Shown here: piece by piece, positions 1-25,429 of the stretch
How the letters are laid out: every line of letters begins with the position of its first letter
Numbering within the stretch: position 1 is the first letter of the stretch
Assembly (NCBI GenBank): GCA_022768185.1
Contig: JALEMS010000015.1
Location: 1-25,429 of the forward strand
Length of the DNA stretch: 25,429 bases
Source: Clostridiales bacterium
GTDB taxonomy: Bacteria; Bacillota; Clostridia; Oscillospirales; Oscillospiraceae
Reading direction: 5' to 3'
The notes under the pieces: model-generated
What the model saw: the letters and a program-made list of their open reading frames with translations, nothing else
What the model was told of the DNA's origin: nothing
Database searches by the model: none
Program-made: the position numbers and the translations under genes

Positions 1-263
1 ACGTTGAGATTCTCCTCAACAACAACAGCGATGCCGGCCTGCGCATCGTTCTGCCCGACGACGTGACCATCATCAACGTCAACACCGAAGACATCAAGGG
101 CGTTGGCGCTGGCGAGATTGAGACCGCCGACAAGGACGAAACGGGTGACTACATCTACAACGCCAGATACTACACCGACGGCACCGGCTACACCGACACC
201 GACATCGACACCCTCGTTCTGGTGATCGACGTCAACGACAACGTGTGGCACGACGCCGACTGA
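1..263 (+). CDS. Hypothetical protein, C-terminal fragment; the gene starts upstream of the window. The tail is Asp/Thr-rich (…DTDIDTLVLVIDVNDNVWHDAD).
   Basis: The frame-3 ORF is open from the window edge to TGA at 261-263. An intrinsic terminator follows directly. Confidence 0.45.
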   Translation, partial: VEILLNNNSDAGLRIVLPDDVTIINVNTEDIKGVGAGEIETADKDETGDYIYNARYYTDGTGYTDTDIDTLVLVIDVNDNVWHDAD

Positions 264-303
264 TCCCCTCACGTAGCACACCTCAGCATCCCATAGCACC
301 CCG

Positions 304-334
304 CAGCCCCCGGATTCGTCCGGGGGCTGTTTTC
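304..334 (+). terminator. Rho-independent terminator
   Basis: 10-bp GC stem cagcccccgg/ccgggggctg with a 6-nt loop, followed by TTTTC. Confidence 0.7.
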
Positions 335-414
335 ATCGCTTCTCCCCCGCCGCTGCTTCCCCGGCCGCTTCGCAGCAGGCCGGCAAGGCGCACGCCTGGC
401 TGCCGTGCTGTCAG

Positions 415-454
415 ATAAAAAATGCGCCCGGAGCCGGGACAGCCCGGCTCCGGG
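415..454 (-). terminator. Rho-independent terminator of the liv operon, read on the minus strand
   Basis: 12-bp stem cccggagccggg/cccggctccggg with an A-tract on the plus strand, which is a U-tract on the minus strand. It sits immediately downstream of the livF stop. Confidence 0.65.
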
Positions 455-484
455 TGCATGTGTTTGCGTGTCTTTGCGGTTCGA

Positions 485-1195
485 TCAGCCGCCGAGGTAA
501 GCCTTCTTGATCTCCGGAGAGGCCAGCAGCTCCTTTCCGGTGCCGGAGACGGTGATCTTGCCGGTCTCCAGGACGTAGGCGCGGTCTGCGATGGACAGCG
601 CCGCCTGCGCGTTCTGCTCCACCAGCAGGATGGTGGAGCCGGCCTTGTGCAGATTGCGGATGATGTCAAAGATCTGCTCGACGAGGATCGGGGCCAGGCC
701 CATGGACGGCTCGTCCAGCATCAGCAGCTTGGGATGGCTCATGAGCGCGCGGCCCATGGCCAGCATCTGCTGCTCGCCGCCGGAGAGCGTGCCGCTGACC
801 TGGCGGCGGCGCTCCCGCAGGCGCGGGAACAGCTCGTACACCATTTCCAGATCCTTCGGAATGCCCGCGTTGCTCTGCGTGAAGGCGCCCATCTCCAGAT
901 TCTCCTGCACGGTCATCTGCAGGAAAACACGCCGCCCCTCCGGGACAAGAGCCAGTCCCTTGGCCACGATCTTGTGCGGCGGCACCCTGGCCAGGTTTTC
1001 GTCCATAAAGGTGATGCTGCCGGTGGTGCTGCGCAGCAGGCCGGAGATGGTGTTGAGGGTGGTGGACTTGCCGGCGCCGTTTGCGCCGATGAGCGTGACG
1101 ATCTCGCCCTCGTTGACGGAGAAGGAAATGCCCTTGATGGCATGGATGCTGCCGTAATAAACGTTGATGTCTTCAACCTTGAGAATGGTCGACAT
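485..1195 (-). CDS. livF: Branched-chain amino acid ABC transporter ATP-binding protein, LivF type
   Basis: Walker A GANGAGKST, ABC signature LSGGEQQ, Walker B LLLDEP. RBS AAGGAGG lies 5 nt upstream and overlaps the livG stop. Confidence 0.9.
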   Translation of the reverse strand: MSTILKVEDINVYYGSIHAIKGISFSVNEGEIVTLIGANGAGKSTTLNTISGLLRSTTGSITFMDENLARVPPHKIVAKGLALVPEGRRVFLQMTVQENLEMGAFTQSNAGIPKDLEMVYELFPRLRERRRQVSGTLSGGEQQMLAMGRALMSHPKLLMLDEPSMGLAPILVEQIFDIIRNLHKAGSTILLVEQNAQAALSIADRAYVLETGKITVSGTGKELLASPEIKKAYLGG

Positions 1196-1198
1196 GCG

Positions 1199-2012
<814 letters not shown>

Positions 2013-2020
<8 letters not shown>

Positions 2021-3134
2021 TGGCCGTTTCCTCCTTTTCCCGAGCCTTGCCGCCGAAGATCGACTTGATCTTCCGGCCGCACTTGCCGAGCTTGTCCCTG
2101 AACGTGGCGTTGTTGGTGGCAAGCATCACAAGGATGAGCACAATGGCATACACCAGCATACGGTAATCCGAAAACTGGCGCAGCGCCTCGGGCAGAATGG
2201 TGAGCGCGGCGGCGGCGATGATGCCGCCCAGCAGGTTGCCCTGACCGCCGAGCACCACGAAGACCAGAATGAGAATGGACGTGTTGAAATCGAACTTGTT
2301 GGCGACGATGGTGGAATAATTCATGGCAAAGAGCGTGCCGGCTGCCCCCGCGATGGCTGCGGAGAGCGTGAAGGCCGTCATTTTATAACGGAAGACGGGG
2401 ATCCCGACGCTCTCGGCGGCAATGCGGTTGTCCCGGATGGCCATGACCGCGCGGCCCTGCCTGCTGTTGATGAAGTGGAACACCAGAAACAGCGCCACGA
2501 GGATCAAAATCAGGCCGGCCAGAAAGGTCGATATCTTTTGGATGCCGCCGATGCCCATCGGGCCGCCGATGATGAGCTTGCCGTCCGGCTCGAGGTTCGT
2601 CTTGTCGCTGAGCAGGCTGAAATGGAAGCCGCGGGAGTCGAGCCCAACGAAGAGGTTATTGAAGATGCTCTTGATGATCTCACCGAAGGCGAGCGTGACA
2701 ATGGCCAGATAGTCGCCCTTCAGGCGGAGCACCGGGATGCCGATGAGGAAGCCGAAGATCGCGCCGAAGATCGCGCCGACCAGCAGCGCGATGAACAGGC
2801 GCAGCCCGGCCTGCGGGATGAGGTTCTGCAGGGAAATGGCGGCAGCCGTACCGGTGAAGGCGCCGACGCTCATGAAGCCGGCGTGGCCGAGCGACAGCTC
2901 GCCCATAATACCGACGGTGAGATTGAGACTGATGGCCATGACGACATAGGCGCAGATGGGGACGAGCATGCCGCGCATCATGGAGGACAGGCCGCCGGTG
3001 GCGTTGAGCGCCATGAGGATTGCGCCGACAACGATGACAAAGCCATACGTGATCGCGTTTTTGCGTCCGAAGCTGTTCATGTGACGGAGCTTGTCTGTCT
3101 CGGACGCGCCGAGCTTGCCAAGTTTCATATTCAT
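2013..3134 (-). CDS. livM: Branched-chain amino acid ABC transporter permease, LivM type
   Basis: Polytopic membrane protein with the LivM-like signature. AAGGAGG lies 6 nt upstream of ATG 3134. An 8-nt overlap with the livG start suggests translational coupling. Confidence 0.85.
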
Positions 3135-3147
3135 GCCGCTTGCCTCC

Positions 3148-4053
3148 TTAGACCTTTTCGCGGATCTGCTTGCCGAGCAGGCCGGCAGGCTTCACCAGCA
3201 GAACGATGATGAGAATTGCAAAGACGACCGCATCGGACATCTGCGTGGAGATGTATGCCTTTGCGAAGATCTCGACCACGCCCAGCAGCAGGCCGCCGAG
3301 GAACGCACCGGGGATCGAGCCGATGCCGCCGAAGACTGCCGCCGTAAATGCCTTGATGCCGGGCATGGAGCCGGTGGTGGGCATCAGCATGGGGTAGGCG
3401 CTGCACAGCAGCACGCCCGCGATGGCCGCAAGGGCCGAGCCGATGGCGAAGGTGGTGGAGATGGTGGCGTTGACGTTGATGCCCATCAGCTGGGCCGCAC
3501 CCTTGTCCTCGGAGCAGGCGCGCATGGCCTTGCCGGTTTTGGTCTTGCTGGTGAAGAGCATGAGCGCCAGCATGATGACCAGGCAGCAGACGATGGTGAT
3601 GACCGTGACGTAGGCCACCTTCAGCTGGCCGCCGAACAGCTCGAAGCCGTTCTTGACGGTGCCGTCGGCCCGGGTGACGGTGAAGAAGTTCGGAAAGACC
3701 TTCGGGTTGGACGAGAAAAGCAGCAGCGCCGCATTCTGCAGGAAATAGCTCATGCCGATGGCGGTGATGAGCACGGCCAGAGAGGGCGCGGCACGCAGCG
3801 GCTTGTAGGCCAGCCGCTCGATGACGATACCGAGCACCGTACAGACGATGACTGCCAGCAGCACGCCGACCGGCCAGGGCAGCTCGAAGCTGAACACCGC
3901 GTAAAAGCAGATGTAGCCACCGACCATGATGACGTCGCCGTGCGCAAAGTTCAGCATTTTTGCAATGCCGTAGACCATGGTATAGCCCAGAGCAATGATC
4001 GCATACACGCTCCCGAGGCTGATGCCATTGATGATATAACCGAGCAGGGCCAT
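3148..4053 (-). CDS. livH: Branched-chain amino acid ABC transporter permease, LivH type
   Basis: MALLGYIINGISLGSVYAIIALGYTMVYG is a typical LivH N-terminus. GAGGTG lies 6 nt upstream of ATG 4053. The track start at 4062 is a GTG without an RBS. Confidence 0.85.
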   Translation of the reverse strand: MALLGYIINGISLGSVYAIIALGYTMVYGIAKMLNFAHGDVIMVGGYICFYAVFSFELPWPVGVLLAVIVCTVLGIVIERLAYKPLRAAPSLAVLITAIGMSYFLQNAALLLFSSNPKVFPNFFTVTRADGTVKNGFELFGGQLKVAYVTVITIVCCLVIMLALMLFTSKTKTGKAMRACSEDKGAAQLMGINVNATISTTFAIGSALAAIAGVLLCSAYPMLMPTTGSMPGIKAFTAAVFGGIGSIPGAFLGGLLLGVVEIFAKAYISTQMSDAVVFAILIIVLLVKPAGLLGKQIREKV

Positions 4054-4249
4054 ATGATACACCTCGCTGTTGATTGCTTATTTTGCAGGGGATGTCCATA
4101 AATCCGCCAAAAGCGCATTTGAAAAACACCTTCGATCCACAGTGTTTTTCAAATACGCATTCGGCTTCGGAGCGGCCCGGAGCGGGAAGGTCCCGCCCCG
4201 GGCGCAGGATATAATTGTTTAAATGGTATACTTCCGGATGCAGCGCAGA

Positions 4250-5437
4250 TCAGTCGAGGCCGACGTAAGCGCCGTTCTCGATGACCATGCCCTTGGGGCT
4301 CTTGGAGACTTCGCCGGTGGCGTTCCAGGTGACACCGGTGCCGGTGAGGCCGTCGAAGGTCATGGTGGTGAACTGCTCGATGAGGGCGGCGCAGATATCC
4401 TCGTTGCTCATGTCGGCGGTAAGGCCGGCATTCTGGATGGCCTGGTAGATGGCGTAGATGCAGTCATAGCCGTCGGCTGCAAACTGGTTGGGAATCTCGC
4501 CGAACTGCTCCTGATACTTGGCGACGAAGGCGGCGGTACGCTCGTCCTCAGCGTCGGCGTTGAACGGGGTCAGCAGCATGACGCCCTCAGCCAGAGCGGT
4601 ATCGAAGCCCTTCATGGTGAGGATGCCGTCCATGCCGTCGACGCCGAACCACTTGGGTGCGTAGCCGGCGGTGCTGGCCTGGGCAAAAATCAGGGAAGCG
4701 GGCTGATAGTAGATGGGCAGGAAGACCAGCTCTGCGCCGTTGGACTGGGCGTCGGAGATCTGGACGGAGAAGTCGGTGTCGTTGCCGTCGGCAAAGGTGG
4801 TGTCGGAGACGACCTCGATGCCCAGCTCGGCGGCCTTTTCACAGAACTTGTCATGAATGCCCTTGGAGTAGACGTCGTCGTTCTTCCAGATCACGGCGAC
4901 CTTGGTGGCCAGACCCTTGTCCGCGATATACTGTGCGGAGGCGGAGCCCTGGTTGGGGTCGGTGAAGCACATCTGGAAGACGTTGTCCTTGTTGGCAACA
5001 ACGGCCGGGGAGGAGGCGGACGGAGTCAGCGCGAAGATGCGGTCGGCATAGTTCTCGACGGAGGTCGCCTCACAGGGCTTCGTGGTGACGGAGCCGAGGG
5101 AGATCTGCATGCCCCAGTCCTTCAGCGTGTTGTAGGCGTTGACGGCCTTCTCGGCGTCATGCACGTCGTCTTCATAACGCAGCTCGAACTGGATGTCGCC
5201 GCCCAGCGCGTTGATCTCGTCAACGGCAATCTGCGCGCCGTTCTTGGCCGCGTTGCCGTAGATGGCAGCGCCGCCGGTCAGCGGGCCGGTACCGCCGATC
5301 TTGAAGGCGGTGGCAGAGGCTTCCGGAGCGTCGGACGGCTCGGTCGGCTCAGTCGGCTCGGTCGGCTGCGTGGTGCCGCAGGCGGCAAGGCTCAGGACCA
5401 TCATGAGTGCGAGGATCAGAGCAACAATTCTTTTCAT
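4250..5437 (-). CDS. ABC transporter substrate-binding lipoprotein, branched-chain amino acid family (LivJ/LivK-like). It has a lipobox LSLAAC and a PTEPTEPTEP linker.
   Basis: Signal peptide plus Cys lipobox, and a periplasmic-binding-protein type I fold signature. The RBS AGGAGAG sits ahead of ATG 5437. It heads the livHMGF cluster. Confidence 0.85.
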   Translation of the reverse strand: MKRIVALILALMMVLSLAACGTTQPTEPTEPTEPSDAPEASATAFKIGGTGPLTGGAAIYGNAAKNGAQIAVDEINALGGDIQFELRYEDDVHDAEKAVNAYNTLKDWGMQISLGSVTTKPCEATSVENYADRIFALTPSASSPAVVANKDNVFQMCFTDPNQGSASAQYIADKGLATKVAVIWKNDDVYSKGIHDKFCEKAAELGIEVVSDTTFADGNDTDFSVQISDAQSNGAELVFLPIYYQPASLIFAQASTAGYAPKWFGVDGMDGILTMKGFDTALAEGVMLLTPFNADAEDERTAAFVAKYQEQFGEIPNQFAADGYDCIYAIYQAIQNAGLTADMSNEDICAALIEQFTTMTFDGLTGTGVTWNATGEVSKSPKGMVIENGAYVGLD

Positions 5438-5555
5438 TTTAGTCTCTCCTTCTGTACATTTTTGCGAATGGTTTTTGGGGTCTCCGGGGGATTTCCCATC
5501 CTGTGCGCCGCCCGGCCGCAGATGGGCCGTGCGCAGGACGGTTATACAAAAAGCG

Positions 5556-5592
5556 GCTCTGCCAAAGAGCAGGCCGCTTTACTGTATCGCAG
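5556..5592 (-). terminator. Intrinsic terminator after the small membrane-protein gene, minus strand
   Basis: On the minus strand, aaagcggcctgctctttggcagagccgcttttt gives an imperfect stem followed by TTTTT. Confidence 0.5.
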
Positions 5593-5604
5593 TAAAATCG
5601 GTGT

Positions 5605-5900
5605 TCAGCTCTCTGGCTGCTGCCTGCCGCCTGCAAGGAAACGGCCCGGCAGCATAATAAGGCCCAGCACAATCACCAGAGCCAGCTGCACAAATACCGG
5701 AACCAGAGCAGCGCAAGCGACGCGCAGGCCCGCTACAAGCAGGGCGAGCGCGGCGAAAACAAAAAAAACAGACGCCGCAGTACGGGCGTCCGGAAGGGTG
5801 GCAGCGGTGCAGGGGGCAGTGCTGCCGGCGCAGGTGAAAGAAGCCTCTGCCATTTTGTTGACAGACGCCGTACCGGTTGCGTGCTTCGTATACATCGTCA
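5605..5900 (-). CDS. Hypothetical small membrane protein, about 98 aa, with two predicted TM helices in the C-terminal half
   Basis: AAAGGAG lies 9 nt upstream of ATG 5900 (MTMYTKH…). It has its own consensus promoter and its own terminator. The hydrophobic stretches are FFVFAALALLVAGL and ALVPVFVQLALVIVLGLIML. Confidence 0.5.
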
Positions 5901-5947
5901 TGGCGAGCAGCTCCTTTCTGCAGTACCCCTGCAAAAATATTGTCACA

Positions 5948-5976
5948 AGTATACCCTGTTGCTTTTTAAATTGCAA
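5948..5976 (-). promoter_or_regulatory. Sigma-A-type promoter for the small membrane-protein gene
   Basis: The minus strand reads TTGCAA, a 17-nt spacer, then TATACT. It sits in an AT-rich island within a GC-rich region. The -35 lies inside a short inverted repeat, tgttgc…gcaaca. Confidence 0.55.
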
Positions 5977-6101
5977 CACCAAATTGCCGGATTTTTTACA
6001 TAAATATTGCTTTCGGCCGTGCTTTCGCTTAGATTATCTGCACAATCGCGTCATTTTTCCGCATACGGCACAGCTTTCTCCGACCGGGCAGGCCCGGAAG
6101 C

Positions 6102-6136
6102 GCGAGTCTGCCGCACGGAGAAGCCGTGCGGCAGAC
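6102..6136. repeat. Perfect 15-bp inverted repeat (stem-loop) downstream of the lectin-domain gene
   Basis: gagtctgccgcacgg / agaag / ccgtgcggcagactc. There is no adjacent U-tract on either strand. Confidence 0.6.
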
Positions 6137-6170
6137 TCAATGGCAGACCGTGGGGGGCTATGCTTCCCCG

Positions 6171-7806
6171 TCAGCGGTCCTCATATTCGCAGATGAAGCC
6201 GATCTTTCCGCTGTATGCCGTGGGATAATCGGCCACCGGGTCGTTTCGGCTGTCGTTATAGATCCAGCTGCCCTTGCGCTTCCAGAGCATCAGGTAATCC
6301 TCGGCCGTACCGTCGGAGTCGTAGGCCGAGGGCTGGCCCTTGCCCCAGCGGAAGAAGCTGATCTGCTCACCGGTCACCCAGCTCCAGTTGCCCATCAGGT
6401 CGCGATAGGCGCCGGCCCAGACGAGGCCGATGCCCTTCGAATCGGCCAGCTTCGTCACCTCGGCCAGCTCCGTCTCGTCCGAGATGGTCACCAGGTGCCC
6501 GCCCATCTGCTCGCACAGCGCCTTGGCCATGCTCCAGGAGCAGTCCCGGATCACCAGCTCATAGCGCGGGTTTTCCGTCTGCGTCGGCTGGGGAGGATCG
6601 GGCTGGGGGTCGTCCGGCTTTGACGGCGTGGTCGGCTGCGTCGGCGTGGTCGGCTGCGTCGGCTGCGTCGGCTGCGTCGGCGTGGTCACGTTCGTGGGAT
6701 TGTTTTCCGCATCCGGCCCGGACGGATCGTCCGGCTCAGTCGGATCGCCGGGGCTTTCCGGGTCGTCCGGCTCAGCGGGATCGCCGGGGTTTTCCGGGTC
6801 GTCCGGCTCGGCGGGATCGTCCGGCTCGGACGGCTGGTTTTCGTCCGGTGTGTTGGGAACGGAGACGTCAATGGGCGTACCCGGCTGGTTTTCGCCCGGC
6901 TGATTTGCCGGCTTATGGAACGAGCGCAGCAGCAGCGCCGCCAATATGATGGCCACGCACGCAACGCCCGCAACGATGTACGGCATCACACGGCGGCGCT
7001 GGGCCGACGCGTCCTGCGCAGCAGGCGGCACGTCGTGCGGCCGTGCGGCAGACGGCTTCTCTGCTTCCGGCGCAGGAGCCGGAACCGGCTCGGCAGCCTC
7101 TGCGGGCGCATCGTGCTCCTGCGGGGCAGCCGGCATTTCCTCCGGCGCTGCCGTCCCGGCAGTCTCCGTCTCGGGCGCAGCCGGCTCCGCTTCCGGAGTC
7201 TCCGGCTCGTCCGGCAGCTCCATCACAAGGCCGGCGGGCACAGGCACGGGCGTTTCACACGCTTCGGCGCACGCATTGAGCGCATGCAGCAGCTCTGCCG
7301 GCGTTTTCCATCGGCCATCCGGCGCAAAGGAAAGCGCCTTCATCACCGTCTGGCGCAGCGCGGGGCTGCCGTGCTCCGGCTCGGGCAGCGGCTGACCGCT
7401 CATACGCAGCTTGAAGGCCTTCGCCCGCTCGGCGGCGGACATCGTCTCCGACGCGGCAAAGGGCATTCGTCCGTTGTTGAGCGCGGCATACAGCATCAGG
7501 CCGACAGCGTACAGATCCGCCTGCACCGTACCCGAGCCGCTCCAGAACAGCTCCGGGGCCAGATACTCCAGTTCCTCGGACGACCACTTGCGGTCTGCCG
7601 CGACAGAGCCGCCCCCGCCGAGACCGACCTCGCCCTCCGGCGTAAAGCTGACGTTTCCGGCCTGCACGCCGCCGACGCATCTGCCGGCCCGGTCGTGCAG
7701 CGCAAGACACAGGCCGCGGCCAAGCGCAATGATCTCGCCCTCCGTCAGCCCGGCCAGGCGACCGGTCAGCAGGTATTCCTGATTCAGGTGAAATTGTTCA
7801 GACATA
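6171..7806 (-). CDS. Membrane protein with three parts. The N-terminus is a cytoplasmic degenerate protein-kinase C-lobe (pseudokinase-like). A single TM helix follows. The extracellular part has Pro/Thr/Asp-rich tandem-repeat linkers and a C-terminal C-type lectin-like domain.
   Basis: Kinase subdomain VIII/IX signature: LAPELF…DLYAVGLMLYAALNNGRMPF. The Gly-rich loop, VAIK, catalytic Asp and DFG are all absent. TM helix: VMPYIVAGVACVAIILAALLL. C-type lectin-like pattern: C…WAGAYRD…WSWVTGE…EDYLMLW…WIYND…FICEYE. AAGGAG lies 7 nt upstream of ATG 7806. The in-frame upstream ATG at 7847 has no RBS. Confidence 0.75.
6625..6687. repeat. 9-nt tandem repeat, 7 copies (ggctgcgtc / ggcgtggtc), inside the CDS. 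It encodes a (T)TPTQP linker.
   Basis: Direct inspection of the sequence. Confidence 0.8.
6726..6835. repeat. 36-nt tandem repeat, 3 copies, inside the CDS. It encodes PAEPDDPENPGD-type units.
   Basis: Direct inspection. The unit gtccggctcagyggatcgccggggytttccgggtc is repeated. Confidence 0.75.
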
Positions 7807-8022
7807 TTCGACTCCTTGCGAACATCCGCACAGTGCTTTTCTTCCATCGGCAGTTGCCTATTCTGAAATTATAGCGCAAGCCGCACAAAAAGGAAAGAGT
7901 GCATCACAAAATATTTACAACTGGTTTTTTCCCGGAGATTTGGGGAGACAAGCGCGGAAATCTGTGCTATCATGACGGCATAAGCCCGCCGCGCCGTGCG
8001 CCGCGGCACGACGGAGGAAGCC

Positions 8023-8646
8023 ATGGTCACGCTGTATTACACCGATATCCGCGCGCTTGCGCCCGTGTACGACGCGGCGCTGGCACGCATCACGCCCGGA
8101 CGAAAGCGGCGCATCGCCGCGCTGCGCCGGCCGGACGACCGGCTGCGCAGCCTCGGCGTGGGGCTGCTGCTGCGCGCGGTGCTGGACGTGCGGGATGACG
8201 CGCAGCTCGTCTACGGCGCGCACGGCAAGCCGCTGCTGCCCGGCGGTCCGCAGCTGAGTCTGGCACACGGCGGGGATCTGGCCCTGCTGGCCGTCAGTCC
8301 GCTGCCGGTGGGCACGGACGTGCAGCGCATCGTGCCGGTGCGTCCGGCGCTGGCCGCATACGTCTGTACGCCGGAGGAGCTGCGCTGGCTGCAGGCCGGG
8401 GACGAACCGGAGCGCCGCTTTGCCGTGCTGTGGACGCGCAAGGAAAGCGTGATGAAAGCCACCGGGCTGGGTCTGGCGCTGGGGCCGCGGCGGCTGTGCG
8501 TGCTGCCGGAGGCCGGACCGTGCCCTGCCGGGGGCGCGCTGTGGCAGGCCGAGCACCGCGAGCTGGACGGGCACATGCTGGCCGCCGCCGGGCCGGAGCC
8601 GCCGGCGCTGACGCTGCGCCGGCTCGATGCGGCGCAACTGCTGTAG
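8023..8646 (+). CDS. 4'-phosphopantetheinyl transferase, Sfp/EntD type
   Basis: The motifs GAHGKP, SLAHGGD, PVGTDVQRI and WTRKESVMKATGLG match PPTase motifs. GGAGGA lies 5 nt upstream of ATG 8023. No carrier-protein, NRPS or PKS gene is in the window. Confidence 0.75.
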   Translation: MVTLYYTDIRALAPVYDAALARITPGRKRRIAALRRPDDRLRSLGVGLLLRAVLDVRDDAQLVYGAHGKPLLPGGPQLSLAHGGDLALLAVSPLPVGTDVQRIVPVRPALAAYVCTPEELRWLQAGDEPERRFAVLWTRKESVMKATGLGLALGPRRLCVLPEAGPCPAGGALWQAEHRELDGHMLAAAGPEPPALTLRRLDAAQLL

Positions 8647-8717
8647 AGTCAGACGGAAATCTTTTCCGTTTTGTTTCACAAGCTCCGCCATTTTTACCGT
8701 TATGGGAGGATTTACCA

Positions 8718-10036
8718 TGGATCAGACCGCACTGCAGGACGCACAGGCCCTGCTTTCCTTCATTGCGCACAGCCCCACCGCCTATCAGGCCGTGGATACG
8801 ATGGCCGCTCTGCTCGATCAGGCGGGCTTTGTCCGCCTGCAGGAGCACGAGCGCTGGACGCTGCGGCCCGGACAGTGCTGCTATCTCATCCGAAACGGCT
8901 CGGCCCTCGTGGCCTTCCGCATTCCCGCGGCAGGGGCCGATCGCTTCATGGCCGCCGCCGTGCATACCGACTCCCCCGCCTTCAAGCTGAAGGCCGACGG
9001 CGAGCTGGACGCCTTCGGAAAATACGTGCGTCTGAACACCGAGCGCTACGGAGGGATGATCCTCTCGACGTGGCTTGACCGGCCGCTGTCCGTGGCGGGC
9101 CGCGTCATCGTGCAGGACGGCGCGCGCTTTGTCCCGCGCTCCGTTACGGTCGACCGTGATCTCGTCCTCATCCCCAACACCTGCATCCATTTCAACCGCG
9201 AGCTCAACGACGGATACCGCTACAATCCTGCGTCCGACCTGCTGCCGCTGTACGCCATGACCGGCGGGCAGCCGCTGCGCAGCGTCCTGGCCGAGGCCGC
9301 CGGCTGCGCGCCGGAGCAGCTGGCCGGAGGGGATCTTTTCCTTTATCATCGCACCCCCGGCACGGTCTGGGGCGCAGAGCGCGAGTTCTTCTCCGCACCG
9401 CGCATCGACAATCTGATGTGCGCCTACGGCGCGCTGCGCGGCCTGCTCGAGGCAGGACCGGACGGAACGGCCGTGCAGGTGCTCGCGGCGCTGGACAACG
9501 AGGAGACCGGCAGCCAGTCCCGTCAGGGAGCCGGGTGTCTGCTGGTTCGCGACGTGCTCGAACGCATCGCCGGGGCGCTGGGGCACGATCTCATGCAAAT
9601 GCTGGCCGGCTCCATGCTGCTGTCGGCTGACAACGCCCACGCAAGACATCCCAACCGCCCCGAGCTGAGCGACAGCGGTACAAACGCGCCGCACATGAAT
9701 GCCGGCGTCGTCATCAAGCACAATGCCGCACAGCACTACACGACCGACGCCGTCTCCGCCGCGCTTTTTTCCGAGATCTGCCGCAGTGCCGGCGTGCCCG
9801 TGCAGCACTTCTCCAACCGCAGCGACCTGGCCGGCGGCTCCACGCTCGGCGGCATCCTCAACCGCAGCGTGCCGCTGTGCTCGGTGGACGTCGGCATGGC
9901 GCAGCTTGCCATGCACTCAAGCTATGAAACAGCCGGCTGCGCAGACGTGACGTACATCGTCCGGGCCTGCCGCGCCTTCTTCCGCAGCGCGCTCACCTGC
10001 CGGGACGGCGGCTTCGAGCTGCATACCGGGCGCTGA
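8718..10036 (+). CDS. M18-family aminopeptidase (aspartyl aminopeptidase-like zinc metallopeptidase)
   Basis: N-terminus MDQTALQDAQALLSFIAHSPTAYQAV, plus HTDSP, NEE(T)GS and HSSYE metal-ligand regions. GGGAGG lies upstream of ATG 8718. Confidence 0.8.
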
Positions 10037-10060
10037 GCCGCCGCGATCCTACCATATAAA

Positions 10061-10110
10061 ACAGGTCAGTCCGCAGCCCCCCGTCCGGGGGCTGCGGACT
10101 TGCGCTTTGT
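10061..10110. terminator. Bidirectional intrinsic terminator between the convergent M18 and DUF1836 genes
   Basis: 13-bp stem agtccgcagcccc/ggggctgcggact with an A-rich 5' flank and a T-rich 3' flank. Confidence 0.65.
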
Positions 10111-10149
10111 CCCTTTTGCAAAGCCGGCGCATCCGTCCGGTTCAGACGC

Positions 10150-10668
10150 CTACCGCGGCTGCTCGCCGCGCAGGCGGCACAGGCAGCTGTCAAGATACAG
10201 CTGCTGCGCTGCAGTGCGCACGGCGGTATGCAGCACGCGGACGGCAGCCGTGCAGGCTGCGCCGTCCGGCTCCGGCTCCGCGCGCAGACCGAAGGCCGCC
10301 CGCAGCGCCGCCTCCAGCGCGGCGCAGAACCCGTCGTAGGTCTCCGGCAGCGGACGCTGCGCGCACAACGCCCGCCAGAGCAGACGGACGTCCTCCATCG
10401 GCATCACGCGCTTGACAAACGCCACATACAGGAGACAGGCGATCGCGTCTGCCCCATAGGCCTTTTTGACGGGCGGAGGGACGGTTTTCTGCTTGACATA
10501 GTTGCTGACCATGGATGCGGTCAGCCCGGCGCAGCCGGCCTTTGCCAAATAGTCGTTGACATAGCGGGTGATCTGCTCGAGATACAGCCCCACCGTCGGC
10601 AGCTCGGCATAGCGCGGCAGGCGGAACCCTTCGACGGGGACGGCCTGCAGGTGCTTTTCTTCCTTCAT
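10150..10668 (-). CDS. DUF1836-family protein
   Basis: The pattern LPRYAELP…GLYLEQITRYVNDYL…LTASMVSNYVKQKTVPPPVKKAY matches the DUF1836 signature as I recall it. It is divergent from a DegV gene, which is a common pairing. Confidence 0.6.
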   Translation of the reverse strand: MKEEKHLQAVPVEGFRLPRYAELPTVGLYLEQITRYVNDYLAKAGCAGLTASMVSNYVKQKTVPPPVKKAYGADAIACLLYVAFVKRVMPMEDVRLLWRALCAQRPLPETYDGFCAALEAALRAAFGLRAEPEPDGAACTAAVRVLHTAVRTAAQQLYLDSCLCRLRGEQPR

Positions 10669-10695
10669 ACGGCCATTTTACCTGATTTCGTTCCG

Positions 10696-10799
10696 CCTGT
10701 CAACGGTTAACAAACTATTTACAACAAGTTTTTCAAAAACCGTTGACAGGTTCATCTTGTTGGTATATACTAACATCAGTTTTCAAAAAACCGATTACA
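10696..10799. promoter_or_regulatory. Divergent promoter and operator region. The plus strand has TTGACA, a 17-nt spacer, TATACT (degV). The minus strand has TTGACA, a 17-nt spacer, TAAAAT (DUF1836 gene). The two -35 elements sit in a perfect 13-bp inverted repeat. There are also two copies of the palindromic motif AGTTTT(T)CAAAAA(A)CCG.
   Basis: The inverted repeat is cctgtcaacggtt at 10696-10708 and aaccgttgacagg at 10738-10750. The direct repeats are at 10727-10748 and 10778-10799. Both hexamer pairs match consensus with 17-nt spacing. Confidence 0.6.
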
Positions 10800-10824
10800 A
10801 GCACATAAATACAGGTGATCCGCT

Positions 10825-11736
10825 ATGACTAACAATATCAAAATCGTCAGTGATTCGAGCTGCGACCTGCTCGCACTGTCCGGCGTACCGTTTGCCAGCG
10901 TACCGCTGCATATCCTCACCGCCTCACGCGACTACACAGACGAGGCCGGACTGGATATCGACGCCATGCTGGACGCCTGGAAGGCCAGCCCCGGCGAGAC
11001 GGGCACCTCCTGCCCCAACGTGGCCGAATGGCTGGACGCCTTCGGCCAGGCCGATTCCGTCTTCGCCGTGACGGTTTCCGGCGCGCTGTCCGGCAGCTAC
11101 AATGCGGCCGTCTGCGCCGCACGGCAGTATGCGCAGCAGCATCCCGGACGCCGCGTGTGGGTGCTCGACTCGCGTTCCGCCGGGCCGGAGCTGGTGCTGC
11201 TGCTGCGCCGGCTGCGCGATCTGGCCGTGTCCGGCTGCGCGCCGGAGGAGATCGCCGCGGCGGCCGCCGCCTATCAAACGCAGACGCAGCTGCTGTTTCT
11301 GCTCTCATCGGTGCAGAATCTTGTGCACACCGGGCGCATCAGCGCGCTGAAGGCCCGGGCTGTGGGCCTGCTTGGCGTGCGCCTGCTCGGCACGGCGGAC
11401 GGTGAGGGACGGCTCGCCCTCATCTCCAAGGCCCGCGGCGAGGAGCGCGCGCTCACCGAACTGGCCGCCCAGATGCAGGCGCGCGGCTGGCGCGGCGGCG
11501 ACGTGGTCATCACGCACTGCCGCAACGCGGCCGGCGCCGCCCGCCTGAAGACGCAGCTGCTGGCGCTCTGCCCCGGCTGCCGCGTCACGCTGCTGCCGGC
11601 GCGCGGGCTGTGCAGCTATTACGCACAGGAGGGCGGCCTGCTCGTCGGCTTTGAGGGCACACCCGCCGCGCAGGCGCAGGCAGCGGCCCGCGCCGCCATG
11701 CTGTGCTCCGTCCACATGGCAGGCGCAACGGCCTGA
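10825..11736 (+). CDS. DegV-family fatty-acid-binding protein (FakB-like)
   Basis: N-terminus MTNNIKIVSDSSCDL, typical of DegV. RBS AGGTGA lies 7 nt upstream. Confidence 0.8.
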   Translation: MTNNIKIVSDSSCDLLALSGVPFASVPLHILTASRDYTDEAGLDIDAMLDAWKASPGETGTSCPNVAEWLDAFGQADSVFAVTVSGALSGSYNAAVCAARQYAQQHPGRRVWVLDSRSAGPELVLLLRRLRDLAVSGCAPEEIAAAAAAYQTQTQLLFLLSSVQNLVHTGRISALKARAVGLLGVRLLGTADGEGRLALISKARGEERALTELAAQMQARGWRGGDVVITHCRNAAGAARLKTQLLALCPGCRVTLLPARGLCSYYAQEGGLLVGFEGTPAAQAQAAARAAMLCSVHMAGATA

Positions 11737-11765
11737 CCGTCTGTTTCCGGGCTGCCGCAGGCTGT

Positions 11766-11808
11766 GGGAGCGTGACGCTCCCACAGCCTGCTTCTTTTTA
11801 AATACCGC
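11766..11808 (+). terminator. Rho-independent terminator after degV
   Basis: 16-bp stem gcaggctgtgggagcg/cgctcccacagcctgc, loop tga, then TTCTTTTT. Confidence 0.8.
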
Positions 11809-11876
11809 TGTCGCACTGCGTCGAAACGTGGTATGATGAAGAAAACCGCCGGAACACGGCGGCTCAGGAGGCAGCC

Positions 11877-13121
11877 ATGGCCTACAGTGAGTTGATTAAG
11901 GATTACGAGCGCATCCGAGACTATATGCGCTCGTTTTTCGTCTACGGCTTCCGCAGCCGCGAGGAACACGACGCCAAAAGCGCCCGCAGCTACGACAACG
12001 AACGCCGCCGCATCGAAAGCTGGCTCGGCGACTGCCTCTGCTCCCGGCAGGACGCCGGGGGAAAGCGCGTCTTTCTCTGCGTGGACAGCCGCGCCGTATC
12101 CCGCAACCCGCTTTACCGGTCGTTCCGCACCAAAAGCTTTACCGACCGGGACATCACGCTGCACTTTTACCTGCTCGATCTGCTCTCCGGCGGCGAGGCG
12201 CTCACCGTCGGCGAGATCGTCGGGCGCATCGAAACGGACTATCTCTCCCAGTTTCCCGCAGATTATCCCCTCGACGAATCCACCGTGCGCAAGAAGCTCA
12301 GGGAATATGAAGCGCTGGGTCTGCTGCGCAGTGAAAGGACCGGACGCACGGTACGCTACCGGCTGGCGCAGTCCGCCGTCCGGCAGGAAACGTGGCTGGA
12401 CGCCGCCGCCTTTTTCTCGGAGGAAGCTCCGGTCGGCGTGATCGGCTCGTTTTTCCTTGACCGGTTTGCGCATACGCCGGATTATTTCGGCTTCAAGCAC
12501 CATTATCTGCTGCATGCGCTTGACAGCGAGCCGGCCTGCGCGCTGCTGACGGCCATGCGCGAACGGCGCACGGTCGAGCTGCAGGTGCAGAGCCTGCGCA
12601 CCGGCGCGCGGATGCAGCGCACCGTCTTTCCCCTGCGCCTGTACGTCAGCACGCAAACCGGGCGGCAATATCTGCTCGGCTGGCACTACCGCAGCCGGCG
12701 CATGCTCTTTTTCCGGCTCGACGCCGTCCGTCGTGTGACGCCCGGCGCACCGGAGCCGGACGCCGCCCGCTTTCAGGACGCCTGCGCGCGCTTTCAGCAG
12801 CATCTGTGGGGCGTCTCCGCCGGCTCGGAGCGCGGCACGGCGCACATCGAGCTGACCGTCCGCGCCGGCGAGGATGAGGCGCACATTCCCCGCCGTCTGC
12901 AGCGCGAGCGCCGCTGCGGCACGGTCGAGCGGATCGGCCCGGACGTCTGGCGCTTCACAGCGGATGTGTACGACGCCATGGAAATGCTGCCCTGGCTGCG
13001 CACGTTCCTGGGGCGCATCGTGTCGCTCGAATGCAGCGACACGCGCGTCACCGACGCCTTTTATGCCGATCTGGCCGAAATGGCCGCGCTGTACGGAGGG
13101 AACGACGATGCTGTTCAGTGA
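11877..13121 (+). CDS. WYL-domain transcriptional regulator, paralog 1. It has a winged HTH, a WYL domain and a C-terminal WCX-like region.
   Basis: wHTH: LTVGEIVGRI…STVRKKLREYEALGLL. WYL core: RQYLLGWHYRSRRMLFFRLDAVRRV. AGGAGG lies ahead of ATG 11877. An extended -10, TGGTATGAT, is at 11829-11837. Confidence 0.75.
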   Translation: MAYSELIKDYERIRDYMRSFFVYGFRSREEHDAKSARSYDNERRRIESWLGDCLCSRQDAGGKRVFLCVDSRAVSRNPLYRSFRTKSFTDRDITLHFYLLDLLSGGEALTVGEIVGRIETDYLSQFPADYPLDESTVRKKLREYEALGLLRSERTGRTVRYRLAQSAVRQETWLDAAAFFSEEAPVGVIGSFFLDRFAHTPDYFGFKHHYLLHALDSEPACALLTAMRERRTVELQVQSLRTGARMQRTVFPLRLYVSTQTGRQYLLGWHYRSRRMLFFRLDAVRRVTPGAPEPDAARFQDACARFQQHLWGVSAGSERGTAHIELTVRAGEDEAHIPRRLQRERRCGTVERIGPDVWRFTADVYDAMEMLPWLRTFLGRIVSLECSDTRVTDAFYADLAEMAALYGGNDDAVQ

Positions 13122-14043
13122 GCTTTACGGCTGCTATTTCCACACGGTCTCGGCCGTGCTGGCCGAGGCGGTGCAGCACACGCTGACCGGCGAGCGGCTG
13201 CGCGCGCTCGTGCAGCGGCACGCCTTCGCCGAAAGCGGGCTGACCATCCCCGCCGCGCTGCAGACGCGCTGGCCGCTGCTGAAGCCGGATCTCTCCACGC
13301 CGCTGCGCCGCGCGCCCTCCCTGCCGCTGACGCTGCTGGAGCAGCGCTGGCTGAAAACGCTGCTGCAGGATCCCCGCATTGCGCTGTTTGCGCCCGATCC
13401 GACGGGGCTGGAGGACGTCGAGCCGCTGTTCGACCTGTCCGATGTGGTGTATTTCGACCGGTATCTCGACGGCGACCCCTACACGGATCCGGCCTACATC
13501 GCCGTTTTCCGCCGGCTGCTGTGCGCCGTTCAGACGCACCGGCGGGTACAGCTGCTGCGCACCGTGCGCTCCGGCGCCGTACGCAGCGCCGAATGCCTGC
13601 CGCTGCGGCTGGAGTATTCGGCCAAGGACGACAAATTCCGCCTGCTGACCGCCGGAAACCGCAGCTGCCGCACCGTCAATCTGGCCAACATCCGCAGCTG
13701 CCGCCTGCTCGAGCCGGTCGATCCGTCCGGCCTCCGCGAGCCGGCGCGCCGCCTGCGCACGCTGACCTTCCGGCTGACGGACGAGCGCAACGCCCTGGAG
13801 CGGGCGCTGCTGCATTTTTCCCATTTTGAAAAGCAGACCGTCCGGCTGGACGGGCGGCACTACGAGGTGACGCTGCGCTATGAAAAGGAGGACGAGACGG
13901 AGCTGCTGATCCGTGTGCTCTCGTTCGGTCCGATGCTGCGCGTCACCGCGCCGGAGGACTTCGTTGCCCTGGTACGTACGCGCCTGCAGCGCCAGCTGCA
14001 GCTGACCGCAGTCCCCTCCCCGCCACGTGAGCCGCCGGAATAA
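13108..14043 (+). CDS. WYL-domain protein, paralog 2. It has a WYL domain and a C-terminal WCX-like region, and is translationally coupled to paralog 1.
   Basis: WYL core: DKFRLLTAGNRSCRTVNLANIRSCRLL. Its N-terminus is related to paralog 1 (FSELYGCYFHTV versus YSELIKDYERI). GGAGGG lies ahead of ATG 13108, which overlaps the WYL-1 stop by 14 nt. The longer track ORF from 12874 is out-of-frame antisense-style noise. Confidence 0.7.
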   Translation: MLFSELYGCYFHTVSAVLAEAVQHTLTGERLRALVQRHAFAESGLTIPAALQTRWPLLKPDLSTPLRRAPSLPLTLLEQRWLKTLLQDPRIALFAPDPTGLEDVEPLFDLSDVVYFDRYLDGDPYTDPAYIAVFRRLLCAVQTHRRVQLLRTVRSGAVRSAECLPLRLEYSAKDDKFRLLTAGNRSCRTVNLANIRSCRLLEPVDPSGLREPARRLRTLTFRLTDERNALERALLHFSHFEKQTVRLDGRHYEVTLRYEKEDETELLIRVLSFGPMLRVTAPEDFVALVRTRLQRQLQLTAVPSPPREPPE

Positions 14044-14064
14044 AGGAACGTCCATGTGCCCATC

Positions 14065-14098
14065 GCTGCGGATTCAACGTGAGTTCGCAGCTTTTTTT
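14065..14098 (+). terminator. Rho-independent terminator after the WYL pair
   Basis: Stem gctgcg/cgcagc with a 15-nt loop, followed by TTTTTTT. Confidence 0.6.
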
Positions 14099-14127
14099 CC
14101 GTGATTTCCCTGCCGCTCTCTGATAGG

Positions 14128-14312
14128 ATGGGCCCGTAAGCTCCCCTGAGCGTGTGGCTGAACGGCTCACCGCGGTGCACCGGGACATTCCGACGTGTAT
14201 GCCGGCGGGCTTACGGAAACGATCGCCTGTCAAGCGATGGGGTCAAACGCCCCTCCAACGTGGGTTCGAATCCCACCCGCGCCGCCCGCGCGGCCAGTGG
14301 TTTGGTTTTGGA
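14128..14312 (+). ncRNA. Candidate tRNA-like ncRNA or leader element. It has an anticodon-like stem-loop (atcgc/CTGTCAA/gcgat, anticodon position GUC). A long variable hairpin follows (gggg/tcaaacg/cccc). A consensus T-arm follows (GTGGG-TTCGAAT-CCCAC). The 3' strand of the T-arm overlaps an intrinsic terminator. There is no acceptor-stem partner.
   Basis: Extended -10 TGATAGGAT at 14120-14128. T-arm at 14260-14276. Terminator stem ccac-ccgcgc/gcgcgg-gtgg at 14273-14300, followed by TTTGGTTTTGG. A canonical tRNA cannot be folded because no sequence complementary to ccgcgcc is present upstream. Confidence 0.35.
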
Positions 14313-14552
14313 AGCTCCGCTTCCGCACAAGAAAAGCGCCCCTCCCCGCGCCGCGCGGCCAGCGTCCCCGGCTTTTGCTGCGCCGTACGGCAATGCCGCC
14401 GGGCCTTGTCTGCCGCGGATACCGTGCAGGCCCGCCGCCGGCCAGAGGCCCCGCCTTCCGCCGCCGAGCCGGCCGTGCTCAAGCGTCCAGCCGCCCGGCG
14501 CGCATCAGGGGAGCCGTGCATGACATTTTTTACCTTTCCGGAGGACAGAGAT

Positions 14553-15659
14553 ATGAAGCCCGTTACCATCCATGAAAATCAGCGCGGCCTGCTCTTCAAG
14601 GACGGCCGCTTCCTTCGCCCGCTCGCCCCGGGCCGCCACCGACTGCCCGGCCGGCAGCTGGCCGAGGTACTGCCGCTGGAGGACGCGGTGCGCTCCGACC
14701 GCTGCACGCTGGACGCCCTGCTGGAAAACGCGGAGCTGGCCGCACAGGTCACCGTCGTGGAGGTCGGCGACCGGCAGCTGGCGCTCTGCTTCCTGGACGG
14801 CAAGTTCTCCTGCGCGCTGTGCAAGGGGAAATACGCCTTCTGGAACACCCGGCAGACGCGCACCTGGCGCCTGGTGGACATCTCCAGCCCCACCGTCGCC
14901 GACGACGTGCCGACCTACCTGTTCCGGCTGCTGCCGCCGAGCCTCTACCTCCGCGCGGAGGTAGCCGAGCACCAGCGGGCGCGCCTGTGCTACGACCGGC
15001 GGTTCGTCCGCCTGCTTGAGCCGGGCGTGTACTACTTCTGGAAAAACGACGTGAAGGTGGAGCTGACGTACGTCGACACCCGTCTGACGCAGGAGACCAT
15101 CACCGGCCAGGAGCTGCTGACGCTGGATAAGGTGAGCGTACGTCTGAGCTTCGTGTGCAGCTACCGCATTGCAGACTGCCTGCGCGTGCTCACCGAGATC
15201 GACGATTGGGCCGAGCAGCTGCACGTGGCCGCGCAGCTGGCCATGCGTGAGTTCGTCGGCCGCCGCCGGCTCGACGAGCTGCTGGAGAGCCGCGAGGAGA
15301 TCTCCGCCTTCGTGCTGGCCCGGCTGCGGGAGAAAGCCCCCGCGCTGTTTCTTGAGATCGTCGACGGCGGCGTGCGCGACATCATCCTGCCCGGCGAGAT
15401 CCGCGAGATCATGAACACCGTTCTGATTGCCGAGAAGCGCGCGCAGGCCTCCGTCATCACCCGCCGCGAGGAGGTGGCCTCCACACGCTCGCTGCTCAAC
15501 ACCGCAAAGCTGATGGACGAAAACCGGACGCTCCGTCGGCTCAAGGAGCTGGAGTATATCGAGCGCATCTGCGGCAGCGTCGGCAGCATCAGCCTCAGCA
15601 GCTCCGGCGACCTGCTCGGACAGCTGACGGCTCTGCTGGGCGGCTCGTCCGCCTCGTGA
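14553..15659 (+). CDS. SPFH/band-7 (stomatin/prohibitin/flotillin/HflKC-like) domain protein, with no N-terminal TM segment, so apparently cytoplasmic
   Basis: The SPFH core, VSVRLSFVCSYRI…EQLHVAAQLAMREFVG…EISAFVLARLREKA, plus a coiled-coil C-terminal region. GGAGGA lies ahead of ATG 14553. The long track ORF from 14154 is an upstream extension with no start support. Confidence 0.7.
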   Translation: MKPVTIHENQRGLLFKDGRFLRPLAPGRHRLPGRQLAEVLPLEDAVRSDRCTLDALLENAELAAQVTVVEVGDRQLALCFLDGKFSCALCKGKYAFWNTRQTRTWRLVDISSPTVADDVPTYLFRLLPPSLYLRAEVAEHQRARLCYDRRFVRLLEPGVYYFWKNDVKVELTYVDTRLTQETITGQELLTLDKVSVRLSFVCSYRIADCLRVLTEIDDWAEQLHVAAQLAMREFVGRRRLDELLESREEISAFVLARLREKAPALFLEIVDGGVRDIILPGEIREIMNTVLIAEKRAQASVITRREEVASTRSLLNTAKLMDENRTLRRLKELEYIERICGSVGSISLSSSGDLLGQLTALLGGSSAS

Positions 15660-15696
15660 CGCACATCGCCCAAGCCCGAAGGGAGGAACCGAACCC

Positions 15697-16899
15697 ATGA
15701 TCGAAGTGACCGGGGCATACAACACGGCCAGATGCTTCTGCCGGACGCTGGAGGACTCGGCGCGCCGGCAGATCCAGGCCGTCTGCGACCAGCCGGCCTT
15801 TGCCGGCAGCAAGATCCGCATCATGCCGGACGTCCACGCCGGCATGGGCTGCACCATCGGCACCACCATGACCGTCGCCGACAAGCTCGTGCCCGGCATG
15901 GTGGGCGTGGACATCGGCTGCGGCATGGAAACCGTGCGTCTGGAGGAAAAGACGCTCGACCTTGACCGGCTCGACCGCGTCATCCGCGCATGCATTCCCG
16001 CCGGCCGGGAGATCCGCAGCACGCCGCACCCCCTCTGCGAACAGATCGACCTGACCGCGCTGCGCTGCGCCGACCGGGTGAAGCTTGACCGCGCCCGCCG
16101 CAGCATCGGCACGCTCGGCGGCGGCAATCATTTTATTGAGATCGACCGCGGCGACGACGGCAGCCTCTATCTCGTCGTTCACTCCGGCAGCCGCCACCTC
16201 GGCAAGGAGGCCGCGACGCTCTATCAGGACGAGGGGCGGCGCGCCATGTGGGGCGGCGCGCGGCATCAGATCGAGGAGACCATCGCCGCGCTGAAGGCCG
16301 AAGGCCGCGTTCAGGAGATCCAGCCGACGGTCTCCCGCCTCCGGCGGGAGCACAAGCTGGACATTCCCCGCGACCTGGCCTATGTGGAGGGCCGGCTGTT
16401 CGACGATTACCTGCACGACATGAAGCTCATCCAGCGCTTTGCCGCACTCAACCGCAAGGCCATAACGGACGTCCTCCTCACACAGCTCGGCCTCACCCCC
16501 GCCGAGGAATTCACCACCGTCCACAACTACATCGACACCGACGCGATGATCCTGCGCAAGGGCAGCGTGTCGGCCCGCGCCGGGGAAAAGCTGCTCATCC
16601 CCATCAACATGCGCGACGGCAGCCTCATCTGCATCGGCCGCGGCAACGAGGACTGGAACTGCTCGGCCCCGCACGGCGCCGGCCGCCTGATGAGCCGGGC
16701 GGAAGCCTTCCGCAGCCTGACGATGGACGAATTCCGCGCCGAGATGGCAGGAATTTTCTCCACGTGCGTCTCACAGGAGACGCTTGACGAGTCGCCCATG
16801 GCCTACAAGCGCATGGACGAGATCGTCGGCGAGCTTGGTCCCACCGCGGAGATCGTTGCGCGCATTCTGCCCATCTACAATTTCAAGGCGGCGGATTAA
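15697..16899 (+). CDS. rtcB: RNA-splicing ligase RtcB (3'-phosphate / 2',3'-cyclic phosphate RNA ligase)
   Basis: Metal-ligand and GTP-binding motifs: MPDVHAGMGCTIG, GGGNHFIEI and SAPHGAGR. GGGAGG lies 9 nt upstream of ATG 15697. Confidence 0.9.
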   Translation: MIEVTGAYNTARCFCRTLEDSARRQIQAVCDQPAFAGSKIRIMPDVHAGMGCTIGTTMTVADKLVPGMVGVDIGCGMETVRLEEKTLDLDRLDRVIRACIPAGREIRSTPHPLCEQIDLTALRCADRVKLDRARRSIGTLGGGNHFIEIDRGDDGSLYLVVHSGSRHLGKEAATLYQDEGRRAMWGGARHQIEETIAALKAEGRVQEIQPTVSRLRREHKLDIPRDLAYVEGRLFDDYLHDMKLIQRFAALNRKAITDVLLTQLGLTPAEEFTTVHNYIDTDAMILRKGSVSARAGEKLLIPINMRDGSLICIGRGNEDWNCSAPHGAGRLMSRAEAFRSLTMDEFRAEMAGIFSTCVSQETLDESPMAYKRMDEIVGELGPTAEIVARILPIYNFKAAD

Positions 16900-16940
16900 A
16901 AGGAAAAACCGCCGCCTTGCCGAAACCGGAGGAAAACGTC

Positions 16941-18221
16941 ATGCTCAACCTGCCCCCACAGGCCGTCGAGGCACTGCGCGCGCTGGAGGCCGCCGGCTTT
17001 GAGGCCTTTGTCGTCGGCGGCGCGATGCGCGACGGCGTCCGGGGCGTGCAGCCGAAGGACTGGGATCTTGCCACGAATGCCACGCCCGAGCAGGCGGCCG
17101 CCGTCTTCACAGGCCGGCACATCATCGAAACCGGCCTCAGGCACGGCACCGTCACCGTCGTGCTCGATCATATGCCGCTGGAGATCACGACCTATCGCGG
17201 CGACGCGCCGACCCTGCAGGCCGACCTGGCCCGCCGGGACTTCACCTTCAACGCCATGGCCTATCATCCCCGCACCGGCCTGCTCGACCCCATGGGAGGC
17301 CGGGCCGATCTGGCGCGGGGGCTTGTCCGCTGCGTCGGCGAGGCCGACCGCCGCTTTGCGGAGGACGGGCTGCGTATTCTGCGCGCGCTGCGCTTTGCCG
17401 CCGTGCTGGGCCTGCGCGTGGAGGACAAAACGGCCGCCGCCATGCGCCGGAACCTGCCGCTGCTGCCGCAGGCCGCGCCCGAACGCATCCGCGCCGAGCT
17501 GACCGGACTGCTGTGCGGCCGGGACGCGGGCCGGGTGCTGGCGGAGAACGCAGACATTGCAGCCGCCGTGCTGCCGGAGCTGGCCCCGCTTTTCGGCTTT
17601 GCGCAGCACAACGCGCACCACGACCGGGACGTCTGGCAGCACACGCTCGCCGTCGTCGACGCAGCCGCGCCCGAGCCGGTGCTGCGATGGGCCGCGCTGC
17701 TGCACGACCTCGGAAAGCCCGCCTGCTTCTCGCTTGGCCCGGACGGCGCCGGCCACTTTTACGGGCATGCCGAACTCAGCGCGAAGCTGGCCGGAGCCAT
17801 CCTCACGCGTCTGCATTCCGACACCGCCGGACGCGCGCAGATTGTCGCGCTCGTCCGCTGGCACGATGTGCCCATCGTGCCGGAGCGGCGGGCCATGCGC
17901 CGCCTGCTGCGCCGTCTGGGCGAGGACACGGTGCGCCGTCTTCTGGCGCTGCGCATCGCTGACACGCGCGGGCAGGCCCCCGCCTGTCAGGGCCGGCTCG
18001 AAACGCTCCGGCAGGCCGGGGCCGTCGTCGACACGCTGGTGGCCGAGGCCGCCTGCTTTTCGCGGAAGGATCTGGCCGTGACCGGGCGCGATCTGCTCCC
18101 GCTCGGCCTGACCGGGCATGAGATCGGCGCGGCGCTTGAGCGCTGCCTCACCGCCGTGGTGGAAGAGGCCGTGCCGAACGAACGCGCGGCGCTGCTGGAC
18201 TATGTGCGCCGCGGCGGCTGA
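16941..18221 (+). CDS. cca: CCA-adding enzyme / tRNA nucleotidyltransferase, with PolyA-polymerase-type head and HD domain
   Basis: GGAMRD, RDFTFNAMA and EDGLRILRALRFAA motifs, plus the HD motif LHDLGKP. GGAGGA lies 7 nt upstream of ATG 16941. The track start at 16917 is TTG without an RBS. There is no terminator between rtcB and cca. Confidence 0.85.
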   Translation: MLNLPPQAVEALRALEAAGFEAFVVGGAMRDGVRGVQPKDWDLATNATPEQAAAVFTGRHIIETGLRHGTVTVVLDHMPLEITTYRGDAPTLQADLARRDFTFNAMAYHPRTGLLDPMGGRADLARGLVRCVGEADRRFAEDGLRILRALRFAAVLGLRVEDKTAAAMRRNLPLLPQAAPERIRAELTGLLCGRDAGRVLAENADIAAAVLPELAPLFGFAQHNAHHDRDVWQHTLAVVDAAAPEPVLRWAALLHDLGKPACFSLGPDGAGHFYGHAELSAKLAGAILTRLHSDTAGRAQIVALVRWHDVPIVPERRAMRRLLRRLGEDTVRRLLALRIADTRGQAPACQGRLETLRQAGAVVDTLVAEAACFSRKDLAVTGRDLLPLGLTGHEIGAALERCLTAVVEEAVPNERAALLDYVRRGG

Positions 18222-18447
18222 AGGCCCGTATCACGTCGGGAGGACCCGTCGCGCAGTTTTACCGCTTCGGAAACCGGCGCAGGCCGGGCGGGAACCGAGC
18301 GCAGGCCGCGTCCGCACCCCCTGCGTCATAACCGACCGCCCCGCCGCTTCCCCTTCGTCCGGGCGCCGGGCTGCCTGCGCCTCAATGACGGCAGCCGCTT
18401 TCTCACCGGCCGCATCGACAAGATCCGCCGCGCAGCAGCCCGGCGGG

Positions 18448-18486
18448 AAAAGGCGCTTCGGTTTTTGACCGAAGCGCCTTTTCTTT
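18448..18486. terminator. Bidirectional intrinsic terminator between the convergent cca and SulP genes
   Basis: 10-bp stem ggcgcttcgg/ccgaagcgcc, flanked by AAAA on the 5' side and TTTTCTTT on the 3' side. Confidence 0.75.
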
Positions 18487-18490
18487 CCGC

Positions 18491-20611
18491 TTATTCCGTT
18501 TTCTGCTGCCGGGCACGCAGCTCGTCGATGTGTGCAGCCGCCTGCGGGTAATGCGCGCGCAGGCGGGCCTCCAGCTCCTCGCGGTGTGCAACCAGATGCG
18601 CCAGCAGCTCCGGATGCTCACGCCGGAGCTGCTCCGTCACACGCGCACGCCGCCGCTCCAGCCGCGCCAGCACCTCATCCTCAGGCAGCTCCATCAGCCC
18701 GGACAGCTCCTGCAGGTGCTGCTCCAGCCGCGCCAGCAGCGCGTCGCGGTCGATCTCGCCGCGCCAGTGTATGCTGTGCAGCAGCGTCTCCAGCGCGTCG
18801 CCGCGGCGGGCCTGCTCGGTGTGCGCCAGCGTGTTCAGCAGCTCCCCGGCCAGCGCCTCCATGCGCTGCTCGGCGTCCTCACCGTAGGCCCATTCAAATT
18901 CCTGCCGCTGGCGCAGCAGCTCGGCGGCCCGGCTGCGCAGCGCCTCGGGCAGCATCTGCTCGTCGGCTGCGCCGCAGTCGAGCAGCGCGCCGTACAGCGT
19001 GCGGCGCACCGCTCCCTCGTCGATCAGCTCGCCCGCGCCGAAGCGGCGCAGCTCGTCGTTGACCTGTCCGATGTGCTCGGTGAGGTAGAAGCGGACGCCG
19101 CGCCCCTTCAGCTTCCGGTAAAGCAGCAGCAGCCGGTCGCAGGCCGAGATATCCACGCCCACAATGCCGCTGGCGTCAACGATCACGGCACGGGTGTCCG
19201 GCCCGACGCTGCGCTCAATGTCCTGCTGAAACAGCGTGATGTTGGCGAAAAACAGGCTGCCGCTGAATCGGTAGAGCACCACGCCGTCGATGGCATGCGC
19301 CTCGCTCATCCGATCGATGGGATACACGCCGGGCCGCCCGCTGATGACGCCGAGGAAGTCCCGCTGCGGCTGCGAGGCGCGCTGAATCACGTCGGCAAAG
19401 GACAGCAGCGCGCCGATGATGACGCCGTGGATCGTCCCCAGCACCAGCACGCCGAGAAACGCCGCCATGAAAATGGCAAACTCCCGCCGATTGGCACGCA
19501 GCAGCCGGCGCGCTACGTCAAACTCCACCGCGCCCAGCAGTGCGGAAATGACGATGGCCGTCAGAACCGGCACCGGCAAAAACCGGATGAATCCCGTGAA
19601 AAACAGCAGCACCGCCGCCATCAAAGCCGCCGCGACCACCGACACCAGCTGTGTCCGGCCCCGGAACTGCTCGTTCATCGACGAGCGGGAGACGCTGCCG
19701 TTGACCGGGCAGCAGCCGACCAGGCAGGCGGCAAGATTTGCCAGCGAGAAGGTGAGAATCTCGCGATTGTCGCTGAGCGCAACGTCGTGCCGCATGGCGA
19801 AGCTGCTCTCAGCCAGCAGCGTTTCGGCCATGATGACCACCGCGATGGACAGACTTGACCCCAGTCCCTGCACCGGCGAGAGCGCGCGCAGATCCGGCAG
19901 GCGCAGCGCCGGCAGGCCCGGCTCGACCGCCGCCAGGCACGCCACGCCGCGCTCTGCCAGATGGAACCCGGCCGACGCCGCCGCGCCCACCGCCATCATA
20001 ACGATCGCCATCGGGAACTTCGGCAGCAGCTTTTTGCCTGTCAGCAGAATGGCCAGCGCAGCCAGTCCCAGCGCCAGAGACAGCGGATGCACGCTGCGGC
20101 AGGCGGAAAGCAGATGCTCCGCCAGCTCAAACAGTTCTCCCGTTCCGGCCGTTCCGCCCATCAGCTTGGGCAGCTGCATCAGAATGATCGTGCAGCAGAT
20201 GCCGCTGATGAAGCCGCCCATCACCGGCGCAGAAATGTAGTTGAGCGTCTTACCGGCACGCAGCAGCGAAAACGCCAGCAGCCACACGCCCGTGTAAAAC
20301 GTCAGCACCGGCACCAGACGCTGCGCCTCGGGCGAGCCGAGCGTCACGCCCATTCCGGCCAGCACGCTGCCGACCATCGCTGCCGGCGCGGCGTCCACGC
20401 CGAACATGAACTGCGGGGACGTGGAAAACAGCGCAAACACCAAAACCGGCAGCACCGAGCCGTACAGCCCGTACACCGCCGGCAGGCCCGCAATCTGTGC
20501 ATAGCCCATGGAAATGGGGATGGACACCGCCGCAATGACGATGCCGGAAAGCAGATCGCCCCGCAGCCATTCTCGCCGGTAGCCGGACATGGTTTTCAAA
20601 ATGTGTTTCAT
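18491..20611 (-). CDS. SulP-family (SLC26-like) anion transporter with a STAS domain, plus an unusual Arg/Glu-rich helical C-terminal extension of about 150 aa
   Basis: MKHILKTMSGYRREWLRGDLLSGIVIAAVSIPISMGYAQIAGLP is a typical SulP N-terminus. STAS: VLYRFSGSLFFANI…VIVDASGIVGVD. GGAGAA lies ahead of ATG 20611. The track ORF from 20794 extends into a region with no RBS. Confidence 0.8.
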   Translation of the reverse strand: MKHILKTMSGYRREWLRGDLLSGIVIAAVSIPISMGYAQIAGLPAVYGLYGSVLPVLVFALFSTSPQFMFGVDAAPAAMVGSVLAGMGVTLGSPEAQRLVPVLTFYTGVWLLAFSLLRAGKTLNYISAPVMGGFISGICCTIILMQLPKLMGGTAGTGELFELAEHLLSACRSVHPLSLALGLAALAILLTGKKLLPKFPMAIVMMAVGAAASAGFHLAERGVACLAAVEPGLPALRLPDLRALSPVQGLGSSLSIAVVIMAETLLAESSFAMRHDVALSDNREILTFSLANLAACLVGCCPVNGSVSRSSMNEQFRGRTQLVSVVAAALMAAVLLFFTGFIRFLPVPVLTAIVISALLGAVEFDVARRLLRANRREFAIFMAAFLGVLVLGTIHGVIIGALLSFADVIQRASQPQRDFLGVISGRPGVYPIDRMSEAHAIDGVVLYRFSGSLFFANITLFQQDIERSVGPDTRAVIVDASGIVGVDISACDRLLLLYRKLKGRGVRFYLTEHIGQVNDELRRFGAGELIDEGAVRRTLYGALLDCGAADEQMLPEALRSRAAELLRQRQEFEWAYGEDAEQRMEALAGELLNTLAHTEQARRGDALETLLHSIHWRGEIDRDALLARLEQHLQELSGLMELPEDEVLARLERRRARVTEQLRREHPELLAHLVAHREELEARLRAHYPQAAAHIDELRARQQKTE

Positions 20612-20650
20612 GCAGTTCTCCGTCCGATAAAAATTGTGCTCTGTCTGTTT

Positions 20651-20679
20651 AATATAGCACAAAACGATCGGTCTGCCAA
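20651..20679 (-). promoter_or_regulatory. Sigma-A-type promoter for the SulP gene
   Basis: The minus strand reads TTGGCA, a 17-nt spacer, then TGcTATATT (extended -10). Confidence 0.5.
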
Positions 20680-20712
20680 CCCGGGCGGCCTCCGGTTCTC
20701 CCTGAAAGCGGC

Positions 20713-20750
20713 AAACAGGCCTGCCGCAAGCTTGCTGCAGGCCTGTTTTG
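20713..20750. terminator. Palindromic intrinsic terminator, A-tract / stem / T-tract
   Basis: caggcctgc-cgcaagcttgct-gcaggcctg followed by TTTTG. It probably ends a minus-strand transcript from the small ORF at 20919-21086. Confidence 0.55.
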
Positions 20751-20918
20751 TGCTGTTGCGGTGATATATGTGTCCGGATCGGGCGCGCAGGCATCTTCCC
20801 CTTTTGACGATTTCCCCTTCAATTGTGCGAAGATGCGCAGGGCCTTGGGCATTGATAAGCCGGCCCGAAAACGAGTTCCCGGCCGAAGCGGTGCGCGTTC
20901 CGCGCTGTTTGATCCGGA

Positions 20919-21086
20919 TCACGGATGATTCCGACTGCAAATACTCCTTTGTGTTGCAATCGTAAGCAGGGTATCTCCAAGCTGCGTCAGCGCAGCGCCC
21001 AGCAGATTGATCTCATCCTCGGTCAGCTTACAGGCAAGCGCATTGGCAACGGCAGTGATGGAAGCTGTCAATTCACATGAATTCAC
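20919..21086 (-). CDS. Unannotated small ORF, 55 aa (MNSCELTASITAVANALACKLTEDEINLLGAALTQLGDTLLTIATQRSICSRNHP). Hypothetical helical protein.
   Basis: GTG start with GGAGG 11 nt upstream. Good codon usage. The six-frame track cannot show an ORF of this length. No family assignment is possible by eye. Confidence 0.35.
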   Translation of the reverse strand: MNSCELTASITAVANALACKLTEDEINLLGAALTQLGDTLLTIATQRSICSRNHP

Positions 21087-21175
21087 AAAACAAGCACCTC
21101 CACACTATTATATGAACACAGGTCCGGAGCGTGTATGCGCCTTGTTCTGCCGGCCACGATCAGAAAATCGGCAGA

Positions 21176-21862
21176 TCAATTTTTGTCGCGGCTCTGTTCA
21201 TAGAGAACGAATTTCAGATTTCGGTCGCAGACCGCCAGAAAAACGTCCTTCGCAGAGCTGATGTGGCGCTGCTTCAGCTGCTTGTCCAGCCAGGTCAAAT
21301 CCAGTCCCATGCGCTTCAGGTTGTCCTCCAGGATCCGGCCGTCCATAATCAATTCCGTGAACAGCAATTCCTGCTCGGGGGCCAGATTCAGGTCGTTCGG
21401 CGTAGCCGGCCGTTGACTGCTTACCGGAAGAATCGTAAGCTTCCCATTGTACTCGAAAATGGCCGTTTGTATGCTCGTCAGGTCAAAATAGCCCTGCTGT
21501 CTGCACATGACCATAAATTCACTGAGATCCAGCTTGGCCTTTTTCATATTTTCACGGTACAGCTTTCCGTGATCCATGAGGATGGTCGGTGTGCCATTGA
21601 GATACTTGCGCGATCTCGGCGCTTTATTGGAAATGACACTCAGCAGCAGCGTAATTGCGCCGTAGATCACCATGGCGGTAAGCGGTTTCCAGGGCTGCTC
21701 CAGTTCTGTAGCCATTTCAGCTGCGATCGAACCGATGGTGATCCCGGTGATATAATCGAAAAAATCCAGCTGAGCGATTTGCTTGTGCCCGACAAATTTG
21801 GCCACGATGAACAATACGACAAACGACCCCAATGTGGTCAGGCAAAGTATCAAAAAACTCAT
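21176..21862 (-). CDS. DUF421 (YetF-like) membrane protein
   Basis: Two N-terminal TM helices, then a soluble domain matching the YetF/YdfS/YkjA pattern. AAGGGGAG lies 6 nt upstream of ATG 21862. An alternative start is at 21868. Confidence 0.65.
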   Translation of the reverse strand: MSFLILCLTTLGSFVVLFIVAKFVGHKQIAQLDFFDYITGITIGSIAAEMATELEQPWKPLTAMVIYGAITLLLSVISNKAPRSRKYLNGTPTILMDHGKLYRENMKKAKLDLSEFMVMCRQQGYFDLTSIQTAIFEYNGKLTILPVSSQRPATPNDLNLAPEQELLFTELIMDGRILEDNLKRMGLDLTWLDKQLKQRHISSAKDVFLAVCDRNLKFVLYEQSRDKN

Positions 21863-22000
21863 ATGCATCTCCCCTTTCTCTCTATTCTGACCGGAAACCG
21901 GGCAAGCATTCACGCCCGACCGCACCGATTCCAAAAAAACGGTTCACCGGAATGCAGCGGGTTTCATAATGTGGATCAGGTACAGAAAGGAGTGTATCAC

Positions 22001-22441
22001 ATGGAATCTGATTTCCCTGTCCGGGATCGCTGCAGCCATTGTAAAACCGATCACGGCCCCAGGCCGTTTGTTGCCGGGATCACGCAGCTGGCTCAGCAGA
22101 ACCGGAATTTTCGCACAGCTATTTGGACAGGATGTCACTTGCAGATGACTCTCATGAGTATCCCCCTCTGTGGTGAAATAGGTTGGGAGATGCATCCGGA
22201 CACAGATCAGCTGATCCGTGTAGAAGCAGGAAAAGCAACGCTCCGCATGGGAGCTTGTAAGGAAAAGCCGGACGTCACGCGGCAGCTCGGCACCGGAGAC
22301 GCCGTCTTTGTGCCGGGCGGCACATGGCACCAGGTTGTCAACAGCGGGAACGGCCCGCTGAAGCTTTCGTCTGTCTATGCGCCGCCCCAGCATCCCAGAG
22401 GAACCATCCATTGCACAAAAGATGATGAAGCGCATGGATGA
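22001..22441 (+). CDS. Cupin-domain protein, about 146 aa
   Basis: Cupin motifs: GEIGWEMHPDTDQLIRVEAG and GDAVFVPGGTWHQVVNSGNGPL. AAAGGAG lies 9 nt upstream of ATG 22001. The long track ORF from 21131 is antisense to the DUF421 gene. Confidence 0.65.
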   Translation: MESDFPVRDRCSHCKTDHGPRPFVAGITQLAQQNRNFRTAIWTGCHLQMTLMSIPLCGEIGWEMHPDTDQLIRVEAGKATLRMGACKEKPDVTRQLGTGDAVFVPGGTWHQVVNSGNGPLKLSSVYAPPQHPRGTIHCTKDDEAHG

Positions 22442-22538
22442 TCTCTGAAAAACATACCGGCGTATCCCCCGGCCGCTCTCCGGCATAGTATGGTCTGAGT
22501 CCCCCTGAAAATAACGGGACTCAGAGAGGAAGACTCCT

Positions 22539-23912
22539 ATGGGAATAACCAATTCCAATAAGGAACTGAGCGCCGCACGCATTGAATGCGGCGGCACTTT
22601 TCAGGTAACGCTGTCTTTAACGGCAGCGCCTGACATTGTGACAAACCCAACCGATATCGTGCTGATTCTCGACCGATCGGGGAGCATGGCGGGCAGTGCG
22701 CTGGCAAATCTGAAGAACGGCGCCAAGGCATTCATCGACATCATTGACGAGGCCACGGACGGCACACAGGACGGGCAAATCGGATCGGGAAGCCGCATCG
22801 CCATCGTCAGCTTCGCAAGTACGGCGACCAAGGACACGCAGCTGATCACCTCGGTCGCCGATTTGAAGTCTGCGGTGGACGCCCTGGCCGCCAGCGGCAG
22901 CACCAACCACGCAGACGCCTTTACCAAAGCATCCGAGCTGCTGGCAGCCCCCTCCACCAACGCCCGTGTCATGGTGATGTTCACCGATGGTCAGACGACC
23001 GCGGGCCCCGATCCCAGCCCCATTGCTGCCGCGGCCAGAGCGGCCGGCGTCATCATCTATGCCATCGGATTATCCGGCCGCGGCGGCGTGGACGTTTCCG
23101 CGCTGGAAGACTGGGCCTCCAAGCCTTCATCCGCCTATGTGGCAATTACGCCGGATGACGCGGAACTGGAGGAACTGTTTAAGGACCTGGCCAGAAACAT
23201 TGCAAAGCCCGGCGCGACCAACATTGTGATCGCCGATCAGGTGTCCGACTGCTTCCGGATCACCTCCGTTTCCATGCCCACAAAGGGTACAGCCAGCCTG
23301 CTGGACGCCAGCACAGTGCAGTGGAAGATTGACGAGTTGGGCACGACCCAAAGCGAGGCCGCAGTGCTGGAATTCACGGTTGAGCATATCGGCCCCTGTT
23401 CCGGAACCATCGAGGTAAATGAGTCTATCACCTACGATGACACGGAAGGCAATGTCGTGAGCTTCCCTTCCCCTGAGCTGGAGGTAGACTGCGATATCAT
23501 CGTCCTGCCGGAGCTTTGCCCGGAACCTGTTGACCTTACGGTGAACGGCTGTGAGGATACGCTGGAATTTGATGCCGGCGACCTTGGGATGGAATCCCTC
23601 GGCCGCATCGTTCAGTTGAGCGTCACGCTCCAAAAGGTCTGTCCCAACCGGCGGGTTGCTTTGGCGGCCATTCTGACCGAGGTGGATGACCGTGGCCTTG
23701 AATACAGGCGCGGTATGAAAACCATGGTGATTCCGGCCCACACGAAGGAGGCGTGCCAGGATGTGACGGTCCGGTGCATCAAGTTTGTTCTTCCGGAAAG
23801 TCTGGATGTCTCCGGCTCAGCAGGCTCCATCTGCAATGCCCGGAATTTCAAGGCACGCTTTGTTGCGCACTATATCGACAACGACTTTGCGTGCTGCAAC
23901 ACGGTACTGTAA
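22539..23912 (+). CDS. von Willebrand factor A domain protein with a C-terminal DUF11-like beta domain and a Cys-rich tail. No signal peptide is detected.
   Basis: MIDAS motif LILDRSGSMAG, plus the vWA pattern IAIVSFASTAT…MVMFTDGQT. DUF11-like: ATNIVIADQVSDCFRITSV…VLEFTVEH. GAGGAAG lies upstream of ATG 22539. Confidence 0.7.
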   Translation: MGITNSNKELSAARIECGGTFQVTLSLTAAPDIVTNPTDIVLILDRSGSMAGSALANLKNGAKAFIDIIDEATDGTQDGQIGSGSRIAIVSFASTATKDTQLITSVADLKSAVDALAASGSTNHADAFTKASELLAAPSTNARVMVMFTDGQTTAGPDPSPIAAAARAAGVIIYAIGLSGRGGVDVSALEDWASKPSSAYVAITPDDAELEELFKDLARNIAKPGATNIVIADQVSDCFRITSVSMPTKGTASLLDASTVQWKIDELGTTQSEAAVLEFTVEHIGPCSGTIEVNESITYDDTEGNVVSFPSPELEVDCDIIVLPELCPEPVDLTVNGCEDTLEFDAGDLGMESLGRIVQLSVTLQKVCPNRRVALAAILTEVDDRGLEYRRGMKTMVIPAHTKEACQDVTVRCIKFVLPESLDVSGSAGSICNARNFKARFVAHYIDNDFACCNTVL

Positions 23913-24298
23913 TAATAACAGTCCCACCGGATGCCGTTTTTCGCGGTATCCGGATACATAGTTGTTTCCCAAAGCCGGGACGGAAGCCTGCACAGCCAGG
24001 CGAGACCATCGACGGCGTTTTCCGCTGCACAAGCCGAAAGGGCGTCTCCCGTCTACCTTCCATCCATCCGGTATCAGCATGAGGGAATTGGAGGGCACGT
24101 ATGAAAAACAGCATGGGCAGGATATCGGAAGCTGTGATCGCTCTCCCGCAACAAATGCAGGCGCGCAAACGGCCTGTGACGGGGGACAGGCTGTCGTGAC
24201 CGAGCTCAACTTCCAATACGATGGCAGGGTCTCATGGCCGGAAAGGTACGGCACCGCCAACCCGGATATTGTCGACATCGCCGCATAAGGCAAAAGCC

Positions 24299-24330
24299 TC
24301 ACTTCCGAAGAAGTGAGGCTTTCGCTCACA
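24299..24330. terminator. Bidirectional hairpin terminator
   Basis: 11-bp stem agcctcacttc/gaagtgaggct with loop cgaa, flanked by A and T runs. Confidence 0.5.
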
Positions 24331-24341
24331 CGCTCTTTGTG

Positions 24342-24380
24342 ATGGCGGAGATAAGCGGGATCGAACCGCCGACCTCTTGC
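24342..24380 (-). other. tRNA 3'-end fragment on the minus strand. It comprises a T-arm (ggcgg-TTCGATC-ccgct), the acceptor 3' strand tatctcc, discriminator G and an encoded CCA. No matching 5' half is found.
   Basis: The revcomp of 24342-24369 reads ggcggttcgatcccgcttatctccgcca. No GGAGATA-like 5' acceptor strand occurs within 130 nt upstream on that strand. The acceptor end resembles tRNA-Ser type (discriminator G). Confidence 0.4.
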
Positions 24381-24605
24381 GTGCCGTTCAAGCGCGCTCC
24401 CGAGTCCGCCGGCTACACAGCCTGTAAAACAGGGCCGGGCGGCGTGCTTCAATCTGGCGAAATGAATTCGGCGGGGCACATTCCAAAAACGGTTGGCCGA
24501 ATTCGATCCCGGTAAGAGATCAAACCCAGCGGATCATGCGGCAATTTCCGGGACAGGGGATGCGGTACAAATGGGAGCATCGCGCTTGTATGCCGGCATT
24601 CGCTT

Positions 24606-25429
24606 TCACTCGCTCAACAGGCGTATATAGTGATTGGCCTCACGCAGAACATGATCTGCCAGGAGCGGCAGGATAATCGACCGGATTTGGCAGTTTTCGA
24701 TTCCCTGAACACCAGCGGTTTTGAAGTCTCTGAATTTCAGTGTCTCGTTCAGAGATTCCTGCCGGAGCATCGCCGCATCGTTTGCCGCTCTGGCTGTCGC
24801 CAGCAACGCCGCATACTCCTGAGCAAAGGTGTTGGATGTCTTTACCAGCTCATCCTCAGCAGGGTCCAACAGCCCACGGATAAACAGTGCGTGTTCCATC
24901 ATGATCTGGTTCCAGAAAAGCTCCGTCTCTCTCATGGACTGGCCATCCAAATTGGTCCCGTTCTCCACATTGCAGATAAAGGTCCGATACAGCTTCGCCT
25001 CACGGATGATGTGCTCGATCAGCAGTGGATAGTTTGTGGTAAACATACGGCAGCGGAGCATCCCATTGAGGACTCTTTCCTTAAATCCGATCAGGCCGTC
25101 CAGCAAATTGAGCGCGGTCCGATTCAACCGCTCGACCTGACGGCACAGCGCCGGATGGACGCAGACCGGATCGCCGCAGGTTAAACGGGCTTCCATTTTG
25201 GTGATTTCTTTGTCGATCGGGATCCCGGTAAAACACTGGGTCTGTGTCTCCGCGTTCGCGGTAAACTCCGTCAGGAGTTCACCGGAGGTGAGCACGCGGC
25301 TGCCCACCACGCCGTCGCTCAAAAGAACGGCGCACCGCAGCAGCGTTTCAAATTCCCGCTTATAATACTCTGCCTGATGGATAAAATCCTTATTTACCGG
25401 TGTAAAGCCCGCCTTTAAAAACAGAGCAT
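24606..25429 (-). CDS. Hypothetical protein with two internal helical repeats (DUF2935-like, from memory). The N-terminus lies beyond the window.
   Basis: The frame is open to the window edge with no in-frame stop upstream of the track's TTG. The repeats end in the related motifs LLIEHIIREAKLYRTFI and LLADHVLREANHYIRLL. Confidence 0.5.
   Translation of the reverse strand, partial: ALFLKAGFTPVNKDFIHQAEYYKREFETLLRCAVLLSDGVVGSRVLTSGELLTEFTANAETQTQCFTGIPIDKEITKMEARLTCGDPVCVHPALCRQVERLNRTALNLLDGLIGFKERVLNGMLRCRMFTTNYPLLIEHIIREAKLYRTFICNVENGTNLDGQSMRETELFWNQIMMEHALFIRGLLDPAEDELVKTSNTFAQEYAALLATARAANDAAMLRQESLNETLKFRDFKTAGVQGIENCQIRSIILPLLADHVLREANHYIRLLSE

Follow-up and report, generated by a model that had tools for sequence, protein, structure and literature searches.

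The PASTA-type receptor Ser/Thr kinases of Gram-positive bacteria (PknB, Stk1, PrkC and StkP) are built to a common plan, in which a cytoplasmic kinase fold is followed by a juxtamembrane linker, a single transmembrane (TM) helix and an ectodomain that binds glycans or the cell wall. The type II C-type lectin receptors of animals, such as CD23, MGL/CLEC10A, ASGPR and DC-SIGN, consist of an N-terminal tail, one TM helix, a neck and a C-terminal carbohydrate-recognition domain (CRD). The N-in/C-out orientation is normal both for bacterial PknB/Stk1-type kinases and for these animal receptors.

Bacterial pseudokinases are little studied. EssB/YukC proteins are bitopic, with the pseudokinase in the cytoplasm. 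In the type VIIb secretion system (T7SS) of Firmicutes, this bilobal membrane pseudokinase is encoded in T7SS operons and has a structural rather than a catalytic role (PMC9600267). Likewise, MviN (Rv3910) of Mycobacterium tuberculosis is a membrane protein combining an intracellular pseudokinase with a carbohydrate-binding domain. The latter is reportedly extracellular according to the original structural study. This member of the ActPs3 family, in which the pseudokinase is coupled to the carbohydrate-binding domain, does not bind ATP; it serves as a scaffold whose phosphorylation by PknB recruits FhaA (PMC12599244). That a lone kinase C-lobe, free of an ATP-binding lobe and of catalysis, can serve as an interaction module is known from the KIND domain, which lacks the G helix (PMC3415841); the described KIND proteins (Spir, PTPN13/FRMPD2 and very-KIND) are animal and cytosolic. 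Two recent surveys of bacterial pseudokinases (10.1101/2025.01.12.632604; PMC12599244) include only bilobal families and mention none that is C-lobe-only or lectin-linked, probably because such proteins score below the Pfam kinase threshold. Here we describe a protein of this kind, encoded in a 25,429 nt stretch of DNA (the window) from a gut bacterium of the Oscillospiraceae, in which family its relatives are common.

Gene structure and domain architecture

The gene lies on the reverse strand, within an open reading frame at 6171..7847. An initial annotation of the same DNA placed the start at 7806, one base away from the real start, an ATG at 7805 (MSEQF...) identified from the ORF list, the ribosome-binding site and the N-termini of homologues, of which the close relatives P0001-P0003 begin at the same ATG. 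The complete coding sequence (6171..7805) comprises 544 codons and a stop codon at 6171-6173, and is preceded by the Shine-Dalgarno sequence AGGAG (7812..7816), 7 nt before the ATG. Further upstream on the same strand is a TATAAT hexamer (7868..7873), a possible -10 element by consensus match only; the promoter scan called neither a -35 element nor a full promoter there. The adjacent upstream gene is divergent and 190 nt distant.

The protein begins with a kinase C-lobe-only domain (residues 1-185; 7251..7805), followed by an acidic Pro/Glu/Ala/Thr-rich linker of about 87 aa with RRR at its membrane-facing end (residues 186-272; 6990..7250), a single TM helix (residues 273-293, VMPYIVAGVACVAIILAALLL; 6927..6989), a Pro/Asp/Thr-rich stalk (residues 294-411; 6573..6926) and a C-type lectin-like domain (CTLD; residues 412-544; 6174..6572), all on the reverse strand. 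This succession of domains is not a chance pattern. The one TM helix of the initial annotation is borne out by a hydropathy maximum of 2.6 over 19 aa, as is its orientation by the flanking charges: the N-terminal side is richer in Lys and Arg in all 59 family members compared (mean 6.4 against 1.4). By the positive-inside rule, which it obeys, the protein is thus predicted to be of type II (N-in/C-out), with the kinase-like end inside the cell and the lectin outside. To call it an inverted analogue of eukaryotic receptor kinases, as had been done, singles out nothing special, since this topology is ordinary for PknB/Stk1-type kinases and for animal type II lectin receptors. Taken jointly, the architecture, the topology and the lack of catalysis detailed below are close to certain.

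The cytoplasmic kinase C-lobe

A kinase signature had been noticed in the N-terminal 120 aa; the assignment to a kinase C-lobe agrees with the Pkinase and PknB profiles, whereas the region is longer than was thought, extending over about 185 aa from alphaD/E, at the level of which the protein begins, to alphaI. Of the two Pfam profiles proposed as a check, Lectin_C exceeded its cutoff, but Pkinase (PF00069) remained below its gathering threshold (25.0 against 31.7 bits) and matched only profile positions 161-255 of 263. The family profile aligns with residues 113-289 of M. tuberculosis PknB (E 3e-17), and NCBIfam model NF033483 (PknB_PASTA_kin) gives 48 bits against a cutoff of 450; no PASTA domain was matched in the protein by the Pfam and NCBIfam scan.

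The N-lobe elements of Hanks kinases, namely the Gly loop, VAIK and alphaC, have no counterpart in the sequence of the protein. The equivalent of HRDxxxxN is V44-G45-G46...N51 (V44-G46 at 7668-7676, reverse strand), and that of DFG is G61-L62-G63, without the Asp. In an alignment of 129 relatives and the window protein, the catalytic Asp column is occupied by Gly (68%), Asn (19%) or Ala (9%) and never by Asp, the loop Lys column by Trp, Arg or Tyr, and the DFG column by x-L-G, upholding the designation as a pseudokinase. With no ATP-binding lobe, catalytic Asp or DFG Asp, the C-lobe therefore cannot phosphorylate anything. The alternative of a split kinase, its N-lobe encoded by another gene, was also considered and rejected, since the C-lobe has itself lost both the catalytic and the metal-binding Asp.

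By contrast with this loss, the core of the C-lobe is retained. In the same alignment P84 is present in 100% of sequences, E85 in 99%, D97 in 100%, R134 in 100% and R165 in 94%; judged by sequence, the window protein and its family keep the pair formed by the APE Glu (APE at 7551-7559, reverse strand) and the subdomain XI Arg, the alphaF Asp and alphaG. Position 75, in the activation segment, is Ser or Thr in just 57% of members, and no strictly conserved phospho-acceptor was found in this segment across the aligned family. Modelled on its own, the domain gives a high-confidence AlphaFold2 (AF2) structure, and structure comparison identifies the fold as that of kinase C-lobes, the closest structural relative being the PASTA kinase of Staphylococcus aureus. 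The closest bilobal relative, P0004, has the alphaG-region motif of the family (hhalign probability 99.8). The protein's cytoplasmic end is a self-contained C-lobe that descends from Firmicute PknB/Stk1-like kinases and, as the AF2 model and family conservation indicate, a complete, well-folded module rather than the fragment it had been called.

The sub-threshold Pkinase score and the restriction of the match to the C-terminal part of the profile are also what a decaying remnant would give, either a 5'-truncated receptor-kinase pseudogene or a product of misassembly in which the N-lobe was lost. This is extremely improbable: the start has a good ribosome-binding site and faces a divergent gene, most of the best 150 clusters share the same N-terminus, the N-terminal extensions of a few members are low-complexity sequence and not N-lobes, the C-lobe is modelled confidently by itself, and the same protein comes from eight independent assemblies. 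P0064, P0087 and P0116, in which the domain starts at residue 100-135, were separately considered as ancestral full kinases and rejected; their extensions are acidic, low in complexity and devoid of a G-loop or VAIK.

Among described domains, KIND is the best functional analogue of this C-lobe, which is likewise stand-alone and non-catalytic and has a putative protein-binding role. Unlike KIND, it keeps a helix at the G position, bearing the family-invariant Arg134, and it has an independent origin in bacterial PknB-like kinases; Pfam KIND has no match to the protein at E<=1. The same holds for EssB/YukC, the bilobal form of which also differs from the window protein. MviN differs in being bilobal and actinobacterial, with an N-lobe dimer, a fusion to a lipid II flippase and an ectodomain that is not a CTLD, and PASTA kinases in possessing the N-lobe and catalytic residues of an enzyme and PASTA repeats in place of the CTLD.

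Stalk repeats and the lectin domain

The stalk, at 118 aa, compares with a family median of 56. Tandem Repeats Finder (TRF) confirmed that its Pro/Asp/Thr-rich linkers are encoded by 36-nt and 9-nt repeats, reporting period 36 at 6723-6824 (2.8 copies, 90% match) and period 9/18/36 at 6615-6687. Together with alignments of alleles, these delimit on the reverse strand a 36-nt repeat encoding the 12-aa unit DPAEPDDPENPG (6714..6824) and a 9-nt tract encoding (P-T-Q)n with its 3' edge (6597..6687). Eight near-identical alleles of 520-544 aa differ almost solely in repeat copy number, with three variable positions outside the repeats and both folded domains essentially invariant. Those of 520, 532, 535 and 544 aa have two, three or four copies of the 12-aa unit; the window allele has three, and other alleles of the same species two or four. 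The earlier expectation that linker length varies between strains is thereby substantiated. Relative to the nearest allele, L040, which has the same divergent PPTase neighbour, all in-frame indels in the DNA alignment (-9, -9, +3 and -12 nt) fall in the 9-nt tract. Searched for as an identical sequence, the window protein gave no entry in public assemblies.

As the initial reading of a lectin-like pattern anticipated, the ectodomain is a canonical C-type lectin domain; most putative Ca2+/sugar-site residues are conserved in it. Pfam Lectin_C (PF00059) scores 30.7 bits, above the gathering threshold of 22.6 (E 5.6e-7), and the AF2 model (pLDDT 95.9) has the two helices, two sheets and long loop region of the CTLD fold. 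Foldseek matched this model to the CRDs of CD23, MGL and CL-K1 (E 5e-9, TM 0.74-0.79); with MBP-C and CRD4 of the mannose receptor included, the hits ranged from E 5e-9 to 9e-8 and TM 0.68-0.79, mostly 0.73-0.79. Similarly, the family profile matched many animal C-type lectin domains in the PDB, aligning its EPS motif to the EPN of DEC-205. At this putative Ca2+/sugar-site motif, which takes the EPN/QPD position, the window protein has Q491-P492-S493 (6327-6335, reverse strand) and 28 of 30 relatives have EPS; among 31 sequences E502 and N517 are invariant and D518 nearly so (N517-D518 at 6252-6257, reverse strand). The conserved Q/E-P-S...E...N-D set occupies the position of the Ca2+/sugar ligands of C-type lectins. 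The Asn of EPN is replaced by Ser in the window protein, in which W-x-Y-N-D stands in place of WND. C431 and C539 are candidates for the long-range disulfide, while the positions of the second canonical pair are Tyr and Ser/Arg, and the number of Cys in the domain ranges from zero to six across the family. With the motif Asn changed to Ser and the second disulfide absent, Ca2+/sugar binding is therefore not assured. The missing disulfide also distinguishes this bacterial protein from animal type II lectin receptors, otherwise of identical plan, as do a neck formed by a Pro/Asp/Thr low-complexity repeat instead of a coiled coil, and a folded pseudokinase lobe inside in place of a short motif-bearing tail.

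Diversity-generating retroelements classically target C-type lectin folds, and weak PADLOC and NCBIfam matches link the kinase-like part to the anti-phage defence kinases PD-T4-6 (best 64 bits), MADS Mad6 and BREX PglW. A role as a hypervariable retroelement target or as a defence kinase is nonetheless most improbable, and both readings were rejected. The defence matches span only the C-lobe part of the kinase models (NCBIfam scores of 30 against 460 and 20 against 990), the catalytic residues are absent and the gene lacks a defence-gene context; the lectin region has no template-repeat copy in the window, and all eight alleles share an identical lectin domain.

Family, possible roles and genomic context

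Relatives were collected by exhaustive profile search and a genome pattern scan. Word-indexed protein search with the full-length protein returned only five, because low-complexity linkers swamped the word index, and with the N-terminal domain none. At 50% identity, 154 clusters score E<1e-30 in the profile search, most beginning at residue 1, and at least 59 clusters, from gut Oscillospiraceae, have the C-lobe-TM-CTLD architecture; a single cluster at 90% identity comprises 932 member sequences. In P0012, P0013 and P0037 the C-lobe-only module lies back-to-back behind complete kinase domains (G-loop, HRD and DFG), and in P0094 behind one with HRD and DFG but with no G-loop found by pattern. 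In P0100 the lectin is replaced by nine SH3_3 repeats, and other members carry other surface repeats. The window protein is thus one of a sizeable family, which we have not found described and whose ectodomains are of several alternative kinds. By analogy, the replacement of the lectin by SH3_3 or other repeats suggests a parallel with the PASTA domains of PknB-type kinases. The position of the module behind active kinases, along with its interchangeable ectodomains, hints at a link to kinases, although such a fusion argument is only suggestive.

The explanation we favour, with a probability of roughly one half, is a non-catalytic type II surface receptor that pairs a docking C-lobe with a glycan-binding lectin; going by sequence, it probably links recognition of glycans at the surface to kinase signalling. 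The lectin would bind a glycan, whether the bacterium's own wall polysaccharide or one from the host or diet, while the proline-rich stalk would hold it off the membrane, its repeats tuning the reach through or beyond the wall. Inside, the C-lobe would serve as a KIND-like protein-docking module, acting as docking partner, pseudo-substrate or scaffold, and most probably engaging through its activation-segment/alphaG face one of the cell's own Hanks-type kinases, or the substrates or phosphatase of that kinase. Ligand-dependent clustering or localisation outside could then modulate Ser/Thr phospho-signalling inside. We put forward this co-receptor mechanism tentatively, as somewhat short of an even chance. 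If the C-lobe does dock onto Hanks kinases, the family would provide a simple natural system in which to study how a C-lobe regulates kinases, a means for abundant commensals that could let them sense glycans, and a bacterial counterpart of the type II C-type lectin receptors of animals. A bolder and rather doubtful proposal is that the domain is the first bacterial counterpart of KIND, a mobile, stand-alone C-lobe that evolved from Clostridial PknB-like kinases into a trans-acting dock or decoy for Hanks-type kinases, defining a new class of non-catalytic co-receptors in which a single TM helix joins it to interchangeable surface modules such as a C-type lectin, SH3b or other repeats; by these, gut commensals would channel the detection of glycans from the host, the diet or the wall into Ser/Thr phospho-signalling.

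The variable stalk lends itself to another reading, unlikely though worth weighing, in which the protein is purely a surface lectin or adhesin for host mucin, dietary glycans or other cells, and the C-lobe has no signalling role, being a folded anchor, a determinant of export or retention, or a means of placement at a cell site such as the septum. Pro-rich stalks of variable length are typical of Gram-positive surface proteins, variation of repeat copy number between strains is expected of exposed ones, public records call relatives 'lectin-like protein' or 'hypothetical protein', and the gene stands alone, without signalling neighbours. However, a mere anchor needs neither a 185-aa C-lobe core nor a family-specific alphaG motif, kept in more than 150 clusters at 50% identity, and the module's pairing with active kinase domains as well as several unrelated ectodomains suggests that the C-lobe carries the family's shared function. 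Even as an adhesin only, the protein would give the gut microbiota a defined lectin that varies between strains and has a testable ligand.

The SH3_3 repeats of the sister architecture P0100 point in a further direction, SH3_3/SH3b domains being cell-wall-binding modules. The protein could be an envelope homeostasis factor and not a sensor of the environment, its lectin binding the cell's own wall or capsular polysaccharide in the manner of PASTA or SH3b domains and its C-lobe, positioned at sites of wall synthesis, recruiting or sequestering the PASTA kinase or a wall enzyme; the reading amounts to a sub-variant of the favoured receptor model that differs in the ligand. The structural proximity of the C-lobe to the S. 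aureus PASTA kinase fits such a role, for which precedents exist in MviN with FhaA (PMC12599244) and in Clostridium difficile CD2148, which modulates PrkC outcomes (PMC8262956). We nevertheless judge it improbable: no wall-synthesis genes adjoin the window gene, a stalk of 118 aa that is polymorphic in length suggests a reach extending past the wall, and the best matches of the lectin are animal CRDs that bind terminal sugars.

The partner kinase that the docking model would call for, and which the initial annotation hoped to locate, did not emerge from the surroundings of these genes. No kinase, PP2C/phosphatase or FHA gene is present in the window, and no kinase, PP2C or FHA gene, nor any second kinase-like ORF, was detected within about 8 kb of the 24 of 34 related loci that could be scored. 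No T7SS or defence genes were seen beside the window gene either; its neighbours are housekeeping genes, among them a liv ABC transporter, a PPTase and an M18 peptidase, none of them conserved beside homologues. Rfam gave no match at gathering score in the window; the one match downstream of the gene, at 17 against 50 bits, is far under it. Elsewhere in the family, one subclade has a constant neighbourhood, which by eye is housekeeping-like.

The gene and its immediate surroundings

The open reading frame of the lectin/C-lobe gene spans 6171..7847 on the minus strand. Its first ATG lacks a ribosome-binding site; the second, at 7805, has AGGAG 7 nt before it and, farther upstream, a TATAAT hexamer, and the close homologues P0001-P0003 (protein clusters recovered in searches with this protein) start at the equivalent methionine. 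Based on this ribosome-binding site and the N-termini of the homologues, the coding sequence is 6171-7805, encoding 544 aa; the initial annotation had located the gene correctly, at 6171-7806, with a start one base off.

The gene stands alone. Upstream and divergent lies a 4'-phosphopantetheinyl transferase gene (7996-8646, +), and downstream a small open reading frame (5605-5900, -) separates it from a branched-chain amino-acid ABC transporter (liv) operon. This frame has a GGAG ribosome-binding site and encodes a hydrophobic product of about 98 aa (MTMYTKHATG...), which has two hydrophobic stretches and no assigned family; the frame apparently has its own promoter (promoter-like site 5976-5948) and terminator (terminator-like site 5570-5556). 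Approximately 35 nt past the lectin-gene stop codon is an 11-bp perfect inverted repeat, TCTGCCGCACGG...CGTGCGGCAGA at 6109-6137 (-), with no T-run behind it, which may be a variant of a factor-independent terminator or a protective hairpin. No kinase, phosphatase or FHA genes were found within the 25-kb window.

Between its two folded domains, the protein has an acidic linker rich in Pro, Glu, Ala and Thr (residues 186-272), with RRR at the membrane end, followed by a single hydrophobic helix (residues 273-293). The charge bias around this helix is weak in the protein itself, with three Lys and Arg residues against two; in all 59 relatives of like architecture these residues are more numerous in the N-side flank (means 6.4 vs 1.4). 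This bias, together with the absence of an N-terminal signal sequence, puts the C-lobe on the cytoplasmic side and the lectin domain outside, a membrane plan like that of an animal type II C-type lectin receptor.

The cytoplasmic kinase C-lobe

The Pfam Pkinase match covers only profile positions 161-255 of 263 and falls below the cutoff (25.0 vs 31.7 bits), and that to the NCBIfam PknB_PASTA_kin model is likewise partial, at 48 bits where the cutoff is 450. A profile of 35 N-domains from the family matches residues 113-289 of Mycobacterium tuberculosis PknB (E 3e-17), followed by the Staphylococcus aureus kinase 4eqm, PknE, StkP and PknA. When residues 1-190 were modelled alone, AlphaFold2 gave a pLDDT of 92.6 and a pTM of 0.90, with the helices in the expected order (alphaE, alphaEF, alphaF, alphaG, alphaH, alphaI), and Foldseek aligned the model with kinase domains at a query-normalised TM of about 0.7. 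No N-lobe sequence is present.

Alignment with PknB places V44-G45-G46 at the HRD position and G61-L62-G63 at that of DFG, the Asp and Phe being missing. Across 129 N-lobe-less relatives and this protein, the HRD columns hold H or R, then G (97%), then G (68%), N (19%) or A (9%), never Asp, and the catalytic-loop Lys column is W, R or Y. A domain of this sequence cannot be expected to bind ATP normally or to catalyse phosphotransfer, and with both catalytic motifs degraded and the N-lobe absent, the initial description of a pseudokinase holds. Within the same set, APE is kept (P84 100%, E85 99%), as are D97 of alphaF (100%), R165 of subdomain XI (94%) and a family motif, RAxALRRRMxGE, around R134 (100%), the helix of which is assigned to alphaG. 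The domain is thus a conserved, folded module and no relic. No phospho-acceptor is conserved: 57% of members have Ser or Thr at position 75. Directly behind the C-lobe, many relatives (such as P0002 and P0003) carry a short motif, FGKPxxEL, and then an amphipathic stretch, ELSxIExxMVxII. In this protein (VMELPDE) that motif, possibly a linear motif for interactions, has degenerated or is missing.

An exhaustive search with the N-domain profile returned 154 clusters (50% identity) at E<1e-30, the match beginning at residue 1 in most; the N-terminal extensions of P0064, P0087 and P0116 are acidic and of low complexity, with no N-lobe. The closest bilobal relative, P0004, matches the family with an hhalign probability of 99.8 and has the alphaG-region motif in common. 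Its G-loop and DFG are kept and its catalytic loop reads HRN, not HRD; P0004 may itself be inactive or atypical.

The lectin domain and its variable stalk

The predicted C-type lectin-like domain was borne out by profile and structure alike: Lectin_C matches at 30.7 bits, above the cutoff of 22.6, and an AF2 model built from a 31-sequence alignment (pLDDT 95.9) has as its top Foldseek matches the canonical animal carbohydrate-recognition domains of CD23, MGL, CL-K1, MBP-C and mannose-receptor CRD4 (E 5e-9 to 9e-8, TM mostly 0.73-0.79). The family profile matches DEC-205, PLA2R, mannose receptor and CD23, among others, with the EPS of the family aligned to EPN. The textbook C-type lectin pattern is EPN...E...WND. 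In the family alignment E/Q-P-S (QPS in this protein), a later Glu and W-x-Y-N-D show little or no variation; read as collinear motifs, these suggest that the ligands of Ca2+ site 2 are mostly retained, with Asn replaced by Ser, and glycan binding by the domain is plausible. C431 and C539 form one candidate long-range disulfide and the second canonical pair is absent; relatives have between zero and six Cys per lectin domain.

The stalk (residues 294-411), rich in Pro, Asp and Thr, is long at 118 aa against a family median of 56. TRF places a repeat of 36-nt period at 6723-6824 (2.8 copies, 90% match) and one of 9/18/36-nt period at 6615-6687. Against L040, the nearest public allele, a single substitution in the 1635 nt of the gene lies outside the repeats; all remaining differences, six substitutions plus four in-frame indels (-9, -9, +3 and -12 nt), fall within 6597-6664. 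Full-length alleles in the 90%-identity cluster encode 520, 532, 535 or 544 aa and, when aligned, have two, three or four copies of the unit DPAEPDDPENPG and differing PTQ tracts, as anticipated by the suggestion that linker length varies between strains. Only three positions vary outside the repeats, hence both folded domains are essentially invariant among alleles.

Family architectures and a possible role in signalling

Architectures were assigned by local HMM searches and hydropathy for the top 150 clusters and this protein, 59 of which have a C-lobe, membrane helix and C-type lectin-like domain. In others the C-lobe and helix are followed by nine SH3_3 repeats (P0100), a Listeria-Bacteroides repeat (P0071), SH3_3 with a weak lectin domain (P0045) or ectodomains without family assignment. 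As an N-lobe-less C-lobe and helix are joined to such differing surface modules, the C-lobe seems to be the unvarying element in a family of modular receptors. Public records name the relatives 'lectin-like protein' or 'hypothetical protein'.

A genome scan identified relatives at 34 loci, with both domains matched at every locus but two. Most of the records carry the label Oscillospiraceae, Candidatus Scatomorpha or that of other Clostridia, and the remainder resemble gut metagenome bins. For L015, L016, L018, L024, L028 and L031, the contigs belong to bins whose labels are Escherichia coli, Collinsella aerofaciens, Bacteroidaceae, Hallerella and Phascolarctobacterium; these contigs are probably mis-binned, since the members with consistent taxonomy are Clostridia. 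None of the related loci has neighbours conserved with the window. In one subclade (L015-L034) the gene is preceded by a constant, divergent block, housekeeping-like by eye: guaB-like, mnmA-like and mnmG-like genes, a gene of about 215 aa and often a small lipoprotein-like gene, in stable synteny without signalling genes. No second kinase-like frame was found near the 24 of the 34 loci that could be scored; at the other ten, crude ORF picking missed even the family gene.

Several proteins from the N-domain search (P0012, P0013 and P0037 among them) have a complete kinase domain, with G-loop, HRD and DFG, and immediately behind it between one and three degenerate C-lobe-only copies bearing HGA, HCA or RQD where HRD is expected; P0094 has the same layout, with no G-loop found by pattern search. 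The kinases of all four appear active, no N-lobes intervene between copies, and P0012 strings together four C-lobes before closing with DUF285/BspA-like repeats. No description of such arrays behind a kinase was found in the literature consulted. These fusions hint that free C-lobe modules may work with active kinases of this sort. The lectin domain would bind a glycan and the C-lobe would act as a module on which a Hanks-type kinase or partners of that kinase dock, such that binding or clustering outside might modulate Ser/Thr signalling within; in its working, the protein would resemble a PASTA-type receptor kinase without the enzyme. Against signalling stand the lack of a known partner, of a conserved phospho-acceptor and of operon context, and the main rival, in which the protein is simply a lectin or adhesin at the surface and its cytoplasmic domain does no more than anchor or localise it, is the less likely reading.

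As a putative scaffold, the protein may be likened to the eukaryotic KIND domain, a stand-alone C-lobe that binds formin (PMC3415841), and to M. tuberculosis MviN, which has a pseudokinase, without ATP binding, coupled to a carbohydrate-binding domain and recruits FhaA once phosphorylated by PknB (PMC12599244). Clostridioides difficile CD2148, a membrane kinase without PASTA domains, alters PrkC-dependent outcomes (PMC8262956). The protein itself falls outside the active Hanks kinases, the PASTA kinases, the defence kinases and, by sequence profile, the KIND domains; by profile score and fold, its lectin domain falls within the C-type lectin-like domains. Two publications of 2025, one an atlas of bacterial Ser/Thr kinases and the other a review of bacterial pseudokinases, describe seven pseudokinase families, which are bilobal, and mention neither lectins nor C-lobe-only proteins (10.1101/2025.01.12.632604; PMC12599244); full-text literature searches returned nothing relevant on the combination of C-lobe and lectin. 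Readings of the gene as a pseudogene, a defence kinase or part of a diversity-generating retroelement were contradicted by tests.

Elsewhere in the window, two adjacent WYL-domain proteins (11877-14043, +) are followed by an SPFH/Band 7 protein (14154-15659), an RtcB RNA ligase (15697-16899) and a CCA-adding/poly(A) polymerase-family enzyme (16917-18221), a set that may constitute an RNA-repair module under WYL control. The G+C content of 21001-22000 is 0.50, compared with 0.60-0.72 elsewhere; this region, which may be horizontally acquired, is associated with genes for a Cupin_2 protein (21131-22441) and a VWA-domain protein (22539-23912).

Follow-up and report, generated by a model that had tools for sequence, protein, structure and literature searches.

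The window, that is, the whole 25,429-nt stretch of DNA analysed here, carries five genes on the forward strand (Table 1). Two overlapping genes encode the WYL-domain regulators WYL-A and WYL-B, and beyond a 509-nt leader (14044–14552) lie genes for a soluble SPFH protein, the RNA ligase RtcB, and a tRNA nucleotidyltransferase of the CCA-adding type. All five genes were located by Pfam and PADLOC searches where the original prediction, made from the DNA letters, had placed them, and the terminator that follows the WYL genes was found as well, along with a tRNA-like element in the leader. A search for terminators gave none with a good stem within 14100–18221, in agreement with the predicted lack of terminators between SPFH, rtcB, and cca. 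The SPFH gene was assigned the ATG at 14553, which has a GGAGGA ribosome-binding site at 14540–14545, and a start at the 14154 ORF start was rejected. The cca gene starts at TTG 16917 or ATG 16941.

Table 1. Features of the WYL–SPFH–rtcB locus in the window
Feature	Position	Strand	Evidence
WYL-A regulator, 414 aa	11877..13121	+	Pfam WYL 2.4e-8; PADLOC WYL 1.3e-14 over residues 222–385
WYL-B, 311 aa, divergent WYL + WCX	13108..14043	+	PADLOC WYL 7.1e-9 over residues 130–295
Intrinsic terminator of the WYL genes	14065..14098	+	12-bp stem 14065–14091 + T7
Conserved 20-nt box TTCGCAGCTTTTTTTCCGTG	14084..14103	+	near-identical in 43/81 loci (strict pattern)
Candidate extended -10 element TGATAGGAT	14121..14129	+	upstream regions aligned by eye
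RNA Domain I	14136..14324	+	covariation; model R1; Rfam tRNA, sub-threshold
Domain I, P0	14136–14141 (GUAAGC) paired with 14209–14214 (GCUUAC)	+	permutation test
Domain I, P1 hairpin	~14153–14171	+	H1/P1 covariation
Domain I, H1	14174–14203 (GGUGCAC...GUGUAUGCC)	+	H1/P1 covariation
Domain I, anticodon-like arm	14222–14238	+	canonical 7-nt loop CUGUCAA at 14227–14233
Domain I, further hairpin	14239–14253	+	
Domain I, T-arm	14260–14276	+	perfect T-arm
Domain I, closed acceptor-like hairpin H2	14277–14293	+	
Domain I, D-arm-like	14294–14305	+	
Domain I, last hairpin	14310–14324	+	
RNA Domain II, ~137 nt	14381..14517	+	covariation; model R2
Soluble SPFH/Band-7 ('slipin') protein, 368 aa	14553..15659	+	Band_7 2.4e-24
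RtcB RNA ligase, 400 aa	15697..16899	+	Pfam RtcB 201 bits, 4.7e-59
Class II tRNA nucleotidyltransferase, CCA-adding type, with HD domain	16917/16941..18221	+	Pfam PolyA_pol, PolyA_pol_RNAbd, HD, tRNA_NucTran2_2

WYL-A consists of a weak winged-HTH region (residues ~116–170), a WYL domain (223–288), and a WCX-like C-terminal region, and it gave a PaaX-like HTH match in Pfam (0.004). The WYL-B start overlaps the WYL-A end by 14 nt, and the WYL region of WYL-B aligns with its counterpart in WYL-A (E = 0.006). The domain searches bore out the predicted assignments of WYL-A, Band_7, RtcB, and PolyA_pol/HD, but the WCX domain of WYL-B scored 23.5 bits, just under the Pfam cut-off of 23.9; WCX was detected in 9 of 16 WYL-B orthologues. 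The SPFH protein comprises three N-terminal five-stranded beta repeats (residues 1–41, 66–109, and 132–175), the SPFH domain (~180–280), and a long C-terminal helix (281–342). It contains no hydrophobic segment (maximum KD19 1.09), and the earlier label 'cytoplasmic' is therefore right. RtcB ligates RNA with a 5'-OH to RNA ending in a 3'-phosphate or 2',3'-cyclic phosphate, and the metal and histidine motifs of the enzyme (MPDVHAG, DIGCG, GGGNHF, HSGSRHLG, and HGAGR) are present in the window's protein and align with solved RtcB structures.

The leader had been thought to hold a simple cis tRNA-like element, which proved rather to be one module of a two-domain structured RNA of ~390 nt (14136–14517). 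In Domain I, ARAGORN called no tRNA in the window's leader and the Rfam tRNA model scored 24.1 bits against a gathering score of 29; the element is thus tRNA-like and not a tRNA gene. The T-arm and H2 also gave a partial match to Rfam YrlA (17.5 bits; gathering score 69). Our model R1 matches 14260–14320 at 43.6 bits (E ~2e-10) and gave 45 matches at E<1e-4; in nearly all loci, the RNA domains are on the strand of SPFH and upstream of it. In the alignment of these matches, which was fitted to the model and so favours the modelled structure, pairing holds in 93.5% of cells, and compensatory changes occur in 18 of the 20 pairs. For P0, the own-versus-permuted test gave 5.11 versus 4.48±0.11. The Domain I helices were reproduced by the single-sequence fold, the energy of which was no better than that of shuffles (z = -0.38), so that the support for the RNA structure is comparative only. 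Conservation and covariation in dozens of loci exclude a chance origin of the tRNA-like element.

In Domain II, three nested helices enclose motifs that are conserved and unpaired (GCCUUGYC, GGAUACCG (14417–14424), CCAGAAG, UUCCGC, CUCAAG, and GCCGC); the domain ends ~35 nt before the SPFH start codon and ~23 nt before its ribosome-binding site. RNAalifold on 36 Domain II sequences gave 29 pairs, 26 of them with compensatory changes; pairing is seen in 87.1% of cells, against 59.0% in shuffles. The covariation was 0.736 compared with 0.217 in shuffles, of which none of 500 reached as high a value, and slid controls gave 0.15–0.21. Model R2 scores 57.7 bits on the window (E 4e-14) and has a match in 71 of 80 SPFH loci, always on the forward strand and upstream of SPFH; Domain II has no match among Rfam families.

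The synteny was seen across 80 genomes of Oscillospiraceae, Lachnospiraceae, Erysipelotrichaceae, Christensenellaceae, and others. A co-oriented WYL pair occurs in 37 of the 61 SPFH loci with enough upstream sequence, and RtcB lies directly 3' of SPFH in 39 of the 69 with enough downstream sequence, these orthologues being 50–72% identical. WYL-A, WYL-B, the leader RNA, SPFH, and RtcB are one conserved block in many gut Clostridia. RtcB does not adjoin SPFH in 25 of the 69 loci, which makes the RNA–SPFH link the tightest one, rather than RNA–RtcB. The ligase slot is interchangeable, a T4 Rnl1-like ligase standing 3' of SPFH in locus L076, and so is the nucleotidyltransferase slot, occupied by RlaP in L031, L033, L051, L072, and L073. 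Of the predicted gene set, the WYL pair, leader RNA, SPFH, and rtcB thus belong to the conserved block, but not cca, which was found in only 3 of 82 loci (the window, the 80 genome loci, and the sister-species locus L101), namely the window, L101, and L031. The cca gene, earlier taken as integral, is a lineage-specific addition to the operon and not a conserved member.

Between the WYL genes and the RNA lies the 20-nt box, which runs from the 3' half of the terminator stem through the T-tract to CCGTG; other loci share the terminator hairpin and T-run. The box sits ~35–50 nt upstream of the leader RNA and, except in 5 of 37 loci with a measurable distance, 59–77 nt upstream of helix H1. It is single in every locus carrying it except L065, which has two. 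Most occurrences of the box fall in loci whose WYL pair is co-oriented (34 of the 37 such loci carry it), and none of the six loci with a divergent pair has it. The position of this near-invariant box, after the WYL genes and before the RNA promoter, agrees with local regulation by the WYL pair, and the box is a likely operator of the pair and/or a candidate upstream promoter element. The alignment of upstream regions points to a candidate extended -10 element, replaced by TGGTAAAAT in other loci, which precedes the first conserved base of the RNA by 6–7 nt; a consensus promoter scan gave no match at this site.

We consider it fairly probable that the locus represents, in Firmicutes, the RtcB RNA-repair system centred on SPFH/Band-7, with its tRNA-like ncRNA, of the Band-7 + RtcB + b7a-tRNA kind. 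With the anatomy, conservation, RNA structure, and enzyme families of the operon established as above, we infer its functional steps, all of them, as follows. The WYL pair would be made from its own short operon, ending at the terminator, and would bind the 20-nt box just upstream of the promoter. This promoter would yield one transcript comprising the structured RNA, SPFH, rtcB, and, in this lineage, cca. By analogy with RtcR, the CARF domain of which responds to damaged tRNA, the WYL domains may respond to a signal of RNA damage by activating the promoter. Next to the second conserved domain, the RNA would present a tRNA-shaped module, in which the T-arm is stacked on the closed acceptor-like hairpin and the D-arm carries GG; in the window, this module also has the anticodon-like arm. 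The RNA is most likely bound by the soluble SPFH protein, which resembles the ring- or cage-forming stomatin and HflK/C, and together they may bring or direct RtcB to broken tRNA-like substrates, acting as a scaffold or as a mimic of the substrate. The nucleotidyltransferase slot, of the CCA-adding type here and RlaP elsewhere, would restore nibbled 3' ends.

Other readings of the RNA can be weighed against this one. Since the RNA is an mRNA leader, the data agree equally well with a purely cis-regulatory role: as a riboswitch-like sensor or a switch that depends on processing, rather than as a protein cofactor, the RNA would control transcription read-through or translation of SPFH–rtcB, with Domain II as the sensing or expression platform and Domain I possibly as a built-in tRNA mimic. 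The RNA immediately precedes SPFH on the same strand in every case and no strong terminator comes between them, the many invariant unpaired nucleotides of Domain II are like ligand- or RNA-binding pockets, and several loci have a hairpin with a T5–7 run between the domains, a possible attenuator. However, known riboswitch or T-box families gave no match, and the RNA is retained where the downstream ligase differs or is missing. Seven loci also keep it despite an extra ORF that sets SPFH ~650 nt away, which is hard to reconcile with control near the ribosome-binding site. According to the literature, the related YrlA functions as part of a stable RNP. We judge a mainly cis-acting role somewhat unlikely. 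A role of the RNA as decoy or tripwire for anticodon nucleases seems improbable to us; its cleavage during attack would titrate the toxin or signal induction or activation of the repair operon, and RtcB would then reseal both the RNA and cellular tRNAs. The CUGUNAA loops would correspond to GUN anticodons (Asp/Asn/His/Tyr), the targets of colicin E5-type toxins; colicin E5 cuts Q/G34-U35, and the resulting 2',3'-cyclic phosphate and 5'-OH ends are substrates of RtcB, which counts for a decoy. So do the 7-nt anticodon-signature loops with GUC, GUU, GUA, or GUG, which occur 21 times in 72 leaders compared with 5 in the reverse-complement control, their position on different helices in different loci, and the UUU, UCU, UUC, and UCC loops of Paenibacillus versions. 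Yet only about a quarter of the loci have an anticodon-like loop, and minimal versions lack it. The tRNA-like YrlA of Salmonella is left uncut by an SOS-induced anticodon nuclease according to the literature, and the UGU of the loop may just as well serve tRNA-guanine transglycosylase recognition or be left over from a tRNA ancestor.

An element without its own function, left by a decayed tRNA gene or an integration site, to which the sub-threshold tRNA score and ARAGORN calls at the same place in L011 and L020 might point, is scarcely credible: the position is kept in more than 50 loci across families, H2, the D-arm, and flanking helices show compensatory changes, the element is embedded in a larger covarying RNA, its closed acceptor hairpin conflicts with the canonical cloverleaf, and no nearby integrase was noticed among the flanking ORFs, which are unannotated. 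The covariation effectively refutes this reading. As for cca, there is an appreciable, if less than even, chance that it is a housekeeping CCA-adding gene that stands 3' of rtcB by chance in this lineage, outside the repair module. It is missing from 79 of the other 81 loci, and homologues at 55–62% identity are extremely abundant; among the nearest relatives elsewhere (59–62% identical), the two whose surroundings were checked (P0128 and P0165) lie in ordinary housekeeping neighbourhoods, beside SpoU methylase/DprA/TopA or glycogen genes. The enzyme scored 204 bits with the NCBIfam CCA equivalog, under the cut-off of 290, yet its domain set is ordinary. Against chance, the gap between rtcB and cca is 17–41 nt without a terminator, L101 keeps the position of cca although its downstream flank differs, L031 has a 46% identical cca within the operon between RlaP and rtcB, and these systems repeatedly have an optional place for a nucleotidyltransferase.

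Taken as an SPFH-centred RtcB repair system, the locus has several known relatives. PafBC, the mycobacterial WYL heterodimeric activator of the DNA-damage response, is likewise encoded by two adjoining, overlapping WYL + WCX genes, and a conserved upstream box near a promoter without a good -35 element is a further likeness. The proposed PafBC-like heterodimer nevertheless finds little backing in sequence (E-values of 0.03–0.13 against PafBC/PafC sequences in the PDB; E = 0.028 for WYL-A with PafC): domain searches detected no HTH in WYL-B, the heterodimer here is putative, and the presumed target is an RNA-repair operon. The earlier claim that comparative genomics ties WYL regulators to rtcB loci found no counterpart in the accessible papers, and that for CARF was verified in the literature through RtcR. 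The SPFH-plus-long-helix architecture is common to the window's protein and the cage-forming SPFH proteins, and the closest known systems include stomatin, HflK/C, prohibitin, flotillin, and the vault protein MVP. The SPFH protein PaFlo8 is encoded inside the P. aeruginosa rtc locus, slipin and rtcB of Anabaena are derepressed together under translational stress, and an E. coli slipin island has the same T-arm plus hairpin upstream.

The Ro60 (Rsr)–YrlA/Y RNA–RtcB operon of Salmonella and other bacteria also places RtcB with a scaffold protein and with an ncRNA that contains a tRNA-like module, and YrlA has the T, closed acceptor-like, and D stem-loops in the same order as the window's RNA. 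In contrast to that operon, no Ro60/TROVE gene is found among the five module genes or conserved neighbours, the scaffold is SPFH, and the regulator is a WYL pair instead of sigma54/RtcR-CARF. The window's RNA is an mRNA leader with the extra Domain II, lacks the Ro-binding stem, and has a local hairpin after the D-arm, which puts the permutation point at the variable loop and not, as in YrlA, at the anticodon loop. Although the gene combination had been thought undescribed, its core, Band-7 + RtcB + a tRNA-like ncRNA (b7a-tRNA), was predicted by Burroughs and Aravind in 2016 from computational comparative genomics, as described by Wang et al. (2018, bioRxiv 10.1101/312249). According to this secondary description, the two systems share the Band-7/SPFH gene adjoining RtcB, the predicted tRNA-like ncRNA beside Band-7, and optional nucleotidyltransferase and alternative ligase slots. 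Compared with the system so described, the nucleotidyltransferase here is of the CCA-adding type, the WYL/WYL-WCX pair and the near-invariant 20-nt box flank the module, and the RNA, with its covarying Domain II that bears no tRNA resemblance, appears to be much larger. As far as can be told from that description, the two-domain RNA, Domain II, and the 20-nt box are new.

The DNA between the WYL genes and the SPFH gene encodes a large two-domain RNA, of which the tRNA-like element singled out by the original prediction is one part. The five-gene set, the terminator and the leader of that prediction were confirmed by domain matches and a terminator scan; the feature is real and strongly conserved, and its location is correct (see the table). 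The claimed lack of terminators within SPFH-rtcB-cca also held, since the scan found no convincing one between the SPFH, RtcB and nucleotidyltransferase genes. The domain searches supported the assignments for WYL (in WYL-A), SPFH, RtcB and the CCA-type enzyme, and left WYL-B slightly below the Pfam WCX cut-off. The G+C content of the window is 63.5%.

Features of the module in the window (plain positions) and in the compared genomic loci (L numbers, locus:position)
Feature	Position	Strand	Remark
DegV-like gene, then strong terminator	terminator 11757-11791	+	both 5' of WYL-A
WYL-A	11877-13121	+	clear WYL domain, weak winged-helix signal; overlaps WYL-B
WYL-B	13108-14043	+	
WYL terminator	14065-14098	+	12-bp hairpin and T7
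Gap between WYL-B and SPFH	509 nt	+	
20-nt box, TTCGCAGCTTTTTTTCCGTG	14084-14103	+	near-invariant; alignment of DNA 5' of P0
Extended -10-like element, TGnTAnAAT (window TGATAGGAT)	14121-14129	+	about 16 nt downstream of the box
Domain I	14136-14324	+	
P0 long-range helix	GUAAGC 14136-14141 with GCUUAC 14209-14214	+	
CUGUNAA loops	window 14227-14233; L007:5308, L017:6552, L020:4219, L030:6683, L045:3673, L028:909, L059:6615, others		
Domain II, about 137 nt	14381-14517	+	between tRNA-like part and SPFH start codon
SPFH, soluble	14553-15659	+	true start ATG 14553, GGAGGA RBS
RtcB	15697-16899	+	every catalytic motif present
Class II tRNA nucleotidyltransferase with HD domain	3' of RtcB	+	
RlaP nucleotidyltransferase	L031:3830-4594, L033:9555-10325, L051:9296-10054, L072:8140-8931, L073:8085-8978		
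T4 Rnl1-like ligase	L076:8282-9526		in RtcB's place
ORF of about 210 aa	L018:800-1468, L019:2802-3449, L023:6237-6983, L029:6366-6983, L040:6351-6989, L012:8261-8812		
Tandem elbow modules	L063:6330-6630, L059, L066, L076, L077, L080		
Longer SPFH homologues with more beta repeats	L053:5999-7501; proteins P0003, P0019, P0022		

More than 7,000 relatives of the SPFH protein are present in the databases, where the sources name them 'slipin family protein'. We compared 80 genomic loci, all retrieved through the SPFH protein, from Oscillospiraceae, Lachnospiraceae, Erysipelotrichaceae, Christensenellaceae, Acutalibacteraceae, Paenibacillus, and Fretibacterium. Among the 61 loci with at least 2.7 kb of upstream sequence, WYL-A and WYL-B are co-oriented in 37; the others have a divergent pair (six), a single distant WYL gene (five), or none (13). 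RtcB directly follows SPFH in 39 of the 69 loci with at least 1.5 kb of downstream sequence, at 50–72% identity, while five carry a distant upstream RtcB and 25 carry none. This recurrence of the WYL pair and RtcB beside SPFH bears out the neighborhood conservation that had been anticipated, and clustering of all ORFs revealed no further widely conserved neighbor. Five loci have an RlaP nucleotidyltransferase (PF10127, 1.4e-86) with the module, and in L076 a T4 Rnl1-like ligase replaces RtcB, which shows that the ligase and nucleotidyltransferase slots are interchangeable. A further conserved ORF encodes about 210 aa (motif ...MISYWNEYYRYD.YRYK.YIGKKLY.ECFGY.KTGQK) and has no Pfam match; five loci carry it between RNA and SPFH, and in L012 it follows SPFH.

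The RtcB assignment is firm: the Pfam match scores 201 bits, and alignment to Pyrococcus horikoshii RtcB shows MPDVHAG, DIGCG, GGGNHF, HSGSR, and HGAGR, and the fold, the Cys/His/Asp metal ligands and the His of HGAGR that becomes guanylylated are all in place. The CCA-type enzyme contains all four Pfam domains of a class II enzyme with HD, and scores 204 bits with the best NCBIfam CCA equivalog against a cut-off of 290. The motifs GGxxRD, RRDFTxNA, and EDxxR were identified by eye in the translation; the specificity of the enzyme may be for CCA, CC/A or poly(A). The cca gene occurs in three places only: the window, the sister-species locus L101, and L031, where it lies between RlaP and RtcB. 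The order in L101 is identical to that in the window (DegV-WYL-WYL-Band7-RtcB-CCA), with the CCA and SPFH proteins 78% and about 90% identical, respectively. Since cca is this rare and its homologues at 59–62% identity lie in ordinary housekeeping neighborhoods, we regard it as a lineage-specific occupant of the optional nucleotidyltransferase slot, peripheral to the module and not the integral part that it had been taken for. The window copy may be the organism's sole cca gene.

Domain II of the RNA consists of three nested helices around the invariant unpaired segments GCCUUGYC, GGAUACCG, CCAGAAG, UUCCGC, CUCAAG, and GCCGC. For 36 sequences aligned with MAFFT, and not fitted to a model, RNAalifold predicted 29 pairs, of which 26 show compensatory changes. 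The cells of this alignment pair at 87.1% (59.0% when shuffled), and covariation was 0.736, compared to 0.217 for shuffled alignments (0 of 500 as high) and 0.15–0.21 for slid partners. R2, the covariance model of Domain II, matches the window with 57.7 bits (E 4e-14) and 71 of the 80 loci (e.g., L007:5483-5620), always upstream of SPFH and on the same strand. Rfam holds no family for Domain II.

Domain I was analyzed module by module because variable insertions defeat whole-domain MAFFT alignment across the loci. It is opened by the long-range helix P0, which takes the forms GCAAG/CUUGC, ACAAG/CUUGU, GUAAAA/UUUUAC, CAAAG/CUUUG, and GCAGG/CCUGC in other loci. MAFFT misaligned the 3' strand of P0, and the helix was therefore tested by a purpose-written permutation script: the mean paired run was 5.11 with a sequence's own partner, compared to 4.48 ± 0.11 with permuted partners (200 permutations, maximum 4.83). 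The 5' strand of P0 is followed by the hairpin P1 and the highly conserved H1 (GGUGCRC...GYGU-AU-GCC), in which two pairs covary in 9–18 of 34 sequences. A variable region, comprising an anticodon-like arm and a second small hairpin in the window, lies 3' of H1. Next come the T-arm and H2, which abuts it directly as a closed 'acceptor' stem; they are followed by a D-arm-like hairpin with the D-loop GG (CCA-GUGGUU-UGG) and by a further hairpin. R1, the covariance model of the T-arm, H2, the D-arm and the final hairpin, matches the window at 14260-14320 (43.6 bits, E ~2e-10) and detects 45 sites at E<1e-4, spread over the window and 43 loci (44 sources), all upstream of SPFH and on its strand. 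In the R1 alignment, which was fitted to the model, 93.5% of cells pair compared to 71.9% after shuffling, 18 of the 20 pairs have compensatory changes, and covariation reaches 0.517 (0.169 shuffled, 0.05–0.09 in slid controls). The T-arm/closed-acceptor/D-arm module lies upstream of SPFH in more than 50 loci. That part of the tRNA-like element is thus conserved, and its T-arm turned out to be merely one among many conserved features of the leader.

The T-arm of Domain I (GUGGG-UUCGAAU-CCCAC, 14260-14276) is perfect, and the loop of the arm at 14222-14238, CUGUCAA, follows the canonical anticodon-loop pattern. At a relaxed threshold, the Rfam tRNA model scored 24.1 bits at 14205-14281 (gathering score 29), and the YrlA model matched partially at 14260-14293 (17.5 bits against a gathering score of 69). 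A canonical tRNA gene was rejected: ARAGORN found none in the window, the Rfam match is subthreshold, and covariation supports a closed H2 where the 3' acceptor strand belongs. The D-arm is followed by a local hairpin, unlike in YrlA, and in Paenibacillus this hairpin is a full anticodon-like arm. The variable loop therefore appears to be the point of permutation, a reading at odds with the canonical cloverleaf forced on the sequence by the tRNA model. About a quarter of the loci carry 7-nt CUGUNAA loops (GUC, GUU, GUA, and GUG; the Asp/Asn/Tyr/His family) on differing leader helices, and the Paenibacillus versions carry UUU, UCU, UUC, or UCC; these loops may be anticodon-nuclease bait or TGT recognition sites. 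Some leaders contain two to four tandem copies of a T-arm, a short closed hairpin and a class-I or class-II D-arm (TAGCTCAGAGGTAGAGC or GCCAAGTGGTTAAGGC), which look like chained tRNA 'elbow' mimics.

A single-sequence fold of the window RNA recovers most of the comparative helices; its energy is no better than that of shuffles (z = -0.38) and is uninformative because the RNA is 68% G+C. Among the motifs that look single-stranded, the two best conserved are GUAU(G)CC on the 3' side of H1 (14198-14203) and GGAUACC in Domain II (14417-14423), which are complementary with one bulged base; both are almost invariant, which makes covariation uninformative on a long-range or alternative pairing between them. 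A hairpin followed by T5–T7 separates the two domains in L007 (5420-5450), L008, L020, and L017, and a weak GC-rich hairpin with UUUU only is seen around 14330-14380 of the window. Such an element could be an internal terminator or attenuator that frees Domain I as a separate small RNA. The association of the RNA with SPFH is known within the loci retrieved through SPFH. The RNA pattern had no match in a viral collection. In a metagenome collection seemingly poor in gut Clostridia, the pattern GCCTTGYC-N8-9-GGATACCG-N24-42-TTCCGC gave 20 matches (L081-L100), which we attribute to chance; none is accompanied by SPFH, RtcB, WYL, or an R2 match.

The DNA preceding the RNA contains a 20-nt box, which overlaps the WYL terminator: it takes in the 3' half of the terminator's stem and its T-tract and ends in CCGTG. 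By a strict pattern it is present in 43 of 81 loci, in a single copy except in L065, which has two, and it lies 59–77 nt upstream of H1 in all but five of the 37 measurable loci. P0 begins 6–7 nt past the extended -10-like element. The near-invariance of the box, even though the SPFH proteins are only 55–60% identical, argues for sequence-specific recognition. The box is carried by 34 of the 37 loci with a co-oriented WYL pair and by none of the six with a divergent pair. We infer that it is a candidate WYL operator, and the WYL proteins encoded adjacently upstream are the obvious candidates to recognize it.

WYL-A has a weak HTH together with WYL and WCX domains. WYL-B consists of WYL-like and WCX regions, aligns with the WYL domain of WYL-A, and showed no detectable DNA-binding domain or HTH. 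Both match one CRISPR-associated WYL model (WYL-B with 7.1e-9, residues 130-295). A PafBC-type pair is encoded by two adjacent genes, each with HTH, WYL, and WCX; an HTH was detected here in WYL-A, weakly. Such a pair acts as a heterodimer that responds to a nucleic-acid ligand and activates promoters via a motif upstream of them, for which the 20-nt box would be a candidate. The solved PafBC and PafC structures show marginal sequence similarity to the WYL proteins (E 0.03–0.13), and a profile search found no PDB relatives of WYL-B. Models of anti-phage defense systems gave generic CRISPR-associated WYL matches only, and none for SPFH, RtcB, or CCA. The published WYL-rtcB link on which the original prediction drew was not found in the accessible literature.

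The SPFH protein has no hydrophobic segment (maximum 19-residue hydropathy 1.09). In AlphaFold models (pLDDT 77.8 for the whole protein, 94.3 for its N-terminal 178 residues), three beta repeats of five strands each precede an SPFH domain and a helix of 60 residues. In a Foldseek search, the SPFH-plus-helix part matched stomatin, HflK/C, and prohibitin (E 1e-11 to 1e-7), and it groups with these and with erlin and flotillin as ring and cage formers. Stomatin and HflK/C share the SPFH domain and long helix, whereas their N-terminal membrane anchor or hairpin is replaced here by the three beta repeats. The repeats (14553-15086 in the window) have a sequence pattern resembling the SPFH domain's own first strands, and more copies occur in longer homologues of 496–638 aa. 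A vault-like analogy is possible; similarity to the vault protein MVP, whose repeat domains, shoulder and cap helix assemble into a cage with RNA, is weak. No SPFH homologues were found in phages.

The best-supported model is a WYL-controlled RNA/SPFH/RtcB repair operon. The WYL pair would control the operon, whose transcript would start with a two-domain, tRNA-mimicking RNA; this leader RNA would work with the soluble SPFH scaffold and RtcB on the repair of broken RNA, and in the window lineage the CCA-type enzyme would contribute end-healing. In the main competing reading, the leader would act mainly as a cis-regulator of the genes behind it. At the gathering score, Rfam gave no match on the window to any family, including T-box, riboswitches, ROOL, GOLLD, OLE, and raiA, and at E<=10 the leader yielded no relevant cis-regulatory or large ornate RNA family. 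More speculatively, the leader may be a decoy or tripwire for anticodon nucleases, for which speaks the excess of CUGUNAA loops with GUN anticodons: 21 in 72 leaders, compared to five in the reverse-complement control.

The repair-operon model can be extended to a wider proposal, which we offer tentatively and consider rather unlikely to hold in full. The RNA at 14136-14517 would represent an uncurated class of large structured RNA. With a soluble SPFH protein that forms rings or cages it would assemble into a particle resembling Ro/Y RNA or the vault, and this particle would work with RtcB. The CUGUNAA loops would possibly serve as nuclease bait, and the WYL pair would switch on the system via the 20-nt operator, as a Firmicutes counterpart of RtcR/CARF control. 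If true, the RNA-SPFH particle would be a new bacterial ribonucleoprotein, with a soluble, RNA-linked role for a family usually treated as membrane scaffolds. Bacterial RtcB is often encoded beside an RNA-binding scaffold and a tRNA-like RNA; the Ro60/YrlA system has been studied, and the parallel SPFH system is still a nine-year-old prediction. The window locus and about 70 relatives in gut and rumen Clostridia provide a concrete, testable anatomy. It comprises the RNA (about 390 nt, described by two covariance models), the probable operator, the regulator of two proteins, and a soluble SPFH protein whose repeat architecture is unusual. Cultured carriers include Oscillibacter valericigenes Sjm18-20 (L003; AP012044.1, about 473.3-473.8 kb), Dielma fastidiosa JC13, Subdoligranulum variabile, and Paenibacillus species, and some E. 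coli strains carry the system in a sigma54-type version.

E. coli STEC639 (L107, CP061233.1, 5684-7922) has an island of a slipin and a nucleotidyltransferase gene, flanked by a DUF3811 gene and lysC. Ahead of the two genes are a sigma54-like TGGCAC-N5-TCGCA, a T-arm (5811-5825), and an 8-bp hairpin that abuts the T-arm. R1 matches the island weakly (12.2 bits) and R2 does not. It suggests that in Proteobacteria the RNA and SPFH are paired in the same way, under control of the RtcR type. In Pseudomonas aeruginosa, the SPFH protein PaFlo8 is encoded inside the rtc locus. In Anabaena, loss of repression of both a slipin gene and rtcB is seen in a trcR mutant and also under translational stress.

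The 2016 abstract of Burroughs and Aravind reportedly presents SPFH/Band-7 modules as possible cofactors that act as scaffolds and go with a new tRNA-like molecule. According to Wang et al. [quoted passage not shown] The Band-7-ligase adjacency of that system, as far as described there, is found here with SPFH directly before RtcB, and the module at 14260-14320 matches the definition of b7a-tRNA given by the same authors (a tRNA-like ncRNA beside a Band-7 gene). Wang et al. (bioRxiv 10.1101/312249) describe YrlA as a tRNA that is circularly permuted and has its acceptor stem closed, and the order of T stem-loop, closed acceptor stem-loop, and D stem-loop is common to YrlA and Domain I. The features that mark a YrlA or Y RNA, a Ro60-binding stem with an adjacent Ro60/TROVE gene and a gathering-score match to the Rfam YrlA model, are lacking here, and no TROVE domain was detected in the five module genes or the conserved neighbor clusters. 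No description of the 20-nt box, of Domain II, or of a large RNA 5' of slipin genes was found in the accessible literature, which represents Burroughs and Aravind (2016) at second hand. The gene combination, thought to be undescribed, has a core of a known, purely computational kind, as Wang et al. (2018, bioRxiv 10.1101/312249) relate. The system is thus of a kind that is not new; what exceeds the descriptions found in the accessible literature is the WYL pair and its box and, most of all, how large the RNA is and that it has a second domain.

Follow-up and report, generated by a model that had tools for sequence, protein, structure and literature searches.

Results and Discussion

Two overlapping genes for WYL-domain proteins lie next to an RNA-repair operon in a 25,429-nucleotide stretch of DNA from a Clostridiales bacterium (contig JALEMS010000015.1, hereafter called the window; all features described below are on its plus strand), and the question is whether the two products work as one regulator and, if so, of which genes. 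In Actinobacteria, PafB and PafC form a heterodimeric WYL activator of the DNA-damage response. The original prediction for this locus was a comparable sensor with a single DNA-binding subunit, wired to RNA repair.

Gene organization and conservation of the WYL pair

The pair consists of ORF1 (11877..13121; subunit 1, 414 amino acids) and ORF2 (13108..14043; subunit 2, 311 amino acids, with its ATG at 13108). The ORF1 stop and the ORF2 start overlap by exactly 14 nt (ATGCTGTTCAGTGA), as had been claimed, and a Shine-Dalgarno sequence for subunit 2, GGAGGG (13096..13101), lies inside the YGG codons of subunit 1; a GGAGG located 7 to 9 nt before the ORF2 start is kept across related loci. In a set of 80 related genome loci, ORF1 and ORF2 were in tandem in all 79 that could be assessed, i.e., those in which the ORF1 position is present. 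The stop of ORF1 overlapped the start of ORF2 in 77 of 80 sources (the 79 related loci and the window). The lengths of the overlap were 14 nt (50 sources), 11 nt (18), 4 nt (3), and 1 nt (6); among the 80 species-level loci, these four variants occur in two relative frames. Such translational coupling would supply the two subunits in roughly equal amounts.

The two proteins are under strong constraint, as indicated by mean column identities of 66% and 73%, respectively, and by many invariant residues, and an identical sequence was found in independent assemblies. Relatives of the pair come from Oscillospiraceae and other Clostridia. More than 4,000 and more than 6,000 homologues were obtained for the two subunits, those of ORF2 forming 1,866 clusters at 50% identity, and the predicted WYL pair is widespread in gut Clostridia, hundreds of which have it beside the promoter motif and the RtcB operon described below.

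Domain architecture of the two subunits

Profiles and predicted folds bore out the proposal that both proteins carry a WYL core and a WCX-like C terminus. In ORF1, the WYL domain was matched by Pfam PF13280 at residues 223 to 288 (E value, 2.4e-8) and by the PADLOC WYL model at residues 222 to 385 (E value, 1.3e-14), and the predicted model displays a WCX-type pattern at residues 322 to 406. The PADLOC WYL model also matched residues 130 to 295 of ORF2 (E value, 7e-9), whose WYL domain has F-R-L where W-Y-L is expected, and Pfam WCX matched residues 234 to 295 with 23.5 bits, slightly below the cut-off of 23.9. From the N terminus onward, ORF1 consists of an N-terminal domain (residues 1 to 88), an ArsR-type winged HTH domain (about 90 to 165), linker helices, a WYL domain (about 217 to 292), and a WCX domain (about 322 to 406), and ORF2 consists of a conserved helical non-HTH N-terminal domain (residues 1 to 128), a WYL domain (about 129 to 205), and a WCX domain (about 216 to 300).

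The assignment of the winged HTH of ORF1 (residues about 90 to 165) comes from matches of both profiles and the predicted model to ArsR/SmtB domains. Residues 1 to 128 of ORF2 had no Pfam match even at an E value of ≤1 and appear in the predicted model as helices only, with the beta wing absent; thus, a recognizable winged HTH is present in ORF1 only, as originally stated. The N-terminal domain of ORF1 is highly conserved and contains KSARSYDNERRRIESWL, which is nearly invariant among relatives, as is the recognition helix DESTVRKKLKEY.

The 32 best PDB matches of the AlphaFold model of ORF2 (pLDDT 80) were all WYL proteins, namely PafC, DriD, PafBC, CapW, and BrxR (E values, 1e-9 to 3e-4), and the predicted model of ORF1 matched PafB, DriD, PafC, CapW, and BrxR. 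PafB was the best PDB match for the ORF1 model and PafC for the ORF2 model, and the Foldseek alignments of both models to PafB, PafC, and DriD were full-length. The comparison with PafB, PafC, and DriD that had been suggested as a check thus confirmed the WYL/WCX homology, and the profile similarity to PafB, PafC, and PafBC in the PDB is remote (E values, 8.6e-4 to 0.4). The equivalents of PafB R181, Y196, and R211, whose roles in the WYL domain are taken from a previous study (PMC11804915), are R248, Y265, and R280 in ORF1, the latter two being invariant. In the loop corresponding to the PafB ligand residues, the ORF2 family keeps an R-x-R motif (R194-x-R196); ORF2 of the window has N194, and 38 of 40 relatives have Arg at this position.

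The sequence likeness of ORF1 to ORF2 is restricted to the initial portion of the WYL domain (36% over 53 amino acids with an E value of 0.006; hhalign E values, 0.005 to 0.009). The two proteins, which had been called paralogs, are therefore paralogs at the superfamily level only, and their overall likeness is weak. Their N termini had also been described as related, and this did not hold, since profile-profile comparison of the cut alignments gave E values of 0.3 to 0.5 and the resemblance was confined to the first 10 residues (MAYSELIKDY in ORF1 and MLFSELYGCY in ORF2).

RNA-repair genes next to the pair

RNA-repair genes adjoin the pair in 60 of the 80 loci; they run in the direction of the pair in 33, are divergent from it in 26, and flank it in 1. 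DUF2828/DUF7788 was the most frequent repair neighbour (48 loci), followed by RtcB (44), RlaP (15), and Band_7 (6). No repair gene adjoins the pair in about eight loci whose flanks extend for 5 kb or more to either side. Together with the shared promoter motif described below, these counts lend comparative support to the predicted link with RNA repair.

The neighbours of the pair in the window are degV, Band-7, and RtcB, the latter two genes being adjacent on one strand. The SPFH/Band-7 protein (14520..15659; Pfam Band_7 E value, 2.5e-24) starts at the ATG at 14520 or 14553, with gene calls taken from identical contigs, and is followed by the RtcB RNA ligase (15697..16899; Pfam RtcB E value, 4.7e-59, and NCBIfam matches). 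Next comes a CCA-adding tRNA nucleotidyltransferase with an HD domain (16917..18221; Pfam PolyA_pol, HD, and tRNA_NucTran2_2), for which the NCBIfam CCA tRNA nucleotidyltransferase model gave an E value of 3e-60 and 204 bits, under the model cut-off of 290. All of the closest relatives show the same order, with the pair, a gap of about 480 to 520 nt, and then Band_7.

A near-invariant motif at the promoter of the repair operon

A terminator scan located an intrinsic terminator with a 16-bp stem and a T run after degV (11757..11800), which marks the upstream boundary of the transcription unit of the pair, and a possible extended -10 element (TGGTATGAT, 11829..11837), read from the letters, may belong to a promoter of the pair's own. 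At the other end, a terminator-like hairpin with seven T residues (14065..14098; terminator scan) ends the pair transcript. The 3' arm and T run of this hairpin belong to a conserved motif, and the complementary upstream arm occurs in co-directional loci only.

The motif itself (GAGTTCGCAGCTTTTTTTCCGTGA, 14081..14104) is near-invariant, with the 24-nt consensus gaGTTCGCAACTTTTTTTCCrTGA, and is proposed to be an operator or upstream promoter element, covering about -33 to -57 relative to the putative start. It occurs as a single copy in the window, where none is expected by chance. Among 84 non-redundant sources, 72 have the motif, always beside the pair and pointing at the repair operon, either 10 to 30 nt after the ORF2 stop or, on the opposite strand, about 85 to 120 nt 5' of ORF1. 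An extended -10 element (TGATAGGAT, 14121..14129) lies 24 nt after the motif core, and over 83 motif instances the consensus -10, tggTAtnaT, stands at a fixed distance from the motif. The -35 position reads GTGATT and is weak; the promoter in the window is of a sigma-A-like type with an extended -10. In the divergent loci, the operator is single and non-palindromic.

The association also held in the reverse direction: the pair was adjacent in 94 of 120 metagenome contigs containing the exact motif, and of the 74 motif contigs with at least 1.5 kb downstream, 71 had a repair gene on the motif strand. Positions 14100 to 14550 had been proposed as a promoter region; most of this region is conserved structured non-coding RNA.

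Autoregulation in the window via a second operator was considered and rejected. No copy of the motif was found upstream of ORF1 with up to three mismatches allowed, and in co-directional relatives the stretch 5' of ORF1 contains no conserved block; in the alignment with relatives, this region is conserved in the closest relative only.

Proposed mode of regulation

Our preferred interpretation, held with moderate confidence, is that ORF1 and ORF2 are probably the two subunits of a heteromeric WYL transcription factor that controls the operon of non-coding RNAs, Band-7, RtcB, and the CCA enzyme, most likely by activation. We infer the contact between the subunits, the reader of the motif, the ligand, and the sign of regulation from sequence and from analogy with known regulators. 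The ArsR-type winged HTH of subunit 1 would be the sole DNA-reading head, possibly aided by the arginine-rich N-terminal domain, and would bind the near-invariant element GAGTTCGCAACTTTTTTTCCrTGA directly 5' of the weak -35 and extended -10, with GTTCGCAAC as the place within the motif where one HTH of subunit 1 would sit. The nearly invariant recognition helix and N-terminal KSARSYDNERRRIESWL of ORF1, its putative reading head, parallel an invariant motif. Subunit 2 would add a second WYL-WCX module, and its helical domain, which replaces the HTH, may contact RNA polymerase or another partner. A single-stranded nucleic acid signalling RNA damage would bind across both WYL domains, switch the complex, and turn the repair operon on. 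By analogy, the most plausible ligand would be RNA fragments, possibly ending in a 2',3'-cyclic phosphate. The solved WYL regulators, to our knowledge, bind single-stranded DNA (PafBC, DriD, and CapW) or c-di-GMP and not RNA, and an RNA ligand is thus suggested by analogy with RtcR. Damaged tRNA fragments have been reported to induce RtcR (PMC7790460), and the roles predicted for WYL transcription factors include sensing cyclic-ended RNA and regulating RNA-repair pathways (PMC9503650).

We favour activation over de-repression, and the position of the motif at -33 to -57 fits an activator. There is nevertheless an appreciable minority chance that the same WYL complex, bound to the same operator, is a repressor like BrxR or CapW that covers the -35/UP region and leaves upon ligand binding. 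A TG-extended -10 can work without a good -35, so that such a promoter may act on its own, and both proteins have BrxR and CapW among their structural matches. The WYL factors of conflict systems have also been described as negative regulators (PMC9503650). However, the activators PafB/PafC and DriD rank highest among the structural matches, and the site stops just 5' of the -35 rather than extending over the -10 or the start site. Besides, a contact with RNA polymerase, as made by the PafC HTH (PMC8635444), would more readily account for a subunit that lacks an HTH but has a conserved head of a novel kind.

It is quite unlikely that a homodimer of ORF1 is the actual factor, with ORF2 serving as an HTH-less WYL-WCX accessory protein that binds damaged RNA or the tRNA-like or structured RNAs of the operon, similar to WYL1 in Cas13d systems, or that titrates the ligand. 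ORF2 is indeed without a DNA-binding domain, the Sm-like WYL and ferredoxin-like WCX folds are typical of RNA binders (PMC6789036), WYL1 (6oaw) is among the PDB matches, and structured RNAs are encoded directly downstream. Against this, the overlap and coupling of the two genes are conserved, a single non-palindromic operator suits one reading head and not a symmetric homodimer, and WCX domains mediate dimerisation in PafBC (PMC11804915); moreover, natural fusions of ORF1 to ORF2 exist in several lineages.

These single-chain proteins of 763 to 799 amino acids fall into at least four clusters that are less than 50% identical to each other, two of which contain 7 and 11 proteins, drawn from independent assemblies. 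In P0323, for example, residues 1 to 411 are 49% identical to ORF1 (E value, 6e-132) and residues 449 to 763 are 43% identical to ORF2 (E value, 1e-76). Fusion in at least four lineages supports a heteromeric unit, and it is known that PafB and PafC occur fused in Arthrobacter. The fusions favour a single functional unit and not the link to RNA repair: the three fused relatives examined (P0354, P0407, and P0323) have an ECF sigma factor, a Zorya-like cluster, and a Macro-domain protein as neighbours and no RtcB nearby, and the operator motif was absent from the P0354 locus, the one fused locus checked for it. Two longer ORF1 homologues (P0130 and P0138) were also considered as fusions and rejected, since they rather represent ORF1 with a duplicated or triplicated winged HTH.

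That the two ORFs are one gene split by a sequencing frameshift, which had been named as a possible refutation, or a decaying pseudogene pair is extremely improbable despite the existence of fused homologues, because the tandem arrangement in 79 of 79 loci with overlaps of 14, 11, 4, and 1 nt is not a frameshift artefact, ORF2 has its own ATG and Shine-Dalgarno sequence in two frames across the 80 loci, identical sequences occur in independent assemblies, each protein is a complete and constrained WYL-WCX unit, and true fusions have a linker of 30 to 50 amino acids in place of an overlap.

Comparison with known regulators

A close parallel to the pair is PafBC (structures 6SJ9, 7P5X, and 9FND), which it resembles in having two adjacent, overlapping WYL-WCX genes, fused versions in other lineages, one putative DNA-reading subunit, and partly kept basic and aromatic key residues in the WYL domain. 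In PafBC, DNA is read by the PafB HTH only and the PafC HTH contacts sigma region 4 (PMC8635444), whereas ORF2 is without any HTH; the winged HTH of ORF1 is ArsR-type and is preceded by an extra domain of 88 amino acids. PafBC acts by sigma adaptation at promoters with a -26 element (the GTC-containing RecA-NDp motif) and no -35, unlike the element of the pair at about -33 to -57. Furthermore, PafBC belongs to Actinobacteria, with the pup-proteasome locus and DNA repair, and the pair to Clostridia and RtcB RNA repair, and their similarity is remote (E value of about 1e-3 in the WYL core). The pair is not a member of the PafBC family, because subunit 2 has no HTH, the promoter element and its position differ, the phylum is another one, and the similarity is remote.

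DriD of Caulobacter, SiwR, CapW, and BrxR share the HTH-WYL-WCX fold with ORF1 and the WYL-WCX fold with ORF2, and they are ligand-gated and encoded beside the genes that they control. However, they are homodimers on palindromic or repeated sites, whereas the pair combines two different subunits with one asymmetric site; moreover, their known ligands are single-stranded DNA, and their targets are DNA-damage or phage-defence genes. WYL1, the Cas13d accessory protein (PDB 6OAW), also matches both ORFs structurally, though less well, and binds single-stranded RNA without being a classical transcription factor. It differs from the pair in being a homodimer with an RHH domain that acts on Cas13d and in not being encoded as a coupled pair.

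In its genomic setting, the pair is like RtcR of Proteobacteria (rtcBA or rsr-yrlBA-rtcBA), a dedicated regulator beside an RtcB operon with tRNA-like RNAs, which has an oligonucleotide-sensing domain; WYL domains are considered to be sensors analogous to CARF (PMC4012209 and PMC7790460). RtcR is a CARF-AAA+-HTH activator for sigma-54, whereas the pair has an unrelated architecture, with no CARF or AAA+ domain found in the domain searches of ORF1 and ORF2, and an extended -10 promoter that looks like the sigma-A type. Since the pair would control the repair operon in our model, it may be regarded by analogy as a functional equivalent of RtcR in Clostridia.

According to a 2025 statement, no heterodimeric WYL proteins other than PafBC and its orthologues had been reported (PMC11804915), and the pair, if our model is true, would be a second heterodimeric WYL family. 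It would also be an extreme case of divided labour, with the HTH lost altogether from one subunit. RtcB RNA repair in Firmicutes thereby gains a candidate regulator and a sharply defined 24-nt cis element, and the inducer of bacterial RNA repair outside the RtcR paradigm becomes directly testable.

Structured RNAs upstream of the Band-7 gene

The RNA region begins with a conserved 5' domain of two helices (14150..14203), P1 (14150-14157 with 14167-14173) and P2 (14174-14180 with 14195-14203), which were defined from alignment A4 and RNAalifold pair counts. It is followed by a degenerate tRNA-like element (14199..14283) with an anticodon-like loop (CUGUCAA), a long variable arm, and a perfect T-arm (GGGUUCGAAUCCC), and a hairpin adjoins this element at 14284-14300. 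The tRNA-like assignment is based on covariation in the T-arm and on sub-threshold matches, namely 24.1 bits to Rfam tRNA, below the gathering threshold of 29, a partial match to YrlA, and ARAGORN at a relaxed threshold only; at gathering thresholds, Rfam matched no RNA family in the window. In many relatives, better-scoring tRNA-like genes (30 to 50 bits) are found at this position.

According to the summary in bioRxiv 10.1101/312249, Burroughs and Aravind (2016) predicted RtcB/Band-7/b7a-tRNA and RtcB/Ro-like/Y-RNA systems that cover the repair genes and the RNAs. The operon of the window resembles the former system as given there, with its putative tRNA-like RNA, Band-7, and RtcB, and the pair of most relatives lies beside a DUF2828 (vWA) flavour with Y-RNA-like or tRNA-like modules. 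A bolder version of our model, in which the pair is a second, independently evolved heteromeric WYL family with a new effector head in place of the HTH in one subunit, and its inducer is the operon's own tRNA-like RNA once damaged, forming a self-contained bait-sensor-repair circuit against attacks on tRNA, is speculative and on the whole unlikely; the inducer might, for example, be a decoy that an anticodon nuclease has cut and that bears a 2',3'-cyclic phosphate. The roles of the tRNA-like, Y-like, and Band-7-associated RNAs become directly testable at such loci.

Just 5' of the Band-7 gene, alignment pairing revealed a long, conserved hairpin RNA with internal loops (14397..14500), for which no Rfam family was found. 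In this hairpin, 90% of the cells were paired, compared with about 41% in slid controls, and 17 pairs showed compensatory changes, compared with 1 to 4 in the controls. In a census by strict regular expression, which missed the window itself, the long hairpin occurred in Band-7-type loci and never alongside Y-like modules.

The tandem WYL-WCX pair

ORF1 (11877-13121, + strand, 414 aa) and ORF2 (conserved ATG at 13108, end at 14043, + strand, 311 aa) overlap by 14 nt (ATGCTGTTCAGTGA), with the ORF1 stop codon (13119-13121) inside ORF2; the coordinates (13108 versus 13121) thus confirm the overlap stated in the original prediction. GGAGGG (13096-13101, + strand) lies ahead of the ORF2 start. A strong terminator follows degV (11757-11791, then a T run), implying that the pair begins its own transcription unit, and no operator-like conservation was seen upstream of ORF1 in co-directional loci, i.e., those with repair genes on the strand of the pair.

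Pfam assigned ORF1 residues 223-288 to WYL (E 2.4e-8), with weak matches of PaaX/ArsR-type helix-turn-helix (HTH) models to residues 116-170; the sole match in ORF2 was WCX at 23.5 bits (cut-off 23.9), and residues 1-128 gave nothing even at E<=1. The PADLOC WYL model matched ORF1 222-385 (E 1.3e-14) and ORF2 130-295 (E 7e-9). AlphaFold models were built from family alignments A1 and A2 (40 sequences each). That of ORF1 (pLDDT 64 overall, 74-93 in domains) contains a winged HTH (~90-163), a WYL domain (231-292), and a WCX domain (322-406); Foldseek placed PafB first (9fnd_X, 1e-10), followed by DriD, PafC, CapW, and BrxR, and matched the HTH to ArsR/SmtB proteins. For the ORF2 model, all 32 significant matches in the PDB were WYL regulators, headed by PafC (9fnd_Y, 1e-9) and then DriD, PafBC, CapW, BrxR, and WYL1. 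Taken together, these results indicate that both are WYL-WCX proteins and that a DNA-binding head is recognisable in ORF1 only, bearing out the domain content and the single winged HTH originally predicted. The kinship proposed for the N-termini did not hold, as it amounts to just ten residues (MAYSELIKDY/MLFSELYGCY) and hhalign of the N-terminal sub-alignments gave E 0.3-0.5. Sequence likeness is confined to the first half of the WYL domain (BLASTP, 36% over 53 aa, E 0.006; hhalign, E 0.005-0.009).

The most conserved part of ORF1 is residues 1-88 (11877-12140), assigned to no family and modelled at low confidence, where Y39, D40, E42, and R43-R45 are invariant within SARSYDNERRRIESWLG; this part may form a second nucleic-acid-binding element. 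The winged-HTH segment is tandemly duplicated or triplicated in two ORF1 homologues, P0130 (473 aa) and P0138 (618 aa).

Conservation and natural fusions

Homologues of the two proteins numbered 4,220 and 6,293 matches among scored candidates; in Oscillibacter valericigenes, the pair corresponds to the neighbouring genes OBV_05080 and OBV_05090. Among 80 species-level genome loci gathered with the ORF2 profile, ORF1 lay directly upstream of ORF2 in all 79 that could be assessed. With the window included, the overlap was 14 nt (n=50), 11 nt (n=18), 4 nt (n=3), or 1 nt (n=6), with a short gap in three cases; GGAGG precedes the ORF2 start by 7-9 nt in related loci, and two different relative frames occur. 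That a sequencing frameshift split one gene is excluded by these tandem loci, by the varied overlaps and frames, and by independent assemblies containing a sequence identical to that of the window.

Searching exhaustively with the A1 profile (1,866 clusters at E<=1e-3), we also recovered proteins of 685-799 aa whose C-terminal half contains the ORF2 part; these are ORF1-linker-ORF2 fusions. In one of them, P0323, residues 1-411 match ORF1 (49% identity, E 6e-132) and residues 449-763 match ORF2 (43%, E 1e-76). In two fusion clusters, assemblies from NCBI, JGI, ENA, and Logan contribute 7 and 11 members. Mycobacteria likewise encode PafB and PafC as separate proteins, and in Arthrobacter the two form one chain (PMC6789036). 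The fusions offer the best indirect support available for ORF1 and ORF2 acting as one complex. Fusion loci L209-L212 adjoin an ECF sigma factor, a ZorA-like/OmpA/VWA/TerD cluster, or a Macro-domain gene, with no RtcB beside the fusion; the motif described below was absent from L209, the sole fusion locus scanned. Other systems, possibly ones for defence, may have recruited the module.

A near-invariant putative promoter element

When the gap between ORF2 and Band_7 was aligned across the five closest loci, one block, GAGTTCGCAaCTTTTTTTCCGTGA, proved invariant. The motif occurs once in the window (14081-14104; chance expectation, 0) and in 72 of 84 non-redundant sources, either 10-30 nt past the ORF2 stop codon or, on the opposite strand, roughly 85-120 nt before ORF1 begins; in both placements it is oriented towards the repair operon. 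A conserved tggTAtnaT follows 24 nt past the motif core TTCGCAACTTTTTTTCC, corresponding in the window to an extended -10 at 14121-14129 (TGATAGGAT), and the -35 position reads (g/a)TGAtt. From this spacing and sequence, the motif is placed at about -33 to -57 of a predicted promoter whose -35 is weak and whose -10 is extended.

In co-directional loci, the 3' end of ORF2 contains a complementary arm that, together with the motif 5' half and the T run, forms a terminator hairpin (14065-14098 in the window). However, divergent loci keep the motif without this arm, and we therefore rejected the terminator reading and regard the conserved object as a DNA element.

In the reverse direction, we picked 120 metagenome contigs solely by an exact 22-nt motif match. 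The pair was adjacent in 94 (71 co-directional, 23 divergent) and slightly further off in 4, while 9 had no upstream room; among the 74 contigs offering 1.5 kb or more downstream, 71 had Band-7, DUF2828, RtcB, or RlaP on the motif strand. Exact 22-nt copies were also present in loci L094 (Ga0126342_10013892) and L089, where no WYL pair or repair gene was detected within 3.5-10 kb. Two ORF1 segments, the recognition helix DESTVRKKLKEY and an arginine-rich N-terminal stretch KSARSYDNERRRIESWL, hardly vary across motif loci, which fits, but does not prove, recognition of a fixed DNA target.

Association with RNA-repair genes

Downstream of the pair, the window encodes a Band-7/SPFH protein, RtcB, and an HD-domain CCA-adding enzyme. 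We clustered the neighbours in the 80 loci and scanned representatives with Pfam, finding DUF2828 plus DUF7788 (a vWA-containing protein) in 48, RtcB in 44, RlaP (annotated 'RNA repair pathway DNA polymerase beta family') in 15, and Band_7 in 6. In 33 loci, the repair genes were downstream on the same strand; 26 had them upstream in divergent orientation, and 1 had them on both flanks. About half of the 20 loci without one have too little flank. The closest relatives of the window (65-100% identity) all show the pair, a gap of 480-520 nt, and then Band_7. As summarised in bioRxiv 10.1101/312249, Burroughs and Aravind (2016) predicted RtcB/Band-7/'b7a-tRNA' and Ro-like/Y-RNA systems, which the window operon and the DUF2828-type loci, respectively, resemble.

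O. valericigenes (AP012044) has two copies of the pair (L008 and L053, at about 0.47 Mb and 3.02 Mb), one adjoining a Band-7/RtcB operon and the other a DUF2828/RtcB operon. Since their motifs are nearly alike, cross-talk is likely. Elsewhere in the window, 20500-22500 has a G+C content of 0.50-0.54 against 0.65-0.72 in flanking DNA, holds a cupin-domain ORF, adjoins a vWA/DUF11 ORF, and may have been horizontally acquired.

Comparison with PafBC and proposed mechanism

According to Schilling et al. (2025, PMC11804915), PafBC and its orthologues are the sole heterodimeric WYL proteins reported. Although the pair appears to work alike, it falls outside PafBC: subunit 2 lacks an HTH, neither the sequence nor the position of the promoter element agrees, phylum and gene neighbourhood are different, and sequence similarity is just remote. 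In PafBC, the PafB HTH alone reads DNA, the PafC HTH contacts sigma region 4 (PMC8635444), and a single ssDNA strand threads a tunnel spanning both WYL domains (PMC11804915). By analogy with PafBC, ORF1 would read the motif, and ORF2 would add the other WYL-WCX half together with a non-HTH head that contacts a protein.

In the alignment to PafB/PafC, ORF1 R248, Y265, and R280 correspond to PafB R181, Y196, and R211, and throughout the ORF1 family Y265 and R280 are invariant. In ORF2, F177-R178-L179 takes the place of W-Y-L, and there is a family-conserved R194-x-R196, within a conserved A-R-x-R-S-C loop of the WYL domain; PafB/PafC carry ligand-binding arginines on the matching loop. Residue 194 (13687-13689) is Asn in the window and Arg in 38 of 40 relatives. 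Judged by the ORF1 correspondences and the R194-x-R196 of the ORF2 family, both WYL domains look competent for nucleic-acid binding.

RtcR, a probable functional analogue of the pair without kinship, detects cyclic-phosphate-ended tRNA fragments (PMC7790460), and a published prediction holds that WYL transcription factors sense RNAs of this kind and regulate RNA-repair pathways (PMC9503650). Because of this precedent and this prediction, an RNA-damage molecule would be the most plausible ligand; ssDNA, as in the PafBC tunnel, is possible. The position of the site, abutting a weak -35, favours activation of the promoter by the pair over repression, the main rival. We found no published description of the pair or the motif, in a search that stopped short of the 2016 comparative paper of Burroughs and Aravind. 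Together, they offer a concrete, widely distributed handle on RNA-repair induction in Firmicutes.

Structured RNAs upstream of Band-7

The original prediction regarded 14100-14550 as a promoter region; the predicted promoter lies near its start, but most of the stretch is structured RNA. A conserved 5' domain (14150-14203) contains two covarying helices (14150-14157/14167-14173 and 14174-14180/14195-14203). Next comes a degenerate tRNA-like element (14199-14283) whose T-arm is perfect; the element scored 24.1 bits with Rfam tRNA, below the gathering score of 29, partially matched YrlA, and was reported by ARAGORN at a relaxed threshold only. A hairpin and U-rich tract lie directly 3' (to 14300). 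The 14150-14300 region resembles YrlA or the predicted 'b7a-tRNA', and the CCA-adding enzyme gene belongs to the same operon.

Relatives have one to three tRNA-like genes at the matching place, scoring 30-50 bits versus 52-69 bits for genuine tRNAs in those loci, with odd or varied anticodons. Arrays of two or three are common (L010, L018, L021, L025, L028, L044, L047, L053, L054, L068, and L075). Two anticodon loops, 'Arg(UCG)' and 'Met(CAU)', are seen repeatedly in pair-side genes, and some genes have impossible 2- or 4-nt anticodon loops or the rare anticodons UAU, AAU, and ACU.

Immediately upstream of Band_7 is a ~105-nt hairpin RNA interrupted by internal loops (14397-14500), for which Rfam gave no match. 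Covariation was strong across five sequences: 90% of cells were paired against ~41% in slid controls, with 17 compensatory pairs against 1-4. Its conserved loops are GGAUACCG and CUCAAG, and such hairpins were observed in Band-7-type loci only. DUF2828-type loci instead contain repeated modules, AAAGCRCnnACAGCAA...GYGCTTTG, which enclose an insert or tRNA-like domain 30-300 nt past the motif (L011-L016, L018, L022, L033, L037, L051, L053, L058, and others). These modules recall the stems of Y RNAs, and the vWA protein DUF2828/DUF7788 may be their partner.
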